Origin: Aeromicrobium sp. | GTDB lineage: Bacteria > Actinomycetota > Actinomycetes > Propionibacteriales > Nocardioidaceae | Assembly: GCA_035401705.1 (NCBI GenBank) | Contig: DAONBX010000010.1 | Coordinates: forward strand, 34-64,033 | Direction of reading: 5' to 3' | Length of the DNA: 64,000 bases | Shown: positions 1 to 64,000 of the stretch, piece by piece | Layout of the letters: each line of letters begins with the position of its first letter | How positions within the stretch are numbered: the stretch's first letter is position 1 | Notes under the pieces: model-generated | The model's database searches: none | Told to the model about the DNA's origin: nothing | Seen by the model: the letters and a program-made list of their open reading frames with translations, nothing else | Translations under genes and position numbers: made by a program

Positions 1-718
1 CGAGGCACCCACGACCCACGACTACGCCATCGCAGCCAGTCTGCTCGACCATCGCGAGCGCATCGCCGGCTTCCCAGATGTCACCGTTGCCCAAAACCGG
101 AATGGTGACGGCCGACTTCAGTTCACCGATTGCCGACCAGTCGGCTTGGCCGCTGTAGTGCTGAGCCGCCGTCCGACCGTGCAGGGCGATCGCAGCACAA
201 CCGGTGTCTTCGGCGATCCGGCCCGCATCCAAGAACGTCAGATGGTCGTCGTCGATACCCTTGCGAGTCTTGATTGTCACCGGCACGTCGTATGGCGCGG
301 CCGCCTTCACTGCTGCGGCGAGGATTTCGCCGAGCAGCGTCGCCTTCCATGGCAACGCCGATCCGCCGCCCTTTCGGGTGATTTTCGGTACCGGGCAACC
401 GAAGTTGAGGTCTACGTGATTCACCCCGTGCTCGTCGCACAGGATCGAAACCGCCTCGCCGATGGTCTGCGGGTCGATGCCGTAAAGCTGGACGGACTTA
501 ACCTTCTCGCCTTCGGCGAAACTCAGCATCGACAGGCTTGTTCTGTCCCGCTCGACGAGTCCGCGGCTAGTGATCATTTCGCAGACGTAGAGTCCGGCGC
601 CCTGTTCGGCGCACAGTCGCCGAAACGCCACGTTCGTGACACCGGCCATTGGCGCAAGTACGACCGGAACGTCCACTCTTACGTTCCCAAGAGTCAAGCC
701 GTCGGTCAGGGCAACCAT
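1..718 (-). CDS. dus: tRNA-dihydrouridine synthase (partial; C-terminus lies beyond the left window edge)
   Basis: Absent from the ORF track because it runs off the edge. Manual minus-strand translation from the ATG at 716-718 gives MVALTDGLTLGNVRVDVPVVLAPMAGVTNVAFRRLC...VNHVDLNFGCPVPKITRKGGGSALPWK...IALHGRTAAQHYSGQADW, which are typical Dus FMN/TIM-barrel motifs. Confidence 0.85.
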   Translation of the reverse strand, partial: MVALTDGLTLGNVRVDVPVVLAPMAGVTNVAFRRLCAEQGAGLYVCEMITSRGLVERDRTSLSMLSFAEGEKVKSVQLYGIDPQTIGEAVSILCDEHGVNHVDLNFGCPVPKITRKGGGSALPWKATLLGEILAAAVKAAAPYDVPVTIKTRKGIDDDHLTFLDAGRIAEDTGCAAIALHGRTAAQHYSGQADWSAIGELKSAVTIPVLGNGDIWEAGDALAMVEQTGCDGVVVGRGCL

Positions 719-1260
719 CGAACCGCAGTGGCCTCTTCATTTGGCTGGAAGTCGACCGACTTCACGAAGGACTTTGCCGGGACCAAAAATAGGAGGCAGC
801 CCTCTGCCGAGGCGCCCGCCGGAATCACCGAAGTTAGTTTCGGAGCGCGGCAGGGCTTGAACCTAGCCGGAGCCGTGCTCGGCGGAACCTGAGTGTTCCC
901 CGAAACGCGCAACCACCATGGCAGGCCTTCGCCGCTATCGACTGCGGCCGGACCGCGGTTACCGATCACGACTTGGACGTAATAGGCGTCTTTGTCATCG
1001 GGCACGGAGTACATCTCTAGGTCTCCTGGCCCCGCGGGAGCGACGGACTTGACCTGTAGAGACAGGGCCGCGGTTGGCTTGCCTTCAGGGAAGGCAACCA
1101 AGGCGGTTGCACCGTACTTCAGTTCAGTGCCGGGCTGAGTAATTTGTCCGCCACCAGGTACGTCGAACTCGACCTTCGCCGGTCCGTCGTCAGACTTTGA
1201 GCAGGCGGCCAAGGCCAAGACTGCGGTCATGGCCACAAGAACCTTGCTTGCCGGACCCAT
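706..1260 (-). CDS. hypothetical secreted lipoprotein (beta-rich, two Cys)
   Basis: N-terminal signal peptide with lipobox (VLALAAC-SKS). The start overlaps the glyQS stop by 1 nt and the 3' end overlaps the dus start by 13 nt. No recognisable catalytic motif. Confidence 0.6.
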   Translation of the reverse strand: MGPASKVLVAMTAVLALAACSKSDDGPAKVEFDVPGGGQITQPGTELKYGATALVAFPEGKPTAALSLQVKSVAPAGPGDLEMYSVPDDKDAYYVQVVIGNRGPAAVDSGEGLPWWLRVSGNTQVPPSTAPARFKPCRAPKLTSVIPAGASAEGCLLFLVPAKSFVKSVDFQPNEEATAVRWLP

Positions 1261-2645
1261 CAGCAGCCAACCAATCGGCTGGCCAAATAGCCGGTGACCT
1301 GATCGAGGGCGATCCGCTCCTGCGACATCGAGTCGCGTTCACGAATCGTGACGGCCTGATCGTCGAGCGTGTCGAAGTCCACGGTGATGCAGTACGGCGT
1401 ACCAATTTCGTCTTGGCGCCGGTAGCGCTTGCCGATCGCTTGCGCGTCGTCGAACTCGATGTTCCAGTTCTTTCGCAACTCCGCGGCCAGGTCGCGCGCC
1501 TTCGGCGACAAGTCCTCGTTGCGCGACAGCGGCAGCACCGCAGCCTTCACCGGTGAAAGCCGCGGATCCAACTTGAGCACGGTGCGCTTGTCGACTCCGC
1601 CCTTGGTGTTGGGCGCCTCGTCTTCGGAGTAGGCGTCGACCAAGAAAGCCATCAACGAGCGGTTAACGCCGGCCGCCGGTTCGATTACGTAGGGAGTCCA
1701 ACGCTCGTTGTTCGCCTGATCGAAGTACGACAGATCTTGACCGGAGTGTTCGCTGTGCGTGGTCAGGTCGAAGTCGGTGCGGTTGGCGACGCCCTCGAGT
1801 TCGCCGAATTGCGAGCCAGCAAAACCAAACCGGTATTCGATGTCGACGGTCCGCTTCGAATAGTGCGAAAGCTTTTCTTGGGCGTGTTCGTAAAGGCGCA
1901 GGTTGTCTGGATTGACGCCCAAATCGATGTACCACTGAAGTCGAGTGTCGATCCAGTATTGGTGCCATTGCTCGTCTTCACCAGGCTTGACGAAGAACTC
2001 CATCTCCATCTGCTCGAACTCGCGCGTGCGGAAAATAAAGTTGCCCGGCGTGATCTCGTTGCGGAAACTCTTGCCGATTTGGCCGATGCCAAAAGGAGGC
2101 TTCTTGCGCGAGGAGGTCATCACTTGAGAGAAGTTGACGAAGATGCCTTGCGCGGTTTCGGGACGTAGGTAGTGCAGTCCCTCTTCTGACTCGACCGGAC
2201 CGAGGAAGGTCTTGAGTAGTCCGTTGAACATCCGCGGTTCGGTCCACTCGCCCCGGGTGCCGCAATTGGCGCAAACCAGCAGCGACATCTCGACCACGTC
2301 AGGGTCGTCGAGTTTGTGCTTTTCGGCGTAGGCCTCTTGCAGGTGGTCTTGGCGGTAGCGCTTGTGGCACTGCAGGCATTCGACCAGTGGGTCAACAAAA
2401 GCGGCCAAGTGTCCGGAGGCCTGCCAGACCGAAGTTGGCAAAATCACCGATGAGTCTAGGCCGACTACGTCGTCGCGGCTTTGCACCATCGACTTCCACC
2501 ACTGGCGTTTGACGTTGTCCTTCAACTCGACACCGAGCGGGCCGTAATCCCACGCGGAACGGGTGCCGCCGTAGATTTCGCCACATTGATAGACGAAGCC
2601 GCGGCGCTTACAAAGGTTGATGACGTTATCTAGGACGGAAGCCAT
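1260..2645 (-). CDS. glyQS: glycine--tRNA ligase (class II, homodimeric type)
   Basis: [50 protein letters not shown] is the canonical GlyRS N-terminus. I chose the ATG at 2645 rather than the upstream ORF-track start at 2735. Confidence 0.93.
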
Positions 2646-2751
2646 TTTATTTCCTATTCCGGCTGGGTGTCGGGAGGTCAAATAGCCACAATACTCGGTT
2701 TGGTCTGCGGCTAGCGTCACCGGACGACTTGACAACCGTTCTCAAGTTAGT

Positions 2752-2766
2752 TGAGAATGATTGTCA
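2752..2766 (+). promoter_or_regulatory. candidate Zur box overlapping the znuA promoter -10 region
   Basis: TGAGAATGATTGTCA is an imperfect palindrome (TGAnAATnATTnTCA) matching 13/15 positions of the actinobacterial Zur operator core TGAAAATGATTTTCA. TTGACA at 2729-2734 lies 17-18 nt upstream of TGAGAAT. The znuA ATG at 2766 follows about 7 nt after the -10. Confidence 0.65.
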
Positions 2767-3692
2767 TGAAGATTAAGCGCCCCGCCGTCTGGCTCGCCGC
2801 CATCATTGCTGCCGCCTCGCTAACGTCCTGCTCGACCACGGATAACGCTGACGGCAACAGCAAACCGACCGTCATCGCGTCGTTCTATCCAGCCCAATTC
2901 TTGGCCGAACGTATCGGCGGCTCGACGGTTCAACTCTCGACGCTGACCTCCCCCGGTGTCGAAGCCCACGATCTTGAACTCACCGCAAAACAAGTCGTAG
3001 CCCTGAGCGAAGCGGACGTAGTCGTCTATTTGTCCGACTTCCAGTCAGCGGTCGATCATGCGATTGAAGAAACCACTAATGAAACTCTCACCCTGGTCGA
3101 CATCGGCGCAGGCGTTGAGCGTGAACACGAAGAACATGACCATGAAGACGACGGCCACGATCATGACGGCGATCCGCACATTTGGCTTGCGCCGGAGAAT
3201 ATGATCACCGCAGCCGAGTCCGTACGCGATGCGCTGATCGAGGCAAACCCCGACGAAAAATCGCTCTATGAGGCGAACGCAGCGCGGCTCGTGACTGAAC
3301 TCGAAGAGTTGGATAACGCTTTTGAAGTCGGCCTTGAAGACGCCCAGTGCGAACGACGCGAGTTCATCACTTCACACGCCGCCTTCGGGCACCTTGCCCA
3401 GGCCTATGACCTGACTCAGATTCCGATCAGCGGAATCGATCCGCAAAGCGAACCAAGTGTGGCCGCCCTCGCCGAAATCACCGACCTAGTCACTGCCGAG
3501 GGTTTCACCACCGTCTTCACCGAGCCACTGTCCTCGCCCGCCTTGGCCAAAACCATCGCCCGCCAAACCGGCGCAAAGACCGCCGTACTCGATCCGATCG
3601 AGGGCCTAACCGATGAAACCGCTGATGAGGACTATCTTTCCCTCATGGGACAGAACTTGGCTGCGTTGACGGCGGCGAACGGCTGCAAATGA
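2766..3692 (+). CDS. znuA: zinc ABC transporter substrate-binding lipoprotein (ZnuA/TroA family)
   Basis: Lipobox LTSC-S and a His/Asp-rich loop EHEEHDHEDDGHDHDGDPH typical of ZnuA. The stop overlaps the znuC ATG (ATGA). The ORF track opens at 2751 (TTG); the ATG at 2766 (MKIKRP) is preferred. Confidence 0.88.
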   Translation: MKIKRPAVWLAAIIAAASLTSCSTTDNADGNSKPTVIASFYPAQFLAERIGGSTVQLSTLTSPGVEAHDLELTAKQVVALSEADVVVYLSDFQSAVDHAIEETTNETLTLVDIGAGVEREHEEHDHEDDGHDHDGDPHIWLAPENMITAAESVRDALIEANPDEKSLYEANAARLVTELEELDNAFEVGLEDAQCERREFITSHAAFGHLAQAYDLTQIPISGIDPQSEPSVAALAEITDLVTAEGFTTVFTEPLSSPALAKTIARQTGAKTAVLDPIEGLTDETADEDYLSLMGQNLAALTAANGCK

Positions 3693-4453
3693 CAAAACCG
3701 GTAGTTGATGCGCGCGCAGTAACCGTTGCCCTAGATGGGACAGCGGTGCTGCGCGGTATCGATTTGGTGGTCAACGCCGGTGAATTTGTCGCGATTTTGG
3801 GAGCTAACGGCTCCGGCAAATCGACGCTAGTTAGGGCGTTGGTCGGCCTAGTCCCCCACGGTGGCTCGATCAGACTGTTCGGTACCGAATTGAGTCACTT
3901 TCGCGATCATCATCGCCTCGGTTATATGGCCCAGCGCCCAGACATTTCCTCGGGCGTGCCAGCGACAGTCACCGAAGTCGTCCTCAGCGGCGCACTGTCG
4001 AGACGGCCATTCTTGGGCTGGCCCAGTCGCACCGACCGGGCCGCCGGCGCCGACCTAATCACTCGGGTCGGCATGGAACGGCACGCCCACCGGCCGATCG
4101 CGAACCTCTCAGGCGGGCAACAGCAGCGCGTCCACATCGCTCGAGCGTTGATTACCGAACCGGACCTGGTCGTGATGGATGAGCCGACTGCTGGTGTAGA
4201 TGCCGAAAGCGCCGCGGTCTTTGCCGACCTGCTGGCCGAACTGCGCGAACGTGGAACCGCCATCGTGATGGTGGCTCACGAACTCGGCCCGCTCGGCGTT
4301 CTCGTTGATCGCGCAGTCCATATTGTTGACGGACTAGTCGAATACGACGGTCCCGCCACCGGCCCGGGCACCCACGATCACGCCCATGACCACAGCCATA
4401 CGAGTGAGCCGAGCAGGCCCAACCCGGTACCTATCGAGGGGCCGCTGCCATGA
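3689..4453 (+). CDS. znuC: zinc ABC transporter ATP-binding protein
   Basis: Walker A GANGSGKST, ABC signature LSGGQQQR and Walker B LVVMDEP. His-rich C-terminal tail (HDHAHDHSH). Confidence 0.9.
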   Translation: MTKPVVDARAVTVALDGTAVLRGIDLVVNAGEFVAILGANGSGKSTLVRALVGLVPHGGSIRLFGTELSHFRDHHRLGYMAQRPDISSGVPATVTEVVLSGALSRRPFLGWPSRTDRAAGADLITRVGMERHAHRPIANLSGGQQQRVHIARALITEPDLVVMDEPTAGVDAESAAVFADLLAELRERGTAIVMVAHELGPLGVLVDRAVHIVDGLVEYDGPATGPGTHDHAHDHSHTSEPSRPNPVPIEGPLP

Positions 4454-5280
4454 GCGTCCTTTCGTACCAATTCATGCAATACGCGCTCATCGCCGCGATC
4501 ATCACCGGTCTGAGCGCTCCGGCCATCGGCACTTTCATCGTGCAGCGCCGACTCGCACTACTGGGTGATGGGCTAGGCCACGTAGCCCTAACCGGGGTCG
4601 CTTTGGGTCTGCTAACTGGCGTGGCCCCACTGACGACAGCAATCATCGTCGCCATCGGCGGCGCGATTTTGATCGAAGTCCTGCGTGCATACGGGCGAAC
4701 CAGCGGCGACCTCGCCTTAGCGATGCTTTTTTATGGCGGCATTGCCGGGGGTGTTCTGCTCACTAATCTGGCCGGTGAATCGGCCGCAACCTTGAACCAG
4801 TACCTATTCGGCTCGATCATCACCATGAGCAGAGCTGATCTGACAATTGTCGTTGCCCTTGGCGTCGTGGTCGTGGCTCTTTCACTGATTTTTCGCCCGC
4901 AGTTTTTCGCCGTGTGCCAAGACGAGGCGCACGCCAAGGTGATGGGGATTCGGGTTCAACTCTTCGGCATCCTGATCGCCGTGTTGGCGGCCGTCACCAT
5001 CACGGTGGCGATGCGCACAGTCGGTTTGCTGTTGGTTTCGGCGCTCATGGTCGTGCCCGTTGCCGCAGCCCAACAGTTGTCGCGAAGTTTCAAGTCAACC
5101 CACTTTGCCGCCATGGCAATCGGCTTGTTCGCTGCCGTGACCGGCCTGCTCACCAGTTATCAGATCGACGCCCAACCGGGGCCGACGATCGTCATCATCG
5201 CGCTGGTCGTTTTCGTTCTCGCGGCGCTGACTCGTGCGCTGCTTCGCCCAACTTCCACCCAGGAGGCCAAGAATGGTTGA
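4450..5280 (+). CDS. znuB: zinc ABC transporter permease
   Basis: Polytopic membrane protein of the ABC-3 (ZnuB/TroCD) type. ATGA overlap with znuC. Confidence 0.88.
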   Translation: MSVLSYQFMQYALIAAIITGLSAPAIGTFIVQRRLALLGDGLGHVALTGVALGLLTGVAPLTTAIIVAIGGAILIEVLRAYGRTSGDLALAMLFYGGIAGGVLLTNLAGESAATLNQYLFGSIITMSRADLTIVVALGVVVVALSLIFRPQFFAVCQDEAHAKVMGIRVQLFGILIAVLAAVTITVAMRTVGLLLVSALMVVPVAAAQQLSRSFKSTHFAAMAIGLFAAVTGLLTSYQIDAQPGPTIVIIALVVFVLAALTRALLRPTSTQEAKNG

Positions 5281-5674
5281 GGCTCCCCGAAGCACCCGCC
5301 AACGCCGGGCGGTAAGCGCCCTAATCGCCGATCTGGACGGTTTCAGTTCGGCACAACAAATCCACGCTCGACTCGTGGCCGAAGGTGAGACCGTCGGGCT
5401 TTCGACTGTCTATCGCACGCTCCAAGCACTAGCCGACAGCGGCGAAGTTGATGCCCTGCGGGCCGACGACGGTGAGACGCTTTATCGAAACTGCAGTCGC
5501 GGCCACCACCATCACCTAGTCTGCCGCTCCTGCGCCCGCACGGTAGAAGTCGAAGGCCCAGTAGTCGAACAATGGGCCGACCGAATTGCGGCCGAGAACG
5601 ACTTCACCGACGTCTCGCACACGCTTGAAATTTTCGGCACCTGTGGCAGTTGCCGGACCGGAGTTGGCAGTTGA
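5273..5674 (+). CDS. zur: Fur-family zinc uptake regulator
   Basis: Winged-helix region STVYRTLQALADSG, then HHHHLVCRSC and C-terminal CGSC metal sites. Last gene of the znu operon, with the ATG at 5273 overlapping the znuB 3' end. Confidence 0.85.
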   Translation: MVEAPRSTRQRRAVSALIADLDGFSSAQQIHARLVAEGETVGLSTVYRTLQALADSGEVDALRADDGETLYRNCSRGHHHHLVCRSCARTVEVEGPVVEQWADRIAAENDFTDVSHTLEIFGTCGSCRTGVGS

Positions 5675-6102
5675 TCGTCGTGCGGCCAGCACCGGACCTG
5701 ACGGTGGCTGAACTATATGAAGTCTGGCGTATCCGCGATGTCGTATTCGCCGTCGAACAGCGCTGCGACGAGGCTGACGTAGACGACGTAGATTTGCGTG
5801 ACGATTGCACGCATCTTTGGATCGCTGAGCAGACCGGTCGGTTCAAGACGTACCTGCGCACGTATCTCAGTGATGGGGTTCGGCGAGTTGGCCGGGTCGC
5901 GACCGCAAAGGATGCGCGTGGCCAGGGACTAGCTGGTGAACTGCTTTGCGAAGTGCTCCGGCTTTGGGGCGAAGACGAAATCGCCTTGAACGCCCAAGCC
6001 CACCTACGCGACTGGTACGCCGGTTTTGGCTTTGCAGTCAGCGGCCCGAACTTCGTCGAAGCCGGCATCGATCATGTGCCGATGCGGCGCCCCGCTAGTT
6101 GA
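5650..6102 (+). CDS. GNAT family N-acetyltransferase (ElaA-like)
   Basis: LTVAELYEVWRIRDVVFAVEQRC...D.D..D matches the ElaA N-terminal pattern. The acetyl-CoA motif region is RGQGLAGELL. Confidence 0.75.
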   Translation: MPDRSWQLIVVRPAPDLTVAELYEVWRIRDVVFAVEQRCDEADVDDVDLRDDCTHLWIAEQTGRFKTYLRTYLSDGVRRVGRVATAKDARGQGLAGELLCEVLRLWGEDEIALNAQAHLRDWYAGFGFAVSGPNFVEAGIDHVPMRRPAS

Positions 6103-7690
6103 TCTCTTCGACCTGATGGGCTCGGAGTCCAAAAGTGAGCGCATCAACCAGCGCCTCGAATGAGGCTTCGATCATGTTCGGGCCGACCCCGACCGTAACC
6201 CATGAGCTCTTGCCATCGGTGGTCTCGATCAGCACGCGAGTAACCGCGTCCGTGCCGTGCCCTTGGTCCAAGATCCGGATCCTAAAGTCGATCAGGTGGA
6301 ACTGGGCAACATCTGGGTAGATCTGTTCGATCGCTTGGCGGAGCGCATGATCTAGGGCGTTGACTGGGCCATTGCCTTCACCGACAACTGCCAGCCGAGT
6401 GCCGCCGGCAACAACCTTGACGATTGCTTCAGCGTCACTCTCGCTGGCAATCACTCGCCAACTTTCGACATCGAAATACTGTGGTCGGCTGCCGGTGACT
6501 TCCTCGATCAGCAGCAATTCAAACGACGCATCGGCCGCCTCGAAGGTGTAGCCCTCCTGCTCCATCGACTTGACCTTGTCGGTGATGCGGGTGAGCCGCT
6601 CGGCATCGCCGGACAAGTCGAAGCCAAGTTCGCGGCCCTTGAGTTCGATCGTGGCGCGACCGGCCATCTCTGAAACGAGCAGTCGCATGTCGTTGCCGAC
6701 CAATGCCGGATCCATGTGCTGGTACAGATCTGGATCGACGCGGATCGCGCTGGCGTGCAGTCCGGCTTTGTGCGCGAACGCTGAAACGCCGGTGTACGGC
6801 TGACGTGCGACCGGCGGGTAGTTGGTGATCTCACTGATCGCATGGGAGATCCTGGTGGCGTCGGCCAACGAATCGGTCGGCATTACTTCCATGCCCAGTT
6901 TGAACTCCAAGTTGGCCACCGTGGTGACCAAGTCAGCATTTCCGGTGCGCTCGCCGTAGCCGTTGATGCATCCCTGCAGATGAGTCGCGCCGGCCCGGAC
7001 GGCTTCGATCGAGTTGGCGACCGCGCAACCGGTGTCGTTATGGGCGTGGATTCCTAGGCGCGCGCCGGTCTCGGCCAGCACGTCAGCGACGATCTCACCC
7101 ACCTGATGTGGCAGCATCCCGCCGTTGGTGTCACACAGCACCGCTACTTCCGCGCCAGCGTCTACCGCCGCGCGAACAACCTCAAGGGAGTAGTCGCGAT
7201 TGTCGAGGTAGCCGTTGAAGAAATGCTCGCAGTCGACAAAAACGCGCTGACCTTCTTCGCGTAGGTGGGAAACCGAGTCGCGCACCATGGCGAGGTTCTC
7301 GGCCAAGGTGGTGCGAAGTGCCTTCTCAACATGCTGGTCGTGACTTTTGGCCACCAACGTGACCACCGATGCGCCCGACTCGCGCAAGGCGGCGATGAGC
7401 GGATCGTCAGCGGCGGCAACGTTTGCCCGGCGAGTTGCCCCGAAAGCAGCCAAGGTGGCATGGCGCAAATCTAGTTCTTTGGCCGCGAGCGCAAAAAACT
7501 CGGTGTCCTTCGGGTTAGAGCCTGGCCAACCCCCCTCGATATAGCCGACACCGAGATCGTCGAGGTGGCGAGCAATAGCAAGTTTGTCCTGCACCGAGAG
7601 GTTCAGACCCTCCTGCTGTGCCCCGTCTCGCATCGTCGTGTCGTAGACGTGGAAGTCAGCCGGGTCATGCTTGCCGAAATTGATGCTCAT
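6095..7690 (-). CDS. cimA: citramalate synthase (LeuA-related)
   Basis: YDTTMRDGAQQEGLNLSVQDKLAIARHLDDLGVGYIEGGWPGSNPKD plus HAHNDTG. Length 531 aa with a LeuA-dimer-like C-terminus, typical of actinobacterial CimA. Confidence 0.85.
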   Translation of the reverse strand: MSINFGKHDPADFHVYDTTMRDGAQQEGLNLSVQDKLAIARHLDDLGVGYIEGGWPGSNPKDTEFFALAAKELDLRHATLAAFGATRRANVAAADDPLIAALRESGASVVTLVAKSHDQHVEKALRTTLAENLAMVRDSVSHLREEGQRVFVDCEHFFNGYLDNRDYSLEVVRAAVDAGAEVAVLCDTNGGMLPHQVGEIVADVLAETGARLGIHAHNDTGCAVANSIEAVRAGATHLQGCINGYGERTGNADLVTTVANLEFKLGMEVMPTDSLADATRISHAISEITNYPPVARQPYTGVSAFAHKAGLHASAIRVDPDLYQHMDPALVGNDMRLLVSEMAGRATIELKGRELGFDLSGDAERLTRITDKVKSMEQEGYTFEAADASFELLLIEEVTGSRPQYFDVESWRVIASESDAEAIVKVVAGGTRLAVVGEGNGPVNALDHALRQAIEQIYPDVAQFHLIDFRIRILDQGHGTDAVTRVLIETTDGKSSWVTVGVGPNMIEASFEALVDALTFGLRAHQVEEIN

Positions 7691-7702
7691 AAGGGATTCA
7701 GC

Positions 7703-9139
7703 CTACACTCCGCCAGACCTATCACCGGCCTTGGGACCGAGGTGTGCCAGCGTCTCGGGCCGCAAGATTTTTTCCAACTCGTCTTTGGGCAGTAGGCCCT
7801 TTTCGAGCACCAGTTCGGCCACCCCGCGACCGGTAGCAAGAGCTTCCTTGGCCAACTCAGTCGCCACCTCGTAGCCCAGGTACGGGTTCAGTGCCGTGAC
7901 CAGCCCAACCGAACGAGCCACCTCGGCCGACATATGTTCAACGTTTGCGGTGATCCCCTTTACACAAAACTCGGTCAGCGAAATGATCGACATTCGCAAT
8001 CGGTACAACCCGGCGGCCAGCGAATAGCAAATCACCGGTTCAAACGCGTTCAACTGCAACTGCCCCGCCTCAGCGGCCATTGAAACCGTCACATCCAGCC
8101 CGATGATCTGGAACGCCACTTGGTTGACGACTTCGGGGATCACCGGATTTACCTTGCCGGGCATGATGCTCGAACCGGCCTGTCGCGCCGGCAAGTTAAT
8201 TTCGCCAAAGCCGGCGCGCGGGCCGGAGGAAAGTAGTCTCAGATCGTTGCAGATCTTCGAGAGTTTGACCGCTACCCGCTTGAGCACGCCTGACATCTGC
8301 ACGAACGAACCGCAGTCTTGAGTTGCCTCGATCAAGTCGATCGCGGTCCTTAGCGGCAGATCGGAGATTCGTGACAAGTGTGCGCAGGCCCTCGGTACGT
8401 AGCCTTCGGGCGCGTTGAGTTGGGTCCCGATTGCGGTCGCACCGAGATTGATTACGTGCAGCAGGTCCAACGCCTCATCCAGTCGCTTTCGATCGTCGGC
8501 GATCATCAGCGCGTAGGTGCGAAACTCTTGGCCTAGCGTCATCGGCACGGCGTCCTGAAGTTGGGTACGCCCCATCTTCAGCACATCGTGAAATTCTTCG
8601 GCCTTGGCTTCGAAAGCGAGTTGCAAACCGACCATCGCCTCGATCAGGTCGTTGGTCGCCAGCACGAGGGAGATTTTCACCGCGGTGGGATACACGTCAT
8701 TGGTCGACTGGCTGAGGTTCACCTGTTCGTTCGGATGAACCACAGAATAGTCGCCCAACTCGTAACCAAGAATCTCCAAGGCCCGGTTTGCGATTACTTC
8801 GTTCGCGTTCATGTTGGTCGAGGTGCCAGCGCCGCCTTGAATCACGTCCACGACGAATTGGTCACGCAGGCTCCCGGATCGGATTTCCTGACATGCCGAA
8901 ACGATCGCCTCATAGGGCTCATCGGGCAACAGGCCCAATTCGTGATTCGTTTCCGCGGCGGCCTCTTTGACCATGGCCAACGCCTCGGGCAGGTAGGGAA
9001 TGATCGCGATCGGCACATCGGTGATCGGGAAGTTCTCCAGTGCCCGCATGGTGTGGACACCCCAATAGACATCCGCTGGGACTTCACACTCGCCAAGCAG
9101 ATCGTGCTCGATTCGTACCGCCGGTGAATCAGTGCTCAT
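7703..9139 (-). CDS. aspA: aspartate ammonia-lyase
   Basis: Fumarate-lyase signature GSSIMPGKVNP. The N-terminus IEHDLLGECEVPADVYWGVHTMRALENF is typical of AspA. Confidence 0.88.
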   Translation of the reverse strand: MSTDSPAVRIEHDLLGECEVPADVYWGVHTMRALENFPITDVPIAIIPYLPEALAMVKEAAAETNHELGLLPDEPYEAIVSACQEIRSGSLRDQFVVDVIQGGAGTSTNMNANEVIANRALEILGYELGDYSVVHPNEQVNLSQSTNDVYPTAVKISLVLATNDLIEAMVGLQLAFEAKAEEFHDVLKMGRTQLQDAVPMTLGQEFRTYALMIADDRKRLDEALDLLHVINLGATAIGTQLNAPEGYVPRACAHLSRISDLPLRTAIDLIEATQDCGSFVQMSGVLKRVAVKLSKICNDLRLLSSGPRAGFGEINLPARQAGSSIMPGKVNPVIPEVVNQVAFQIIGLDVTVSMAAEAGQLQLNAFEPVICYSLAAGLYRLRMSIISLTEFCVKGITANVEHMSAEVARSVGLVTALNPYLGYEVATELAKEALATGRGVAELVLEKGLLPKDELEKILRPETLAHLGPKAGDRSGGV

Positions 9140-9157
9140 CGGGCCATCAAACCACCG

Positions 9158-11659
9158 TCAGCGCAGTTCAGCACCAACAGTCGCCGCAGCAGTAACGATC
9201 TTTTCGCGAGCCGCCTTGATCTCAGAATCGGTGAGCGTGTGATCGACTGCTCGCAGCCGCACCGCCAACGCCAGCGACTTGCGCCCGATGCCAACCTGAT
9301 CACCGGCGTAGACGTCGAAAAGTCGCACCGACTCAAGCAGTTCAGTCGAGCCGTCGATGGCTGAAACTAGGTCGCCGGCTGGCAACTGGGCATCAACTAC
9401 GAACGCGAAGTCTTCCTTGGCGACCGGGTAGGCCGAAAAGTTCGGCTTTCGACCGATCGGTGGGGCGGCAGCGATCAACGCGTCGAGATCGAGTTCGGCG
9501 GCAGCAACCCGTCCCGGTAGGCCGTACTCTTGGGCGACCTTCGGGTGGATCTCGCCGGCGTGACCGATTACCTGGTCGCCGACCCTGATCTGCGCGCACC
9601 GGCCAGGGTGGAAGGGCGCGATTGACGCCTTCTCGATCGTTACCTTCACTTGGAGCCTGCTGGCCACCAATCGCACCAAAGCCAGCGCGTCAGTCCAAGC
9701 GGCCGGCCGACCTGCGCCGGCCCAGCCCGAACGCTGCCGCTCCCCCACCAAAACCATGCCCAAATGGCGCGGCTGGTTTGGCAGGGCAGCGTCGAGTGCC
9801 GCCAGTTCGGCTGTTGTTGGCCGCTGCTGCACGCCGTAAATTGGCGCTTCGCCGCCACCTGACTTGGTGAAGACCCGGCCTATTTCACTGAGTTGGACGC
9901 TGTCATGACCGCGCCCAATGTTCAGCGAGGCAGCGCGTAACAGGCCGATTAGGAGTGTCGGAGTTAGCCCCGGCTCCTGAGCCGACAAGGGATTGGCGAG
10001 CAAAACTAGGTCGTTTCGCGGGTCATCGGCTTCGATGCCGAGTTTCGCCAGGTCGGCGGTACCGACGAACGGCAGCGTCGAAACTTCGACTAATCCGGCG
10101 CCGGCGACTACCTGTCCAACCCGACGGCGCAACTGCTGCTCGCGAGTGAGCCCGCGTCCGCCAGTAGGGGTGGGAAGAATCGACGGCACATTCTCATAAC
10201 CAGCCGACCGTAAAGCCTCTTCAACGAAGTCATACGGATCGTTGAGATCGAATCGCCACGACGGCGGGGTGACGGTGAACTCGTCACCCGTGCGGGTGAC
10301 CTGGCAGCCGCTTCGCGCGTACACATCTTGAGCGAACTCGGCCGAAATCTCGACCCCGCTGATTCGGGCCGGCAGGTCGGCGCCGAACGAGACCGGCTTT
10401 GGTTCGCCCGGTTGCCCGACCACAGTCGCCCCAGCTTCGAGAGTTCCGCCAGCGAGTTCCACTAGCAATTGGGCCACTCTTGTTGCCGCCCGAAGTGGAA
10501 GTTTCGGATCTACCCCGCGCTCGAACCGCTTGGCCGCTTCGGTTGGTAGGCGGTGCCGTTTCTGCGCCCGAAAGATCGTGACCGGATCAAAGTGAGCTGC
10601 TTCGATGACGACGTCGGTGCTGGTCGAATCGATCTCGACGCTGCCGCCGCCCATCACGCCAGCGATGCCGATCGGCCCGCTGCCATCGGCGATGACCAAG
10701 TCTTCGGTCGTTAGGTTGCGGACTGTTTCGTCGAGCGTGGTGATTTTTTCGCCTGCGGTGGCGCGTCGGACCACAATGTCGCCGCTTAGTTTGGCTCGGT
10801 CGTAGCAGTGGTTCGGTTGGCCGAGTTCGAGCATGACGTAGTTGCTGATGTCGACCGCCAACGAGATCGGGCGCATGCCCGCGTCGGTGATTCTCGTGGC
10901 CATCCATTGAGGGGTCGAAGCCGTCGGGTCGATGCCCGTGACCACTAGCGTGGTGAACACGGGGCAAGCGTCCGGGTCCTCGACTCGAACCGGGTACGCG
11001 GCAGTGTCGGTGCTCGGTGGTACCAGATCAGCCGGATCGGTGAAGTCAATGCCGAAAGCCAACGCCGTGTCGCGGGCAACTCCACGAAGGCTCCACGCAT
11101 AGCCGCGATCGGGGTTCACCTCAAGGTCGAGGGTCTGATTGTCCAAACCGAGCAACGAAATCGCGTCGTCGCCAGGGGCTGTCGAGTCTGGTGGCAAGAC
11201 AATGATTCCGTCGCCATCGCCAGCCAAACCCAGTTCGGCAGTCGAACAAATCATCCCGTCCGAAACGTGACCATAGGTCTTTCGCGAACCGATCTCAAAA
11301 CCTAAGACCGGCAGGAACGTCCCCGGCAGCGAAACGACAACTAGATCGCCGACAACGAAATTGTGGGCGCCGCAGATGATGCCGCGAGATGGCTCATCTT
11401 CGCCTGGCGCGTCCGGGACGGACGGCTCGTTGAACTCGGGACCGACGTCAACTCGACACCAGTTGATCGTTTTACCGTTCTTCTGCTCTTCGGGAGAGAT
11501 CGCAAGCACCCGACCGACCCGCAATGGACCAGAAAAGCCGCCGCCGACAATTTCCTCGAGCTTCAGGTCGTACATCGTCAACCGGTCGGCGAGTTGTTCG
11601 GTCGTGACCGACTCGGGCAGTTCGACCAGCGAACGCAACCATTCAACAGGAACGCGCAT
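9158..11659 (-). CDS. pheT: phenylalanine--tRNA ligase beta subunit
   Basis: MRVPVEWLRSLVELPE is the canonical PheT N-terminus. ATG at 11659, 1 nt after the pheS stop; the longer ORF-track start at 11806 was rejected. Confidence 0.93.
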   Translation of the reverse strand: MRVPVEWLRSLVELPESVTTEQLADRLTMYDLKLEEIVGGGFSGPLRVGRVLAISPEEQKNGKTINWCRVDVGPEFNEPSVPDAPGEDEPSRGIICGAHNFVVGDLVVVSLPGTFLPVLGFEIGSRKTYGHVSDGMICSTAELGLAGDGDGIIVLPPDSTAPGDDAISLLGLDNQTLDLEVNPDRGYAWSLRGVARDTALAFGIDFTDPADLVPPSTDTAAYPVRVEDPDACPVFTTLVVTGIDPTASTPQWMATRITDAGMRPISLAVDISNYVMLELGQPNHCYDRAKLSGDIVVRRATAGEKITTLDETVRNLTTEDLVIADGSGPIGIAGVMGGGSVEIDSTSTDVVIEAAHFDPVTIFRAQKRHRLPTEAAKRFERGVDPKLPLRAATRVAQLLVELAGGTLEAGATVVGQPGEPKPVSFGADLPARISGVEISAEFAQDVYARSGCQVTRTGDEFTVTPPSWRFDLNDPYDFVEEALRSAGYENVPSILPTPTGGRGLTREQQLRRRVGQVVAGAGLVEVSTLPFVGTADLAKLGIEADDPRNDLVLLANPLSAQEPGLTPTLLIGLLRAASLNIGRGHDSVQLSEIGRVFTKSGGGEAPIYGVQQRPTTAELAALDAALPNQPRHLGMVLVGERQRSGWAGAGRPAAWTDALALVRLVASRLQVKVTIEKASIAPFHPGRCAQIRVGDQVIGHAGEIHPKVAQEYGLPGRVAAAELDLDALIAAAPPIGRKPNFSAYPVAKEDFAFVVDAQLPAGDLVSAIDGSTELLESVRLFDVYAGDQVGIGRKSLALAVRLRAVDHTLTDSEIKAAREKIVTAAATVGAELR

Positions 11660-11660
11660 C

Positions 11661-12812
11661 TTAGAGACCAACTCCGAAAGGTTCAGTGAATCGCACATCG
11701 CCGTCCCACAAGTCACGCAGGTCAGCGATGTCGTAACGGCTAGTGATTGTGCGGTCCAAACCCATCCCGAAGGCGAAGCCCGAGTACTCGTTCGGGTCAA
11801 CGCCACAAGCGATCAGGACACGCGGATTGACCACTCCGCAGCCGCCCCACTCAACCCAGCCTTCTCCCCCGCAGGTGCGACAACTCGCGACCTCCGCCGG
11901 ATCGTTCTGGCAGACGTAGCAGAGCAAGTCCACTTCGGCAGACGGCTCAGTGAACGGGAAATAGGACGGCCGAAAACGGGTCGTCAAGCCCGGGCCATAA
12001 ATGGCTTGAGCGAAGTGATCCAGCGTGCCCTTCAGGTGGGCCATCGACAGTCCCCGGTCGATCGCCAGACCCTCAACCTGGTGGAACACTGGCATGTGGG
12101 TGGCGTCAGCCTCGTCGGTGCGATAAACCCGACCCGGACAAACCACGTAGATCGGCGGCTCTTGGGTGAGCATAGTTCTGGCTTGCACCGGCGAAGTGTG
12201 CGTACGCAGCACCATCGCGGCGCGTTCAGGACTGAGCCAGAAAGTGTCTTGCATGGTGCGGGCCGGGTGGTCGGGACCGAGGTTGAGCGCGTCGAAGTTC
12301 AGCCACTCGGCTTCGACTTCTGGACCTTCGGCCACTTCCCAACCCATCGAAACGAAAATGTCCGCGACTAGCTCTTGGATCGTAGTTATCGGGTGGCGCG
12401 AGCCAACTGGTTCAACGTCAGTCGGCAACGTTACGTCGACGACCTCTTCGTTGAGCCGTTGCTCAAACTCGATCGCCTCAACCTCTTCAAGGCGCGCCGC
12501 CAATGCCTGGTTCACTGCGCCACGTGCCTGGCCGATCCGCTTGCCAGCATCTTTTTTGGCCGCCGGCGGCAACGCGCCGATCTCGCGGTTGGCTAAAGCC
12601 AGCCCGGACCGATCGCCGGCGTGGTCGCTTCGGACCTGTTTGAGTTCGGCTATGGTGTTGGCCGCGGCGATGGCCGCTAGGGCTTCGTCACGCATGCGTT
12701 CGACCTCATCGGCGCGCAGTGGCGTCACCTCGACCGGGTCATAGTCAGAATTGGGCGCAGACACGCCTGCCAGTCTATCGGCGAGGTCAGTCGGTGAGAG
12801 TGTCCGGCTCAT
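11661..12812 (-). CDS. pheS: phenylalanine--tRNA ligase alpha subunit
   Basis: Class II motifs (HPARTMQDTFW, FRPSYFPFTEPS, GFAFGMGLDR). The ATG at 12812 overlaps the upstream kinase gene by 26 nt. A GTG at 12764 is an alternative start. Confidence 0.92.
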   Translation of the reverse strand: MSRTLSPTDLADRLAGVSAPNSDYDPVEVTPLRADEVERMRDEALAAIAAANTIAELKQVRSDHAGDRSGLALANREIGALPPAAKKDAGKRIGQARGAVNQALAARLEEVEAIEFEQRLNEEVVDVTLPTDVEPVGSRHPITTIQELVADIFVSMGWEVAEGPEVEAEWLNFDALNLGPDHPARTMQDTFWLSPERAAMVLRTHTSPVQARTMLTQEPPIYVVCPGRVYRTDEADATHMPVFHQVEGLAIDRGLSMAHLKGTLDHFAQAIYGPGLTTRFRPSYFPFTEPSAEVDLLCYVCQNDPAEVASCRTCGGEGWVEWGGCGVVNPRVLIACGVDPNEYSGFAFGMGLDRTITSRYDIADLRDLWDGDVRFTEPFGVGL

Positions 12813-13824
12813 TGACTGGCAGCCACACCTTAATCAGCGCGCCGCCTTCGCTGGCATCTTCAATGTCGATGATCCCGCCGTGCTGATCAACGACTCCGCG
12901 AACAATGAACATGCCCAGCCCGCTGCCGGCCCCTGGGCCTGAGCGCCAGAACCGGCTGAAAACCCGCACGCGCAGATCCTCATCAATACCTGGACCCTGA
13001 TCGGTTATTGATACTTCGACGCCCTGTTTACCTCGGCGATAGAGCTCGCGAACGCTTAGTTCGCGCAGTCCTTCGCCGTGCCGAACGGCGTTCTCGACGA
13101 TGTTGGTCAACACTTGGGTAAGCCGATCCGAGTCACCCCAAATTACCGGGACCGGACCTTCGACCTGCGCCGTCGGCGGCGTCTCGCTGGTGGAGAAAAC
13201 CGACTCCAGAACTCGCGAAGCAACCTGATCGAGTTGAACGGGCTCGGTCCGAAGAGAAAGCCGACCCGCATCGATCCTGGCGGCATCGAGCAGTTCGGTG
13301 ACCAACCGACTCAACCGGTCCGCGTCAGCATCGATTGTCTGCAGCATGAACAAGCGTTGATCTTCGGTGAAAGCATCCCAGCGTCTTAGCAGCGTGGCCG
13401 AAAACCCTTTTATTCCAGTCAACGGTGACCGCAACTCGTGGGCGACCATCGCCACCATGTCAGACTTTTCACGGTCAAGTTGTTGGCGTACACGAGCGTT
13501 TCGAATGCAGACGACCACGTCCACGATTTCGCCGGCAGGCCGATCCCGGTTCAGCATCGCGGTGACCAAATATTCGGTTCCGTGCGGGGAATACCAAGCC
13601 TGCTCGCTGATTCGCTTTCTGATTGCTAGGCCGTCGAATGGCCGGTTGAAATCGAGCCACGAGTTCCCGTTCAAGTCGTCCAGCGGCAGAACTCGCGACA
13701 GTGGCAACCCAACGAGTTCGGTCGAGGTCGCTCCGTGGCGCCCGCGCACCCAGTGGTTCGCCAAGGTCACGATTCCGTTGGCGTCCGCGACGATTACCCC
13801 GTCAGGAAAGTTCTCGTAGTGCAC
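12787..13824 (-). CDS. cytoplasmic PAS-domain sensor histidine kinase (orphan)
   Basis: N-terminal PAS-like region (FPDGVIVADANGIVTLAN), H-box HELRSPLTGIKGF, N-box NIVENAVRHG, G1 DQGPGI and G2 GSGLGM. No TM helix and no response regulator in the window. Confidence 0.85.
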   Translation of the reverse strand: MHYENFPDGVIVADANGIVTLANHWVRGRHGATSTELVGLPLSRVLPLDDLNGNSWLDFNRPFDGLAIRKRISEQAWYSPHGTEYLVTAMLNRDRPAGEIVDVVVCIRNARVRQQLDREKSDMVAMVAHELRSPLTGIKGFSATLLRRWDAFTEDQRLFMLQTIDADADRLSRLVTELLDAARIDAGRLSLRTEPVQLDQVASRVLESVFSTSETPPTAQVEGPVPVIWGDSDRLTQVLTNIVENAVRHGEGLRELSVRELYRRGKQGVEVSITDQGPGIDEDLRVRVFSRFWRSGPGAGSGLGMFIVRGVVDQHGGIIDIEDASEGGALIKVWLPVNEPDTLTD

Positions 13825-13833
13825 GCGTTGAGC

Positions 13834-14631
13834 CTAGTGCTGCTCCCGCGCCGACGCATACAGGCACACCGCCGCCGCGGTCGCCAGATTCAGGCTTTCG
13901 GCCCGGCCAATTAGCGGAATCGAGACGACCTCATCAACTGCATCGGTTACGGCGCGATCGAGGCCATGGGCTTCGTTACCAAAAACCCAGACCACCGGAC
14001 TGCTCAAATCGGCGGTGAACAGATTCACGTCTCCAGCGGCGTCAGCGGCGAGCAGTCTCGCGCCGGACTCGCGCAGTTTTGCCAGCGAACCGAACAAATC
14101 GCGATCAACGACAACCGGCAAATGAAAGTGCGATCCTACGGCGGCCCTAACGGCTTTGGGATTCTGTGGGTCTACGCAGTCGCCGAGGAAATAGACGGCG
14201 GCGGCGCCGGCCGCATCGGCGGCCCGAATCAGTGAACCGGCATTGCCCGGATCACGGATATCTACGGCGGCCGCGACGAAACCATTCCCCGGCCAGGTGT
14301 AGTCGTCAAACCAGCGCAGCAAACTATGACAACGCGCGACCATCCCTTGGGGGGTGACTGAGTCCGCGATCGCGGCCACAACGTCGTCGGTTACCACGTG
14401 CCACTGGTCTGCTCTTGCTGCTAACTCTTCGTACCGATCGGTCGCATCGACGGTCGCGAACACTTCAATGACCGATCCGGGTTCGCCGCGAGGAACCGTG
14501 AGCGCCTCGCGAACGGCTTGGGGTCCTTCAGCGAGAAACTCGCCTGTTTTCTCGCGAAAAGAACGCGTGGCGAGCCGCCGAGCGGTCTTTACCCGGCCAG
14601 ATTGGACGGTCAGATCGCTGGGGCTCGCCAC
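13834..14631 (-). CDS. TrmH/SpoU-family RNA 2'-O-methyltransferase
   Basis: SpoU motifs GNAGSLIR, VWVFGNEAHG and IPLIGRAESLNLATAAAVCLY. Conserved position downstream of rplT. Confidence 0.85.
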   Translation of the reverse strand: MASPSDLTVQSGRVKTARRLATRSFREKTGEFLAEGPQAVREALTVPRGEPGSVIEVFATVDATDRYEELAARADQWHVVTDDVVAAIADSVTPQGMVARCHSLLRWFDDYTWPGNGFVAAAVDIRDPGNAGSLIRAADAAGAAAVYFLGDCVDPQNPKAVRAAVGSHFHLPVVVDRDLFGSLAKLRESGARLLAADAAGDVNLFTADLSSPVVWVFGNEAHGLDRAVTDAVDEVVSIPLIGRAESLNLATAAAVCLYASAREQH

Positions 14632-14649
14632 GCGTTTAGAGTTTCTAAC

Positions 14650-15042
14650 TCAGACGGCCGAGTCAGCCTTGGGGGCGTTGACATCGGCTGGCAGGTTTGC
14701 CTTCGCGACCTCAACGAGGGCGCTGAAAGCTGCCGGGTCGTTGACGGCCAGATCGGCGAGGATCTTGCGATCCACTTCAACCTCAGCGGCCTTCAAGCCC
14801 TGGATGAACCGGTTGTAGGTCATACCCTCGGCGCGAACCGCAGCGTTGATGCGCTGGATCCAGAGACGACGGAAGTCGCCCTTCTTTGCCTTGCGGTCGT
14901 TGTACGAGTAGACCAGCGAGTGGGTGACCTGCTCTTTAGCCTTGCGGTATAGGCGCGAGCGCTGGCCACGGTAGCCGGAGGCGCGCTCGAGGATTTCGCG
15001 GCGCTTCTTTTGCGCGTTCACTGAACGCTTGACGCGTGCCAC
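14650..15042 (-). CDS. rplT: 50S ribosomal protein L20
   Basis: [39 protein letters not shown]. Confidence 0.97.
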
Positions 15043-15080
15043 AGTATTGCTCCTTTACGAATTCGGGGAAAGTCGGGCGC

Positions 15081-15275
15081 TCAGAGACCGAGCAGCTTCT
15101 TGACCTGCTTGGTGTCAGCCTTCGAGACCTCGGTCGTGCCGGCGAGGCGGCGCTTCCGGGACGAGGACTTGACCTCCAAGAGGTGACGACGGTTGGTCTG
15201 CTCACGGCGAAGTTTGCCCTTGCCAGTGATCTTGATGCGCTTCTTCATGCCCGAGTGGGGCTTGAACTTCGGCAC
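15081..15275 (-). CDS. rpmI: 50S ribosomal protein L35
   Basis: MPKFKPHSGMKKRIKITGKGKLRREQTNRRHLLE. Confidence 0.97.
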   Translation of the reverse strand: MPKFKPHSGMKKRIKITGKGKLRREQTNRRHLLEVKSSSRKRRLAGTTEVSKADTKQVKKLLGL

Positions 15276-15277
15276 GA

Positions 15278-15967
15278 TTAGGCCTCCATGTCTGGATCGA
15301 GGTTTTCGGAGCGACGACGGGGCTTCTTAGCCGTCGCTGTCTTGCTGTGTTCTTCGCGATGTGCCTTTTCGGCCTTAGCCTCGGCTTCACGATCTGCTTC
15401 GCGCTGGGCGGTGGCTTCGGCTTTAGCGGCCTTGACCTCTGCTTGCGCTTCAGACTTCTTCTTGTGCGGTCCCAGAACCATCGTCATATTTCGACCGTCC
15501 TGACGGGCGTTCGATTCGATGAATCCGAGGTCCTCAACGTCAGCCGCAAGTTTCTGCAGCAAGCGGTAACCAAGTTCTGGACGATGCTGCTCGCGACCAC
15601 GGAACATGATGGTGATCTTGACCTTGTCGCCGGCCGAAAGGAACCGGACGATGTGACCCTTTTTGGTGTCGTAGTCGTGCTGGTCGATCTTCGGACGAAG
15701 CTTCATCTCTTTGATGACGGTGTTCGTCTGGTTACGACGAGACTCGCGGGCCTTCTGGGCAGTTTCATACTTGAACTTGCCGTAGTCCATGAGTCGACAC
15801 ACCGGCGGTCGCTCACCTGGGGCAACTTCGACGAGATCGAGGTCTGACTCGGCGGCAAGACGAAGCGCATCGTCGATACGGACGATGCCTACTTGTTCGC
15901 CGCCTGGTCCGACAAGCCGGACTTCCGGGACGCGGATGCGCTCGTTGACGCGCAGCTCTGTGCTGAT
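15278..15967 (-). CDS. infC: translation initiation factor IF-3 (ATC start; extended low-complexity C-terminal tail)
   Basis: The ORF track starts at an internal GTG (15802). Reading upstream in frame gives [68 protein letters not shown], the full IF-3 N-domain. The first codon is ATC at 15965-15967, preceded by AGGAGGA at 15971-15977. Confidence 0.9.
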
Positions 15968-15998
15968 AGATCCTCCTGATGGTAAATGGTGGAGGAAA

Positions 15999-16031
15999 CA
16001 AAAAAGTGACCTCCGTCGAAGCGGAAGTCAC
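15999..16031 (-). terminator. intrinsic terminator-like hairpin with U6 tract, about 30 nt upstream of the infC start (possible attenuator)
   Basis: Minus strand reads GTGACTTCCG-cttcga-CGGAGGTCAC followed by TTTTTTG. The stem is 10 bp with one G-U pair. Confidence 0.6.
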
Positions 16032-16037
16032 TACACG

Positions 16038-16066
16038 CAAAACACCCGCCGAATGATCGGCGGTGC
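16038..16066 (-). terminator. intrinsic terminator-like hairpin downstream of the SseB-like gene
   Basis: Minus strand reads CCGCCGA-tcat-TCGGCGG followed by GTGTTTTG. It lies about 70 nt after the stop at 16137. Confidence 0.5.
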
Positions 16067-16136
16067 AGTGACCCCAAGGCCCAAAAGCCAAGCAGGTGGG
16101 AGTGAACTCCACTTCGAGATAAAAGTTTAGCAGCCC

Positions 16137-16643
16137 CTAAGCGCTTGGTTCAACCCAGGCGGTGCCGCTGTCGGTTCGGACCAGGAGGTGTTCGGCAGCA
16201 ACGTGCTCTAAGTCTGGGCTCTCGACCACTTGGAAGGTTGGCTGTCCAAGATCGAGCACGAGCGCCGAAGCGCCATCGGCGATCGCGGATCTGGCCGCGT
16301 CTCGGCCATAAACCGGCACCGGCCGAGAGGTCGGATTCCAGCTCGCCATCGCCGCTTGGGAACTGAACGCCAGCAGCGCCGTGCGGCCGTCAGCACCCGT
16401 CAGCAGCACCGCGGCCATATCGGAATTCTTGTCGCTGCCGTCAGTGGCCAACTCCCCCAGCACCGCAACGACCGGCACAAAAACTCGAGCTGAGCCAATC
16501 GTCGCCAAAAACGAGGACTCGTCGGTCAAATTCAGGTTCGGATCGAGCAGGCCATCGTCGTCTGGAAAAGCAGGCTCAGCCAACGAGCGGCCTCCCCCGA
16601 AGGTTCCGTCGTCGCGGCTCACTTGACGTGACCTGCCAGCCAT
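16137..16643 (-). CDS. SseB-family protein (hypothetical)
   Basis: Pattern ...ARVFVPVVAVLGE...MAAVLLTGADGRTALLAFSSQAAMASWNP...GASALVLD resembles actinobacterial SseB-like proteins found upstream of infC. Assignment is by resemblance only. Confidence 0.5.
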   Translation of the reverse strand: MAGRSRQVSRDDGTFGGGRSLAEPAFPDDDGLLDPNLNLTDESSFLATIGSARVFVPVVAVLGELATDGSDKNSDMAAVLLTGADGRTALLAFSSQAAMASWNPTSRPVPVYGRDAARSAIADGASALVLDLGQPTFQVVESPDLEHVAAEHLLVRTDSGTAWVEPSA

Positions 16644-17047
16644 TGGACCGCGTTCGTGGCCGATCGGCCCTCGCTGCCCTGAATCGCGAACAGGATGAAA
16701 CGACGATCGTCCTTGGTGACCAACGTCGGCCAGGGGGCGCCCGGATTCATCGAAATTCCGGCAACTTCATCCCACGACAACTTGTGTCGTCGTAGACCAT
16801 TCACCCAACGTATTTGCTCGTCATCAGCAGTTACCTGGCTCATCGAGATGATTAGCGCGAACAATCCGACGACGCCAACCAGCGCCCAAATCGTGGCGTT
16901 CTGCGACGTGGTGAACCTAGCCGACTCCGGCAACTGCGAGCCGATGACGGCTGTGAGAATCGTCAAAATTGCGACCCCTGCCCACATCACCGCGATGATT
17001 CCAGTCGGGCGGAACCGACGACGTTCCCCGGCCATCAGATTCGGCAC
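16619..17047 (-). CDS. membrane-anchored bacterial PH-domain protein
   Basis: Two N-terminal TM helices, then IRWVNGLRRHKLSWDEVAGISMNPG...LVTKDDRRFILFAIQ (bPH-like). Conserved position next to hisG in actinobacteria. Confidence 0.6.
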   Translation of the reverse strand: MPNLMAGERRRFRPTGIIAVMWAGVAILTILTAVIGSQLPESARFTTSQNATIWALVGVVGLFALIISMSQVTADDEQIRWVNGLRRHKLSWDEVAGISMNPGAPWPTLVTKDDRRFILFAIQGSEGRSATNAVQWLAGHVK

Positions 17048-17880
17048 GACAAAATATCGGTGACCAAAATGCCGCGAGCACCCGCTGCGTACAAGTCGTC
17101 CATCACGCGCTGGGTGGCCACACGCGGCACCATCGCCCGAACGGCTGCCCAGCCTTCGCGATGTAGCGGCGAAACTGTCGGCGATTCGATGCCGGGGGTT
17201 AGTTCTACTGCTCGCTCCACGTCTTCGAGGCGAATGTCGTAATCCATCATGACGTAGGCGCGCGCGACCAGAACGCTTTGCAGACGGCGTTGAAAAACAC
17301 TGAACCCAGTCGGCTCGGCTGCTCCGCTTCGGGTGATCAGCACGCCCTCGGACTGCAGGATCGGCTCGCCAAAAACCGCCAACCCGGCCTGACGCAACGT
17401 AGTGCCGGTCTCTACGACGTCAGCAATCGCATCAGCGACACCGAGCCGAATGGAGGTTTCGACTGCGCCGTCGAGTCGGACGACTTGGGACTCGATACCT
17501 AGCGAACTCAAGTAGGTACGCACGATTCCTGGGTAGGAGGTGGCGATCCGTTTGCCCGCCAACTGCTCAACCGCGGACATTTCGCCCTCGGCAGCGGCAA
17601 AGCGAAAAGTCGAGGCCGCAAAACCCAACGTCATCGACTCGTCGGCTTTCGCACCCGAATCGAGCAACAGGTCCCGGCCGGTGATTCCGGCGTCTAGCGT
17701 GCCTTCGCCGACATAGATCGCAATGTCGCGCGGGCGCAAATAGAAGAATTCGACATCGTTTTCGGCGTCAACCGTGACGAGGTCTTTGGAGTTACGACGT
17801 TGGCGGTACCCGGCCTCGGCCAGCATCGCGGCCGCAGCCTCAGATAGGGCGCCCTTGTTCGGGACGGCAACCTTGAGCAT
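17035..17880 (-). CDS. hisG: ATP phosphoribosyltransferase (long form)
   Basis: MLKVAVPNKGALSEAAAAMLAEAGY... and DVVETGTTLRQAGL, with a C-terminal regulatory domain. 281 aa. Confidence 0.92.
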   Translation of the reverse strand: MLKVAVPNKGALSEAAAAMLAEAGYRQRRNSKDLVTVDAENDVEFFYLRPRDIAIYVGEGTLDAGITGRDLLLDSGAKADESMTLGFAASTFRFAAAEGEMSAVEQLAGKRIATSYPGIVRTYLSSLGIESQVVRLDGAVETSIRLGVADAIADVVETGTTLRQAGLAVFGEPILQSEGVLITRSGAAEPTGFSVFQRRLQSVLVARAYVMMDYDIRLEDVERAVELTPGIESPTVSPLHREGWAAVRAMVPRVATQRVMDDLYAAGARGILVTDILSCRI

Positions 17881-17888
17881 CAGATTCC

Positions 17889-18152
17889 TTACAGGTGTGA
17901 GTAGACGTCGTCAAGACTGATGCCAGCGGCAATCATCATCACCTGCGCGTGGTACAGCAGCTGGCTGATCTCCTCGGCCGCACGCGCAGGTCCCTCGTGC
18001 TCGGCAGCCATCCACGATTCGGCGGCTTCCTCGACGAGCTTCTTGCCAATCGCGTGTACTCCGCCGTCGAGTTCGGCAACCGTGCGCGAACCCTCAGGGC
18101 GGGTGGCGGCCTTTTCGGAAAGTTCCGCGAATAAGCCATCGAACGTCTTCAT
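17889..18152 (-). CDS. hisE: phosphoribosyl-ATP pyrophosphatase
   Basis: [45 protein letters not shown]...LLYHAQVMM. The ATG at 18152 (or 18161) is preferred over the ORF-track start at 18242, which overlaps ribH. Confidence 0.9.
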
Positions 18153-18162
18153 CAAGGTCATC

Positions 18163-18642
18163 CTATCGGCGCAGTGCGATCGACTTGAGCGTCGCCCACG
18201 TGGCGAGGGCCGCCTCGGCGGCTTCGGCGCCCTTGTCTTCAACTGAATCTGGCAATCCCGCCCGGTCCAATGCTTGGGTTTCGTCGTCGCAAGTCAGCAA
18301 ACCGAAACCGACCGGAACGCCGGTATCAAGCGCGACGCGAGACAGGCCATCAGTGGCGGCGGCACTCACATATTCAAAGTGTGGGGTGCCGCCACGGATG
18401 ATCACGCCAAGGGCAATCACCGCGTCATAATCGGCACGCGCACAGGCTTGGGCGATTATCGGCAACTCGAAAGAGCCAGCCGCGCGGATGAGGTCGACCT
18501 CGGTTACGCCCGCGGCGGTCAACGTCCGCTGCGAGCCGGCGATCAGTCCCTCCATCACCTCGGTGTGCCAACTGGAGGCAACAATCGCGACCTTCGCGCC
18601 CGCAGCGTCAACCGACAGCGACGGTGCACCGTGTCCGGCCAT
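18163..18642 (-). CDS. ribH: 6,7-dimethyl-8-ribityllumazine synthase
   Basis: [19 protein letters not shown]...FELPIIAQ...[20 protein letters not shown]. Confidence 0.95.
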
Positions 18643-18643
18643 C

Positions 18644-19885
18644 TCAGTTCTCCTCTTCCAACTTCAGGTCCGGCAGATCGTGACCCATCCGAGCCGCTTT
18701 CGTCTGCAAGTACCGCAGGTTGTCACTCGTTGGTGCGATCACGACCGGCAGCCGCTGAGCAACCTTCACGCCGTACTGCTCCAACTGGTTTGCCTTGTCC
18801 GGATTATTGGTCAACAAGCGAACCGACACGACGCCGAGGTTGCGCAAAATCTGCGCACCGGCGGCGTAGTCACGCTCATCCTCGCCAAACCCGAGGGCGA
18901 GATTGGCATCGACCGTGTCGTGACCCAAATCTTGGAGTTCGTAGGCCTGAAGTTTGTGTAGCAGGCCAATTCCGCGGCCCTCGTGACCACGCAGATAGAC
19001 CACAATCCCCGAGCCGTCCTTGGTCACCTCGGCCATCGAGGCTTCCAGTTGCGGGCCACAATCGCAGCGCCGCGAACCAAAAACGTCACCGGTTAGGCAT
19101 TCCGAATGCAGCCGAACCATTACCTCTTCGGTTCCCGGATCGCCATAAACGAGCGCGACATGTTCTGCACCTTCGACTCGATCGCGAAAACCGAACGCCT
19201 TGAACTCGCCGAACTCGGTCGGTAGGCGGGTCTCGGCCAAGCGCTCCACCTGAGTTTCATGGAGCCGCAAATGGATCTGTAAGTCTTCGATAGAGACGAG
19301 CGCCAGATCGTGTTCGTCAGCGAACTCGCGCAGCTCGGGCGCCCGCTTTAGCGTGCCGTCATCGTTCATCACTTCGCCGATGACACCGGCGGGCGTCAGG
19401 CCCGCTAGGCGGGCGAAGTCCACGGCTGCTTCGGTGTGGCCGGCGCGTTCAAGAACACCGGCAGGCTTGGCCCGAAGCGGCACAATGTGGCCTGGCTGAA
19501 CCAACTCGAACGGTTCGGTGGCCGAATCGGCCAGGACCCGGCAAGTCCGAGCCCGGTCAGCCGCCGAAATGCCGGTGGTAATCCCGTCACGAGCGTCGAT
19601 CGAGATCGTGTAGGCCGTGCGCATCATTTCGCGGTTATGCGGAGTCATCAACGGGATCGAAAGCCGGTCGAGAATCTCACCGGTGATCGGCGCGCAAATC
19701 AGTCCGCTTGAGTAGCGCACGAGGAAAGCCATCAGCTCAGGAGTTGACTTGGAGGCGGCGAAGATGATGTCGCCTTCGTTCTCGCGACTCTCGTCATCGA
19801 CGACGACGATTGCTTTTCCGGCCGCGATATCGGCGATCGCCCGCTCTATGCTGTCTAGCCGGACGCCGGGATACTGATCGCTCAT
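18644..19885 (-). CDS. ribBA: bifunctional 3,4-dihydroxy-2-butanone-4-phosphate synthase / GTP cyclohydrolase II
   Basis: DHBP synthase motif [12 protein letters not shown] and GCH-II motif [21 protein letters not shown]. Confidence 0.95.
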
Positions 19886-20481
19886 GTTTGCGATCCTTTC
19901 TCGAGCAACCGCTCGACGTACTTGGCAATCACGTCAACCTCTAAGTTGACGCGGTCTCCGGGGTTTCGGGCGCCAAGCACAGTGTCGGCGATCGTGGTGG
20001 GGATGAGTGAAACGCTGAACCAGTCGTCGGCGGCTGCAACGACGGTCAGCGACGTGCCGTCGACGGTGATCGAGCCCTTTTCCACCAGGTAGCGACTCAA
20101 CTTCTGCGGCAAGGTGAACCGAAAAACTTCCCAGTGTTCGCTGGGGGTCCGGTCCAAGACGGTCGCGGTGCCATCGACATGGCCTTGGACAATGTGCCCG
20201 CCCATTCGCGCGCCGGCGGCCATTGCCCGCTCCAGGTTGACTTCGTCGCCAGTTTTCAGATCGCCCAAACTGGTGCGTTCTAGGCTCTCGCGCATCACAT
20301 CGGCGCTAAACGAATCGGCGGTTGGGTCGATGACCGTTAAGCAGCAGCCATTCACCGCGATCGAGTCACCGTGCTTGGCGTCGCTGGTGACCAACGGGCC
20401 ACGGATCGTCAAGCGAACCGAATCGCCAAGGTCATTCAGCGAAAGCACGGTCCCACGTTCTTCAATCAATCCGGTGAACAT
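19882..20481 (-). CDS. ribE: riboflavin synthase
   Basis: [12 protein letters not shown]...[13 protein letters not shown], with the repeated lumazine-binding half ...[12 protein letters not shown]. Confidence 0.95.
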
Positions 20482-21530
20482 CAGTGTTCGCCTCCGGTTC
20501 CCATGTCTTCGCGAGGTGCGCGACCAGGCGTGCCGATGATCCGAATGTCAGGACCGATCATGGTCAGATCGTTCAAGTCGATTGGTCGAATGTCGGCGAG
20601 GGTGGTCGCCTCGCCCTCAAGCGCAGCGCGGCCCGAACCGAGCATCGCAACCGCGTGATAGCCGATAACGCGGTGGATCAGGCCTTCACCCCAAAAGGCT
20701 CCCGCAAGCCTCGGACCACCTTCGAGCCAGACGTGATGGATGCCTTCGGCGTGGAGCAGACTGAGTACCTCGTGCGGGTCGCGGGACCTAATTTGACGAG
20801 TCGGCGCGGTTCGGTCAAAGACTCGGTAATAGTCCGGAATATTGGATTCGCCAACTATTACCCGCAGCGGCTGCTGGTCAAACGGCAACGGGAGATCGTT
20901 TTCGTCGCGCACCGTCAACCTTGGGTCGTCGGCCAACACCGAGTACGTACCCGCAACGATCGCATCGCATTCGGCCCGAAATTGCTGAACGTCACGGCGG
21001 GCGGCCTCACTGGTAATCCATTTGCTTGAGCCGTCTGGCGCGGCGCTCAGTCCGTCCAAGGTGGCCGCGTATTTCCAAGTCACGAACGGGCGCGGGTGGC
21101 GATAGCGAAATGCCCACGGTTCGATCAGTGCGTCAGTTTGTTCGACGCAGACGCCGCCTTCAACGTCGATGCCGGCGGCCGAAAGAGCAGCCGCTCCCCC
21201 AGCACCTGCTGCCGGGTCAGTCGACCCGAAAACAACTCGGCTGACGCCGGCGTCGATCAGTGCGGTTGTACATGGTCCGGTACGGCCGGTGTGATTGCAC
21301 GGTTCGAGGGTGACCACAGCTGTCGCGCCACGGGCGCGCTCACCAGCTTGGGAGAGCGCATCGACCTCCGCGTGTGGTGTACCCGCCCCCCGATGGGTGC
21401 CAACGGCCAACTGTGTACCGTCGGCGTCCAGCAGGACACAGCCGACCCGAGGATTAGGCAGGGTGCGGCCAGCGGTTGCGGCGGCTTCAAGAGCGCGCGC
21501 CATCGCGTCGATCTCAATCTGGTTGGCCAC
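20481..21530 (-). CDS. ribD: bifunctional pyrimidine deaminase / 5-amino-6-(5-phosphoribosylamino)uracil reductase
   Basis: Deaminase zinc motif HAEVDAL...TLEPCNHTGRTGPC plus a C-terminal reductase domain. Only 17 nt separate it from rpe. Confidence 0.93.
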   Translation of the reverse strand: MANQIEIDAMARALEAAATAGRTLPNPRVGCVLLDADGTQLAVGTHRGAGTPHAEVDALSQAGERARGATAVVTLEPCNHTGRTGPCTTALIDAGVSRVVFGSTDPAAGAGGAAALSAAGIDVEGGVCVEQTDALIEPWAFRYRHPRPFVTWKYAATLDGLSAAPDGSSKWITSEAARRDVQQFRAECDAIVAGTYSVLADDPRLTVRDENDLPLPFDQQPLRVIVGESNIPDYYRVFDRTAPTRQIRSRDPHEVLSLLHAEGIHHVWLEGGPRLAGAFWGEGLIHRVIGYHAVAMLGSGRAALEGEATTLADIRPIDLNDLTMIGPDIRIIGTPGRAPREDMGTGGEH

Positions 21531-21547
21531 CGAAGAAGTCTACTTGC

Positions 21548-22204
21548 TCAGTGGCAAGCGGTTACGGCCGTCTGGCGAAGCCGGTCAACCATGTCGCCTG
21601 GGTCGGCGGCGCTGTAGACGGCTGAACCAGCCACAAAGGTGTCCGCGCCCGCCTCAGCGCAGCGTTCAATAGTTTCCAGAGAGACGCCGCCATCAACCTG
21701 TAGCCAAATGTCGCCGCCAACCTTATCGAGCAAGGCACGAGTGCGGCGAATTTTAGGCAGACACATGTCGAGGAACTTCTGGCCGCCAAAACCTGGCTCA
21801 ACGGTCATGATCAACACCATGTCCAGTTCAGGCAACAAATCTTCGTAGGGTTCGATCGCAGTGGCCGGTTTGAGCGCCATCGAGGCGCGCGCGCCCTTCG
21901 CGCGCAGCTCTCGAGCCAAACGCACTGGCGCCTTGGCCGCCTCGATATGGAAAGTCACGCTAGAGGCACCGGCCTCGACGAACTGCGGTGCCCAGCGATC
22001 GGGATCCTCAATCATCAGGTGAGCATCAATGGGTTGGGACGCGGCCTTTGCCAGCGCCTCAATTACCGGTGCGCCAAGCGTCAGGTTCGGCACAAAGTGG
22101 TTGTCCATCACGTCCATGTGCAAGAAGTCCGCCGTTGGGATCCGCGCGGCCTCGGCGGCCAGATTGGCGAAATCAGCGTTGAGCAAGCTAGGCGTGATGC
22201 GCAT
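21548..22204 (-). CDS. rpe: ribulose-phosphate 3-epimerase
   Basis: [13 protein letters not shown]...[14 protein letters not shown]...[12 protein letters not shown]. Confidence 0.95.
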
Positions 22205-22220
22205 GAGGCGAGGGTATCGC

Positions 22221-23477
22221 TCAGGAGCGACGCAAGATCGCCAGGTACATCGCGTCCGTGCCGTCTAGGTGCGGCCACCAGCGGTATTCAGCCTCCAACG
22301 CCAGTTCGGGTCGCTCAGAAAGAACGGCATCGACAACCTCGCGCGTTTCGGCCAGCAGCGGCGAGCAAGTTGCATAGCCGACCACGCCGCCAACTCTGAC
22401 TAAGTCTGCCGCGTTAGTTAATAGTTGGGTCTGCAGCGCAACAAGTTCTGGCACGTCTTGGGGTTTGCGGCGCCAACGTGCTTCTGGTCGCCGACGCAAG
22501 GCGCCCAGTCCGGTACAAGGCGCGTCGAGTAGAACCCGGTCGAAAGACTCATCTTCCCAAGGTCCTTCTCGACCATCGTGCACGGTCACCTGAAAGTTTT
22601 TCAGCGCCCGGACGGACTGACGGACTAATTCGGCTCGGTGAGGTTGCACTTCGTTTGCGACCAGAGTCGCGCCGCGTTGGGCGGCCAGTGCACCCAGGAG
22701 GGCAGCCTTTCCGCCTGGGCCGGCGGCCAGATCTAGCCAGTTTGTGTCGTAACCAGCGACTTTCGCTTGAGCCAAGGTGATGGCAACCAGCTGGGAGCCT
22801 TCGTCCTGAACCGCGGCCCGGCCATCGCGAACCGCCGGGATATTGCCGGGGTCGCCACTGTCGAGAATCTTGGCGTAGGGGCTAAGTAGGCCCGGCTCGC
22901 CGGGAAGTTCGCTTGGGTCGACTAGGCCAGGTCGCGCAACTAAGGTCACCTTTGGCGTGGCGTTGTCGGCCGCCAGCAGAGCTTCCAACTGTTCTGAGCC
23001 GACCGACTTTTCCAGCTCAGTTATCACCCATTCGGGATGCGAATAGCGCACCGAGAGTTCTTGGACACGGCTCAGGCCAGGAGTTAGTTCGGCGAGCCAC
23101 TCGTCGAGGTCCTTGGCAGCAATCTTGCGCAAAACTGCGTTGGTGAAACCGACCGGACGATGCCCGAGTTTGTACCGGACCAGCCGCACTGTGGTGTCCA
23201 CCGCAGCGTGGGCGGGCACTCGCATCGCTAAAAGCTGGTGCGTGCCCAGGCGCAAGGCATCGCGCACTGCTGGCGCAACTTTGCTCGTGGCCACCGAATC
23301 GATGATGGCGTCATAAGTTCCCTGCCGCCGAATCGTGTTGTGGGTCAGTTCTGTTGCCAACGCAGCGTCTCGGGTCGACAGTCCCTTAAGCATCGTGGGC
23401 AGCAACAGGTTTACGTAGGCGTCGCGTTCGCGCGCCGCCACCATCACGTCATAGGCGATTTCGCGGGGGTCGCTCAT
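22221..23477 (-). CDS. rsmB: 16S rRNA (cytosine-C5)-methyltransferase (RsmB/Sun family)
   Basis: NusB-like N-domain. SAM motif [10 protein letters not shown] and catalytic region [20 protein letters not shown]...YATCS. Confidence 0.88.
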
Positions 23478-24397
23478 GAGAAAACCACCTCGGTTGCGCC
23501 GCCTAGTCCGCGACCCCAGTCCGGCGCAGACATCGGTTTCTTTGCCGGCGGTTGGACTTGGGTAAGAACTATGTCGGTCGTGCCCGTGCCGACGCGTACT
23601 TCTCGCTTAGAAATTGTTGCGACGCCAGGGGCGAGGGTGGATTCGTCGGTGACTCGAACCGGGGCAACCTTGAGCCTCAAGTCGCCTAACTCGGTCCACG
23701 CCCCCGGGGCGGGAGTACATCCTCGGATCTGTCGATCGATCGCAAACGAGGGTCGATGCCAGTCGATCCGGCCGTCTTCGGTGGAGAGCTTTTCGGCGTA
23801 ACTGACCGCGTCTTCAGACTGGGTGACCGCACCAATGTCGCCGTCTTCGATGTGGTCGACCACATCGGCAACCAGCGCCGCACCCTGATCAGAAAGCCGG
23901 TCCAATAGGACCCCAGCAGTGTCTTCGTCCTTGATTCTTTCGGTGATCGTTCCTAGGACTGGGCCGGCGTCGAGGGCTTCGACCAAACTGAATACGGTCG
24001 CGCCGGTGATCTCGTCGCCGGCCATAATCGACCGCTGCACCGGCGCCGCGCCGCGCCAAGCGGGCAGGACCGAGTAGTGCAAGTTGATCCAGCCGAACTC
24101 CAGGGCGTCGAGCACATCTCGACGCAAGATCGCCCCGTAAGCCACGATCACCCCTAGTCGAGCATCCGTATCGACCAGTGTCTGGAGAAATTGCGGATCC
24201 GACGTCGAAGCCGGCTTGAAAACCGTGATCCCGTGCGCTTCGGCGGCGACTGCCACTGGCGAAGGCTGGAGCGTTCGTCCGCGACCTACCCTCGCGTCGG
24301 GGCGGGTAACCACCGCGACCACTTCGTGGCGGCTGGCGATAAGTGCTTCCAGGGTCGGTACCGCTGTGGCCGGTGTCCCGGCAAAGACGATCTTCAC
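23474..24397 (-). CDS. fmt: methionyl-tRNA formyltransferase
   Basis: MKIVFAGTPATAVPTLEAL...NLHYSVLPAWRGAAPVQ. Confidence 0.95.
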   Translation of the reverse strand: MKIVFAGTPATAVPTLEALIASRHEVVAVVTRPDARVGRGRTLQPSPVAVAAEAHGITVFKPASTSDPQFLQTLVDTDARLGVIVAYGAILRRDVLDALEFGWINLHYSVLPAWRGAAPVQRSIMAGDEITGATVFSLVEALDAGPVLGTITERIKDEDTAGVLLDRLSDQGAALVADVVDHIEDGDIGAVTQSEDAVSYAEKLSTEDGRIDWHRPSFAIDRQIRGCTPAPGAWTELGDLRLKVAPVRVTDESTLAPGVATISKREVRVGTGTTDIVLTQVQPPAKKPMSAPDWGRGLGGATEVVFS

Positions 24398-24419
24398 TCG
24401 CCGAGTCTATGGGGTTTGC

Positions 24420-26306
24420 TCAGAAGGCTGCCGGGTCGATCTGGATCCGCACACCGGTCTCTTTGGCGGCACTGCGCTCGGCCGCCAAATCCTTTAGGAC
24501 TTTCGCGAGCGCCATTCCCTCTCGCCGCGGCACTCGCAGGATCAACCGTTCCTTGCCTTGGTCTGCCGGCACCGGCCCGAGCACGTCGACGAACGACGGC
24601 CAATCGCCATTGGCGAGTTGCTCGACTACTTGGGGCGGCCCGTCGATTGCCGCGAGTCGACCAACCGGAGGCAAATGAGTTTGGGCGCGTTCGGCGAGTT
24701 CACGAACCGCGACCCCGGCTGGGTCAGCGCGAACCAAACCTTGCAGCGTCGACGGGTCCCCCACCGCCACAGCGCTAGCGCCATAAGCGGCCAAAGCAAG
24801 CGCATTGAACCAGCGCCGGTATGACTCTTCGACAACTCGGACATCATCTCGCCCGAGCATCAGCCAAGTGTCAAGCAGGACCACGAGCGCGTAACCGTGC
24901 GGCACAGTTGGTTCGGCCCCGGGGGTGGCGAGCACGAGCTGGTTTTCAGCCGCTGGTATTTCGCTGAGGACTTGGTCGCCGCCGGAGGTGACGATCGCAC
25001 GATCGCTGAAGGCCGCCGCGAATTCCTCGGCGGTACGCAACTGGCCAATCACCGGCGACCGCAAGTTGACCCCCTGGCAGTTCGAACAGCGCCACGGTGA
25101 GTCTGGCTTTGCACACCAGCGGCAAACTAGCGGGGCATCTGCCCGCTGCTGGACTAACGGGCCCTCGCAGTCTTTGCACCTTGCCGGCTCGCGGCAGTCG
25201 TTACACGAAAGTGCGCTGCGGTAGCCACGCCGCGGCACTTGAATCAGCACCGGCCCCGTCGCGGCCCGAATCGCCTTGAATACGGCTTGCGGCAACCGCA
25301 CGGGTACGTCACCATGTTCGGTGCCGTCGGTTACCTCAACTCTGGGCCATTCACGCCGACGCGACGGTTGATCGGCCACCAGTTCGCTGCACCAACCGTT
25401 GTCGACTAGCGACTGCGCCTCGGCCGTCCGGGCAAAACCGGCGATCAAGACAGCCGAGCCGGTCTGGCTCGCACGAGTCAGCAGGACTTCACGCGTGTGC
25501 GGATATGGCGCGCGGGGTTCGGCGAAAAGATCATCACCGTCATCCCATATCGCCACCAGCCCAAGGTTCTTCACCGGCGCGTAGGCCGCAGCTCTGGTGC
25601 CTAACACCACCGCTACTTCGCCGCGAGCCACCCGCAGGAAGTTTCGGTAGCGCGCGGCCGGTTTGTCTCCAGCAGACAGGGCGACATGGACGTCCGGGCC
25701 GAGTGCTTCGGCAAATACGGTGTCCCAGTGAGCCAGGTCGCGCGCGTCTGGCACGCACACCACAGCACCGCGACCAGAACGGACGACCGCGCTGACCGCT
25801 TCAGCAACTGCTCTTGCTGGCTCGTGCCGAGGAAGCGGATTGAAAACCGTCCGCGGCGACTCTCCTGCCAGCAGCGCCTCAACGAACTCGGCACCACGAA
25901 AGTAGACGTGCCAAGACGACGAGCCGATGTCTGGCGGCGGATCGGCTGGCGTCTCGTGTGGCCTTGCTTCGGCTCGAGCGCTTCGCGGCGGAACCGCCAG
26001 CCGCAGCACGTCGGCGATCGTACCCGCGTAGCGGTCGGCCACCGCTCGACAAAGTCGCGCGACCTCGCCGGTTAGCACCGGTTCGGGCGACACGACTTTG
26101 GCTATCGGCGCGAGTTTGCCTTCGTGCTGGCTCGCGTCGATCAGCTCAAGGACGAACCCGTCGACAAGTCGACCGGCAAAACGTACCTTTACCCGAGCCC
26201 CTGGCACGACTTCGGCTGTTAGGTCGTCACCGACTAGATAGTCGAAAGGCCGGTCAAGGTGCGACAACGGCGTGTCGACCAGGACCCTGGCGACCCGCGC
26301 GGACAA
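24420..26306 (-). CDS. priA: primosomal protein N' homologue (actinobacterial type with degenerate ATPase motifs)
   Basis: PriA N-terminal DNA-binding region (RVLVDTPLSHLDRPFDYLV...GARVKVRFAGR) and four-CxxC zinc module (CNDC..CKDC....CRWC....CSNC). No GxGKT Walker A is visible. Confidence 0.85.
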   Translation of the reverse strand: MSARVARVLVDTPLSHLDRPFDYLVGDDLTAEVVPGARVKVRFAGRLVDGFVLELIDASQHEGKLAPIAKVVSPEPVLTGEVARLCRAVADRYAGTIADVLRLAVPPRSARAEARPHETPADPPPDIGSSSWHVYFRGAEFVEALLAGESPRTVFNPLPRHEPARAVAEAVSAVVRSGRGAVVCVPDARDLAHWDTVFAEALGPDVHVALSAGDKPAARYRNFLRVARGEVAVVLGTRAAAYAPVKNLGLVAIWDDGDDLFAEPRAPYPHTREVLLTRASQTGSAVLIAGFARTAEAQSLVDNGWCSELVADQPSRRREWPRVEVTDGTEHGDVPVRLPQAVFKAIRAATGPVLIQVPRRGYRSALSCNDCREPARCKDCEGPLVQQRADAPLVCRWCAKPDSPWRCSNCQGVNLRSPVIGQLRTAEEFAAAFSDRAIVTSGGDQVLSEIPAAENQLVLATPGAEPTVPHGYALVVLLDTWLMLGRDDVRVVEESYRRWFNALALAAYGASAVAVGDPSTLQGLVRADPAGVAVRELAERAQTHLPPVGRLAAIDGPPQVVEQLANGDWPSFVDVLGPVPADQGKERLILRVPRREGMALAKVLKDLAAERSAAKETGVRIQIDPAAF

Positions 26307-26314
26307 GGCTTCGA

Positions 26315-27502
26315 TCAGCCGCCGATGGCTGCGCGCAAGGCGTCAACACGATCGGTGTTCTCCCACGGCAATCCGTCGCGACCGAAGTGGCCGTAGGCGG
26401 CGGTTTCGGCGTAGATCGGACGCAGTAGATCGAGGTCGCGCACGATTGCCGCCGGCCGCAGGTCGAAGACTTCAAGAACGGCTTCGCGGATCTTGTCGAC
26501 TGGAGCGGTTTCGGTGCCGTAGGTATCAACGTAGAAGCCCACTGGATGGGCAACGCCGATCGCGTAAGCCACCTGAACCTCAGCCTTGGTCGCCAGACCA
26601 GCGGCAACGATGTTCTTGGCTACCCAACGCATCGCGTACGCGGCCGAACGGTCAACCTTGCTCGGATCCTTGCCGCTGAATGCGCCGCCGCCGTGGCGGG
26701 CGTAGCCGCCGTAAGTGTCAACGATGATTTTTCGGCCAGTCAGTCCCGCATCGCCCATCGGCCCACCGATGACGAACTTGCCGGTCGGGTTGATGTGCGA
26801 CTTGTAGTCAGACGAATCGATGTCGTACTGATCCAGCACCGCGTCGATCACGTGCTTCTTCAGGTCTTGGGGCAACTGGTTTTCCAAGTCGACGCCGTCT
26901 TCGTGCTGAGTCGAGATGACGATGGCCTCAACCCGAACCGGCTTGTCGTTGTCGTCATATTCGATCGTGACTTGGGTCTTGCCGTCCGGGCGCAGGTACG
27001 GCAGCGTGCCGTCCTTTCGGACCTTGGTCAGTTGCTCGGAGAGGCGGTGCGCGATCGTGATCGGCAACGGCATCAGTTCGGGCGTCTCGTCGCAGGCGAA
27101 GCCGAACATCAGGCCCTGGTCGCCGGCACCCTGTAGGTCAAGTTCGTCGGTTGCTCCACCAACGCGGACTTCCTCGGCCTTGTCAACGCCCTGAGCGATA
27201 TCGGGCGATTGGGCGTCGAGGGTGACCTGAACCGCGCAGGATTCGCCATCGAAGCCCTTGGTCGAGGAGTCATAGCCGATCTCGAGCACGCGATCGCGAG
27301 CAATCCGGGCGATATCAACGTATGCCTCAGTCGTTACTTCACCACCGACGAGAACTAGACCAGTCGTCACGAACGTCTCGGCGGCAACCCGACTCTTGGG
27401 GTCTTGCGCCAACAGGGCGTCGAGAATGCTGTCGCTGATCTGGTCAGCAATTTTGTCCGGGTGACCTTCGGTCACGGACTCGGAGGTGAAAAGACGGCTC
27501 AC
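26315..27502 (-). CDS. metK: S-adenosylmethionine synthase
   Basis: [22 protein letters not shown] and [10 protein letters not shown] motifs. The GTG at 27502, preceded by GAGAGG, is preferred over the ORF-track ATG at 27559. Confidence 0.95.
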
Positions 27503-27588
27503 TGGGTACCTCTCTGGCTCAATTACGTATGTTCGACTGTAGTCGGGGGTGGGAGTCAAAAACTAAAATGTGTCCACTTTCTGGATGG

Positions 27589-28791
27589 TCATTCCAGTAT
27601 TTGGACAACTTCGTCCCAGATCGCATGTGCGATCGTGGACTTGTCGGCGCGAGCGACCAGGTGTTCAGTCCCATCGGCGCGAAGAATCGTTACCTCGTTG
27701 TCGGGCCTACCAAATACCTGCTCTGCACCGACATCGTTGACCACTAGCAAGTCGCAGCCCTTACGCGCCAACTTCTGGCGGGCATGGTCGAGAACCGAGC
27801 CGTTCTCATCACCGGTCTCGGCGGCGAAACCAGCAATCACCGGGGTTTTGCCGGCCCGAGTTGAAACAAGTTCGCGCAAAATGTCCGGGTTTTCTACCAG
27901 CTCAATCGTCGGGGTGGACCCATCGGCGCGCTTTTTAATCTTGGCGCCGGCAACTTCGGAAGGCCGAAAGTCTGCTGGCGCGGCGGCCATAACGACCACG
28001 TCGGCTTCCTCGCTGGCCGCGAGCACCGCTTCGCGAAGCTCAGCGGTAGTGACCACTGGCTCTACTTTGACGCCGACTGGAACTTCAATCGTGACATTCG
28101 CGGCCACCAAAGTAACTTGGGCACCGCGCGCGAGCGCAGCCTCGGCCAGAGCAACACCTTGCAAGCCAGACGAACGATTGCCTAGATAACGAACCGGGTC
28201 CAAGAACTCGCGGGTGCCGCCCGCCGAAACCACGACGTGTCGACCAGCTAGGTCTTGCGTTCGTCCGGTGAGGGTTTTGAGGCAAACTGCGTAGATTTCC
28301 TCGGGTTCAGGTAACCGTCCTGGACCGGTGTCGGCGCCAGTTAGTCGGCCAGATGCCGGGTCAATCACCAAAATGCCGCGAGCGCGCAGCGTCGCCACGT
28401 TCTCGACCGTTGCACTGTGTTCCCACATTTCGGTGTGCATCGCCGGCGCCATCACGACCGGGCACCGAGCCGTCAATAGCGTGTTGGTCAGCAGATCGTC
28501 AGCTAGACCGTGAGCCGCACGAGCGATGGTATTTGCCGTTGCCGGTGCGACCACGACCAAGTCTGCAGTCTGCCCAAGGCGTACGTGCGGAACTTCGTCA
28601 ATGCGCTCAAATACCTCGGTTTGCACCGGGTGACCTGAAAGCGCCTCCCAAGTCGCCGCACCAACAAATTCGAGTGCGGCGGCCGTCGGGACCACCTGGA
28701 CGTCATGTCCAGCCTCGGTGAACAGCCGAACTAAAAGCGCTGCTTTGTAGGCAGCGACACCGCCGGTTACGCCAAGGACGATGCGGCTCAT
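27589..28791 (-). CDS. coaBC: bifunctional phosphopantothenoylcysteine decarboxylase / phosphopantothenate--cysteine ligase
   Basis: Flavoprotein N-domain (IVLGVTGGVAAYKA...PAMHTEMW) and CoaB C-domain (VSAGGTREFLDPVRYLGNRSSG). Confidence 0.93.
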   Translation of the reverse strand: MSRIVLGVTGGVAAYKAALLVRLFTEAGHDVQVVPTAAALEFVGAATWEALSGHPVQTEVFERIDEVPHVRLGQTADLVVVAPATANTIARAAHGLADDLLTNTLLTARCPVVMAPAMHTEMWEHSATVENVATLRARGILVIDPASGRLTGADTGPGRLPEPEEIYAVCLKTLTGRTQDLAGRHVVVSAGGTREFLDPVRYLGNRSSGLQGVALAEAALARGAQVTLVAANVTIEVPVGVKVEPVVTTAELREAVLAASEEADVVVMAAAPADFRPSEVAGAKIKKRADGSTPTIELVENPDILRELVSTRAGKTPVIAGFAAETGDENGSVLDHARQKLARKGCDLLVVNDVGAEQVFGRPDNEVTILRADGTEHLVARADKSTIAHAIWDEVVQILE

Positions 28792-28801
28792 CGCGACAGG
28801 C

Positions 28802-29098
28802 TCAGGCCTCGTCGGTGGCCTCGGCCACAGTGCCCTCGGCGGGCAAATCCTCGACCGTCAACAAGTCGGCGTTGATCTCGCGAAGCGCGATCGATAGCGG
28901 CTTCTCCTCGACGGCGGTCTCGAGCAACGGGCCGACGTACTCCAGCAGGCCTTCGCCCAACTGGGAGTAGTACGCGTTGATCTGACGGGCGCGCTTGGCG
29001 CTGTACAAGACCAGTCGGTACTTGGAGTCTGCCTTCTCGAGCAGGTCATCGATAGGCGGGTTGGTGATGCCTTCGGCAGTAGAACGCGTCGTGGACAC
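28802..29098 (-). CDS. rpoZ: DNA-directed RNA polymerase subunit omega
   Basis: [35 protein letters not shown]. Confidence 0.93.
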
Positions 29099-29124
29099 TC
29101 AGGTTCTCCAGAAGTTTCTAGGTT

Positions 29125-29700
29125 TCAACCGGCGTCAACTGACGAACCGGAACTAAACAAGTCTACCAACTCTTGACCGGCTTTCTCGACTTCGGTGTTG
29201 GTGATCACCACATCGAATTCGGCAACCGCCGCCAATTCCTGTCGTGCCGTGGCCAAGCGCCGCTCGCGTTCGGCCTCGTTCTCGGTCCCGCGGCCGACAA
29301 GTCGACTGACCAATTCTTCCCAACTGGGGGGCGCGAGGAACACCATCACCGCGTCGGGAGCATGCTGCTTTACCTGCCTAGCGCCCTGTAGATCGATCTC
29401 TAGTAATACCGAATTTCCAGCAGCCAACTGATCCTCGACGGCTTTGCGCGGGGTGCCGTAACGGTTCACCCCATGGACCGTCGCCCACTCCAACAGCCCG
29501 TCCGAATCGATTAGGTGATCGAACTCTTTGGCCGACACGAAGTGGTAGTGCTGCCCGTCGACTTCGCCGGGGCGAGGAGCGCGAGTGGTGGCCGAGACCG
29601 ACATGGTGATTTCGGGGTGGTGGTCACGGACCCAGGCTGCGACGGTCCCCTTACCAACCGCGGTTGGCCCGGCCAACACGATTAGTTTCGCTCCACTCAT
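29125..29700 (-). CDS. gmk: guanylate kinase
   Basis: P-loop [30 protein letters not shown] and LEIDLQGA. Confidence 0.93.
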
Positions 29701-30017
29701 CCGCGGCGCGCGATCTCGGCGATCAGACCGGCCGACTGGTTCGATCCCAGCCCACGTAACCGGCGGCTCTCGGCGATCTTCAAATCCGCCATGATCTGTT
29801 GGGCAGTCAACTTTCCGATGCCTGGAATTGCCTGCAAAAGGTCTAGAACCTTGATTTTTGCAATTGCTTCGTTTGTTTTTGCTTCGGCGAGAACTTCAGC
29901 AACTGATGCCCCCGAGTGGCGCAGTCGGTTCTTTACTTCGGCGCGCACGAGCCGGGCAGCCGAAGCCTTGGCCAAAGCTTCGCGTCGCTGTTCATCACTC
30001 AGTTCGGGAAGTGCCAC
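29697..30017 (-). CDS. mihF: actinobacterial integration host factor
   Basis: [27 protein letters not shown]...[20 protein letters not shown] is typical of mIHF. Conserved position upstream of gmk. Confidence 0.88.
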
Positions 30018-30046
30018 TGTTCTAACGTCCTTCGCGTACTCGTTGG

Positions 30047-30478
30047 TTACTTCTTACTCAAGTCAATGCCACATTCTTCCTGCGCATGGGCCACCACTTT
30101 TTCACGATCGGCTTGAGTGTCATTGAAAGCACCGAAAGCCTTGTCTAGGCGATCTATGTCGGCTTGGGAGAGCGCGTTTGCCTGCTCTTCTAACTTTAGT
30201 TCTTCAAGTTTGATCCCGGACTTGTCCAACGCAGAAACAACGTCTGTGGTCGCCTTGGAGATCGAGTTCCATTGGGGCGCAATTGCCGCTGGCGCGACCT
30301 TCGCTACGCTCGCCGCCGCTGCTGCGTTGGCTTCAAAATTGGCTTGAGTGCGCTTGTCGAATTTGGCGAAAACGTCGGCGTTTTCGTTGATCGCATCACA
30401 GTAGGCCCCTCCCCCTGAACAAGCGGTGAGCGAACCAACTGCCAGAACGGAACACAGGAGAAAGGCAATTCGGCGCAC
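30047..30478 (-). CDS. hypothetical helical lipoprotein, divergent from the ECF sigma operon
   Basis: A GTG at 30478 gives VRRIAFLLCSVLAVGSLTAC-SGG (lipobox). The rest is Ala/Glu/Lys-rich and helical, with Cys near both ends of the mature protein. No family recognised. Confidence 0.6.
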   Translation of the reverse strand: MRRIAFLLCSVLAVGSLTACSGGGAYCDAINENADVFAKFDKRTQANFEANAAAAASVAKVAPAAIAPQWNSISKATTDVVSALDKSGIKLEELKLEEQANALSQADIDRLDKAFGAFNDTQADREKVVAHAQEECGIDLSKK

Positions 30479-30530
30479 CCGGACACAATACTGCGGTATC
30501 AGCGTGCCCTCTTCACGCCTCGTCGAGAGT

Positions 30531-31118
30531 GTGCGCACAATAAACCCCGTGACCGACGATGGGCGATGGATTCGTTCCGCAGAAGCCTTCGACCGCTGGC
30601 GTAGCGGCGAACGCGGCGCGATTGACGAACTTGTTCACGAAATGACACCCGTGCTCTGGCATGTTGTTCGTGCCTACCGCCTAGATGAGGACGTCTGCGA
30701 AGACATCGTTCAGTTCACTTGGCTGACTCTCGTTCGCAAAGCAGACAGCGTTGAGAATCCGCGTGCGATCGCAGCCTGGTTGATCATCACCGCGCGACGC
30801 CAGGCTTGGCGAGTGGCCGCCCGCAAGCGTCGTGAGGACCCAGTCGATGAAGAACTTCTCGCCCCTGTCTTACCCAAGACCGCCAGTGCCGAGTCGGTAG
30901 CCGTCGAAACCGACGGAAACCACCGCCTCTGGGCCGCAGTCTCCCGGCTCAATGAACGCTGCCAGCGGCTGCTTCGAGTTATCGCCTTTGACGACCGGCC
31001 CGACTATGAGCATCTATCCCAGGAGATGGGCATGCCGATCGGCAGCATTGGCCCCACCCGACGCCGCTGCCTAGAGAAACTCAAGTCGTCTATGTCTGAC
31101 GAGGGGGCCAAACCATGA
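30531..31118 (+). CDS. ECF-type RNA polymerase sigma factor
   Basis: Region 2 (DELVHEMTPVLWHVVRAYRLDEDVCEDIVQFTWLTLVRK...AWLIITARRQAWRVAARKRRE) and region 4 (LNERCQRLLRVIAFDDRPDYEHLSQEMGMPIGSIGPTRRRCLEKLK). The ORF is open from 30426. Candidate starts are GTG at 30504, 30531 and 30549, so the start is uncertain. Confidence 0.85.
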   Translation: MRTINPVTDDGRWIRSAEAFDRWRSGERGAIDELVHEMTPVLWHVVRAYRLDEDVCEDIVQFTWLTLVRKADSVENPRAIAAWLIITARRQAWRVAARKRREDPVDEELLAPVLPKTASAESVAVETDGNHRLWAAVSRLNERCQRLLRVIAFDDRPDYEHLSQEMGMPIGSIGPTRRRCLEKLKSSMSDEGAKP

Positions 31119-31561
31119 GCGAACGCGAACCGATTTTCGATGACCTTCGCCGAATGTTTGAAGCGTTGGACCCGCCGCCAGAACACCTCGAAGAAGCCAT
31201 GATCGCCGCCGTCGCTGCCGAGGATCTCGATAGTGAATATGCGCTGCTTAGCCTGCTTAGCCGAAACAACGAACTGGTCGGAACGCGTGGCGCCGGCCCG
31301 CTGACGGTCGAGTTTGCCTATAACGATGTGACCGTCTTGCTGCGGGTCACTGACGGGCCGAAAGCAAACACGCGTCGCATTGACGGCTGGATTACGCCAA
31401 GTGCAGACGGAAACGTCCGTCTTGTTGCTGGCGAGAACGAGGTGCGAGCCACCTTGCGCAGTGGTCGATTCGAGATTGAGTCGATCCCCTGCGGTCTTAT
31501 CCGAGTTTGGTTCGAGGTAACAGGTCGAGACGACCTCGCCACCCCAACGTTTGAAGTCTGA
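31115..31561 (+). CDS. 148-aa soluble protein translationally coupled to the sigma factor (candidate anti-sigma factor or protease substrate)
   Basis: The ATG overlaps the sigma stop (ATGA at 31115-31118). Acidic helical N-terminus and beta-rich C-terminus (GRFEIESIPCGLIRVWFEV). No TM helix, no signal peptide and no HxxxCxxC motif. Confidence 0.65.
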   Translation: MSEREPIFDDLRRMFEALDPPPEHLEEAMIAAVAAEDLDSEYALLSLLSRNNELVGTRGAGPLTVEFAYNDVTVLLRVTDGPKANTRRIDGWITPSADGNVRLVAGENEVRATLRSGRFEIESIPCGLIRVWFEVTGRDDLATPTFEV

Positions 31562-31569
31562 GGAGAACC

Positions 31570-33171
31570 ATGGCGACCGAATATCCGAACCGGCCGAAAC
31601 CACCGCTGTTCGAGGCTCAGGACTCTTGGACCAGACCCCGGTCGATCGCCGAACGTGAAGGCCAAGTGCTCGATCCGTCGACTGCTGCGGCCTCGCCAGA
31701 CCCCGAAGCAAGCACCACCACATATCTGTCGACTCGCCTGCTGGTGTCGACCCTGATCGATACTTCGGCCGCACTCGACCTGCTGCGCCGCGCCGGCGAC
31801 ACGTTCCACTGGGACGTTGGCGAGGACGAGTCGTTTGGCCGGGTGCAAATTGATAGCACCGACCAAGAGCGCGAATCTCGGCTCCTGCGTTACCCATGGG
31901 CTACCGGCACGGTCGGTCTGATCCGAGTGATCGTGACTCCTCGCGACGATGCCCGGGCTCGCCCGCCGGATGCGTGGTCGCTGCTACAGACCGCCCGGGC
32001 GATGGCGCGCGGCCAAGAGTTGCTGTATGGCATCGGCCTAGACCACGTCGTGACGCTCTACCCCCATGCGAAGTCGAACCCACACGCGAAGTCCAACCCC
32101 CACGCGAAGTCGAACCCACACGCGAAGTCCAACGGTGCACTAACTGACGCTTATGCCGAACCGGGCACGGGCGGGCGCCAACCCGTGGCCTTCACCGGCC
32201 GGGCTCCGCACCGAACCGAACTGGCCCCCAACGAGCGCGCGCATATTGGCTTCGTTGACACCGGCTGCGGTGAGCATTGGTGGTTAGACCCGAAGTTCGT
32301 CCACGATGGAAGTTTTCTTGGCCCAGTCACGCCGATCGGTCTGGTGGGTGAATCCACCGACCCCGAACGAGTCGGCGACGTTGGCGGGCCGCTTGATGGG
32401 ATGCTCGACGAAGCCTCCGGCCACGGCACTTTCATTGCCGGCCTGCTTCACCAGGGAGCACCAGATGCTGACCTGTGGTGGTGGCGGGTGGCCGAGTCCG
32501 ACGGCACGATGGCCGAATCTGATTTGCTTGTCGTAATCGCCCGGATAGCGCACCTTTTGCGGCTCGACGAAGCAGCAGGTGGGCTGCGCTTGGACGTGCT
32601 CAACCTTTCGTTCGGCTACTACCATGAGACCCCGGTGGACGCGAAGTTCGATCCGACGTTCTACGAGTTGCTCGCCGCGATCGGGCGCACCGGAACCGTG
32701 GTGGTTTGTTCGGCTGGAAACGATGCCACCACTCGGCCGATGTTTCCGGCCGCTTGGAGCAACCACGAGGGTGTCGAGCAAATTATTGCCCTTGACCCAA
32801 TGGCCGCACCGATCGTGGCGGTGGGCGCCCTAAACACCAGCGGGATCACTGATGCGTTGTTTACCAACGCTGGCCCCTGGGTGCGGGCCTACCGGACCGG
32901 CACTGCGCTTTTGAGCACTTTCCCGGCGTTCCAAACAGGTCTTGAACCGACGGCCCGACTACGCACGGCCGACGGCAGGCTGCGTGAATCATTTGACCCT
33001 GACGACTTTCGCAGCGGCTTCGCGATCTGGAGTGGCTCGTCCTTTGCCGCCCCAGTGTTTGCCGCCGAACTTGCGTGCGCTCTTTCCCAAACACGAGTCA
33101 GTCAAGACGACTGGGTGAGCGTGACTGAGCGGGCAACGAGCGCGGTCGAATCTTTGCTCGACATAAAGTGA
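31570..33171 (+). CDS. S8-family (subtilisin-like) serine peptidase, no signal peptide, with N-terminal extension and HAKSNP repeat linker
   Basis: Catalytic motifs are in order: HIGFVDTG (Asp230, nt 32257), SGHGTFIAG (His285, nt 32422), LNLSFG (Asn345) and SGSSFAAP (Ser491, nt 33040). GGAG lies 6-9 nt upstream of the ATG. The N-terminus MATEYPNRPKPPLFE is not a secretion signal. Confidence 0.85.
   Translation: MATEYPNRPKPPLFEAQDSWTRPRSIAEREGQVLDPSTAAASPDPEASTTTYLSTRLLVSTLIDTSAALDLLRRAGDTFHWDVGEDESFGRVQIDSTDQERESRLLRYPWATGTVGLIRVIVTPRDDARARPPDAWSLLQTARAMARGQELLYGIGLDHVVTLYPHAKSNPHAKSNPHAKSNPHAKSNGALTDAYAEPGTGGRQPVAFTGRAPHRTELAPNERAHIGFVDTGCGEHWWLDPKFVHDGSFLGPVTPIGLVGESTDPERVGDVGGPLDGMLDEASGHGTFIAGLLHQGAPDADLWWWRVAESDGTMAESDLLVVIARIAHLLRLDEAAGGLRLDVLNLSFGYYHETPVDAKFDPTFYELLAAIGRTGTVVVCSAGNDATTRPMFPAAWSNHEGVEQIIALDPMAAPIVAVGALNTSGITDALFTNAGPWVRAYRTGTALLSTFPAFQTGLEPTARLRTADGRLRESFDPDDFRSGFAIWSGSSFAAPVFAAELACALSQTRVSQDDWVSVTERATSAVESLLDIK
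32065..32136 (+). repeat. in-frame tandem repeat, 4 x 18 bp (2 x 36 bp higher-order unit), encoding (HAKSNP)x3 plus HAKSNG
   Basis: catgcgaagtcgaaccca cacgcgaagtccaacccc cacgcgaagtcgaaccca cacgcgaagtccaacggt. Units 1 and 3, and units 2 and 4, share the same synonymous variants (tcg/cca versus tcc/ccc). Confidence 0.95.
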
Positions 33172-33172
33172 C

Positions 33173-35629
33173 ATGCCTAAAACGAGTCCGGCCGAACTCC
33201 ATCAGCGCGGTGTAGCAGCAATCAACCGCGGTCATTTTCAGCGCGCCCAGGCCCTGCTAACTCAGGCGCTCGAGCTAGCGGTCGAGCCCGATCTGTTGGC
33301 TCGCGTCAATGCGAGTTTGGCCTACACCCAAGCTGAACTCGGCGACCGCCAAGGAGCTCTAGAACGCTGTGCGGCCGCGATGCGAATCGAGGGCCTATCG
33401 CCTCGAGCCCGCGCAATCGTGCGGTCGCAACAAGCAGTACTGATGTCTCGCGGCGGCGACCTAGCCGCAGTAATCGGGCTTTTTGACTTGGCGCTTCCTG
33501 CGCTTACCCCCGCTTCGACTGAACGCGCAAATGCCCTAGTAAATCGCGGGATCGCACACCTCGAGCTTGGAAAACTCGACTTGGCGAACGATGATTTCGT
33601 CGGGGCCACAGCTGACTATTTGGCCGACGACAACCTCGAAGGGGCCGCGTCGGCCGAACACAACAGCGGTTACGTCCACCTGCTGCAAGGTGACCTAGTT
33701 GGCGCCTTGGAAATGATGGAACGAGCTGAAACCGGCCTGACGTCGGCCGGACTCCAAGTGCGCACGATCGGCATTCAAGACCGGGCGGAAGTGTTGCTCA
33801 GCGCTGGCATGACTCGCGATGCCGTCGAGTTGCTGGAACAGGCCGTCACCAATTTCACCAAATTGCGGCTGCCGCGGATGCGCGCCGAATGCGAAGTGAT
33901 GCTGGGCAGGGCGCTGTTGTGGCTAGATCCTGCTAAGTCACGAATACTGGCTCGGGCGGCTGCCCGTCGTCTCCGTCGGCATGGAAATGACACCTGGGCG
34001 CTGCGGGCAGACACGCTCGAATTGATTGCTGAGAGCACTAGCGGCCGCAACAATCCGAACTGGTTGTCCACCGCCGAAGAACTGTCGGCGCAGTTGCGCA
34101 CCCATCTACTTGCGCACGAAGCCCAGTTATTAGACCTGAATGCCGCCAGAGTCGCAGTCGCGGTCGGTGACCTGACAGTTGCAAGCGAATTGTTGGTGCG
34201 TGGGCGCCCGACCGCGACCGACTCGTTAGCCGAACGGCTACTGGAATGTCGAGCCAAAGCCGACCTAGCGCTCGCGCAGGGGCGTCAGCTCGAAGCCTTG
34301 CGCCAACTTCGTTGCGGCCTCGACCTATTGCACGACTGGCAGTCTTCGTTCGGCAGCCTCGACCTGATGAGTTCGGTGGTTGGCCACGGCCGGTCCCTTG
34401 CTACCACCGGAATTCAACTAGCGATCGCCGACGGGTCGCCGGAGTTGGTCTTCGAATGGTCCGAGCGCGCCCGAGCACTGACCACTCGAGTGGTTCCGGT
34501 GCGTCCGCCACGGGACGAACAACTGGCAGCTGACCTCATCGAAATCCGCACCCTGACTTCGGTAGAGCCAGCGGCCGGTACCAGCGAGGCCGAGCGCCTT
34601 GGCGAACTGCGCGAGCGCGTGCGTAAGCGGTCGTGGTTGGGAGCCGGTTCCGGCGAGGTAAACCGGATTGCTTCGGTGGACGAACTTGTCGAGGCACTCG
34701 GGCCAGATGTCGCCTTGGTCAGCTATCTATGGGATGGCCAGTCGCGACTAACTGCGATTGTTTTAACCGACCAAGCCCAGCAAGTAGTTGAGCTAGGTGA
34801 ATCCGAACCGGTCCGGCACCTGATCGCCGGACTGGCCGCAGATTTGGACATGAACGCCAGTGACCTGAGCGTCACGATGGCCCAAGTTATCCGCGAGAGT
34901 CTGGACCGGAGGCTGGCCGACATCGCCGCGGCGCTGGTGGACCCGATCCTGAGTCAACTAGGCGACCGTCGCGTGGTGATCACTCAGGCTGGCATTCTGG
35001 CCGGAGTGCCGTGGTCGATGCTTGCTGGCTACCGCGGCCGCCCATTGGCGATCGCGTTTACGGCCTCTGGTTGGCTCCAGACGCGCGGCCTCGACTCCCC
35101 CGTAACCTTGGGCTTAGTCGCTGGCCCGCAGGTTTCTCGAGCGGTCGAAGAAGTCGAACTCTCGGCGACCTGTTGGACCGAGGCAACGGTGTTGACCGAC
35201 GCCCGGGCGACCACCGCCGCGGTCCAAGACTTGGCGGCGAAAGTCGATCTCCTGCACATTTCGGCACATGGACGCCATTCGGCGGAGAATCCACTGTTTT
35301 CAGGCGTGCTGCTGGCCGACGGTCCGCTGTTTGGCTACGACCTCGACCAACTGACCACGGTGCCTCAAGTCGTGATTTTGTCGGCTTGCGAGGTTGGTCG
35401 ATCGACCCAACGCTGGGCCGAGGAATCGCTCGGCATGGTCAACGCTTGGCTACACGCCGGCGCGCGCTGCGTAATCGCCTCGCCGGCCGCAGTCGCCGAC
35501 GACGAAGCCTGTGAAGTGCTCTCGCACGTTCACCGCTTGATGGCCGCCGGTGCGGCACCTGCGGTCGCGTTGGCCGAGGCGACGAGTGATCGCCCGACCT
35601 CCTTCCTGGCTTTTGGCGCGGGTTGGTGA
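33173..35629 (+). CDS. TPR-repeat plus CHAT-domain (caspase-like) protease
   Basis: The N-terminal ~480 aa consist of TPR-like helical repeats (e.g. RGHFQRAQALLTQALEL, ASLAYTQAELGDRQGALERCAAAM). The C-terminal CHAT domain has LLHISAHG (His699, nt 35267) and VVILSACEVG (Cys739, nt 35387). The ATG lies 1 nt after the S8 stop. Confidence 0.85.
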   Translation: MPKTSPAELHQRGVAAINRGHFQRAQALLTQALELAVEPDLLARVNASLAYTQAELGDRQGALERCAAAMRIEGLSPRARAIVRSQQAVLMSRGGDLAAVIGLFDLALPALTPASTERANALVNRGIAHLELGKLDLANDDFVGATADYLADDNLEGAASAEHNSGYVHLLQGDLVGALEMMERAETGLTSAGLQVRTIGIQDRAEVLLSAGMTRDAVELLEQAVTNFTKLRLPRMRAECEVMLGRALLWLDPAKSRILARAAARRLRRHGNDTWALRADTLELIAESTSGRNNPNWLSTAEELSAQLRTHLLAHEAQLLDLNAARVAVAVGDLTVASELLVRGRPTATDSLAERLLECRAKADLALAQGRQLEALRQLRCGLDLLHDWQSSFGSLDLMSSVVGHGRSLATTGIQLAIADGSPELVFEWSERARALTTRVVPVRPPRDEQLAADLIEIRTLTSVEPAAGTSEAERLGELRERVRKRSWLGAGSGEVNRIASVDELVEALGPDVALVSYLWDGQSRLTAIVLTDQAQQVVELGESEPVRHLIAGLAADLDMNASDLSVTMAQVIRESLDRRLADIAAALVDPILSQLGDRRVVITQAGILAGVPWSMLAGYRGRPLAIAFTASGWLQTRGLDSPVTLGLVAGPQVSRAVEEVELSATCWTEATVLTDARATTAAVQDLAAKVDLLHISAHGRHSAENPLFSGVLLADGPLFGYDLDQLTTVPQVVILSACEVGRSTQRWAEESLGMVNAWLHAGARCVIASPAAVADDEACEVLSHVHRLMAAGAAPAVALAEATSDRPTSFLAFGAGW

Positions 35630-35630
35630 G

Positions 35631-36451
35631 TTAGCCGAGCAGTGAGAGTGAGTCGTTGACTGCGGCTGCGGCCGCCCGAAGTGAAGCCACGTCGGGCCCC
35701 TTGGCTAGAACGTCTCGAGACGTCGACGGGATGATCGAACCGGTGACCGTGCCGAACAGTCGGCGCAGGTCATCGACCGTTCCGCCTTGGGCACCGAAAC
35801 CTGGCACCAAGATTGGCCCGTTGAAGTCAAGCCGCTGGGTATCTAGGTGGGCGACGGTTGCACCGATGACTGCTCCGAACGAACCCATCGGGGTTGCGCC
35901 CTCGTTGGCTTGGGAAAGTTCGGCGAGGATCTCGTCGCCGACGGTCAGGCCCGAGTCGACCGTGGCCGCTTGGAACTGCATCGCCTCTGGGTTCGAGGTG
36001 AAGGCAAGGACGAAAACCCCAGCGTCATTTTGTTCGGCCGCCGCAAAAAATGGCGTCAGCGAGCCGAAGCCAAGATACGGGCTGACCGTGATCGCATCGG
36101 CAGCCATCGGCGAATCGTCGTCAAGGTACGCCTCGGCGTAGGCTGCAGCAGTTGAACCGATGTCGCCGCGCTTGACGTCAAGAATTGTCAAGGTTCCGGT
36201 GTGGCGAAGGTCTTGCAGCGTTCGCTCCAAGATCGCCACGCCGGCGGCTCCGAAGCGCTCAAAGAAGGCCGACTGCGGCTTAGCGAAGGCGACCTTCCCG
36301 GCGAACGCCTCAACACAGGTCGCGGCGAACTGGTCGAGCCCGTCGATTGAGTCGTCCAGTCCCCACTGCTGGAGTAGGTGCGCGTGCGGATCGATGCCAA
36401 CGCACAGCGGCCCGTAAGCCGACATCGCCACTGCAGCGCGCGAACCGAACG

Positions 36452-36455
<4 letters not shown>
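35631..36455 (-). CDS. pyrF: orotidine 5'-phosphate decarboxylase (type 2)
   Basis: [10 protein letters not shown]...[12 protein letters not shown]...; 274 aa actinobacterial long form. The start overlaps the carB stop. Confidence 0.92.
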
Positions 36456-39758
<3,303 letters not shown>

Positions 39759-39766
<8 letters not shown>

Positions 39767-40874
39767 GAGCGGCCTCCATTACTTCTGCGAAACGGTCGAA
39801 CAGGTAGGCCGCGTCGTGCGGACCAGCAGCTGCCTCTGGGTGGTATTGGACGCTGAAGCCGGGACGCTCCAGCAGAGCGATGCCTTCGACGACGTCGTCG
39901 TTGAGGCAAACATGGGTAACTTGGGCAGGACCATAGGCCGTGTCGAACGTGCCTTCCAATGGGGCGTCGACCGCGAAGCCGTGGTTGTGCGCAGTGATTT
40001 CCACCCGTCCGGTGGTGCGATCTTGGACTGGCTGGTTCACGCCGCGGTGGCCGTACTTGAGTTTGTAGGTTCCTCGGCCAAGTGCACGGCCAAAAATCTG
40101 GTTGCCAAGGCAGATGCCGAAGTATGGAATGCCTCGGTCCAAGACTGCCTGAACGACCGCCACTTGATGGTCGGCGGTGGCCGGGTCGCCCGGGCCATTG
40201 GACATGAACACGCCATCGGGGTTGATGGCCACTACGTCTTCGAATGTCGAGTCGGCTGGCAGCACGTGGACTTCTATTCCGCGCTGGGCCATCAACTTGG
40301 GCGTCATACCTTTGATCCCAAGGTCGAGCGCCGCGACGGTGAATTTCTTTTCGCCGACTGCCGGCACGACATACGCCTCGGGCGCGGTTACGTCGGCCAG
40401 GAAGTTCGAGCCGGTCATCGCCGGCGCCTGCCGCACCTGAGAGAGCAAGGTTTCAGCGTCGAGCACTTCGGTGCTGATCGCGGCTCGCATCGAACCGCGT
40501 TCGCGCAAGTGACGGGTCAGCGCCCGCGTGTCGATGTCGCTGATGCCGACAACTTCGTTGTCGACTAACAGGTCGTCGAGGCTGCGGTCGGCTCGCCAGT
40601 TCGACGGCAGCCTCGCCGGGTCCCGAACGACGTAGCCGTCGACCCAAACTTGGCGCGATTCAAAATCGGTGGCGTTCGCACCGGTGTTGCCGATGTGTGG
40701 GGCCGTCATCACCACTATCTGGCCCCGGTACGAAGGGTCAGTCAACGTCTCTTGGTAACCGGTCATGCCGGTGTTGAATACGATCTCGGCGATCGTCGTT
40801 CCAGTCGCACCATAGGAACGCCCATGGAACGTCCGACCATCCTCAAGCACCAGAATTGCGGGCACTGAACTCAC
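39759..40874 (-). CDS. carA: carbamoyl-phosphate synthase small subunit
   Basis: [18 protein letters not shown]... and glutamine amidotransferase motif GICLGNQ...HNHG. Confidence 0.95.
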
Positions 40875-42148
40875 TGCAGTTCTCCTTCCAAGACCGTCGG
40901 CCGACCGGCCAAGAACGTTGCCACCACACGACCAGGTAGTTCACGGCCGGCGTAGGGGGTGTTTCGCGACAAACTCGCCGTGTCGCTCGGTTCAACCACG
41001 CGGGTAGCCGTCGGGTCGTAAAGCACGACATGGGCCGGTTCGCCGACGGCGAGGGGCCGACCATGATTGGCGACGCGGCCGATTCGGGCCGGGTTCGAGC
41101 TCAGCTTTTCGGCGACCTGTTCCCAGGTGAGAGCCCCGGTGTCGACCATGGTCTGCTGGACGATCGACAATGCCGTCTCCAAGCCGATCATGCCGAAAGC
41201 GGCCGCCTGCCACTCGCACTCTTTGTCCTCCATCGGATGCGGCGCGTGGTCGGTGGCAACGATGTCAATCGTGCCGTCGGCCAGACCCTCACGCACTGCG
41301 AGCACATCGTCGGCGCTGCGAAGCGGCGGATTGACTTTGAAGATCGGGTCATAACTGCGCACCAACTCGTCGTCGAGCAACAGATGATGCGGGGTCACCT
41401 CGGCGGTGACGTTGATCCCGCGACTCTTGGCCCAGCGCACGATCTCGACTGAACCTCTGGTCGACAGGTGGCACACGTGCAAGCGGCTGCCGACATGCTC
41501 AGCCAACAAGACGTCACGAGCGATGATCGCTTCTTCGGCAACTGCCGGCCAGCCGGTGAGCCCGAGTTCGCCCGAGAGTGGGCCCTCGTTCATTTGTGCG
41601 CCTTCGGTCAGGCGCGGCTCTTGAGCGTGCTGGGCGATAACGCCGTCGAATGCTTTTACGTATTCCAAAGCCCGACGCATTAGCACCGCATCGGATACGC
41701 ATTTGCCGTCATCGCTGAATACCCGCACCTTCGCGGCCGAGTCCGCCATCGCGCCAAGTTCGGCGAGGTGTTCGCCCGCCAGTCCAATAGTTACTGCACC
41801 GATCGGTTGCACGTCGGCGTAACCGTGCTCTCGACCAAGTCTCCAGACCTGCTCGACCACCCCTGCGGTATCGGCCACCGGTTCGGTGTTCGCCATCGCA
41901 AACACGCAGGTGAACCCGCCGCGGGCTGCGGCCTGAGTGCCGGTCAAGACAGTCTCGGCGTCCTCGCGACCAGGCTCGCGCAAGTGGGTGTGCAGGTCGA
42001 CTAAGCCCGGCAGGGCGATCAACCCAGTCGCATCGACGACGGTGTCGCCGGTCAAATCGCTACCGACCTGGGTGATGACCCCATCCTCGATGCAAATATC
42101 AGCAACCTGCTCACCGAGGAGTTTCGCGCCCTTGATGACCGTGCTCAT
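40871..42148 (-). CDS. pyrC: dihydroorotase
   Basis: [18 protein letters not shown] and VATDHAPH motifs. Confidence 0.93.
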
Positions 42149-43077
42149 GAATCTTCTCCTTCGGTGGCGCCGCCAAGCAGCAGATAAAGAACAGCCATTC
42201 GCACTGCTACCCCGTTGGTGACCTGTTCAACAATCACTGAACGGTCACTGTCGGCCACGTCTGCGTTTATCTCCATGCCGCGATTCATTGGGCCGGGGTG
42301 CATCACGATCGCGTGTTGTGGCAGCCGGTTCATCCGGGCAACATCTAGGCCATAGCGCCGACTGTATTCGCGGGCGCTGGGGAAGAATGAGGCGTTCATG
42401 CGTTCGCGTTGGACCCGAAGCATCATCACCGCGTCGGCTTTTTCCAAGCTCGCGTCGAAGTCGTAAGACGTCGCCACCGGCCAGGTTTCGACACCAACCG
42501 GCAGCAGCGTCGGCGGTGCAACCAAAGTGACATTCGCGCCAAGGGTATCGAGCAGTAACGCGTTAGATCGCGCTACGCGACTGTGCAGGACATCGCCAAC
42601 GATGGTGATGTCCTTTCCTGCCAGATCGCCCAGATGCGAGCGCATGGTGAACGCATCCAGCAGCGCCTGAGTCGGATGCTCGTGAGTGCCGTCGCCGGCG
42701 TTGACCACTGCCCCGTTGCTCCACTTTGAATGAGCGAGCCGATAGGGCGCACCAGAAGCGTGATGGCGGATGACGACCGCGTCAGCGCCCATCGCCTGCA
42801 GGGTCAGCGCCGTGTCTTTTAGGCTCTCGCCCTTGCTGGCGCTCGATCCTTTGGCGCTGAAGTTGATCACGTCGGCGCTTAAGCGTTTGGCGGCAGCCTC
42901 AAAACTGATTCGCGTTCGAGTCGAATCCTCGAAGAAAAGGTTCACGATCGTGCGGCCGCGCAAAGTCGGCAACTTTTTGATCGGCCGTTTGGCGACACTC
43001 AACAGTTCGGCAGCGGTATCTAGGATCAGGGTCGCTTCATCGCGGCTCAAGTCACCGGCGCTGAGTAGATGCTTCAT
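42145..43077 (-). CDS. pyrB: aspartate carbamoyltransferase catalytic subunit
   Basis: [13 protein letters not shown] and [16 protein letters not shown] motifs. Confidence 0.95.
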
Positions 43078-43607
43078 CAGCGGTCCCCCTCGATCTGGAC
43101 CGAATCCTCGGTGCCGTCAAATTCGGCCAACCGCACCTGGACCTTTTCGGTCTTGGCCGTCGGCAAGTTCTTACCGACGAAATCGGCCCGGATCGGCAAC
43201 TCGCGGTGACCGCGATCAACCAACACTGCCAACTGGACCGCCTTTGGACGGCCGAGTTCGCTCAGCGCATCGAGCGCGGCACGAATAGTGCGCCCACTCA
43301 TCAACACGTCGTCAACCAGCACCACTACTCGCCCGTCGATGTCTTCGGGAACGTTCGTCGGTTCGAGTGCCCGCGGCGCCCGCAGCCGCAGATCGTCGCG
43401 ATACATCGTGACGTCTAGCGCGCCTGGGGTGATTGTCGTGCCTTCGACCTCAGTCATCTTGGCCGCGATCCGTTGGGCGAGCTCAACGCCGCGAGTGGGG
43501 ATTCCCAAGATTACGACTTGCTCGGCGTCGCGATTCTTCTCGAGGATTTCGTGAGTAATCCGAGTCAACGCGCGCGAGATGTCGGTGGCATCCATGACGA
43601 TGCTCAC
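43077..43607 (-). CDS. pyrR: bifunctional pyrimidine operon regulator / uracil phosphoribosyltransferase
   Basis: [16 protein letters not shown] and PRPP motif [21 protein letters not shown] at 43607, or ATG at 43595. Confidence 0.92.
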
Positions 43608-43611
43608 AAGC

Positions 43612-43655
43612 CGACCCCCTTCTCCGCCTCACAGGACGGTGGTTAAAGGATGGTT
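43612..43655 (-). promoter_or_regulatory. PyrR-binding RNA hairpin overlapping the pyrR ribosome-binding site
   Basis: Minus-strand RNA AUCCUUUAACCACCGUCCUGUGAGGCGGAGAAGGGGG compared with the PyrR-site consensus UCCUUUAA...AGUCCAGAGAGGCU.AGAAGGA. The 3' arm GGAGAAGGGGG is the SD region, 7-17 nt upstream of the GTG. Confidence 0.7.
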
Positions 43656-43879
43656 CCCAGTTAGGCTATCAGTTGGCGTTCTGGGACAAATCAGCGACTT
43701 CTCCCCGTGACTTCGATCACTTTGAACTATCCGCTGTAACTTTTGATTTCTGGCGAAATTGCAGCAAATGCGACTGTTTAGACGCCTGTTGCACGAATTG
43801 CCATCGGCTGGCTTTCATTGGCTTTTCCTGCTTACAGTCCTTGAGGCCTTTTCTGGGCCCGGCCGCGAACGCGCTGAAC

Positions 43880-44030
43880 TCGCCGACGTTCGACGGATCC
43901 ATCAATACGAAACCAATCGGCGAGCCGGGGACACCAGCACGGTGTCGCGTGACCGCGACTTGGGGCTAACCACTACACGTGGGGCAAACCTTCATTGCCA
44001 GTCCGACAGGTCTCTCCTCGTAGGCGTAGA
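43880..44030 (+). promoter_or_regulatory. ydaO/yuaA-type (cyclic-di-AMP) riboswitch candidate
   Basis: Conserved blocks appear in the correct order: AAUCGGCGAGCCGGGGACACCA (43915-43936), UGGGGCUAACC (43961-43971), GUGGGGCAAACC (43979-43990) and CAGUCCGACAGGUCUCUCCUCGUAGGCG (43999-44026). The last compares with the consensus ...CCCGUCAGCUAACCUCGUAAGCG. It lies directly upstream of the SD GAAGGAG (44029-44035). Confidence 0.65.
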
Positions 44031-44044
44031 AGGAGTCACCCCCT

Positions 44045-44488
44045 ATGCGTCGTTTCGCACTATTTCTGTCTGCCTGCCTAATCGCCTCCCTGCTTGGCGT
44101 TGCCACGCCCGCAGTTGCCGACGATTCGGCCCCAACTGCCAAACGCACCAAGATCGTCAATACTGCGGCCAAGTACAAGGGAACGCCCTACCGCCGCGGT
44201 GGCGCCTCGCCGTCGGGGTTCGACTGCTCCGGCTACGTCCAGTACGTCGTGAAAAAGTCGATCAAGAAGTCACTCCCGCGAGTCGCCGGAGCTCAAATGA
44301 AAAAGGGCAAGTCAGTCTCCAAGGGCGCCAAGAAGAAGGGCGATCTAGTCGGTTTCTACAACGGCGGTGGCTACTACCACATTGCGATTTACGCTGGCGG
44401 CGGCAAAATCTGGCATGCCCCTCGACCAGGAAAGTCGGTCGAGAAGGTCAAGATTTGGACCAGTGCGTACAAGGTTCGCCGCCTCTGA
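44045..44488 (+). CDS. secreted NlpC/P60 (C40) peptidoglycan endopeptidase
   Basis: Signal peptide MRRFALFLSACLIASLLGVATPAVA, then KYKGTPYRRGGASPSGFDCSGYVQYV (catalytic Cys) and GDLVGF...YHIAIYAGGGKIWHAP (His). Confidence 0.9.
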   Translation: MRRFALFLSACLIASLLGVATPAVADDSAPTAKRTKIVNTAAKYKGTPYRRGGASPSGFDCSGYVQYVVKKSIKKSLPRVAGAQMKKGKSVSKGAKKKGDLVGFYNGGGYYHIAIYAGGGKIWHAPRPGKSVEKVKIWTSAYKVRRL

Positions 44489-44502
44489 TGAGGTAATGTA
44501 TG

Positions 44503-44521
44503 TTTGCTGAGGCTGTCCTAA
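44503..44521 (+). promoter_or_regulatory. weak candidate IdeR/DtxR iron box upstream of efeU
   Basis: TTTGCTGAGGCTGTCCTAA matches 14/19 positions of TTAGGTTAGGCTAACCTAA. It lies 25 nt upstream of the efeU ATG. Confidence 0.35.
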
Positions 44522-44545
44522 CTGTGGCGGCTAAAAAGGTGAAAC

Positions 44546-45421
44546 ATGCTAGGTACTTTTCTGATCGGTCTGCGTGAGGGCTTAGAAGCGGCCCTGGTCG
44601 TCGGCATCCTGATCGCCTACGTCAAAAAAATTGGCAGAGACGACGTCGTTCCACGGATCTGGCTCGGCATTGGCTTGGCCATCACTTTGTCCCTGGGCCT
44701 CGGCGCGCTACTGACTTTTGGCACCTACGGACTAACTTTCCGTGCCCAAGAAATCATCGGCGGAACGCTGTCGATTCTGGCGGTAGCCCTAGTCACTTGG
44801 ATGATTTTCTGGATGGCGCGGATGGCGCGCGGATTGAAGAAGGAGCTCGAGCATCAGGTCGAGGTCCGACTCGACGGCCCCGGCTGGGGTTTGGTCGTCG
44901 TCGGTTTCGTTGCGGTGGCGCGCGAAGGCCTAGAAACTGCCCTGTTCCTGTGGAGTGCCGTTCGCTCCAGCGGTGACGCTCCCCTAGCTTGGGTCGGCGC
45001 CCTGCTCGGCTTGGTCACCGCGGCCTTCCTCGGTTGGCTCATTTACCGCGGCATGATCAGAATCAACCTCGGCTCCTTCTTCAAGTGGACCGGTGCGCTG
45101 CTGATCGTCGTGGCCGCCGGCATTCTCGCCTACGGTGTGCACGACTTGCAAGAAGCCGGCGTCCTGCCCGGTCCGTGGGCACCAGCAACTGGACCAGTTG
45201 GCCAATGGCTCAGCGGCTGGGCATTCCAGCTCAGCGGCACGATTGATCCGGCAGGGTTCGGGGCAGCAATCGCCAAGGGCACCATCGGTTTTAGCCCCGA
45301 TATGACCCGCCTTGAAGTGATCGTCTGGGCCATATATCTCGTAACCGTTTCAATCTTCTACTGGCGCGCCACCTCGTCGCGCCCTCGCGCCATAACTTCC
45401 GAATCGAAAGTAGCCTCATGA
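44546..45421 (+). CDS. efeU: FTR1/EfeU-family ferrous iron permease
   Basis: Two REGLE motifs (GLREGLEAAL, VAREGLETAL) in a polytopic membrane protein. Confidence 0.9.
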   Translation: MLGTFLIGLREGLEAALVVGILIAYVKKIGRDDVVPRIWLGIGLAITLSLGLGALLTFGTYGLTFRAQEIIGGTLSILAVALVTWMIFWMARMARGLKKELEHQVEVRLDGPGWGLVVVGFVAVAREGLETALFLWSAVRSSGDAPLAWVGALLGLVTAAFLGWLIYRGMIRINLGSFFKWTGALLIVVAAGILAYGVHDLQEAGVLPGPWAPATGPVGQWLSGWAFQLSGTIDPAGFGAAIAKGTIGFSPDMTRLEVIVWAIYLVTVSIFYWRATSSRPRAITSESKVAS

Positions 45422-46620
45422 ATCCTCGTTCCATTTTGGCCATCGCAGGTGTCGCTGCGCTCGCGTTGAGCGGTTGCGTAAAAAACGCCGATCCGAACGC
45501 CACCAACGCGATCAACGTGTCCAGCACTGTCGACGATTGCGAAGTTTCAGCCACCTCGGCCACCAGCGGCAACGTCACCTTTGCGGTGAAGAACGACGGC
45601 AAGAAAGTCACCGAGTTTTACCTACTGGCCGAAGATGGACTGAGCATCATCGGCGAGGTGGAAAACATCGCACCTGGCACGTCACGGAACCTAACGGTCC
45701 AGGCCCAACCCGGCTCATACTTCACTGAATGCAAGCCCTCGATGGTCGGCGAGGGCGTCGGCCGAAAGACTTTTGAAGTCACTGGCAAGCAAGTCGAAGT
45801 TGACGCCAACGAGCAGGAGGCCACTGCGGCGGCCGTTGCGGCGTACACCGCGTACACCAAGGATCAGGTCGGCCGACTAGTTACCGAAGTCGAAAAGTTT
45901 GTTGCCGCTTATCAGTCCGGCGACGACGACCTAGCCAGAAAACTCTTCCCGCTCGCTCGGACGAGCTACGAGCGAATCGAGCCAACCGCATCACAGTTCG
46001 GTGATCTGGATCCAAAAATCGACTACCGCAAGCCAGGTGCTGAAGCCGAGGGCATCGAGTTCACTGGCTTCCACCGACTCGAGATGGACCTTTGGCTGAA
46101 AGAGGCTCGCAAGAATTACCCGGATGAAAAAATCACTGCGCTAACGAAGGCCGAACGCACCAAGTACGGCAATCAGTTGGTAGCCGACGTTAAGGCGTTG
46201 AATGAGAAAGTGACTGCCAATGACTTCGTGCTGACTTTGGCTGACATCACCAACGGCGCGATCGGCCTTTTGGATGAGGTGGCCGCTCCCGACGGAAAAC
46301 TGCCAGGTGAAGAGGACGAGTTCAGCCACACCGACCTCTATGACTTTTATGCGAACGTCGAAGGCGCAAGGGTCGCGTTCGAGTCGGTGCGAAGCATCGC
46401 CAACTCCAAGGGCGAAGCTGCCAAGGAACTTGTTGGTGATTTGGACGAACAGTTCGCCGCAATGCTTGCCTTGCTGAGCACCTACGGAAATTACAAAGAC
46501 GGGTTCGTCTCCTATGACACCGTCAACCAGCAGAAGCGAAATGAACTCGGCGCCCAGCTAAACGCATTGAGCGAGCCGCTTTCCCAACTGACGGACACGG
46601 TGCTAAGTGCCAACAAGTAA
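45418..46620 (+). CDS. efeO: iron uptake system lipoprotein EfeO (cupredoxin-like plus imelysin/M75 domains)
   Basis: Lipobox ALALSGC. N-terminal cupredoxin-like segment (GNVTFAVKNDGKKVTEFYLL) and HxxE motif in GFHRLEMDLW. ATGA overlap with efeU. Confidence 0.88.
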   Translation: MNPRSILAIAGVAALALSGCVKNADPNATNAINVSSTVDDCEVSATSATSGNVTFAVKNDGKKVTEFYLLAEDGLSIIGEVENIAPGTSRNLTVQAQPGSYFTECKPSMVGEGVGRKTFEVTGKQVEVDANEQEATAAAVAAYTAYTKDQVGRLVTEVEKFVAAYQSGDDDLARKLFPLARTSYERIEPTASQFGDLDPKIDYRKPGAEAEGIEFTGFHRLEMDLWLKEARKNYPDEKITALTKAERTKYGNQLVADVKALNEKVTANDFVLTLADITNGAIGLLDEVAAPDGKLPGEEDEFSHTDLYDFYANVEGARVAFESVRSIANSKGEAAKELVGDLDEQFAAMLALLSTYGNYKDGFVSYDTVNQQKRNELGAQLNALSEPLSQLTDTVLSANK

Positions 46621-47857
46621 TGACCGTGGCCTGTCGCGTCGTTCAGTCCTGGGACTGATCGGCGCGGCAGGTGCTGCCGGCGCGGTCGGTGTCGCCGGTG
46701 CGGTGGCGATTGCTGGCGGCGACGATTCAGACAGCGCGCAAAGCATGGTGGAGTTCAATGGCGCGCACCAGGCTGGAATCACTACCGCTGCCCAAGAACA
46801 TTTGTATTTCGCTTCCTACGACCTGACTTCGACCGCTGATCGCGAAGACATCAAGGAACTCTTGGCTGAATGGACCGAGGCTGCGGCCCGGCTCACCAAG
46901 GGCCAGGAAGTCACCGCCGAAGGCGCCACCGGCGGCGGTCCGCACAAACCGCCGGACGACACTGGCGAAGCCCTCGGGTTAGGCCCGAACAACCTGACGA
47001 TCACTTTCGGTTTCGGCCCCGGCCTTTTCGATGACCGATTCGGTTTGGCCGCGAAACGCCCAGCCGAGTTAGCTGAGTTGCCGTCATTCGCGTTCGACCT
47101 ACTTGAGGATCGGTACAGCGGTGGCGACCTGTGCATTCAGGCTTGCGCCGACGACCCACAGGTAGCAGTCCACGCCATTCGGAACCTGACCCGGATTGCC
47201 TTTGGTCGCGCGCAAATTCGCTGGGCCCAACTTGGCTACGGCCGCACCTCAACCACGGACAAATCCCAAGAAACCCCGCGAAACCTTTTCGGGTTCAAGG
47301 ACGGCACCGCCAACATCTTCAACGATGAAAAGGAGGACTTGGCGAAATGGGTTTGGGCCGACGGCGCCAATCAGCCGTGGATGGCCGGCGGCAGTTTCTT
47401 GGTGGCCCGAAAAATCATGATGCTGATCGAGTCCTGGGATCGCGTCCGCTTATCCGAGCAGCAGGCGATCTTCGGGCGCGACAAGGGCGAAGGTGCTCCG
47501 CTGTCGGGCGGCACCGAATTCACCGAACCCGATTTCGAGATGGCTTCGACCGAACTGGGTGGCCCGGTCATTTCCCTGACTTCGCACGTTCGACTCGCTC
47601 ACCCTGATGCAAATGCTGGAAAGCGAATCCTGCGCCGCGGCTATAACTTCGTCGAAGGCAACAACAACCTCGGGCAAATCTCCGGTGGTCTGTTTTTCCT
47701 ATCATTCCAGCGGTCGCCGCAGCAGTTCATCGATGTGCAAAAGTCGCTGGCCGCTGATGCGCTCAACGAATACATCCGCCACGTTGGATCGGCCATATTC
47801 GCCGTACCGCCGGGGGTCAAGCCCGGCGAATCAATCGGCGCCGGACTCTTTAGCTAA
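46607..47857 (+). CDS. efeB: Tat-exported DyP-type peroxidase / deferrochelatase EfeB
   Basis: Twin-arginine signal LSRRSVLGLIGAAGAAG. DyP motifs FGFKDGTAN and RRGYNF. Confidence 0.9.
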   Translation: MPTSNDRGLSRRSVLGLIGAAGAAGAVGVAGAVAIAGGDDSDSAQSMVEFNGAHQAGITTAAQEHLYFASYDLTSTADREDIKELLAEWTEAAARLTKGQEVTAEGATGGGPHKPPDDTGEALGLGPNNLTITFGFGPGLFDDRFGLAAKRPAELAELPSFAFDLLEDRYSGGDLCIQACADDPQVAVHAIRNLTRIAFGRAQIRWAQLGYGRTSTTDKSQETPRNLFGFKDGTANIFNDEKEDLAKWVWADGANQPWMAGGSFLVARKIMMLIESWDRVRLSEQQAIFGRDKGEGAPLSGGTEFTEPDFEMASTELGGPVISLTSHVRLAHPDANAGKRILRRGYNFVEGNNNLGQISGGLFFLSFQRSPQQFIDVQKSLAADALNEYIRHVGSAIFAVPPGVKPGESIGAGLFS

Positions 47858-48257
47858 GCGTCGGCTTGAGCTGGACAATCCGGCTCAACAGACCAGAAAC
47901 GAACTTGGGTGACTCATCTGTCGAAAGTTCAGCAGCAAGTTCAACAGCTTCGCTGACCGCTACCGCGTCCGGAACGTCGTCAACCCAAAGCACCTCGTAA
48001 ACGCCAAGACGGAGCAGATTTCGATCCACCGCCGGCATCCGGTCAAGCGCCCACGCGTGCGAGTGCTCGTCGAGGATGGCGTCAATCTTGGCCGCGTTCG
48101 CCGCGACCCCCTCGACCAGCGAAACGGTGTACGGGTTGATCGGCGGCTCGTTCAGTTCGAGGCGCTCAGCCAACGTGCCGTCCAAGGCCAGCCCGCGAGC
48201 CTCGGACTCGAACATGATGTCCAGCGCGCGCTTGCGGTACTTGCTCCGTGCAGCCAT
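47850..48257 (-). CDS. nusB: transcription antitermination factor NusB
   Basis: RKRALDIMFESEARG...LDRMPAVDRNLLRLGVYE...AVELAAELSTDESPKFVSGLL. Confidence 0.93.
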   Translation of the reverse strand: MAARSKYRKRALDIMFESEARGLALDGTLAERLELNEPPINPYTVSLVEGVAANAAKIDAILDEHSHAWALDRMPAVDRNLLRLGVYEVLWVDDVPDAVAVSEAVELAAELSTDESPKFVSGLLSRIVQLKPTLS

Positions 48258-48820
48258 CAGGCCTTCACACGACCGAGGTAGCTGCCATCGCGGGTGTCGA
48301 CTTTGATTTTCTCGCCGGACTCAAGAAACAGCGGGACCTGGATTTCCTTGCCGGTCTCAAGCTTGGCCGGCTTGGTGCCACCGCTGGAACGGTCGCCCTG
48401 CAAGCCCGGATCAGTGTGCGCAACCAACAGTTCGACCGAGGCTGGCAGTTCGACGTAAAGGACTCGGCCTTCGTTCGTGGCTACGGTCGCGTTCTGGTTC
48501 TCTAGGAGGTAGTCAGTCGCGTCGCCCATCGATTCTGGGGCGATCTCGATCTGGTCGTACGTCGAAATGTCCATGAAGACGTAGTTGGTGCCGTCGTTGT
48601 ACAGGTACTGCATATCGCGCTTGTCGACCGTGGCGGTCTCGACCTTGGTGCCAGCGTTGAAAGTCTTGTCGACCAACTTGCCCGATTCGACGTTCTTCAT
48701 CTTCGTGCGAACGAAGGCCGGACCCTTGCCCGGTTTGACGTGCTGGAACTCCACGATGGACCACAACTGTCCGTCGATGTTCAGAACCATGCCGTTCTTC
48801 AAGTCATTCGTGGTTGCCAT
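48257..48820 (-). CDS. efp: elongation factor P
   Basis: [44 protein letters not shown]. Confidence 0.97.
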
Positions 48821-49893
48821 CAGTGGATCTCCAGAAGTTCTTTCGTCGTATCGGTGAGCACGTCGGGTTCACCGCCGTGTTCGGGGTCTGTGACGAGGAC
48901 CGTGTCCTCGATGCGCACGCCGCCTGAACCCGGAAGGTAGATTCCCGGTTCCATCGTCAAAACCATGCGGCTAGCAAGTCTACCGGGGTGGGTCGTGCCT
49001 AAGAACGGGTCCTCATGGATCTGTAGTCCGACGCCGTGCCCAAGGCCAGTGGTGAACGAGTCCAACCAGCCACTTTCAGCAAGTGATGTGGTGACCGCGT
49101 TGAACACGTCGGCAATCAATTCGCCGGCGCGCAGCTGATCAAGACCGGTCTGCTGTGCCTGTCTGACGGCCGCGTGAATCTCAACTTGCCAAGGCTGCGC
49201 CTTGCCCAAGACCACGGTGCGAGTGCAGTCGGCGTGGTATCCGTCGGCCAATGCGCCGAAATCGATTTTGAGTAGATCACCAGTGGCAAGCGGCCGGTCG
49301 GTTGGCTCATGGTGCGGGATCGCCGTGTTTTCGCCGGCGGCCAAAATCGTGTCGAACGCTTTGTCGTCGGCCCCAAGTTCGAGCATTCGCCACTGCAAGT
49401 CACGGGCCACTTCACGCTCGGTGCGCCCAACCAGCGGGCCAGTGAGCAAACCTTCGAGTGCGGCTACCGAAATCTCGCAGGCTCGGCGCAACGCCGCGAT
49501 CTCGGCTTCATCTTTAACTAACCGAAGTTGCTCAATGAGTCGGCCGCTAGGTTCTGGTCGGTCGAGTTTCTGCCAAGAGTCGACGTCCAGCAGGTGAGTC
49601 TCGGCCGCCAAGTCCGACGGGGCCCGCCCGGCAGCAACGCCAATCAGATCGCGAGTGATAACTACCTCGATCTGCCCCAGCCCGGCGGCCACCAATTGCA
49701 CCGCTGCCTGGTCCTTGTAGCGACCATCGGTCAAAAACACTGGGTCTTTTGCCGCGTGAACCAGCAGCGCGCCGTTGGAACCGGTGAACCCAGTCAAATA
49801 GCGGATATTCAACAGATCACTGACGTACATGGCCGCATGTCCGGCCTCGGTTAGCAGTCCTTGTAGTCGAGCGATTCGCGTTGATTCAGTCAT
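48820..49893 (-). CDS. pepQ: M24-family Xaa-Pro peptidase
   Basis: Creatinase-like N-domain plus M24 metal ligands ([32 protein letters not shown]...RIED). Conserved position between efp and aroB. Confidence 0.85.
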
Positions 49894-50968
49894 CTAGTGC
49901 GTCCCAGGCGGCGGCTAGGTCGTCCTCGGCCGGCCCGGCAAGAATCGCTGGTTGGGCTAGGGCGTCGAGAACTACGAACCGTAGTTGTGAGCCACGGGTC
50001 TTCTTGTCGATTCTCATTCCGGCGAGCATTTGGTCAAACGTCGCACCGCGGTAAGAAATCGGCAACTCCAACAACTGGAGCGCATTTCGGTGCCGGGCCA
50101 AAAGTTCGGCCTCAATGCGGCCCGTGCGATAAGCCAACTCGGCGACGAAAATCATGCCAACGCTGATCGCCTCGCCGTGGCGGATGTTGAAATGCTCGTG
50201 GCGTTCGATTGCGTGACCGAGCGTGTGGCCGTAGTTGAGCGCTTCGCGACCAATCGAGCCGCCAGCACCGGTCTCGTGCAGGTCTTCGGCCACGGTCTTG
50301 GCCTTGACGCCAATCCCGCGGGCCACCAAGTCGGCGACCAGATCATCGGTCGGGTCGAGCACTCGACCAGGGTTCTGCTCAATATCGGTCAGGATGGTCG
50401 AGTCGGAGATAAAACCGCATTTGACCACTTCGGCCATCCCGCTACGAACCTCGCGCGGCGGCAGGTTGGTGAGAGTGGCTAGATCGCACAACACTCCCAG
50501 CGGCTCGTGAAAGGCGCCAACCAGGTTCTTGCCGGCAGCCAAGTTGATACCTGTTTTGCCGCCTACTGCGGCGTCAACCATCCCAAGAATCGTCGTGGGC
50601 ACTGTGATGAACTGGACCCCGCGCAACCAACTTGCCGCCACGAAACCGGCCAAGTCTGTCGTGGCTCCGCCGCCAACCCCGACGATCACATCTGAGCGAG
50701 TGAAACCGCCAGCGCCAAGTTCGTCCCAGCAGTGCGCTAAGAATTCGACGGTCTTGGCCTGCTCGCCGTCTGGCGCCTGGATGAAGAGGATTTGACGGTC
50801 TGGCAATTGGCTGGCCAACTGCTTGGCAAAATCGCCAACAGGTTTTGCGTGGATGATCGCGACGCGCACCGCATCGTCGGGGACCAGGGCGGCGAACTCA
50901 TTCACCGCATCGTGCCCGACCAGCACTTCGTAGGGCTGAGCCGTGGCCACCGATACCCGACGGGTCAC
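49886..50968 (-). CDS. aroB: 3-dehydroquinate synthase
   Basis: GVGGGATTDLAGFVAASWLRGV...VPTT...DAAVGGKTGIN...NYGHTLGHAIE. Confidence 0.95.
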   Translation of the reverse strand: MTRRVSVATAQPYEVLVGHDAVNEFAALVPDDAVRVAIIHAKPVGDFAKQLASQLPDRQILFIQAPDGEQAKTVEFLAHCWDELGAGGFTRSDVIVGVGGGATTDLAGFVAASWLRGVQFITVPTTILGMVDAAVGGKTGINLAAGKNLVGAFHEPLGVLCDLATLTNLPPREVRSGMAEVVKCGFISDSTILTDIEQNPGRVLDPTDDLVADLVARGIGVKAKTVAEDLHETGAGGSIGREALNYGHTLGHAIERHEHFNIRHGEAISVGMIFVAELAYRTGRIEAELLARHRNALQLLELPISYRGATFDQMLAGMRIDKKTRGSQLRFVVLDALAQPAILAGPAEDDLAAAWDALDD

Positions 50969-51483
50969 TTGGTCGGCCCTACCAGTTGCAGTCGCTCAAT
51001 CACTTGGTCGACAACTTCGGCCGCAGTCAGCTCGTTGGTATCGACTGTGACCGTGGCCAACCGGTTATAGATCGGGCGACGTTGATCCATCAGCGTCTTA
51101 AGTTGGCCGCGCACGTTGCCGAGCAATAGCGGGCGGCCGGAGTTCATCCCGACGCGTGCGGCCGCTTGCGCCAAACCCACATCCAAGTGCAGCACTGTTT
51201 GATCGACGAGCAGTGCCTGGGTGCCTTCGTCGTGGACCGCTCCCCCGCCAAGCGCGAGCACGCCATCATGTTCAGCGAGCGCCTTGGCAACCGCCGCGGC
51301 CTCAAGTTCGCGAAAAACGGGTTCGCCGCGACCGACGAAAATTTCTTGGACGGATTCGCCCTGGTCGGCCTCGACGTCCTGGTCGGTGTCACGAACCGCG
51401 ACGCCAAGGCGTTCACCGAGCAAATGCGCGACGGTCGTCTTGCCGGCACCGGGCGGGCCAACAACGACGACGATCGGTTTCAC
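50965..51483 (-). CDS. aroK: shikimate kinase
   Basis: [13 protein letters not shown]...DTD...FRELE...ALGGGA. Confidence 0.93.
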
Positions 51484-52658
51484 CGGTACCTCAAGTTCTC
51501 AAGGTAACCGCGGACGTTTCGGCTGGTCTCGCCAACCGAATCGCCACCGAACTTCTCACAGATCGCGTCGGCGACCACCAACGCAACCATCGCCTCGGCA
51601 ACGATCCCAGCGGCTGGAACTGCACAAACGTCAGAGCGTTGGTGGTGGGCGGTGGTCGCTTCGCCGGTCTGCACATCGATCGTGCGAAGGGCCCGTGGAA
51701 CCGTCGCGATCGGCTTCATCGCCGCTCGGACGCGCAACTGCTCACCGGTGGTCATGCCGCCCTCGGTACCGCCGGAGCGTCCAGTTACCCGGCGAATGCC
51801 GTCGTCGGTTCCGACGATCTCATCGTGGGCGAGCGATCCGCGAGTACGCGCGAGCTCGAACCCGTCGCCGAGTTCGACGCCCTTGATCGCCTGGATGCCC
51901 ATCAACGCGGCCGCTAGGCGACTATCAAGCCGGCGATCCCACTGCGTATGCGAACCAAGTCCTGGCGGTAGCCCGTCGACGATGACCTCGACGACGCCAC
52001 CGATGGTGTCGCCGTCTTTGTGCGCAGCGTCGACTTCGGCAACCATCGCCGCCGAGGCGTCAGGATCGAAGCAACGCAGCGGATCGGCGTCGAGTCGTTC
52101 TACATCGGCATGGCTGGGCAGCACCCCCGCCGGCGCCTTGACGCTGCCAAGTTCGATGACATGACTGACGATTGTCGCGCCCGTGGTTTGGGCGATGAAT
52201 TGTGCCGCGATCTCGCCGAGGGCGACCCGGGCGGCAGTTTCACGAGCGCTGGCCCGTTCAAGAATCGGCCGAGCCTCGTCGAAGTCGAACTTCTGCATAC
52301 CGGCAAGGTCGGCGTGACCGGGACGAGGTCGGGTAAGCGGCGCATTGCGCTTGGAACCCGCGAGCGTTTCAGCATCGACCGGGTCCGCTGACATGACTTG
52401 CTGCCACTTGGGCCATTCGCTGTTGCCGATCCGCATCGCGATCGGGCTGCCGAGGGTGCGACCGTGGCGGATGCCGCCGATGATCTCAAGTTCGTCGGCC
52501 TCAAATGCCATTCGAGCGCCGCGGCCATAGCCGAGCCGACGGCGCGCGAGCGCGGCCTGGATCTCTTTGCTAGAGACCTCGACCCCAGCCGGCAGGCCAT
52601 CAAGAGTCGCGACAAGTGCGGGGCCGTGAGATTCTCCGGCCGTCAACCAACGAAGCAT
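51480..52658 (-). CDS. aroC: chorismate synthase
   Basis: [21 protein letters not shown]...RPGHADLAG...SARETAARV. Confidence 0.96.
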
Positions 52659-52676
52659 GAGGCTGATTCTCTCACC

Positions 52677-53345
52677 TCAGAGCAGCAGCGCTGCAAAGGC
52701 TCCAAGGAGTAGATACGGACCGAAGGCAATCGGGATCTTCTTGCCCAGTTGGCCGCGCACCAAGACGACCCCAGCGACCGCACCAATGATCAGTCCGAAG
52801 AAGACGCCGTAGAAAGCGGTGATGAATCCGAGGGGCCCCAAGGCGACACCCAAAACGGCCGATAGCCGAACGTCGCCATATCCCATCGGACCAACGAGAC
52901 CAGCCAAGAAATAGAACCCGAAAATTGCAAGGTTTCCCCACAGCGCATGCAAGAGAACCGACGGATCACGGAGCACAAGTGCGCCTACCCCCGTGAACAA
53001 CCAGCTGAGTAAGTAAAGGGGCGCGACGATCAGAAACGGCAGCAGGTGGACTTTCCAGTCGACCCAAGCAAGCACCGGCGTGGCGGCCGCGAGCAGAATC
53101 CACACGCCCAACAGTTCCCAGTGTTCGAGCAGCGCACCGGCCACTGCGCCAAGGGCCGCTGCCGGAACCGCCATCTTCCACCAAAGGCCAGGCGCTTTAG
53201 CCAGTTCTGCGTACGCGATCTTCGGCGGCATGTCGGGTTCGGGTTCACCCGCGGGCTCAGGCAAATGAGCCAATAGTTTGGGCGAAAAGGCCCCAAGTAG
53301 CCCGGCAACGAGGGCGGCCATGGCGGCGATCAGCGCGGTAGTCAC
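52677..53345 (-). CDS. A24-family prepilin peptidase-like membrane protein
   Basis: Polytopic. Two Asp motifs (LAWVDWKVHLLP and MGYGDVRLSAVLG), as in type 4 prepilin peptidases. Confidence 0.75.
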   Translation of the reverse strand: MTTALIAAMAALVAGLLGAFSPKLLAHLPEPAGEPEPDMPPKIAYAELAKAPGLWWKMAVPAAALGAVAGALLEHWELLGVWILLAAATPVLAWVDWKVHLLPFLIVAPLYLLSWLFTGVGALVLRDPSVLLHALWGNLAIFGFYFLAGLVGPMGYGDVRLSAVLGVALGPLGFITAFYGVFFGLIIGAVAGVVLVRGQLGKKIPIAFGPYLLLGAFAALLL

Positions 53346-53354
53346 CGAAGCAGG

Positions 53355-54155
53355 CTAACGGCTCGCGAGTTTCGCCGCCGCCGCATCGAGCAGTATTTGT
53401 GGATCAATTGGGCTGCCAGTCATGAGCGCCACCTGAAGCACCGCCTGATGGGCCAACAGGTCCAGCCCAGTGACCAGCGGTCGGCCCTCGATTTGGGCTG
53501 AGCGCATCAGCGGTGTGGGCCACGGGTCATAGATCGCATCGAATACCACTTGAGCGGCCGAACTGAATTCGTGCTCGCGCCCGGAGATCGCGCTGCTCGG
53601 GACGGTAGAAACCAGCAGATCTACCGATTGAGTCACGGCCACGTCCAGTTCGACGACCGACACGTTCAGGCCTAGTTTCTCTATCGCCGTGGCGGTAGTG
53701 GCCGCTCGCCGCGGGTCTCTGGCCCGCAGTTCGACCTGCGTCGCGCCGAGGCGCTTACCCGCCAGCGAAAGCGAAGCGGCCGTGGCGCCAGCGCCTAAAA
53801 TCCGGATCGTCTCTATTGGCGAGTCGTACACGTGACGAAGGGCATTTCCAGCTCCCGGAACATCAGTGTTGTGCGCAGCCCATCCGCCTTCGGTGGCTAT
53901 CAAAGTGTTCGCCACCCCGAGGGCCCGCACGTCGCTATCTCGCGACGACGCCAACTGGGCGGCCTGACGCTTGAGCGGAGCCGTCACGGAGAAGCCGCGC
54001 CAATCGGCGCGGTCCGCGACGAACTCGGCCAACTCACCTTCGGCCACGTCAAAGGCGCCGTACGTCCAGCCAAGATCCAGTGCCTCGTAAGCGGCTCGGT
54101 GCATCGCCGGGGACAGTGAATGCGAGATCGGCGAACCGAGTACCGCGCACTTCAC
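53355..54155 (-). CDS. aroE: shikimate dehydrogenase
   Basis: VLGSPISHSLSPAMHRAAY...SVTAPLKR...NTL...NTD...ILGAGATA. Confidence 0.9.
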   Translation of the reverse strand: MKCAVLGSPISHSLSPAMHRAAYEALDLGWTYGAFDVAEGELAEFVADRADWRGFSVTAPLKRQAAQLASSRDSDVRALGVANTLIATEGGWAAHNTDVPGAGNALRHVYDSPIETIRILGAGATAASLSLAGKRLGATQVELRARDPRRAATTATAIEKLGLNVSVVELDVAVTQSVDLLVSTVPSSAISGREHEFSSAAQVVFDAIYDPWPTPLMRSAQIEGRPLVTGLDLLAHQAVLQVALMTGSPIDPQILLDAAAAKLASR

Positions 54156-54170
54156 GACAACGTCCCTAGC

Positions 54171-55271
54171 TCAGCCACCGCAGGAGCCAGCGCCGTATTC
54201 GGCTTGGCAGTCAGCAGTGTGCTGGCCGTAGCTTTCGTTGTAGACAACCGAACCGTCCTTCTTGGCGAAGAAGTACAACCATGGCCCAACCGCAGGGTTC
54301 AACGCTGCTCGAATCGCAGCCGCACCCGGCGAACCAATAGGCCCGGGCGGCAAACCCTGATGTTGATAAGTGTTGTATTCGGACGGGTTCGCCCGTTCCT
54401 CGGCGGTCGTCCAAACGTCGCCCTTGCGTTTGCTGATGTACGAGACCGTCGAATCCAACTGCAGCGGCATCGACTGCTGGATCCGGTTGTACAGAACCCT
54501 GGCAATTTTGGCGTAATCTTCGGGGTTTTGACCTTCGTACTCCAAAATGCTGGCCATGGTCAGGATCTGCTCACCGGTCATCCCCAGCGCCGGCGCGAGT
54601 TCGCCGATTCGTTCGTCTTTGGCGACCTTCAACGTCTGCTTCACCATCCGTGACAGGACCTCTTGGGCAGTCTCGCCGGGTTCAACAAAGTAGGTTTCCG
54701 GGTACAGGTAGCCTTCGGGGTTTCCATTGGCGAAATCGGGCAAACCAATCGACTTCGGGTCGTCCAGCGCGGCCTGCAAGTCTTCGGCCTTCAGATCCGT
54801 GTTTTTCGAGATGATCTCGACGATCTGGCCGACGCGAGCACCCTCAGGAATCGTAAACTTCGCCTGCACGCGAGCCGAGGGATCAACCAATGCGGTCAGG
54901 GCCGCCTCGGCCGACATGTGGGTGCGTAGGCGGTACGTTCCCGGCTGGATTGACTGGGCCCGAACATCGCTTAGGCTCAACTGGTAGAACGCTTCGGCGG
55001 ACTTGACCACGCCAGCGTCGGCGAGGATTTTCCCGATTTGAGCGCCGTTCGCGCCCGCGGGCACCGTGATCGTGACCGTGCCGGTGCCCTGACCGGTGTA
55101 GTCCTCGGGCCCACTGAGTCGATCCATCACTTTCATGGCGATGAAATACCCGCCGCCAAACACAACCAGCAGCGCCAGGAGCACGAGCAATCGGCGCACG
55201 CCTGACTTCTTGGGTGGTTCGGGGCTCTCGGCCGAAACACCGCCGAGCAAATCCACGCCGCCATCAGTCAT
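54171..55271 (-). CDS. mltG: endolytic murein transglycosylase MltG (YceG-like)
   Basis: N-terminal TM anchor. Motifs ILTMASILEYEG, LQLDSTVSY and YNTYQHQGLPPGPIGSPG. Confidence 0.9.
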   Translation of the reverse strand: MTDGGVDLLGGVSAESPEPPKKSGVRRLLVLLALLVVFGGGYFIAMKVMDRLSGPEDYTGQGTGTVTITVPAGANGAQIGKILADAGVVKSAEAFYQLSLSDVRAQSIQPGTYRLRTHMSAEAALTALVDPSARVQAKFTIPEGARVGQIVEIISKNTDLKAEDLQAALDDPKSIGLPDFANGNPEGYLYPETYFVEPGETAQEVLSRMVKQTLKVAKDERIGELAPALGMTGEQILTMASILEYEGQNPEDYAKIARVLYNRIQQSMPLQLDSTVSYISKRKGDVWTTAEERANPSEYNTYQHQGLPPGPIGSPGAAAIRAALNPAVGPWLYFFAKKDGSVVYNESYGQHTADCQAEYGAGSCGG

Positions 55272-55277
55272 CGCGGT

Positions 55278-55706
55278 TCACCTTTCACGTGCTCTTTGCG
55301 CATCGATCGCCGACTGCAAAATCACTACAGCGGCCGCCTGGTCAATGACCGACCTCGATGACTTCGTGTTGCGGCCGCTGGCATGTAATTGCGACTGGGC
55401 CGAGACCGTCGTGAGACGCTCATCGACCAACCTTACCGAAACACCGCCAATTGCCGGTTCAAGCAAGGAAACGAAGTCGCGAACCTTCGCTGCGGCCGGC
55501 CCCTCGCGACCAGACAAACCAACTGGAAGGCCCACGACTACTTCAATCGCTTCGTATTCAGAGACCAGTTCGGCCAGCCGACCAATAGCGTCTGGGCCAG
55601 CGGAAACAGTTTCAACCGGGGTGGCGATCAGGCCATCGGGATCGCAAACGGCAACCCCGATCCGCGCGTCACCTACGTCAACGCCTAATCGTCGGCCGCG
55701 TGTCAT
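55278..55706 (-). CDS. ruvX: Holliday junction resolvase-like nuclease RuvX (YqgF)
   Basis: RRLGVDVGDARIGVAVCDP...VVVGLP...DERLTT. Confidence 0.9.
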   Translation of the reverse strand: MTRGRRLGVDVGDARIGVAVCDPDGLIATPVETVSAGPDAIGRLAELVSEYEAIEVVVGLPVGLSGREGPAAAKVRDFVSLLEPAIGGVSVRLVDERLTTVSAQSQLHASGRNTKSSRSVIDQAAAVVILQSAIDAQRARER

Positions 55707-58360
55707 CGTTGCAAACTCGACTCGACCGCCGCGAATGCGGCATCGATTCCACCGATGTCGGTGCCGCCACCTTGAGCGACATCGGCCTTTCCGCCGCCAC
55801 GACCGCCGATCTTCTCGCCGATCAGCGCAACCAGTTGCTGAGCCGAAAGTCCTCGGTCGATCGCGGCCGGATTCAGCGCAACGACCGCAGACGGCTTGTC
55901 GCCTGCGGTGCCGATGACTGCGACCACGGCTGGCCGATCGGCGATTCGACCACGAATATCTAGCGCCAATTGGCGAACGTCGCCGCCGCCGACACCTTCG
56001 GCGCGGTGGCCGACAAAGGCAACCCCGTCGATGTCTTTGGCCGCTTTGGCCACATCGCCGGCGGCACCTTGAAGTTCAGCAGCCTTCAGCTTGTCGAGTT
56101 CCTTCTCGCTGGCTTTGAGCCGCGAAACCAAGTCCTGCACCCGAGTGGTCAGATCCTCGGGCTGAGCCTTGAGCACTTCACTCAACTGGCGCACCAAGTC
56201 TCGTTCTTTGGCCAAGTACGCGAAGCCCTCAATACCCACGAGCGCTTCGATACGGCGGTTGCCAGCGCCCACTGAGCCATCGGCAGTGAGCACGACCGTA
56301 CCGATCTGGCTCGACCGTTCGACGTGGGTGCCACCGCAAAGCTCACGCGACCACGGTCCGCCGATTTCGATAACCCGGACTTCTTCGCCGTAATTTTCAC
56401 CAAACAGCGCCAACGCGCCGAACTCTTTGGCCTCGGGCAGGGTCATCAGATGCTGACTGACCTGGAGGTCTTCGCGCAGGGCCCGGTTCGAGACGTGCTC
56501 AACCTGATGGAACTGGTCTGAGTCCAGCGCACTGTTCCAGCCAAAGTCCAACCGCAGGTAGCCCGGTCGGTTGTACGAACCGGACTGCAGCGCCGTCGGG
56601 CCAAGCACCTCGCGCAGCGCGGCGTGAACGACGTGCGTACCTGAGTGCGCTTGGCGCGCGCCGATGCGCCATTGCTGGTCGACCTCGGCCGACAGGTGAG
56701 TCGACGTCGTCAATTCGCCTGAGGTGATTCGAACTTGGTGAACGACCAAGCCCTTGATCGGCCGCTGGACGTCGAGCACTTCGGCGCTGCCGCCGTCCCA
56801 ACGCAGCACCCCCGCGTCCGCGTTTTGACCGCCCGACTCGGCGTAGAAACCTGTTCGGTCCAAGATGACTTCGCCTACTTGGCCTTCGCTCAGCACTGGG
56901 ACGGTCGCGCCGGCAGTAAGCAATGCCAGGACCTTCGACTCGGTGATCAGGTTGGTGTAGGCCAACCATTCCGTTGGGCCGAAGGTGTCAATCGACTCGC
57001 GGTAGACCGTCGTGTCGGCGTGGACGCCCTTTTTTGACTTGGCGTCGGCTTTGGCTCGGGCCTTCTGCTCGGCCATCAGGGCGACAAAGCCCTCCTGGTC
57101 CACCGCCAAACCCTGCTCGGCTGCCATTTCGAGGGTCAGGTCGATCGGGAAGCCGTAGGTGTCGTGCAGTTGGAAAGCCTGATCGCCGGCCAAGATCGTG
57201 GCGCCCGAGCCTTTGAGTTCTGCGGCAGCGACGTCAAACATCTGGGTTCCCTTGCCGAGGGTTTGGCGGAAGGCGTCCTCTTCGGCGTAGGCGACTTGGC
57301 TGATTCGGGCGAAGTCATTTTCCAACTCCGGGTAAGACGCCTTCATCCGCTCAAGGCTCACCGGCAGCAGCTCGGGCAGGGCACGATCCTCAAAGCCCAG
57401 CAGTCGCATCGAGCGAACCGCCCGGCGCAGCAGTCGACGAAGCACATAGCCGCGACTCTCGTTGCCTGGCGTTACCCCGTCGCCCATCAACATCAGGCCG
57501 CTGCGCACGTGATCGGCGATTACGCGGAAGCGAACATCGTCTTCGGCATTTTCGCCGTAGCGTTTGCCACTGAGTTCAGCCGCTTTCTCAATGACAGGGA
57601 AGACTTCGTCGATCTCGTAGAGGTTCTCTTTGCCTTGGAGCAGGTATGCGACGCGCTCTAGGCCCATGCCAGTGTCGATGTTCTGGCTGGGCAACGGCCC
57701 GACAACATCGAACTGGTCCTTGGCGCGGACGTTAGTGATCTCCTCTTGCATGAAGACCAGGTTCCAGATTTCTAGGAACCGATCTTCGTCGGCTTCGGGT
57801 CCGCCGTCTGGACCGTATTGGGGGCCACGGTCGATGTAGATCTCCGAGCAGGGGCCACCTGGGCCGGGCACGCCCATATGCCAGTAGTTGTCCAGCAACC
57901 CGCGGTTTTGGATTCGCTCGTCGGGAAGCCCCGCGACCTTTTTCCAGAGTTCTCGGGCCTCGCTATCAGTGTGCAGAACGGTGACCCAGATTTTGGCCGG
58001 ATCAAAACCGAGACCGCCGTCATCAACGCTGCCGGTGATCAACGTCCAAGCAAGTTCGATGGCGCGCTCTTTGAAGTAGTCGCCGAAACTGAAGTTGCCA
58101 TTCATTTGGAAGAACGTGCCGTGGCGGGTGGTCTTGCCAACCTCTTCGATGTCGAGAGTGCGGACACACTTTTGCACGCTCGTGGCACGTTCGAACGGTG
58201 GCGTCTCTTGGCCTAGGAAGTATGGCTTGAACGGAACCATGCCCGCATTGACGAACAAAAGGTTCGGGTCGTCGAACAGCAGCGGCGCCGACGGCACGAC
58301 CGTGTGGCCGGCGTTCTCAAAATGCGTAAGGAATCGGCGCCGGATTTCAGCGGTTTCCAT
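55703..58360 (-). CDS. alaS: alanine--tRNA ligase
   Basis: METAEIRRRFLTHFENAGHTVVPSAPL...FVNAGMVPFKPYF; 885 aa with an editing domain (HSGTHVVHAAL) and a DHHA1 C-terminus. Confidence 0.97.
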   Translation of the reverse strand: METAEIRRRFLTHFENAGHTVVPSAPLLFDDPNLLFVNAGMVPFKPYFLGQETPPFERATSVQKCVRTLDIEEVGKTTRHGTFFQMNGNFSFGDYFKERAIELAWTLITGSVDDGGLGFDPAKIWVTVLHTDSEARELWKKVAGLPDERIQNRGLLDNYWHMGVPGPGGPCSEIYIDRGPQYGPDGGPEADEDRFLEIWNLVFMQEEITNVRAKDQFDVVGPLPSQNIDTGMGLERVAYLLQGKENLYEIDEVFPVIEKAAELSGKRYGENAEDDVRFRVIADHVRSGLMLMGDGVTPGNESRGYVLRRLLRRAVRSMRLLGFEDRALPELLPVSLERMKASYPELENDFARISQVAYAEEDAFRQTLGKGTQMFDVAAAELKGSGATILAGDQAFQLHDTYGFPIDLTLEMAAEQGLAVDQEGFVALMAEQKARAKADAKSKKGVHADTTVYRESIDTFGPTEWLAYTNLITESKVLALLTAGATVPVLSEGQVGEVILDRTGFYAESGGQNADAGVLRWDGGSAEVLDVQRPIKGLVVHQVRITSGELTTSTHLSAEVDQQWRIGARQAHSGTHVVHAALREVLGPTALQSGSYNRPGYLRLDFGWNSALDSDQFHQVEHVSNRALREDLQVSQHLMTLPEAKEFGALALFGENYGEEVRVIEIGGPWSRELCGGTHVERSSQIGTVVLTADGSVGAGNRRIEALVGIEGFAYLAKERDLVRQLSEVLKAQPEDLTTRVQDLVSRLKASEKELDKLKAAELQGAAGDVAKAAKDIDGVAFVGHRAEGVGGGDVRQLALDIRGRIADRPAVVAVIGTAGDKPSAVVALNPAAIDRGLSAQQLVALIGEKIGGRGGGKADVAQGGGTDIGGIDAAFAAVESSLQR

Positions 58361-58596
58361 CAGTTTTGGTCCTTGGTGGTGAGTTGGGGAAGGTCTGAGG
58401 TGGTTCGGATTTGGTGTTCCTTTGCGGCCATGCCGTCGCGCACTTCGGCGTTGAAGGCCCGCAGTCCCGAGCCGAGGGCCGCGGCTTGGTCGATGAGCCC
58501 GGGCATGGAAACTCGGTAGGCCGCACGTCTTGCTTTGGCGCTGGCGTATACGCCAGCGGCGGTCCCGGCGACAAACCAGACGATTCGTGCGCTCAT
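58360..58596 (-). CDS. small membrane-anchored hypothetical protein
   Basis: 78 aa with an N-terminal hydrophobic helix (IVWFVAGTAAGVYA). The stop overlaps the alaS start, and the start overlaps the upstream gene by 4 nt. Confidence 0.55.
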   Translation of the reverse strand: MSARIVWFVAGTAAGVYASAKARRAAYRVSMPGLIDQAAALGSGLRAFNAEVRDGMAAKEHQIRTTSDLPQLTTKDQN

Positions 58597-59054
58597 TGCC
58601 TCACCATTCCTTGTCCCGGCGGCGAATTCTGGGCTCGTGCGGCTGCTTTCGCTGCGCGCTGGCGGGCCCGCTTTCGCCCTAGGTACTCGCGTCTGATTAG
58701 CGCCCTGATCCGGTCGCGACTTTCGGGACGCAGCGCATGGGCCACGCCGGAGACGAAGATCGCCACTCGAACAGATGGCCTGGTCATCGTCGCGGCCACC
58801 ACTTGGGCCCCCGTCGGCTGAACGATCACGCGACCGTGGACGACCTTGTATTCGGCTTCGTCCAGCGGCTCAGGTCTGGCCAACGACTCGCCGCTTTCAG
58901 CAGGCAAATTGTCAATTTCGGCCAGCACTGGGGCCGGGGGTTCTTGGCGGAGTTCGCGAATCTGGGCGACCGCGCGGGTCGCGACAATGGCAGCGGCGAC
59001 CGAGACGACCGCGAGAATCGCGGCAATCGTGACCAGCACCACTGACAACTCCAT
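58593..59054 (-). CDS. hypothetical single-pass membrane protein
   Basis: The ATG at 59054 gives MELSVVLVTIAAILAVVSVAAAIVATRAVAQIREL... The ORF-track start at 59312 would overlap rarA by about 250 nt and was rejected. Confidence 0.55.
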   Translation of the reverse strand: MELSVVLVTIAAILAVVSVAAAIVATRAVAQIRELRQEPPAPVLAEIDNLPAESGESLARPEPLDEAEYKVVHGRVIVQPTGAQVVAATMTRPSVRVAIFVSGVAHALRPESRDRIRALIRREYLGRKRARQRAAKAAARAQNSPPGQGMVRQ

Positions 59055-59064
59055 GACCTGAAGG

Positions 59065-60429
59065 TTACCGGTCTCGCAAGATCTGCCGAATACGGGCAAG
59101 ACGCGCCCTGATGGCCGACTCTGCCCCGTGTTCGCTGGGCAAGTAGTAGTCGACCTTGTCGACCTCGTCGGGAGCATGCTGCTGTTCGACCACCCCACGA
59201 GCGTCGGCATGGGCGTACTTGTAGTCGTGGCCGTGACCGATTTTCTTTGCGCCCGCATAGTGCGCGTCGCGTAGGGCCGGCGGCACTGCGCCGGCTTTTC
59301 CGGCTCGCACATCGCCCAACGCCGAATCGATCGCGGTGATCACCGAGTTCGACTTCGGTGCAGTAGCTAGGTGGATGACCGCTTGGGCCAGCGTGATCCG
59401 TGCCTCCGGAAACCCGATCATGGCGACAGCTTGGGCGGCCGCGACAGAAATCTGCAGGCTCGTCGGGTCGGCCATCCCGATGTCTTCGCTCGCCAAAATC
59501 ATCAGGCGACGGGCAATAAAACGCGGGTCCTCCCCCGCCTCGACCATCCGGGCGAGGTAGTGCAGGGCCGCGTCGACGTCAGAACCGCGGACCGATTTGA
59601 TGAACGCGCTCGTCACGTCGTAGTGCTGGTCACCGGCGCGGTCATAGCGAACTGCCGCTCGGTCGACCGCGAGGGCCGCGTCTTCTACGGTGACGACGTC
59701 GCGATCTTGGCTCTGGGTTGCCCCGGCGGCGGCCTCCAAATAGGTCAGCGCCCGTCGCGCATCTCCGCCGGCTAGCCGCAATAGGTGGTCGATAGCCTCG
59801 GGTTCGACCGTTACTTTGCCGCCAAGACCGCGGTCGCTGGCAATGGCCCGAGTTAGTACTTCGCGAATGTTGTCCTCACTCAGTGGCTGCAAAGTGAGCA
59901 GCAGCGAGCGACTCAGCAGCGGCGAAATCACACTGAAGTGCGGGTTCTCGGTGGTGGCCGCGACCAGACTCACCCACCGGTTCTCCACGCCCGGCAACAA
60001 GGCGTCCTGTTGGGCCTTACTGAACCGGTGAACCTCGTCGACGAACAGGACGGTTTCTTTGCCGGTATTTGCCAATGCTTGACGAGCGCCGGCGATGATC
60101 TCGCGGACTTCTTTGACTCCGGCGCTGACCGCTGACACTTCGACAAACCGGCGATCGGTTTGCAGGCTGATCAGGCTGGCCAAGGTCGTCTTGCCGGTCC
60201 CTGGCGGACCCCACAGCAGCACGGTAAGTGGCGCTTCACCTTCGATCATTCGGCGCAATGGCGAACCGAGGGCGAGCAAATGTTCTTGGCCGACGAGTTC
60301 GTCCAGCGAACGTGGCCGCATTCGCACCGCAAGTGGAGCACTCGCGTGCTGGTTGCCCGCAAGGGTGCCGCCTGAGTCACGACGTGGGCCGCCTTGATTT
60401 GGCAGGTCGAACAGTCCGTCGCTCACCAC
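59065..60429 (-). CDS. rarA: replication-associated recombination protein A (AAA+ ATPase)
   Basis: Walker [10 protein letters not shown], Walker [11 protein letters not shown], and MgsA C-terminal region ([22 protein letters not shown]). Confidence 0.93.
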
Positions 60430-60443
60430 ACAAGACTAGTGGC

Positions 60444-60977
60444 TTAGACCGCGACGACTCGGTCCAGTCGCGAATGGCGGCGGCGGATTTCCTGATCGAT
60501 TCGGTTTCGCAGGGTGAACTCGATCGCTGGACAGGAACTGCACGCGCCGGTGAGCGAAACCAACACCGTGTTGTCTTTGACTGAAACCAACTCGACGGCT
60601 CCACCGTGCGAGCCGATCACCTCGCCGACTGGTCCGCAAATCACTTCAAGCGCCACCTGTTGCAAGATCGCGTCATCGGCACGTTCGATCTGCCAGCCTT
60701 CTGGCTGGCTTAGGGCGGCCGACAGAGCCGTTCGGACCCGCGCGCCAACCACCGGCCACGACAACTCCGGTGACAGCCAAAGCCAAATGGCCGATTCTTC
60801 GACAATCGAGGCCCGAAGGACCTGTTCGGCGAACAGCTCGGCCAACGGCGCAGGGAACCTAGTCGGCAGGCCCGGTTCGAGAATGCCTGGCGGCACCACC
60901 CACCGAAGTACGTGCGGATCGGTCAGAACCTGCTCGGGGTGCATCGCGATGGCCGAGACCGTCTGGCTGGCACTCAT
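60444..60977 (-). CDS. NifU-like Fe-S cluster domain protein, translationally coupled to feoB
   Basis: C-terminal Nfu/NifU motif IGSHGGAVELVSVKDNTVLVSLTGACSSCPAIEFTLRNRIDQEI. The ATG at 60977 overlaps the feoB TGA (ATGA). The N-terminal ~110 aa are unassigned. Confidence 0.7.
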   Translation of the reverse strand: MSASQTVSAIAMHPEQVLTDPHVLRWVVPPGILEPGLPTRFPAPLAELFAEQVLRASIVEESAIWLWLSPELSWPVVGARVRTALSAALSQPEGWQIERADDAILQQVALEVICGPVGEVIGSHGGAVELVSVKDNTVLVSLTGACSSCPAIEFTLRNRIDQEIRRRHSRLDRVVAV

Positions 60978-62923
60978 CCGAAGGCGCCGACTACGCGATT
61001 TGCGATGAAGGCCGCTACCCATGCCAAGGCAAACATGTAACCGAAGGCGATCGCTGGCCACCGCCACGACCCGGTCTCTCGCCGCAGTACACCGACGGTG
61101 GACATGCATTGCAAAGCGAAAGCGAAGAACATCAACAGGGCCGCGATCGTAGCCGGTGAGAACAGCGGTTCTCCCTCATTCGGCCCATCAAGAACCTTCA
61201 TCTGGCTAAGCGCCAACGCCGGCTCTTCAGGGTTTTCAGCCGCCGCAACCTGACCGAGGGTCGCAACGAAAACTTCGCGAGCAGCAAGCGAGGAAACCAA
61301 GCCAATGTTGATTCGCCAGTCGAACCCCAACGGCTCAAACACCGGCTCTACGGCTTTGCCGATCGAGGCTGCAAAGGAGTTGTCCAAGGCATAGGAGCTA
61401 ACGGCGACTTCGCTGGAGGTGTCGACCCCGTGCGCCTGCATCTCGGCATCGGTGTGTTGCGGAAAGTTCAGCAGCAGCCACAAGATGATCGTCGTGGTCA
61501 AGATTATTGACGACACCTTCTTTACGAACGCACCGACGGCCGACCAAACTGCTGCGACTACTGAACGGGCCCGCGGCACCTGATAGGGCGGGATCTCCAT
61601 GTAGAACGGCAATAACCGTCCGCCGGCGCGAGAGATTTTGGAGGCGACCGCGGCCGCTGACATGGCTGCAACCGCGCCAATCACGTACATGGCGAACAGG
61701 ATTAGGCCACGCAAGTTGACCGGACCGTATCGTTCGTCGGGCCCGACCAGCAGGCCGATTAGCAGGATGTATACCGGCAACCGGGCCGAGCAGGTGACCA
61801 ATGGTGCGGCCATCATCGTGGCCAACCGATCGCGTGCCGACGGCAATGAGCGAGTCGCCATGATGCCAGGAATTGCGCAGGCCACCGACGAAAGCAAAGC
61901 GACGAACGCCCGGCCTTCTAAACCTGCCTTTGCCATCACCCGATCCATCAGGAAGGCCGCTCGCGCCAAGTAGCCCGAACCTTCAAGCAGTGCGATCAGA
62001 ATGAAAAGCAAAGCGATTTGCGGGAGGAATACCAGGACGCCGCCGACACCGCCAATCAATGCCTCGCCAACGAAAGACGCGAGCCAGTCAATTGAAATGA
62101 GTTGCGCGGCCGCCTCGCCAAGCCACGCAAATATGCCCTCAATCCAACCTTGGATTGGCGCAGCGACGACGAAGATTGTCTGGAAGAACGCGAACATGAC
62201 CGCAAAAAAGACGGCCGTCCCCCAAACCGGATGCAACAGCACCGCATCAATCCTGCTAGTGCGCGCGTCTGAGTCGGGTTCAACATAGTTGGCTGCGGCC
62301 AGCACCGAACTTGCCCAAGCAGCAGTTTCGGCAGCATCCGTTGGGGGTGCGATGACCGGGGCCGGCCAGTCGCGCCACCTGGCCAGTGTCTGCTTCAAAT
62401 TCGTGACTTGGCCCCGATCGCCGGGTGTAACCGCCACGACTGAAACGCCTAGTGCGTTAGTCAACGCGTGAATGTCGATCCGGCCGCCCCGACGCTGCAA
62501 GTCGTCAGTGAAGGTTAACGCGACACAAGTCGGTAGGCCGCGTTGAAGAACTTGGGCCAGCAGCGTTAGTGAGCGGCGCAAGGTGGTCGCGTCAACGACC
62601 ACGATCACCCCGTCTGGCGTGGCACTTATCTCGCCATTGGCTTCCAGAACGTCTACTACGACGTGTTCATCAGGGCTAATGGCATCGAGGCTATAGGTGC
62701 CAGGCAGATCCTCAAGGACGACAAAGTCATCGGCTAGTCGCGCTCGCCCCTCGTATTTCGCGACGGTCACGCCCGGATAGTTCCCAGTTTTGGCCCGCAG
62801 GCCAGAAAGGGAGTTAAACAGCGTGGACTTTCCCGAGTTCGGGTTACCGACGAGCGCAAACCGGTCGAGTCCGCGAGTGTCGGTAGTTGACCGGCCGGAA
62901 GGCTCGCAGTGCTGGCCGCTCAC
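60974..62923 (-). CDS. feoB: ferrous iron transport protein B
   Basis: N-terminal G-domain (ALVGNPNSGKSTLFN, DLPGTYSL) followed by a polytopic membrane domain. 649 aa. Confidence 0.93.
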   Translation of the reverse strand: MSGQHCEPSGRSTTDTRGLDRFALVGNPNSGKSTLFNSLSGLRAKTGNYPGVTVAKYEGRARLADDFVVLEDLPGTYSLDAISPDEHVVVDVLEANGEISATPDGVIVVVDATTLRRSLTLLAQVLQRGLPTCVALTFTDDLQRRGGRIDIHALTNALGVSVVAVTPGDRGQVTNLKQTLARWRDWPAPVIAPPTDAAETAAWASSVLAAANYVEPDSDARTSRIDAVLLHPVWGTAVFFAVMFAFFQTIFVVAAPIQGWIEGIFAWLGEAAAQLISIDWLASFVGEALIGGVGGVLVFLPQIALLFILIALLEGSGYLARAAFLMDRVMAKAGLEGRAFVALLSSVACAIPGIMATRSLPSARDRLATMMAAPLVTCSARLPVYILLIGLLVGPDERYGPVNLRGLILFAMYVIGAVAAMSAAAVASKISRAGGRLLPFYMEIPPYQVPRARSVVAAVWSAVGAFVKKVSSIILTTTIILWLLLNFPQHTDAEMQAHGVDTSSEVAVSSYALDNSFAASIGKAVEPVFEPLGFDWRINIGLVSSLAAREVFVATLGQVAAAENPEEPALALSQMKVLDGPNEGEPLFSPATIAALLMFFAFALQCMSTVGVLRRETGSWRWPAIAFGYMFALAWVAAFIANRVVGAFG

Positions 62924-63168
62924 GATTTCAACTCGACGTTGATGAACTTTGTTTGAGCCGAACGAAGGGCAATCTCGTATCCGCAGATTCGGTAGATCAC
63001 TGGGTCACCCAACGGGGCCCTGCGCAACACTTCAATCTGCGTGCCTGGCGCAAAACCCAAGTCCGCAAGTCGCCGTGCGACTAGCGGATGAAGCGTTGGA
63101 TCGAGTTCGGTGACAATCGCGCAGTCTCCGACGCTCAATTCAACTAATCCAGACTTCGTGCCTAACAC
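62920..63168 (-). CDS. feoA: FeoA-family protein
   Basis: 82 aa SH3-like FeoA pattern (LSVGDCAIV...RRLADLGFAPGTQIEVLRRAPLGDPV). GTG start. The stop overlaps the feoB start. Confidence 0.88.
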   Translation of the reverse strand: MLGTKSGLVELSVGDCAIVTELDPTLHPLVARRLADLGFAPGTQIEVLRRAPLGDPVIYRICGYEIALRSAQTKFINVELKS

Positions 63169-63201
63169 ACAATAAGGGTAACCTCAGTTGGGGTCACCTA
63201 A

Positions 63202-64000
63202 CTACTTGGGTGTCACCACAACCGTGCGAGTGGCCGAACCGGAAATTTTCACCTGCAGGATTCGAGTTTTGTTATCCCAGCTCACGACTTCGCCACCGGC
63301 CACCTTGGCACCGTTCTCGAAATGTTCGATCGGGAGTTGGAACTCAGTTGGCGCGGTGATGTTCGGGTCGGGGATGAGCGTCAACTCAACCCGGTCGGGC
63401 GCAGAATCCCAGTTAATCGGTTTGCCGGCGACGACGCGCGGATAGGCAAAGTTCAGCGCTGGTACAAGGTTTCTGACCGAACCGTCTTCCTCGTATGGGC
63501 CCCAACTGCCGTTATCTCGGACCCAATAGGTGGTGCCCGCGCCCATCGAGTGCGCCACCGAAAAGACCCGGTTTACGTAGTCGATCGCACCTGGTGTGGT
63601 CGTTTCTAAGCCGAACTCCCCCAGCAAGATCGGCACGTCGCCTAGCCTGTCGCTCACCCGCAAAGTGTTGGCTCGCCAAGCCTCGATCGTCGCGTCGACG
63701 AGTTTCTTGTTGCTGCCGACGTACCCACCGCCTAGGTCCATCGGCAGTGGGTAAAGGTGCGGGCAATAGGCGACCCGAGGTCCATCTTGTCGGGGGTCTT
63801 CAATTTTGCGAAGTCCGCTCGGGGTGCCCCAGTTGTAGCCGATCGCTTGCGGCTGCACACAAATCCACGAATCTTGATCAACTTGGCGGATCTGCTCGGT
63901 CACGCGTTGATAAAGGGAGGTCAGCGGCCCGGCTTCAAACCTCGGCCCCTGAATCGTGCCGCCATAAGGTTCGTTCATCAGATCGTAGGCGACGACCGTC
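63202..64000 (-). CDS. glycoside hydrolase family 5 protein (partial; N-terminus beyond the right window edge)
   Basis: The frame stays open upstream of the ORF-track Met: ...TVVAYDLMNEP (acid/base NEP motif). Nucleophile motif LLGEFG and a beta-rich C-terminal domain follow. Confidence 0.8.
   Translation of the reverse strand, partial: TVVAYDLMNEPYGGTIQGPRFEAGPLTSLYQRVTEQIRQVDQDSWICVQPQAIGYNWGTPSGLRKIEDPRQDGPRVAYCPHLYPLPMDLGGGYVGSNKKLVDATIEAWRANTLRVSDRLGDVPILLGEFGLETTTPGAIDYVNRVFSVAHSMGAGTTYWVRDNGSWGPYEEDGSVRNLVPALNFAYPRVVAGKPINWDSAPDRVELTLIPDPNITAPTEFQLPIEHFENGAKVAGGEVVSWDNKTRILQVKISGSATRTVVVTPK

Follow-up and report, generated by a model that had tools for sequence, protein, structure and literature searches.

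An Aeromicrobium sigma factor cassette with the ECF54 gene context, encoding a TPR-CHAT protease and a subtilase with tandem hexapeptides

The published gene context of the ECF54 sigma factors comprises carboxypeptidase-regulatory-like, subtilase and CHAT proteins and no anti-sigma factor, and proteolytic control of the sigma factor has been proposed (PMC8999054); descriptions of the group are given by Huang et al. (2015, J Bacteriol), Casas-Pastor et al. (2021, NAR; PMC7826278) and the above review. A TPR-CHAT protein accompanies an ECF-type sigma factor in two further systems. The Craspase module consists of Cas7-11, the TPR-CHAT protein Csx29, Csx30, Csx31 and CASP-sigma (PMC10028731), while in Myxococcus xanthus the TPR-CHAT module of DdvA-DdvS has been proposed to start the proteolysis that frees an ECF sigma factor (PMC11506125). 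Since the four-gene cassette described here matches the published ECF54 gene context, and since the searchable literature yielded no experimental work on any cassette member or on ECF54 proteolytic control, we regard it as catalogued but uncharacterised, which settles a question that the earlier note on this DNA had left undecided. In the RRNPP systems (Rap-Phr, NprR-NprX and PlcR-PapR), a short oligopeptide that differs between strains is freed by S8-family proteases and recognised in the groove of a TPR protein; the peptide leaves the cell, is processed there and is taken up again, and peptide and receptor co-evolve. Among subtilases, zymogens carry N-terminal propeptides (I9), and there are intracellular subtilisins whose N-terminal extensions are inhibitory.

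Gene order, promoter and distribution

Within the window (the whole 64-kb stretch of DNA analysed), four ORFs are packed on the forward strand: an ECF sigma factor (30426..31118 in its longest form), a soluble partner (31115..31561), an S8 subtilase (31570..33171) and a TPR-CHAT protease (33173..35629). The sigma stop codon overlaps the partner ATG (ATGA, 31115-31118), 8 nt with a GGAG inside separate the partner stop from the S8 ATG, and 1 nt lies between the S8 stop and the CHAT ATG, so that the ORF coordinates bear out the same-strand packing and every junction given in the earlier note. The neighbourhood comparison suggested there revealed synteny: of 80 related genome loci, about 70 keep the order and strand of the four genes. 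These loci belong to Aeromicrobium, Nocardioides, Marmoricola, Microbacterium, Lacisediminihabitans, Luteipulveratus and Segeticoccus, and their flanking contexts differ or are unrelated. Hence, the arrangement is far beyond chance, and the four genes are a genuine co-directional operon. The cassette is conserved across several hundred actinobacterial species, and in Nonomuraea all four families are present in a changed order, which argues for a functional linkage. The S8 gene is missing from one cassette locus (L075) and the sigma gene from four (L059, L066, L071 and L080), the latter retaining the promoter and the partner, S8 and CHAT genes; thus, not all parts are obligatory. In Aeromicrobium the cassette occupies a fixed position between housekeeping genes, pyrF on one side and mihF-gmk-rpoZ on the other, and its GC content resembles that of its surroundings; in other genera the flanks are housekeeping-type genes, not defence genes. 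A crude test for transmembrane stretches (19-residue Kyte-Doolittle window) gave maxima of 0.77, 1.04, 1.53 and 1.63 for the four proteins, none clearly in the transmembrane range, and all four appear soluble and the module cytoplasmic, as first proposed.

The ECF identity of the first gene held, with matches to Sigma70_r2 (1.2e-6) and TIGR02937 (sigma70-ECF; 8.4e-16, residues 65-222) and with Rhodobacter sphaeroides RpoE/SigE (2q1z) as the closest solved structure, but its start at 30426 had to be moved. Since the conserved promoter indicates the start position, the start codon is most likely GTG 30531, giving a protein of 195 aa (30531..31118, forward strand). The long ORF and a lipoprotein ORF on the minus strand (30047..30538) overlap, and sigma homology in other loci opens at about residue 48 of the long form. 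The putative autoregulated ECF-type promoter with its leaderless start (30496..30533, forward strand) consists of the -35 element GTATCA (30496-30501), a 16-nt spacer, the -10 element CCTCG (30518-30522) and 8 nt that lead to GTG 30531; the upstream alignment gives the consensus GTATCAG-N16-CTCCT-N5-8-GTG. Of 68 non-identical upstream regions, 60 contain GTATCA, compared with 0 of 67 control coding segments; the 64-kb window has a single copy of the two-part motif, where shuffled sequence would be expected to yield 0.34. Because this conserved GTATCA-N16-CTCCT motif stands just before the GTG, with 7-8 nt between the -10 box and the sigma start codon in about 40 of 45 loci, it suggests that the transcript is leaderless and autoregulated. 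In other genera, copies of the motif also precede neighbouring, protease-related genes, which encode a papain-like Peptidase_C1 and a protein family of about 100 aa directly 3' of the CHAT gene.

The partner protein and the two proteases

The partner (31115..31561, forward strand), a protein of 148 aa, begins with helices (aa 5-18 and 25-55), followed by a seven-strand beta-sandwich (aa 63-135) that resembles a carboxypeptidase regulatory domain and by a conserved C-terminal tail, ATPxFE[IL]. Its AlphaFold2 model has a mean pLDDT of 78 (about 90 in the sandwich), and Foldseek returned generic Ig-like sandwiches only. D19, P20, P22, R58, R88, D90, G91, W92, G117, R118, F119, G127 and T143 are invariant in the alignment. 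Domain searches gave no direct family match for the protein itself and detected no anti-sigma domain in it; among 25 homologues, 12 match CarboxypepD_reg (PF13620; best E 1.6e-5), and in the ECF54 description the counterpart of the partner is the 'carboxypeptidase' domain protein. The ATGA overlap with the sigma gene is kept in most loci, and a search for sigma-partner co-variation gave a signal not above background. The partner is presumed to be an anti-sigma factor or a regulatory substrate.

Profile searches confirmed the domains named in the first reading, with matches to Sigma70_r2, Peptidase_S8, CHAT and TPR. The S8 protein has a zymogen-like architecture, made up of an N-terminal domain (aa 1-164; 31570..32061), a hexapeptide array (aa 165-188; 32062..32133) and a catalytic domain (aa ~195-533; 32152..33171), all on the forward strand. 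The N-terminal domain carries the conserved motifs PDxWxLLQxxR and GLDH and is modelled by AlphaFold2 (mean pLDDT 84; above 90 over aa 50-160) as a ferredoxin-like beta-alpha-beta-(alpha)-beta-alpha-beta fold at the position of a prodomain. It had zero matches to Pfam and PDB sequences, and Foldseek returned only weak, generic ferredoxin-like matches (E of at least 0.03); as modelled, it is generically ferredoxin-like and not demonstrably an I9 propeptide. The array that follows, four copies of PHAKSN, was delineated by cassette comparison and by Tandem Repeats Finder, which reported a period of 18, 4.1 copies and 87% matches in the DNA of the gene. Such arrays appear near-universal in the cassette S8 subfamily: at least three perfect period-6 copies stand at the linker position in 59 of 72 cassette S8 proteins and one further protein has a period-5 array, while perfect repeats are absent from the Nonomuraea S8. 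The arrays hold 3 to 8 copies, and in the wider S8 family periods of 5-8 are found. The hexapeptide is species-specific, with 53 different units among 67 loci, and only 29 of 187 adjacent unit pairs that are identical as peptides are also identical as DNA; judged from these codons, the units are kept identical within one protein by selection, despite synonymous drift. We know of no description of tandem identical hexapeptides at such a subtilase junction, and we propose that the PHAKSN array is bound by the TPR domain and serves as a site of S8 cleavage.

The catalytic domain matches Peptidase_S8 (PF00082, E 6.2e-11) and was aligned with subtilisin BPN' and CylA. Its triad, D230, H285 and S491, stands as earlier assigned and, across 72 homologues, is conserved to at least 97%, but N345, listed with these residues, aligns with BPN' N123 in an NMSLG motif; the oxyanion-hole Asn is N384, which lies in a SAGN motif and aligns with BPN' N155. 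Residue 308 aligns with subtilisin Leu96. In the CHAT protein, a TPR/helical-repeat region (aa 1-~375; 33173..34297, forward strand), recognised by TPR_2, TPR_1, TPR_12 and TPR_MalT and matched by TPR proteins of the PDB over aa 1-190 of the family profile, precedes a caspase-like CHAT domain (aa 582-804; 34916..35629 with the gene end included, forward strand; PF12770, E 6.4e-25). H699 and C739, the proposed catalytic pair, do not vary among 15 sequences and reach at least 97% conservation in a set of 81 homologues, and both proteases look catalytically competent.

Co-variation of the hexapeptide and readings of the cassette

Five CHAT residues, all in the first ~200 aa, co-vary with the hexapeptide: N18, S85, N120, G157 and E162. 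Position 18 is Asn in 33 of 33 proteins with Ser/Thr at unit position 5 and in 0 of 18 with Pro; position 85 is Ser in 30 of 33 with Asn at unit position 6 and Ala/Gly/Cys in 20 of 26 with His; position 120 is Arg in 19 of 22 with Asp/Glu at unit position 4 and Asn in 5 of 5 with Arg. These three pairings rank top among 4960 co-variation tests on 56-66 loci, although the best p-values, about 0.04-0.07 under strict multiple-test correction, are borderline. The co-located parsimony changes number 12-13, the co-varying CHAT columns come first of about 1300, and 0-6 per 5000 within-clade permutations match the observed co-variation, which shows complementary chemistry and persists within clades. 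Moreover, S8 residue 308 co-varies with unit position 5, and four separated TPR positions track four different unit positions. Since the CHAT protein co-evolves with the species-specific repeat of the S8 protein, these data suggest that the two enzymes dock together, which lends support to the earlier idea of a two-protease relay; we infer that the co-varying residues face the TPR binding groove.

The best explanation, to which we would give about an even chance, is an ECF54-type module in which the sigma factor is released by proteolysis and the two proteases are physically coupled. The small 148-aa protein would keep the sigma factor inactive, and the TPR groove of the CHAT protein would bind the S8-linker hexapeptides, uniting both proteases in one machine. 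A cytoplasmic signal would then lead to cleavage within or near the linker, whose x-x-Pro-hydrophobic register is typical of the substrates that subtilisins classically cut; once active, the protease or proteases would degrade the 148-aa protein, and the freed sigma factor would raise the expression of its own operon and, in other genera, of adjacent genes with the same promoter. The relay may run in either direction, from CHAT to S8 or from S8 to CHAT.

It is possible, if rather doubtful, that the sigma factor merely turns the operon on and that the partner, S8 and CHAT proteins are its output and not its regulators. The targets of both coupled proteases would then be other proteins, cellular or foreign, and their role might lie, for instance, in stress proteolysis, cell death or development; the 148-aa protein would inhibit them, serve as their adaptor or be the first substrate that they cleave. 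The conserved ATGA overlap, typical of sigma/anti-sigma pairs, speaks against this, as do the four families that remain together despite an altered order and the lack of an alternative anti-sigma candidate next to the sigma gene; yet the same promoter precedes the Peptidase_C1 and ~100-aa family genes in other genera, four loci keep promoter, partner, S8 and CHAT without a cassette sigma gene, and the partner has no detected anti-sigma domain. Indeed, the ECF classification cautions that neighbouring genes may be sigma targets instead of regulators and that gene context cannot separate the two (PMC7826278).

A variant of the preferred coupled-protease module, which we consider unlikely, turns the repeat into a signal: the S8 protease would cut its own linker after the Pro-hydrophobic pairs and free identical hexapeptides (AKSNPH), which, as ligands of the TPR sensor, would activate or silence the CHAT protease. 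The cassette would thereby resemble the peptide-TPR pairs Phr-Rap, NprX-NprR and PapR-PlcR, but with an intracellular circuit. It counts for this variant that the unit, with its register [S/G/P]-[N/H]-P-[F/V/L/Y], is similar to AAPF, a classical substrate of subtilisin, and that S8 proteases release Phr peptides, which TPR receptors bind. Units that are identical within a protein and yet so diverse among loci are what a private peptide code would produce, and four TPR positions reading four unit positions would fit one short groove-bound peptide. However, the co-variation, including that of the Leu96-equivalent pocket residue with unit position 5, fits a tethered and a released ligand alike, cleavage being a prediction, and the copy numbers and periods equally suit a docking array; no export or import machinery was found, though a cytoplasmic circuit needs none. 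Very unlikely, finally, is a CRISPR-less, Craspase-like anti-phage defence, as first envisaged, in which the TPR-CHAT protein would sense infection, cleave the partner and free a defence sigma factor: the cassette's domain logic is similar to both precedents from defence, Csx29 cleaving the CASP-sigma inhibitor Csx30 (PMC10028731) and DdvA-DdvS controlling an ECF sigma factor (PMC11506125), but positive evidence was absent from PADLOC (sole match a weak, generic one of CHAT to BovA, 6e-5), from 2.9 million viral contigs (zero relatives) and from plasmids (no genuine match), the genomic site in Aeromicrobium is fixed, with GC like the surroundings, the flanks in other genera are housekeeping-type, and the sequence kinship detected to Csx29 ends at the Pfam CHAT domain.

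Comparison with known systems

The cassette shares with Craspase a TPR-CHAT protease beside an ECF-type sigma factor, a presumed inhibitor whose cleavage would release the latter, and a sigma factor that probably autoregulates its own locus. It differs in lacking Csx31, in adding a second protease (S8) and in its activator, which would be a peptide or protein and not RNA; its partner, 148 aa of helices and beta-sandwich, is unlike Csx30, which must be far larger because its cleavage site lies at residues 427-429 (PMC10028731). From the PDB, the CHAT family profile retrieved TPR proteins alone (NprR weakly among them) and not Csx29, DdvA or separase, and the 64-kb window contains, as noted before, no CRISPR array or Cas7-11, nor a crRNA or any ORF above 1104 aa. 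The Craspase analogy therefore survives as a general sigma-proteolysis logic, plausible as published for ECF54 (PMC8999054), and fails as a specific kinship to type III-E loci; by sequence, the cassette shows no homology to Craspase past the Pfam CHAT domain. With DdvA-DdvS it has in common a TPR-CHAT module and an ECF sigma factor that is proposed to be freed by proteolysis; DdvA, however, is a single membrane-spanning anti-sigma factor with a zinc-binding cytoplasmic domain and a periplasmic TPR-CHAT module with an incomplete active site, and is RseP-dependent, whereas the cassette parts appear to be separate soluble proteins with a conserved His-Cys pair. As in subtilase zymogens, the N-terminal alpha/beta domain of the S8 protein is probably removed or displaced for activity; searches by sequence and by fold matched it neither to I9 nor to anything else beyond generic ferredoxin-like folds. 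The RRNPP systems similarly combine a TPR region, a short strain-specific peptide and an S8 protease, but the cassette peptide is encoded inside the protease itself, and its proposed receptor is a caspase-like protease, whereas the RRNPP output is a transcription factor or phosphatase.

ECF54 is matched by gene context: an actinobacterial ECF sigma factor without a recognisable anti-sigma factor and with carboxypeptidase(-regulatory-like), subtilase and CHAT neighbours. The nearby 4Fe-4S protein reported by Casas-Pastor et al. (PMC7826278) was not found as a conserved neighbour of the cassette. The passages on ECF54 in the published descriptions deal with gene context, and the hexapeptide linker, the TPR co-variation and the leaderless promoter are unmentioned in them. 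Relative to this record, the promoter architecture, the tandem hexapeptides and the TPR/S8 co-variation are new.

Anatomy, conservation and setting of the cassette

The four genes lie on the + strand as a compact series of ORFs: an ECF sigma factor (longest ORF 30426..31118), the 148-aa partner (31115..31561), an S8 subtilase (31570..33171) and a TPR-CHAT protease (33173..35629). The tight packing described in the earlier note was found at every junction: the sigma and partner genes overlap by ATGA at 31115-31118, eight nucleotides that include GGAG precede the S8 ATG, and a single nucleotide precedes the CHAT ATG. HMM searches (Pfam, NCBIfam) confirmed the domains named there in three of the four proteins, i.e., an ECF-type sigma factor, Peptidase_S8 and a CHAT domain following TPR repeats, and returned no direct family match for the partner. 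Both proteases had been judged catalytically competent, and this holds for S8 D230 (DTG), H285 (HGT) and S491 (GSSFAAP), which align with subtilisin BPN', and for CHAT H699 and C739, all of which are at least 97% conserved in alignments of relatives. The assignment of N345 as the oxyanion Asn of the subtilase did not hold, as this residue aligns with N123 of BPN' instead; the oxyanion-hole Asn is N384 (SAGN), equivalent to BPN' N155 and likewise at least 97% conserved. Thus, the Asp-His-Ser triad motifs and the oxyanion Asn of peptidase family S8 are all present. The CHAT domain (PF12770, E 6.4e-25) carries the His-Cys pair, conserved at the same level across 81 sequences, that places it with the caspase-like proteins of clan CD. 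Moreover, a crude hydropathy scan of the cassette proteins detected no stretch that would clearly qualify as transmembrane, in keeping with the proposal of a cytoplasmic module.

The expected linkage of the four families was borne out by their neighbourhoods, since sigma, partner, S8 and CHAT genes occur in the same order and on the same strand in about 70 of 80 related loci, most exceptions being truncated contigs. The related loci (denoted by L numbers, each with its own coordinates) are all actinobacterial, and a scan of one genome per species revealed CHAT relatives in 423 genomes. Because the flanking genes vary among genera, the four genes form a unit that travels as a whole. In Nonomuraea gerenzanensis, the families are linked in the order S8, sigma, partner, CHAT (L084 3117-8409), and this changed order favours functional linkage over inherited gene order. 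Reduced or interrupted versions also occur: one locus has no S8 gene (L075, 6766-7001), one clade (L059, L066, L071 and L080, at ~4490-4850) has no sigma gene and keeps the promoter, partner, S8 and CHAT, and L044 carries an insertion of ~1.4 kb between the partner and S8 genes (3920-5340).

Within the window, the cassette is flanked by metK, coaBC, rpoZ, gmk and mihF (26315-30017) and, on the opposite strand, by pyrF, carB, carA and pyrC (35631-42148), names that derive from the Pfam labels of the Aeromicrobium flavum locus (L001). In A. flavum, the cassette is placed in exactly the same way between pyrF-carB-carA-pyrC and mihF-gmk-rpoZ-coaBC-metK, a shared position that suggests long residence in the chromosome and not a mobile island. 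The GC content of the cassette equals that of its surroundings, no relatives were found in viral contigs, and a plasmid search gave no genuine match. Divergent from the cassette, the minus strand at 30047-30538 holds an ORF for a putative lipoprotein whose signal-like segment ends in LTAC; the corresponding position in A. flavum is occupied by a 144-aa ORF with no Pfam match (L001 4788-5222).

The start of the sigma gene and its upstream motif

PF04542 and TIGR02937 cover residues 65-222 of the long sigma ORF, which contains no extra domain, and homology to relatives begins only near residue 48. In its longest form, the minus-strand lipoprotein ORF (30047..30538) overlaps this long sigma ORF. 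Just upstream of an internal GTG lies a conserved two-part motif, GTATCA-N16-CCTCG (+ strand, motif 30496-30522), followed by 8 nt to GTG 30531 (whole element 30496-30533). Given this promoter, we place the sigma start at GTG 30531; the protein would then probably comprise 195 aa, and the overlap with the opposite-strand ORF disappears.

Of 68 non-identical loci, 60 have the hexamer GTATCA ahead of the sigma gene, compared with none of 67 control segments. Aligned on it, the consensus reads GTATCA(G), 16 nt, CTCCT (CCTCG in Aeromicrobium), 5-8 nt and GTG, and the distance from the second box to the sigma start codon is 7-8 nt in about 40 of 45 loci. This geometry corresponds to ECF -35 and -10 elements with a transcription start that coincides with, or adjoins, the start codon. 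Hence, the motif probably serves as an ECF-type promoter of a leaderless transcript, and the gene it precedes would be autoregulated. The 64-kb window contains this single copy and no further ones, where 0.34 would be expected by chance.

In many Nocardioides-type loci, a second copy of the promoter directly follows the CHAT stop codon, ahead of a gene for a ~100-aa protein; 21 loci encode a member of this family behind CHAT. A Pfam scan of this family gave no match, and the guess that it comprises chagasin-like inhibitors was dropped as unsupported. The gene behind the second copy encodes a papain-like Peptidase_C1 in three loci and a vWA protein in one. By motif, these downstream copies are located at ~9440-9510 in L012, L020, L035, L043-L046, L050, L060, L072, L077-L079 and L082, and at 6831 in L054, 9094 in L064, 10161 in L070 and 9806 in L047. 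The genes behind them in other genera are candidate regulon members, and such genes (~100-aa, Peptidase_C1, vWA) are absent from the window because pyrF abuts the CHAT stop. Copies of the motif were also seen on the minus strand upstream of the sigma gene (L011 4117, L014 318, L017 2832, L021 3560, L028 4094, L032 3593, L056 4147 and L076 4113), as was an inverted CTGATAC in L047, L077, L075, L043 and L020. Such copies hint at divergent promoters or an operator; the gene downstream of the minus-strand copy in L017 is, by the appearance of its sequence, putatively FemAB-like.

The hexapeptide repeat of the subtilase and its co-variation with the TPR region

The subtilase begins with a conserved domain (aa ~30-160) that AlphaFold2 models as ferredoxin-like with a pLDDT above 90. 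Profile searches of Pfam and the PDB with this domain returned nothing, and Foldseek with the confident model retrieved generic ferredoxin-like folds only (E at least 0.03), so the label of an I9 propeptide was considered and withheld. Between this domain and the catalytic domain, the protein carries four tandem copies of the hexapeptide PHAKSN (nt 32062-32133 on the + strand, S8 aa 165-188). Of the 72 cassette S8 proteins, 59 contain three or more perfect hexapeptide copies, a further one repeats with a period of 5, and most of the remainder show degenerate copies; periods of 5, 7 or 8 are also found in the wider S8 family, and the Nonomuraea homologue contains no perfect repeats. The unit is species-specific, with 53 different units among 67 loci, and follows the consensus P-[FVLYH]-[HED]-x-[SGP]-[NH]. 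Adjacent units that are identical as peptides are identical as DNA in only 29 of 187 pairs and differ on average by two synonymous changes per 18 nt, which indicates that their identity is maintained by selection and not just by recent slippage. The x-x-Pro-hydrophobic register of the unit matches the classical subtilisin substrate AAPF. In a word-indexed database search with the S8 protein, the best of the matches listed was 49% identical, and none of those listed reached 100%; the corresponding searches with the CHAT and partner proteins retrieved the proteins themselves. The repeat may have disturbed the S8 search, and the conclusions do not depend on it. The nearest named CHAT homologues are those of Aeromicrobium, at 56-66% identity.

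A comparison of each unit position with all variable columns in the four proteins, 4960 tests in total, placed the top five co-varying columns without exception in the TPR region at the N-terminus of CHAT. At CHAT18, Asn accompanies Ser or Thr at unit position 5 in 33/33 cases and Pro in 0/18. CHAT85 is Ser with Asn at unit position 6 (30/33), Ala, Gly or Cys with His (20/26) and Gln with Ser (4/4), while CHAT120 is Arg with Asp or Glu at unit position 4 (19/22), Asn with Arg (5/5) and Thr with His (5/7), and CHAT162 is Glu with Phe at unit position 2 (26/31). The pairings between CHAT residues and the unit are chemically complementary. The data set comprised 56-66 loci, and after strict multiple-test correction the best p-values were near 0.05.

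Shared ancestry was controlled for with a tree built from regions outside the TPR region and the repeat. By parsimony, CHAT18 changed together with unit position 5 at 13 nodes and CHAT85 together with unit position 6 at 12, each being top-ranked among ~1300 columns (p about 1e-5). When units were permuted within clades, the observed association was reached 0-6 times in 5000 for CHAT18, 85, 120 and 157. Among the 30 top columns, 13 belong to CHAT aa 1-200, a stretch that accounts for 18% of the tests. These two procedures were used instead of a contrast between changed and unchanged sister pairs, which proved to be confounded by pair divergence.

The subtilase itself also tracks its own repeat: residue 308 is Met with Gly at unit position 5 in 10 of 14 loci and Val with Ser in 29 of 31. 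This residue aligns with Leu96 of subtilisin BPN', which we take to be part of the S2/S4 pocket wall. From the co-variation, we infer that the unit may be read both by the TPR groove and by the substrate cleft of S8.

A protein encoded by an Aeromicrobium sp. MAG matches the partner at 100% identity, and CarboxypepD_reg matches were obtained for 12 of 25 partner homologues (best E 1.6e-5). The AlphaFold2 model of the partner, built from a narrower alignment, shows two helices at the N-terminus and, after them, a beta-sandwich of seven strands predicted with confidence, and Foldseek with this model returned generic Ig-like sandwiches and nothing more specific. Searches of Pfam and NCBIfam gave no match to an anti-sigma family in any of the four proteins, nor in the neighbouring genes of three related loci (L001-L003). 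Co-variation between sigma factor and partner gave no signal above background, and the N-terminal helices of the partner were not enriched. The extreme C-terminus of the partner is conserved as ATPxFE[IL] (window 31535-31558, aa 141-148). Within this tail, position 145 changes with CHAT 773, 784 and 785, as does position 140 with CHAT 764 (same tree nodes, p ~2e-5, not significant after correction); CHAT aa 764-785 (window 35462-35527) follow the catalytic Cys and lie near the active site. This co-change is a weak hint of a possible substrate or pseudo-substrate contact.

A possible protease relay and its relation to known systems

Considering the observed anatomy, conservation, promoter motif, repeat and co-variation together, the best-supported reading is that the sigma factor is controlled by proteolysis and that recognition of the S8 linker by the TPR region couples the two proteases physically. 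The partner would inhibit the sigma factor, the TPR region of the CHAT protein would bind the S8 repeat, cleavage would take place in the S8 linker and in the partner, and the freed sigma factor would feed back on the operon. We speculate further, as a reading that falls somewhat short of probable, that the repeat serves as a private peptide code, in which the CHAT TPR region reads the species-specific hexapeptide repeated in the linker of the S8 zymogen, either tethered or released, and thereby gates a protease relay ending in release of the ECF sigma factor. If true, this would constitute a previously undescribed form of cytoplasmic signalling that joins features of a caspase cascade, zymogen activation and peptide-TPR recognition.

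The repeat-TPR co-variation leads to specific predictions, namely pairs of TPR residues and peptide positions, a cut site in S8 and a promoter read-out. Given the 423 genomes with CHAT relatives, whatever mechanism operates would be widespread among Actinobacteria of soil and freshwater. Confirmation would reveal a bacterial relay in which a caspase-like protease is coupled to a subtilase, and would provide naturally orthogonal peptide-receptor pairs usable in synthetic circuits.

Proteolysis-gated release of the sigma factor, as put forward in the earlier note, is a reasonable logic that has already been published for ECF54, for which proteolytic control was proposed from gene context (PMC8999054, citing Huang et al. 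2015 and Casas-Pastor et al. 2021); the kinship with Craspase and the role in defence that the note attached to it are unsupported. ECF54 is one ECF sigma group without a known regulator, and its control has been a purely bioinformatic proposal since 2015; we found no experimental work on any member of the cassette or of ECF54 in the literature searched. As in ECF54, an actinobacterial group whose reference sigma factor is SFT86700.1 of Geodermatophilus amargosae, the cassette occurs in Actinobacteria, its sigma factor has sigma-2 and sigma-4 regions only, and there is no recognisable anti-sigma factor beside the sigma gene. The carboxypeptidase(-regulatory), subtilase and CHAT neighbours of ECF54 have counterparts in the CarboxypepD_reg-like partner, PF00082 and PF12770, with synteny kept, and, judged by sequence, the 'carboxypeptidase' protein of the ECF54 description is the 148-aa partner. 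The 4Fe-4S neighbour mentioned in the literature was not seen among the conserved flanking clusters when these were inspected by sequence. The cassette thus shows every context-level feature of ECF54, an assignment made by gene context alone. As a cassette, it belongs to a kind already known but still uncharacterised. The features that appear new are the repeat and the TPR code that recognises it, through which the regulation of ECF54, long an open question, becomes directly testable.

A more distant comparison is offered by type III-E CRISPR systems, in which Csx29 cleaves Csx30, the inhibitor of CASP-sigma (PMC10028731), and by DdvA-DdvS, another link between a TPR-CHAT protein and an ECF sigma factor (PMC11506125). 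The window indeed contains neither a CRISPR array nor Cas7-11, as there are no spaced direct repeats and the largest ORFs encode 1104, 885, 882 and 818 aa, the 1104-aa ORF being taken to be carB. A search of the PDB with the CHAT family profile retrieved no Csx29 chain at E<1, and PADLOC gave no Csx match; PDB searches with the CHAT protein and the family profile retrieved TPR proteins only, and no Csx29, DdvA or separase. A part in anti-phage defence is unsupported, the PADLOC 2.0 scan of the four proteins having returned only a weak partial match of CHAT to BovA (6.2e-5, 76 profile positions) and none for the other three.

At the level of sequence, the cassette proteins are thus not detectably related to the Csx29 and DdvA systems beyond the Pfam CHAT domain, and the architecture differs. 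Csx29 is accompanied by Csx30 and Csx31, whereas the cassette partner is a protein of 148 aa with helices and a beta-sandwich. DdvA is a single polypeptide that unites a zinc-binding anti-sigma domain, a transmembrane helix and a periplasmic TPR-CHAT part; the cassette, in contrast, has no clear transmembrane segment and no zf-HC2 or other anti-sigma domain, and its sigma-binding and protease functions would sit on separate proteins.
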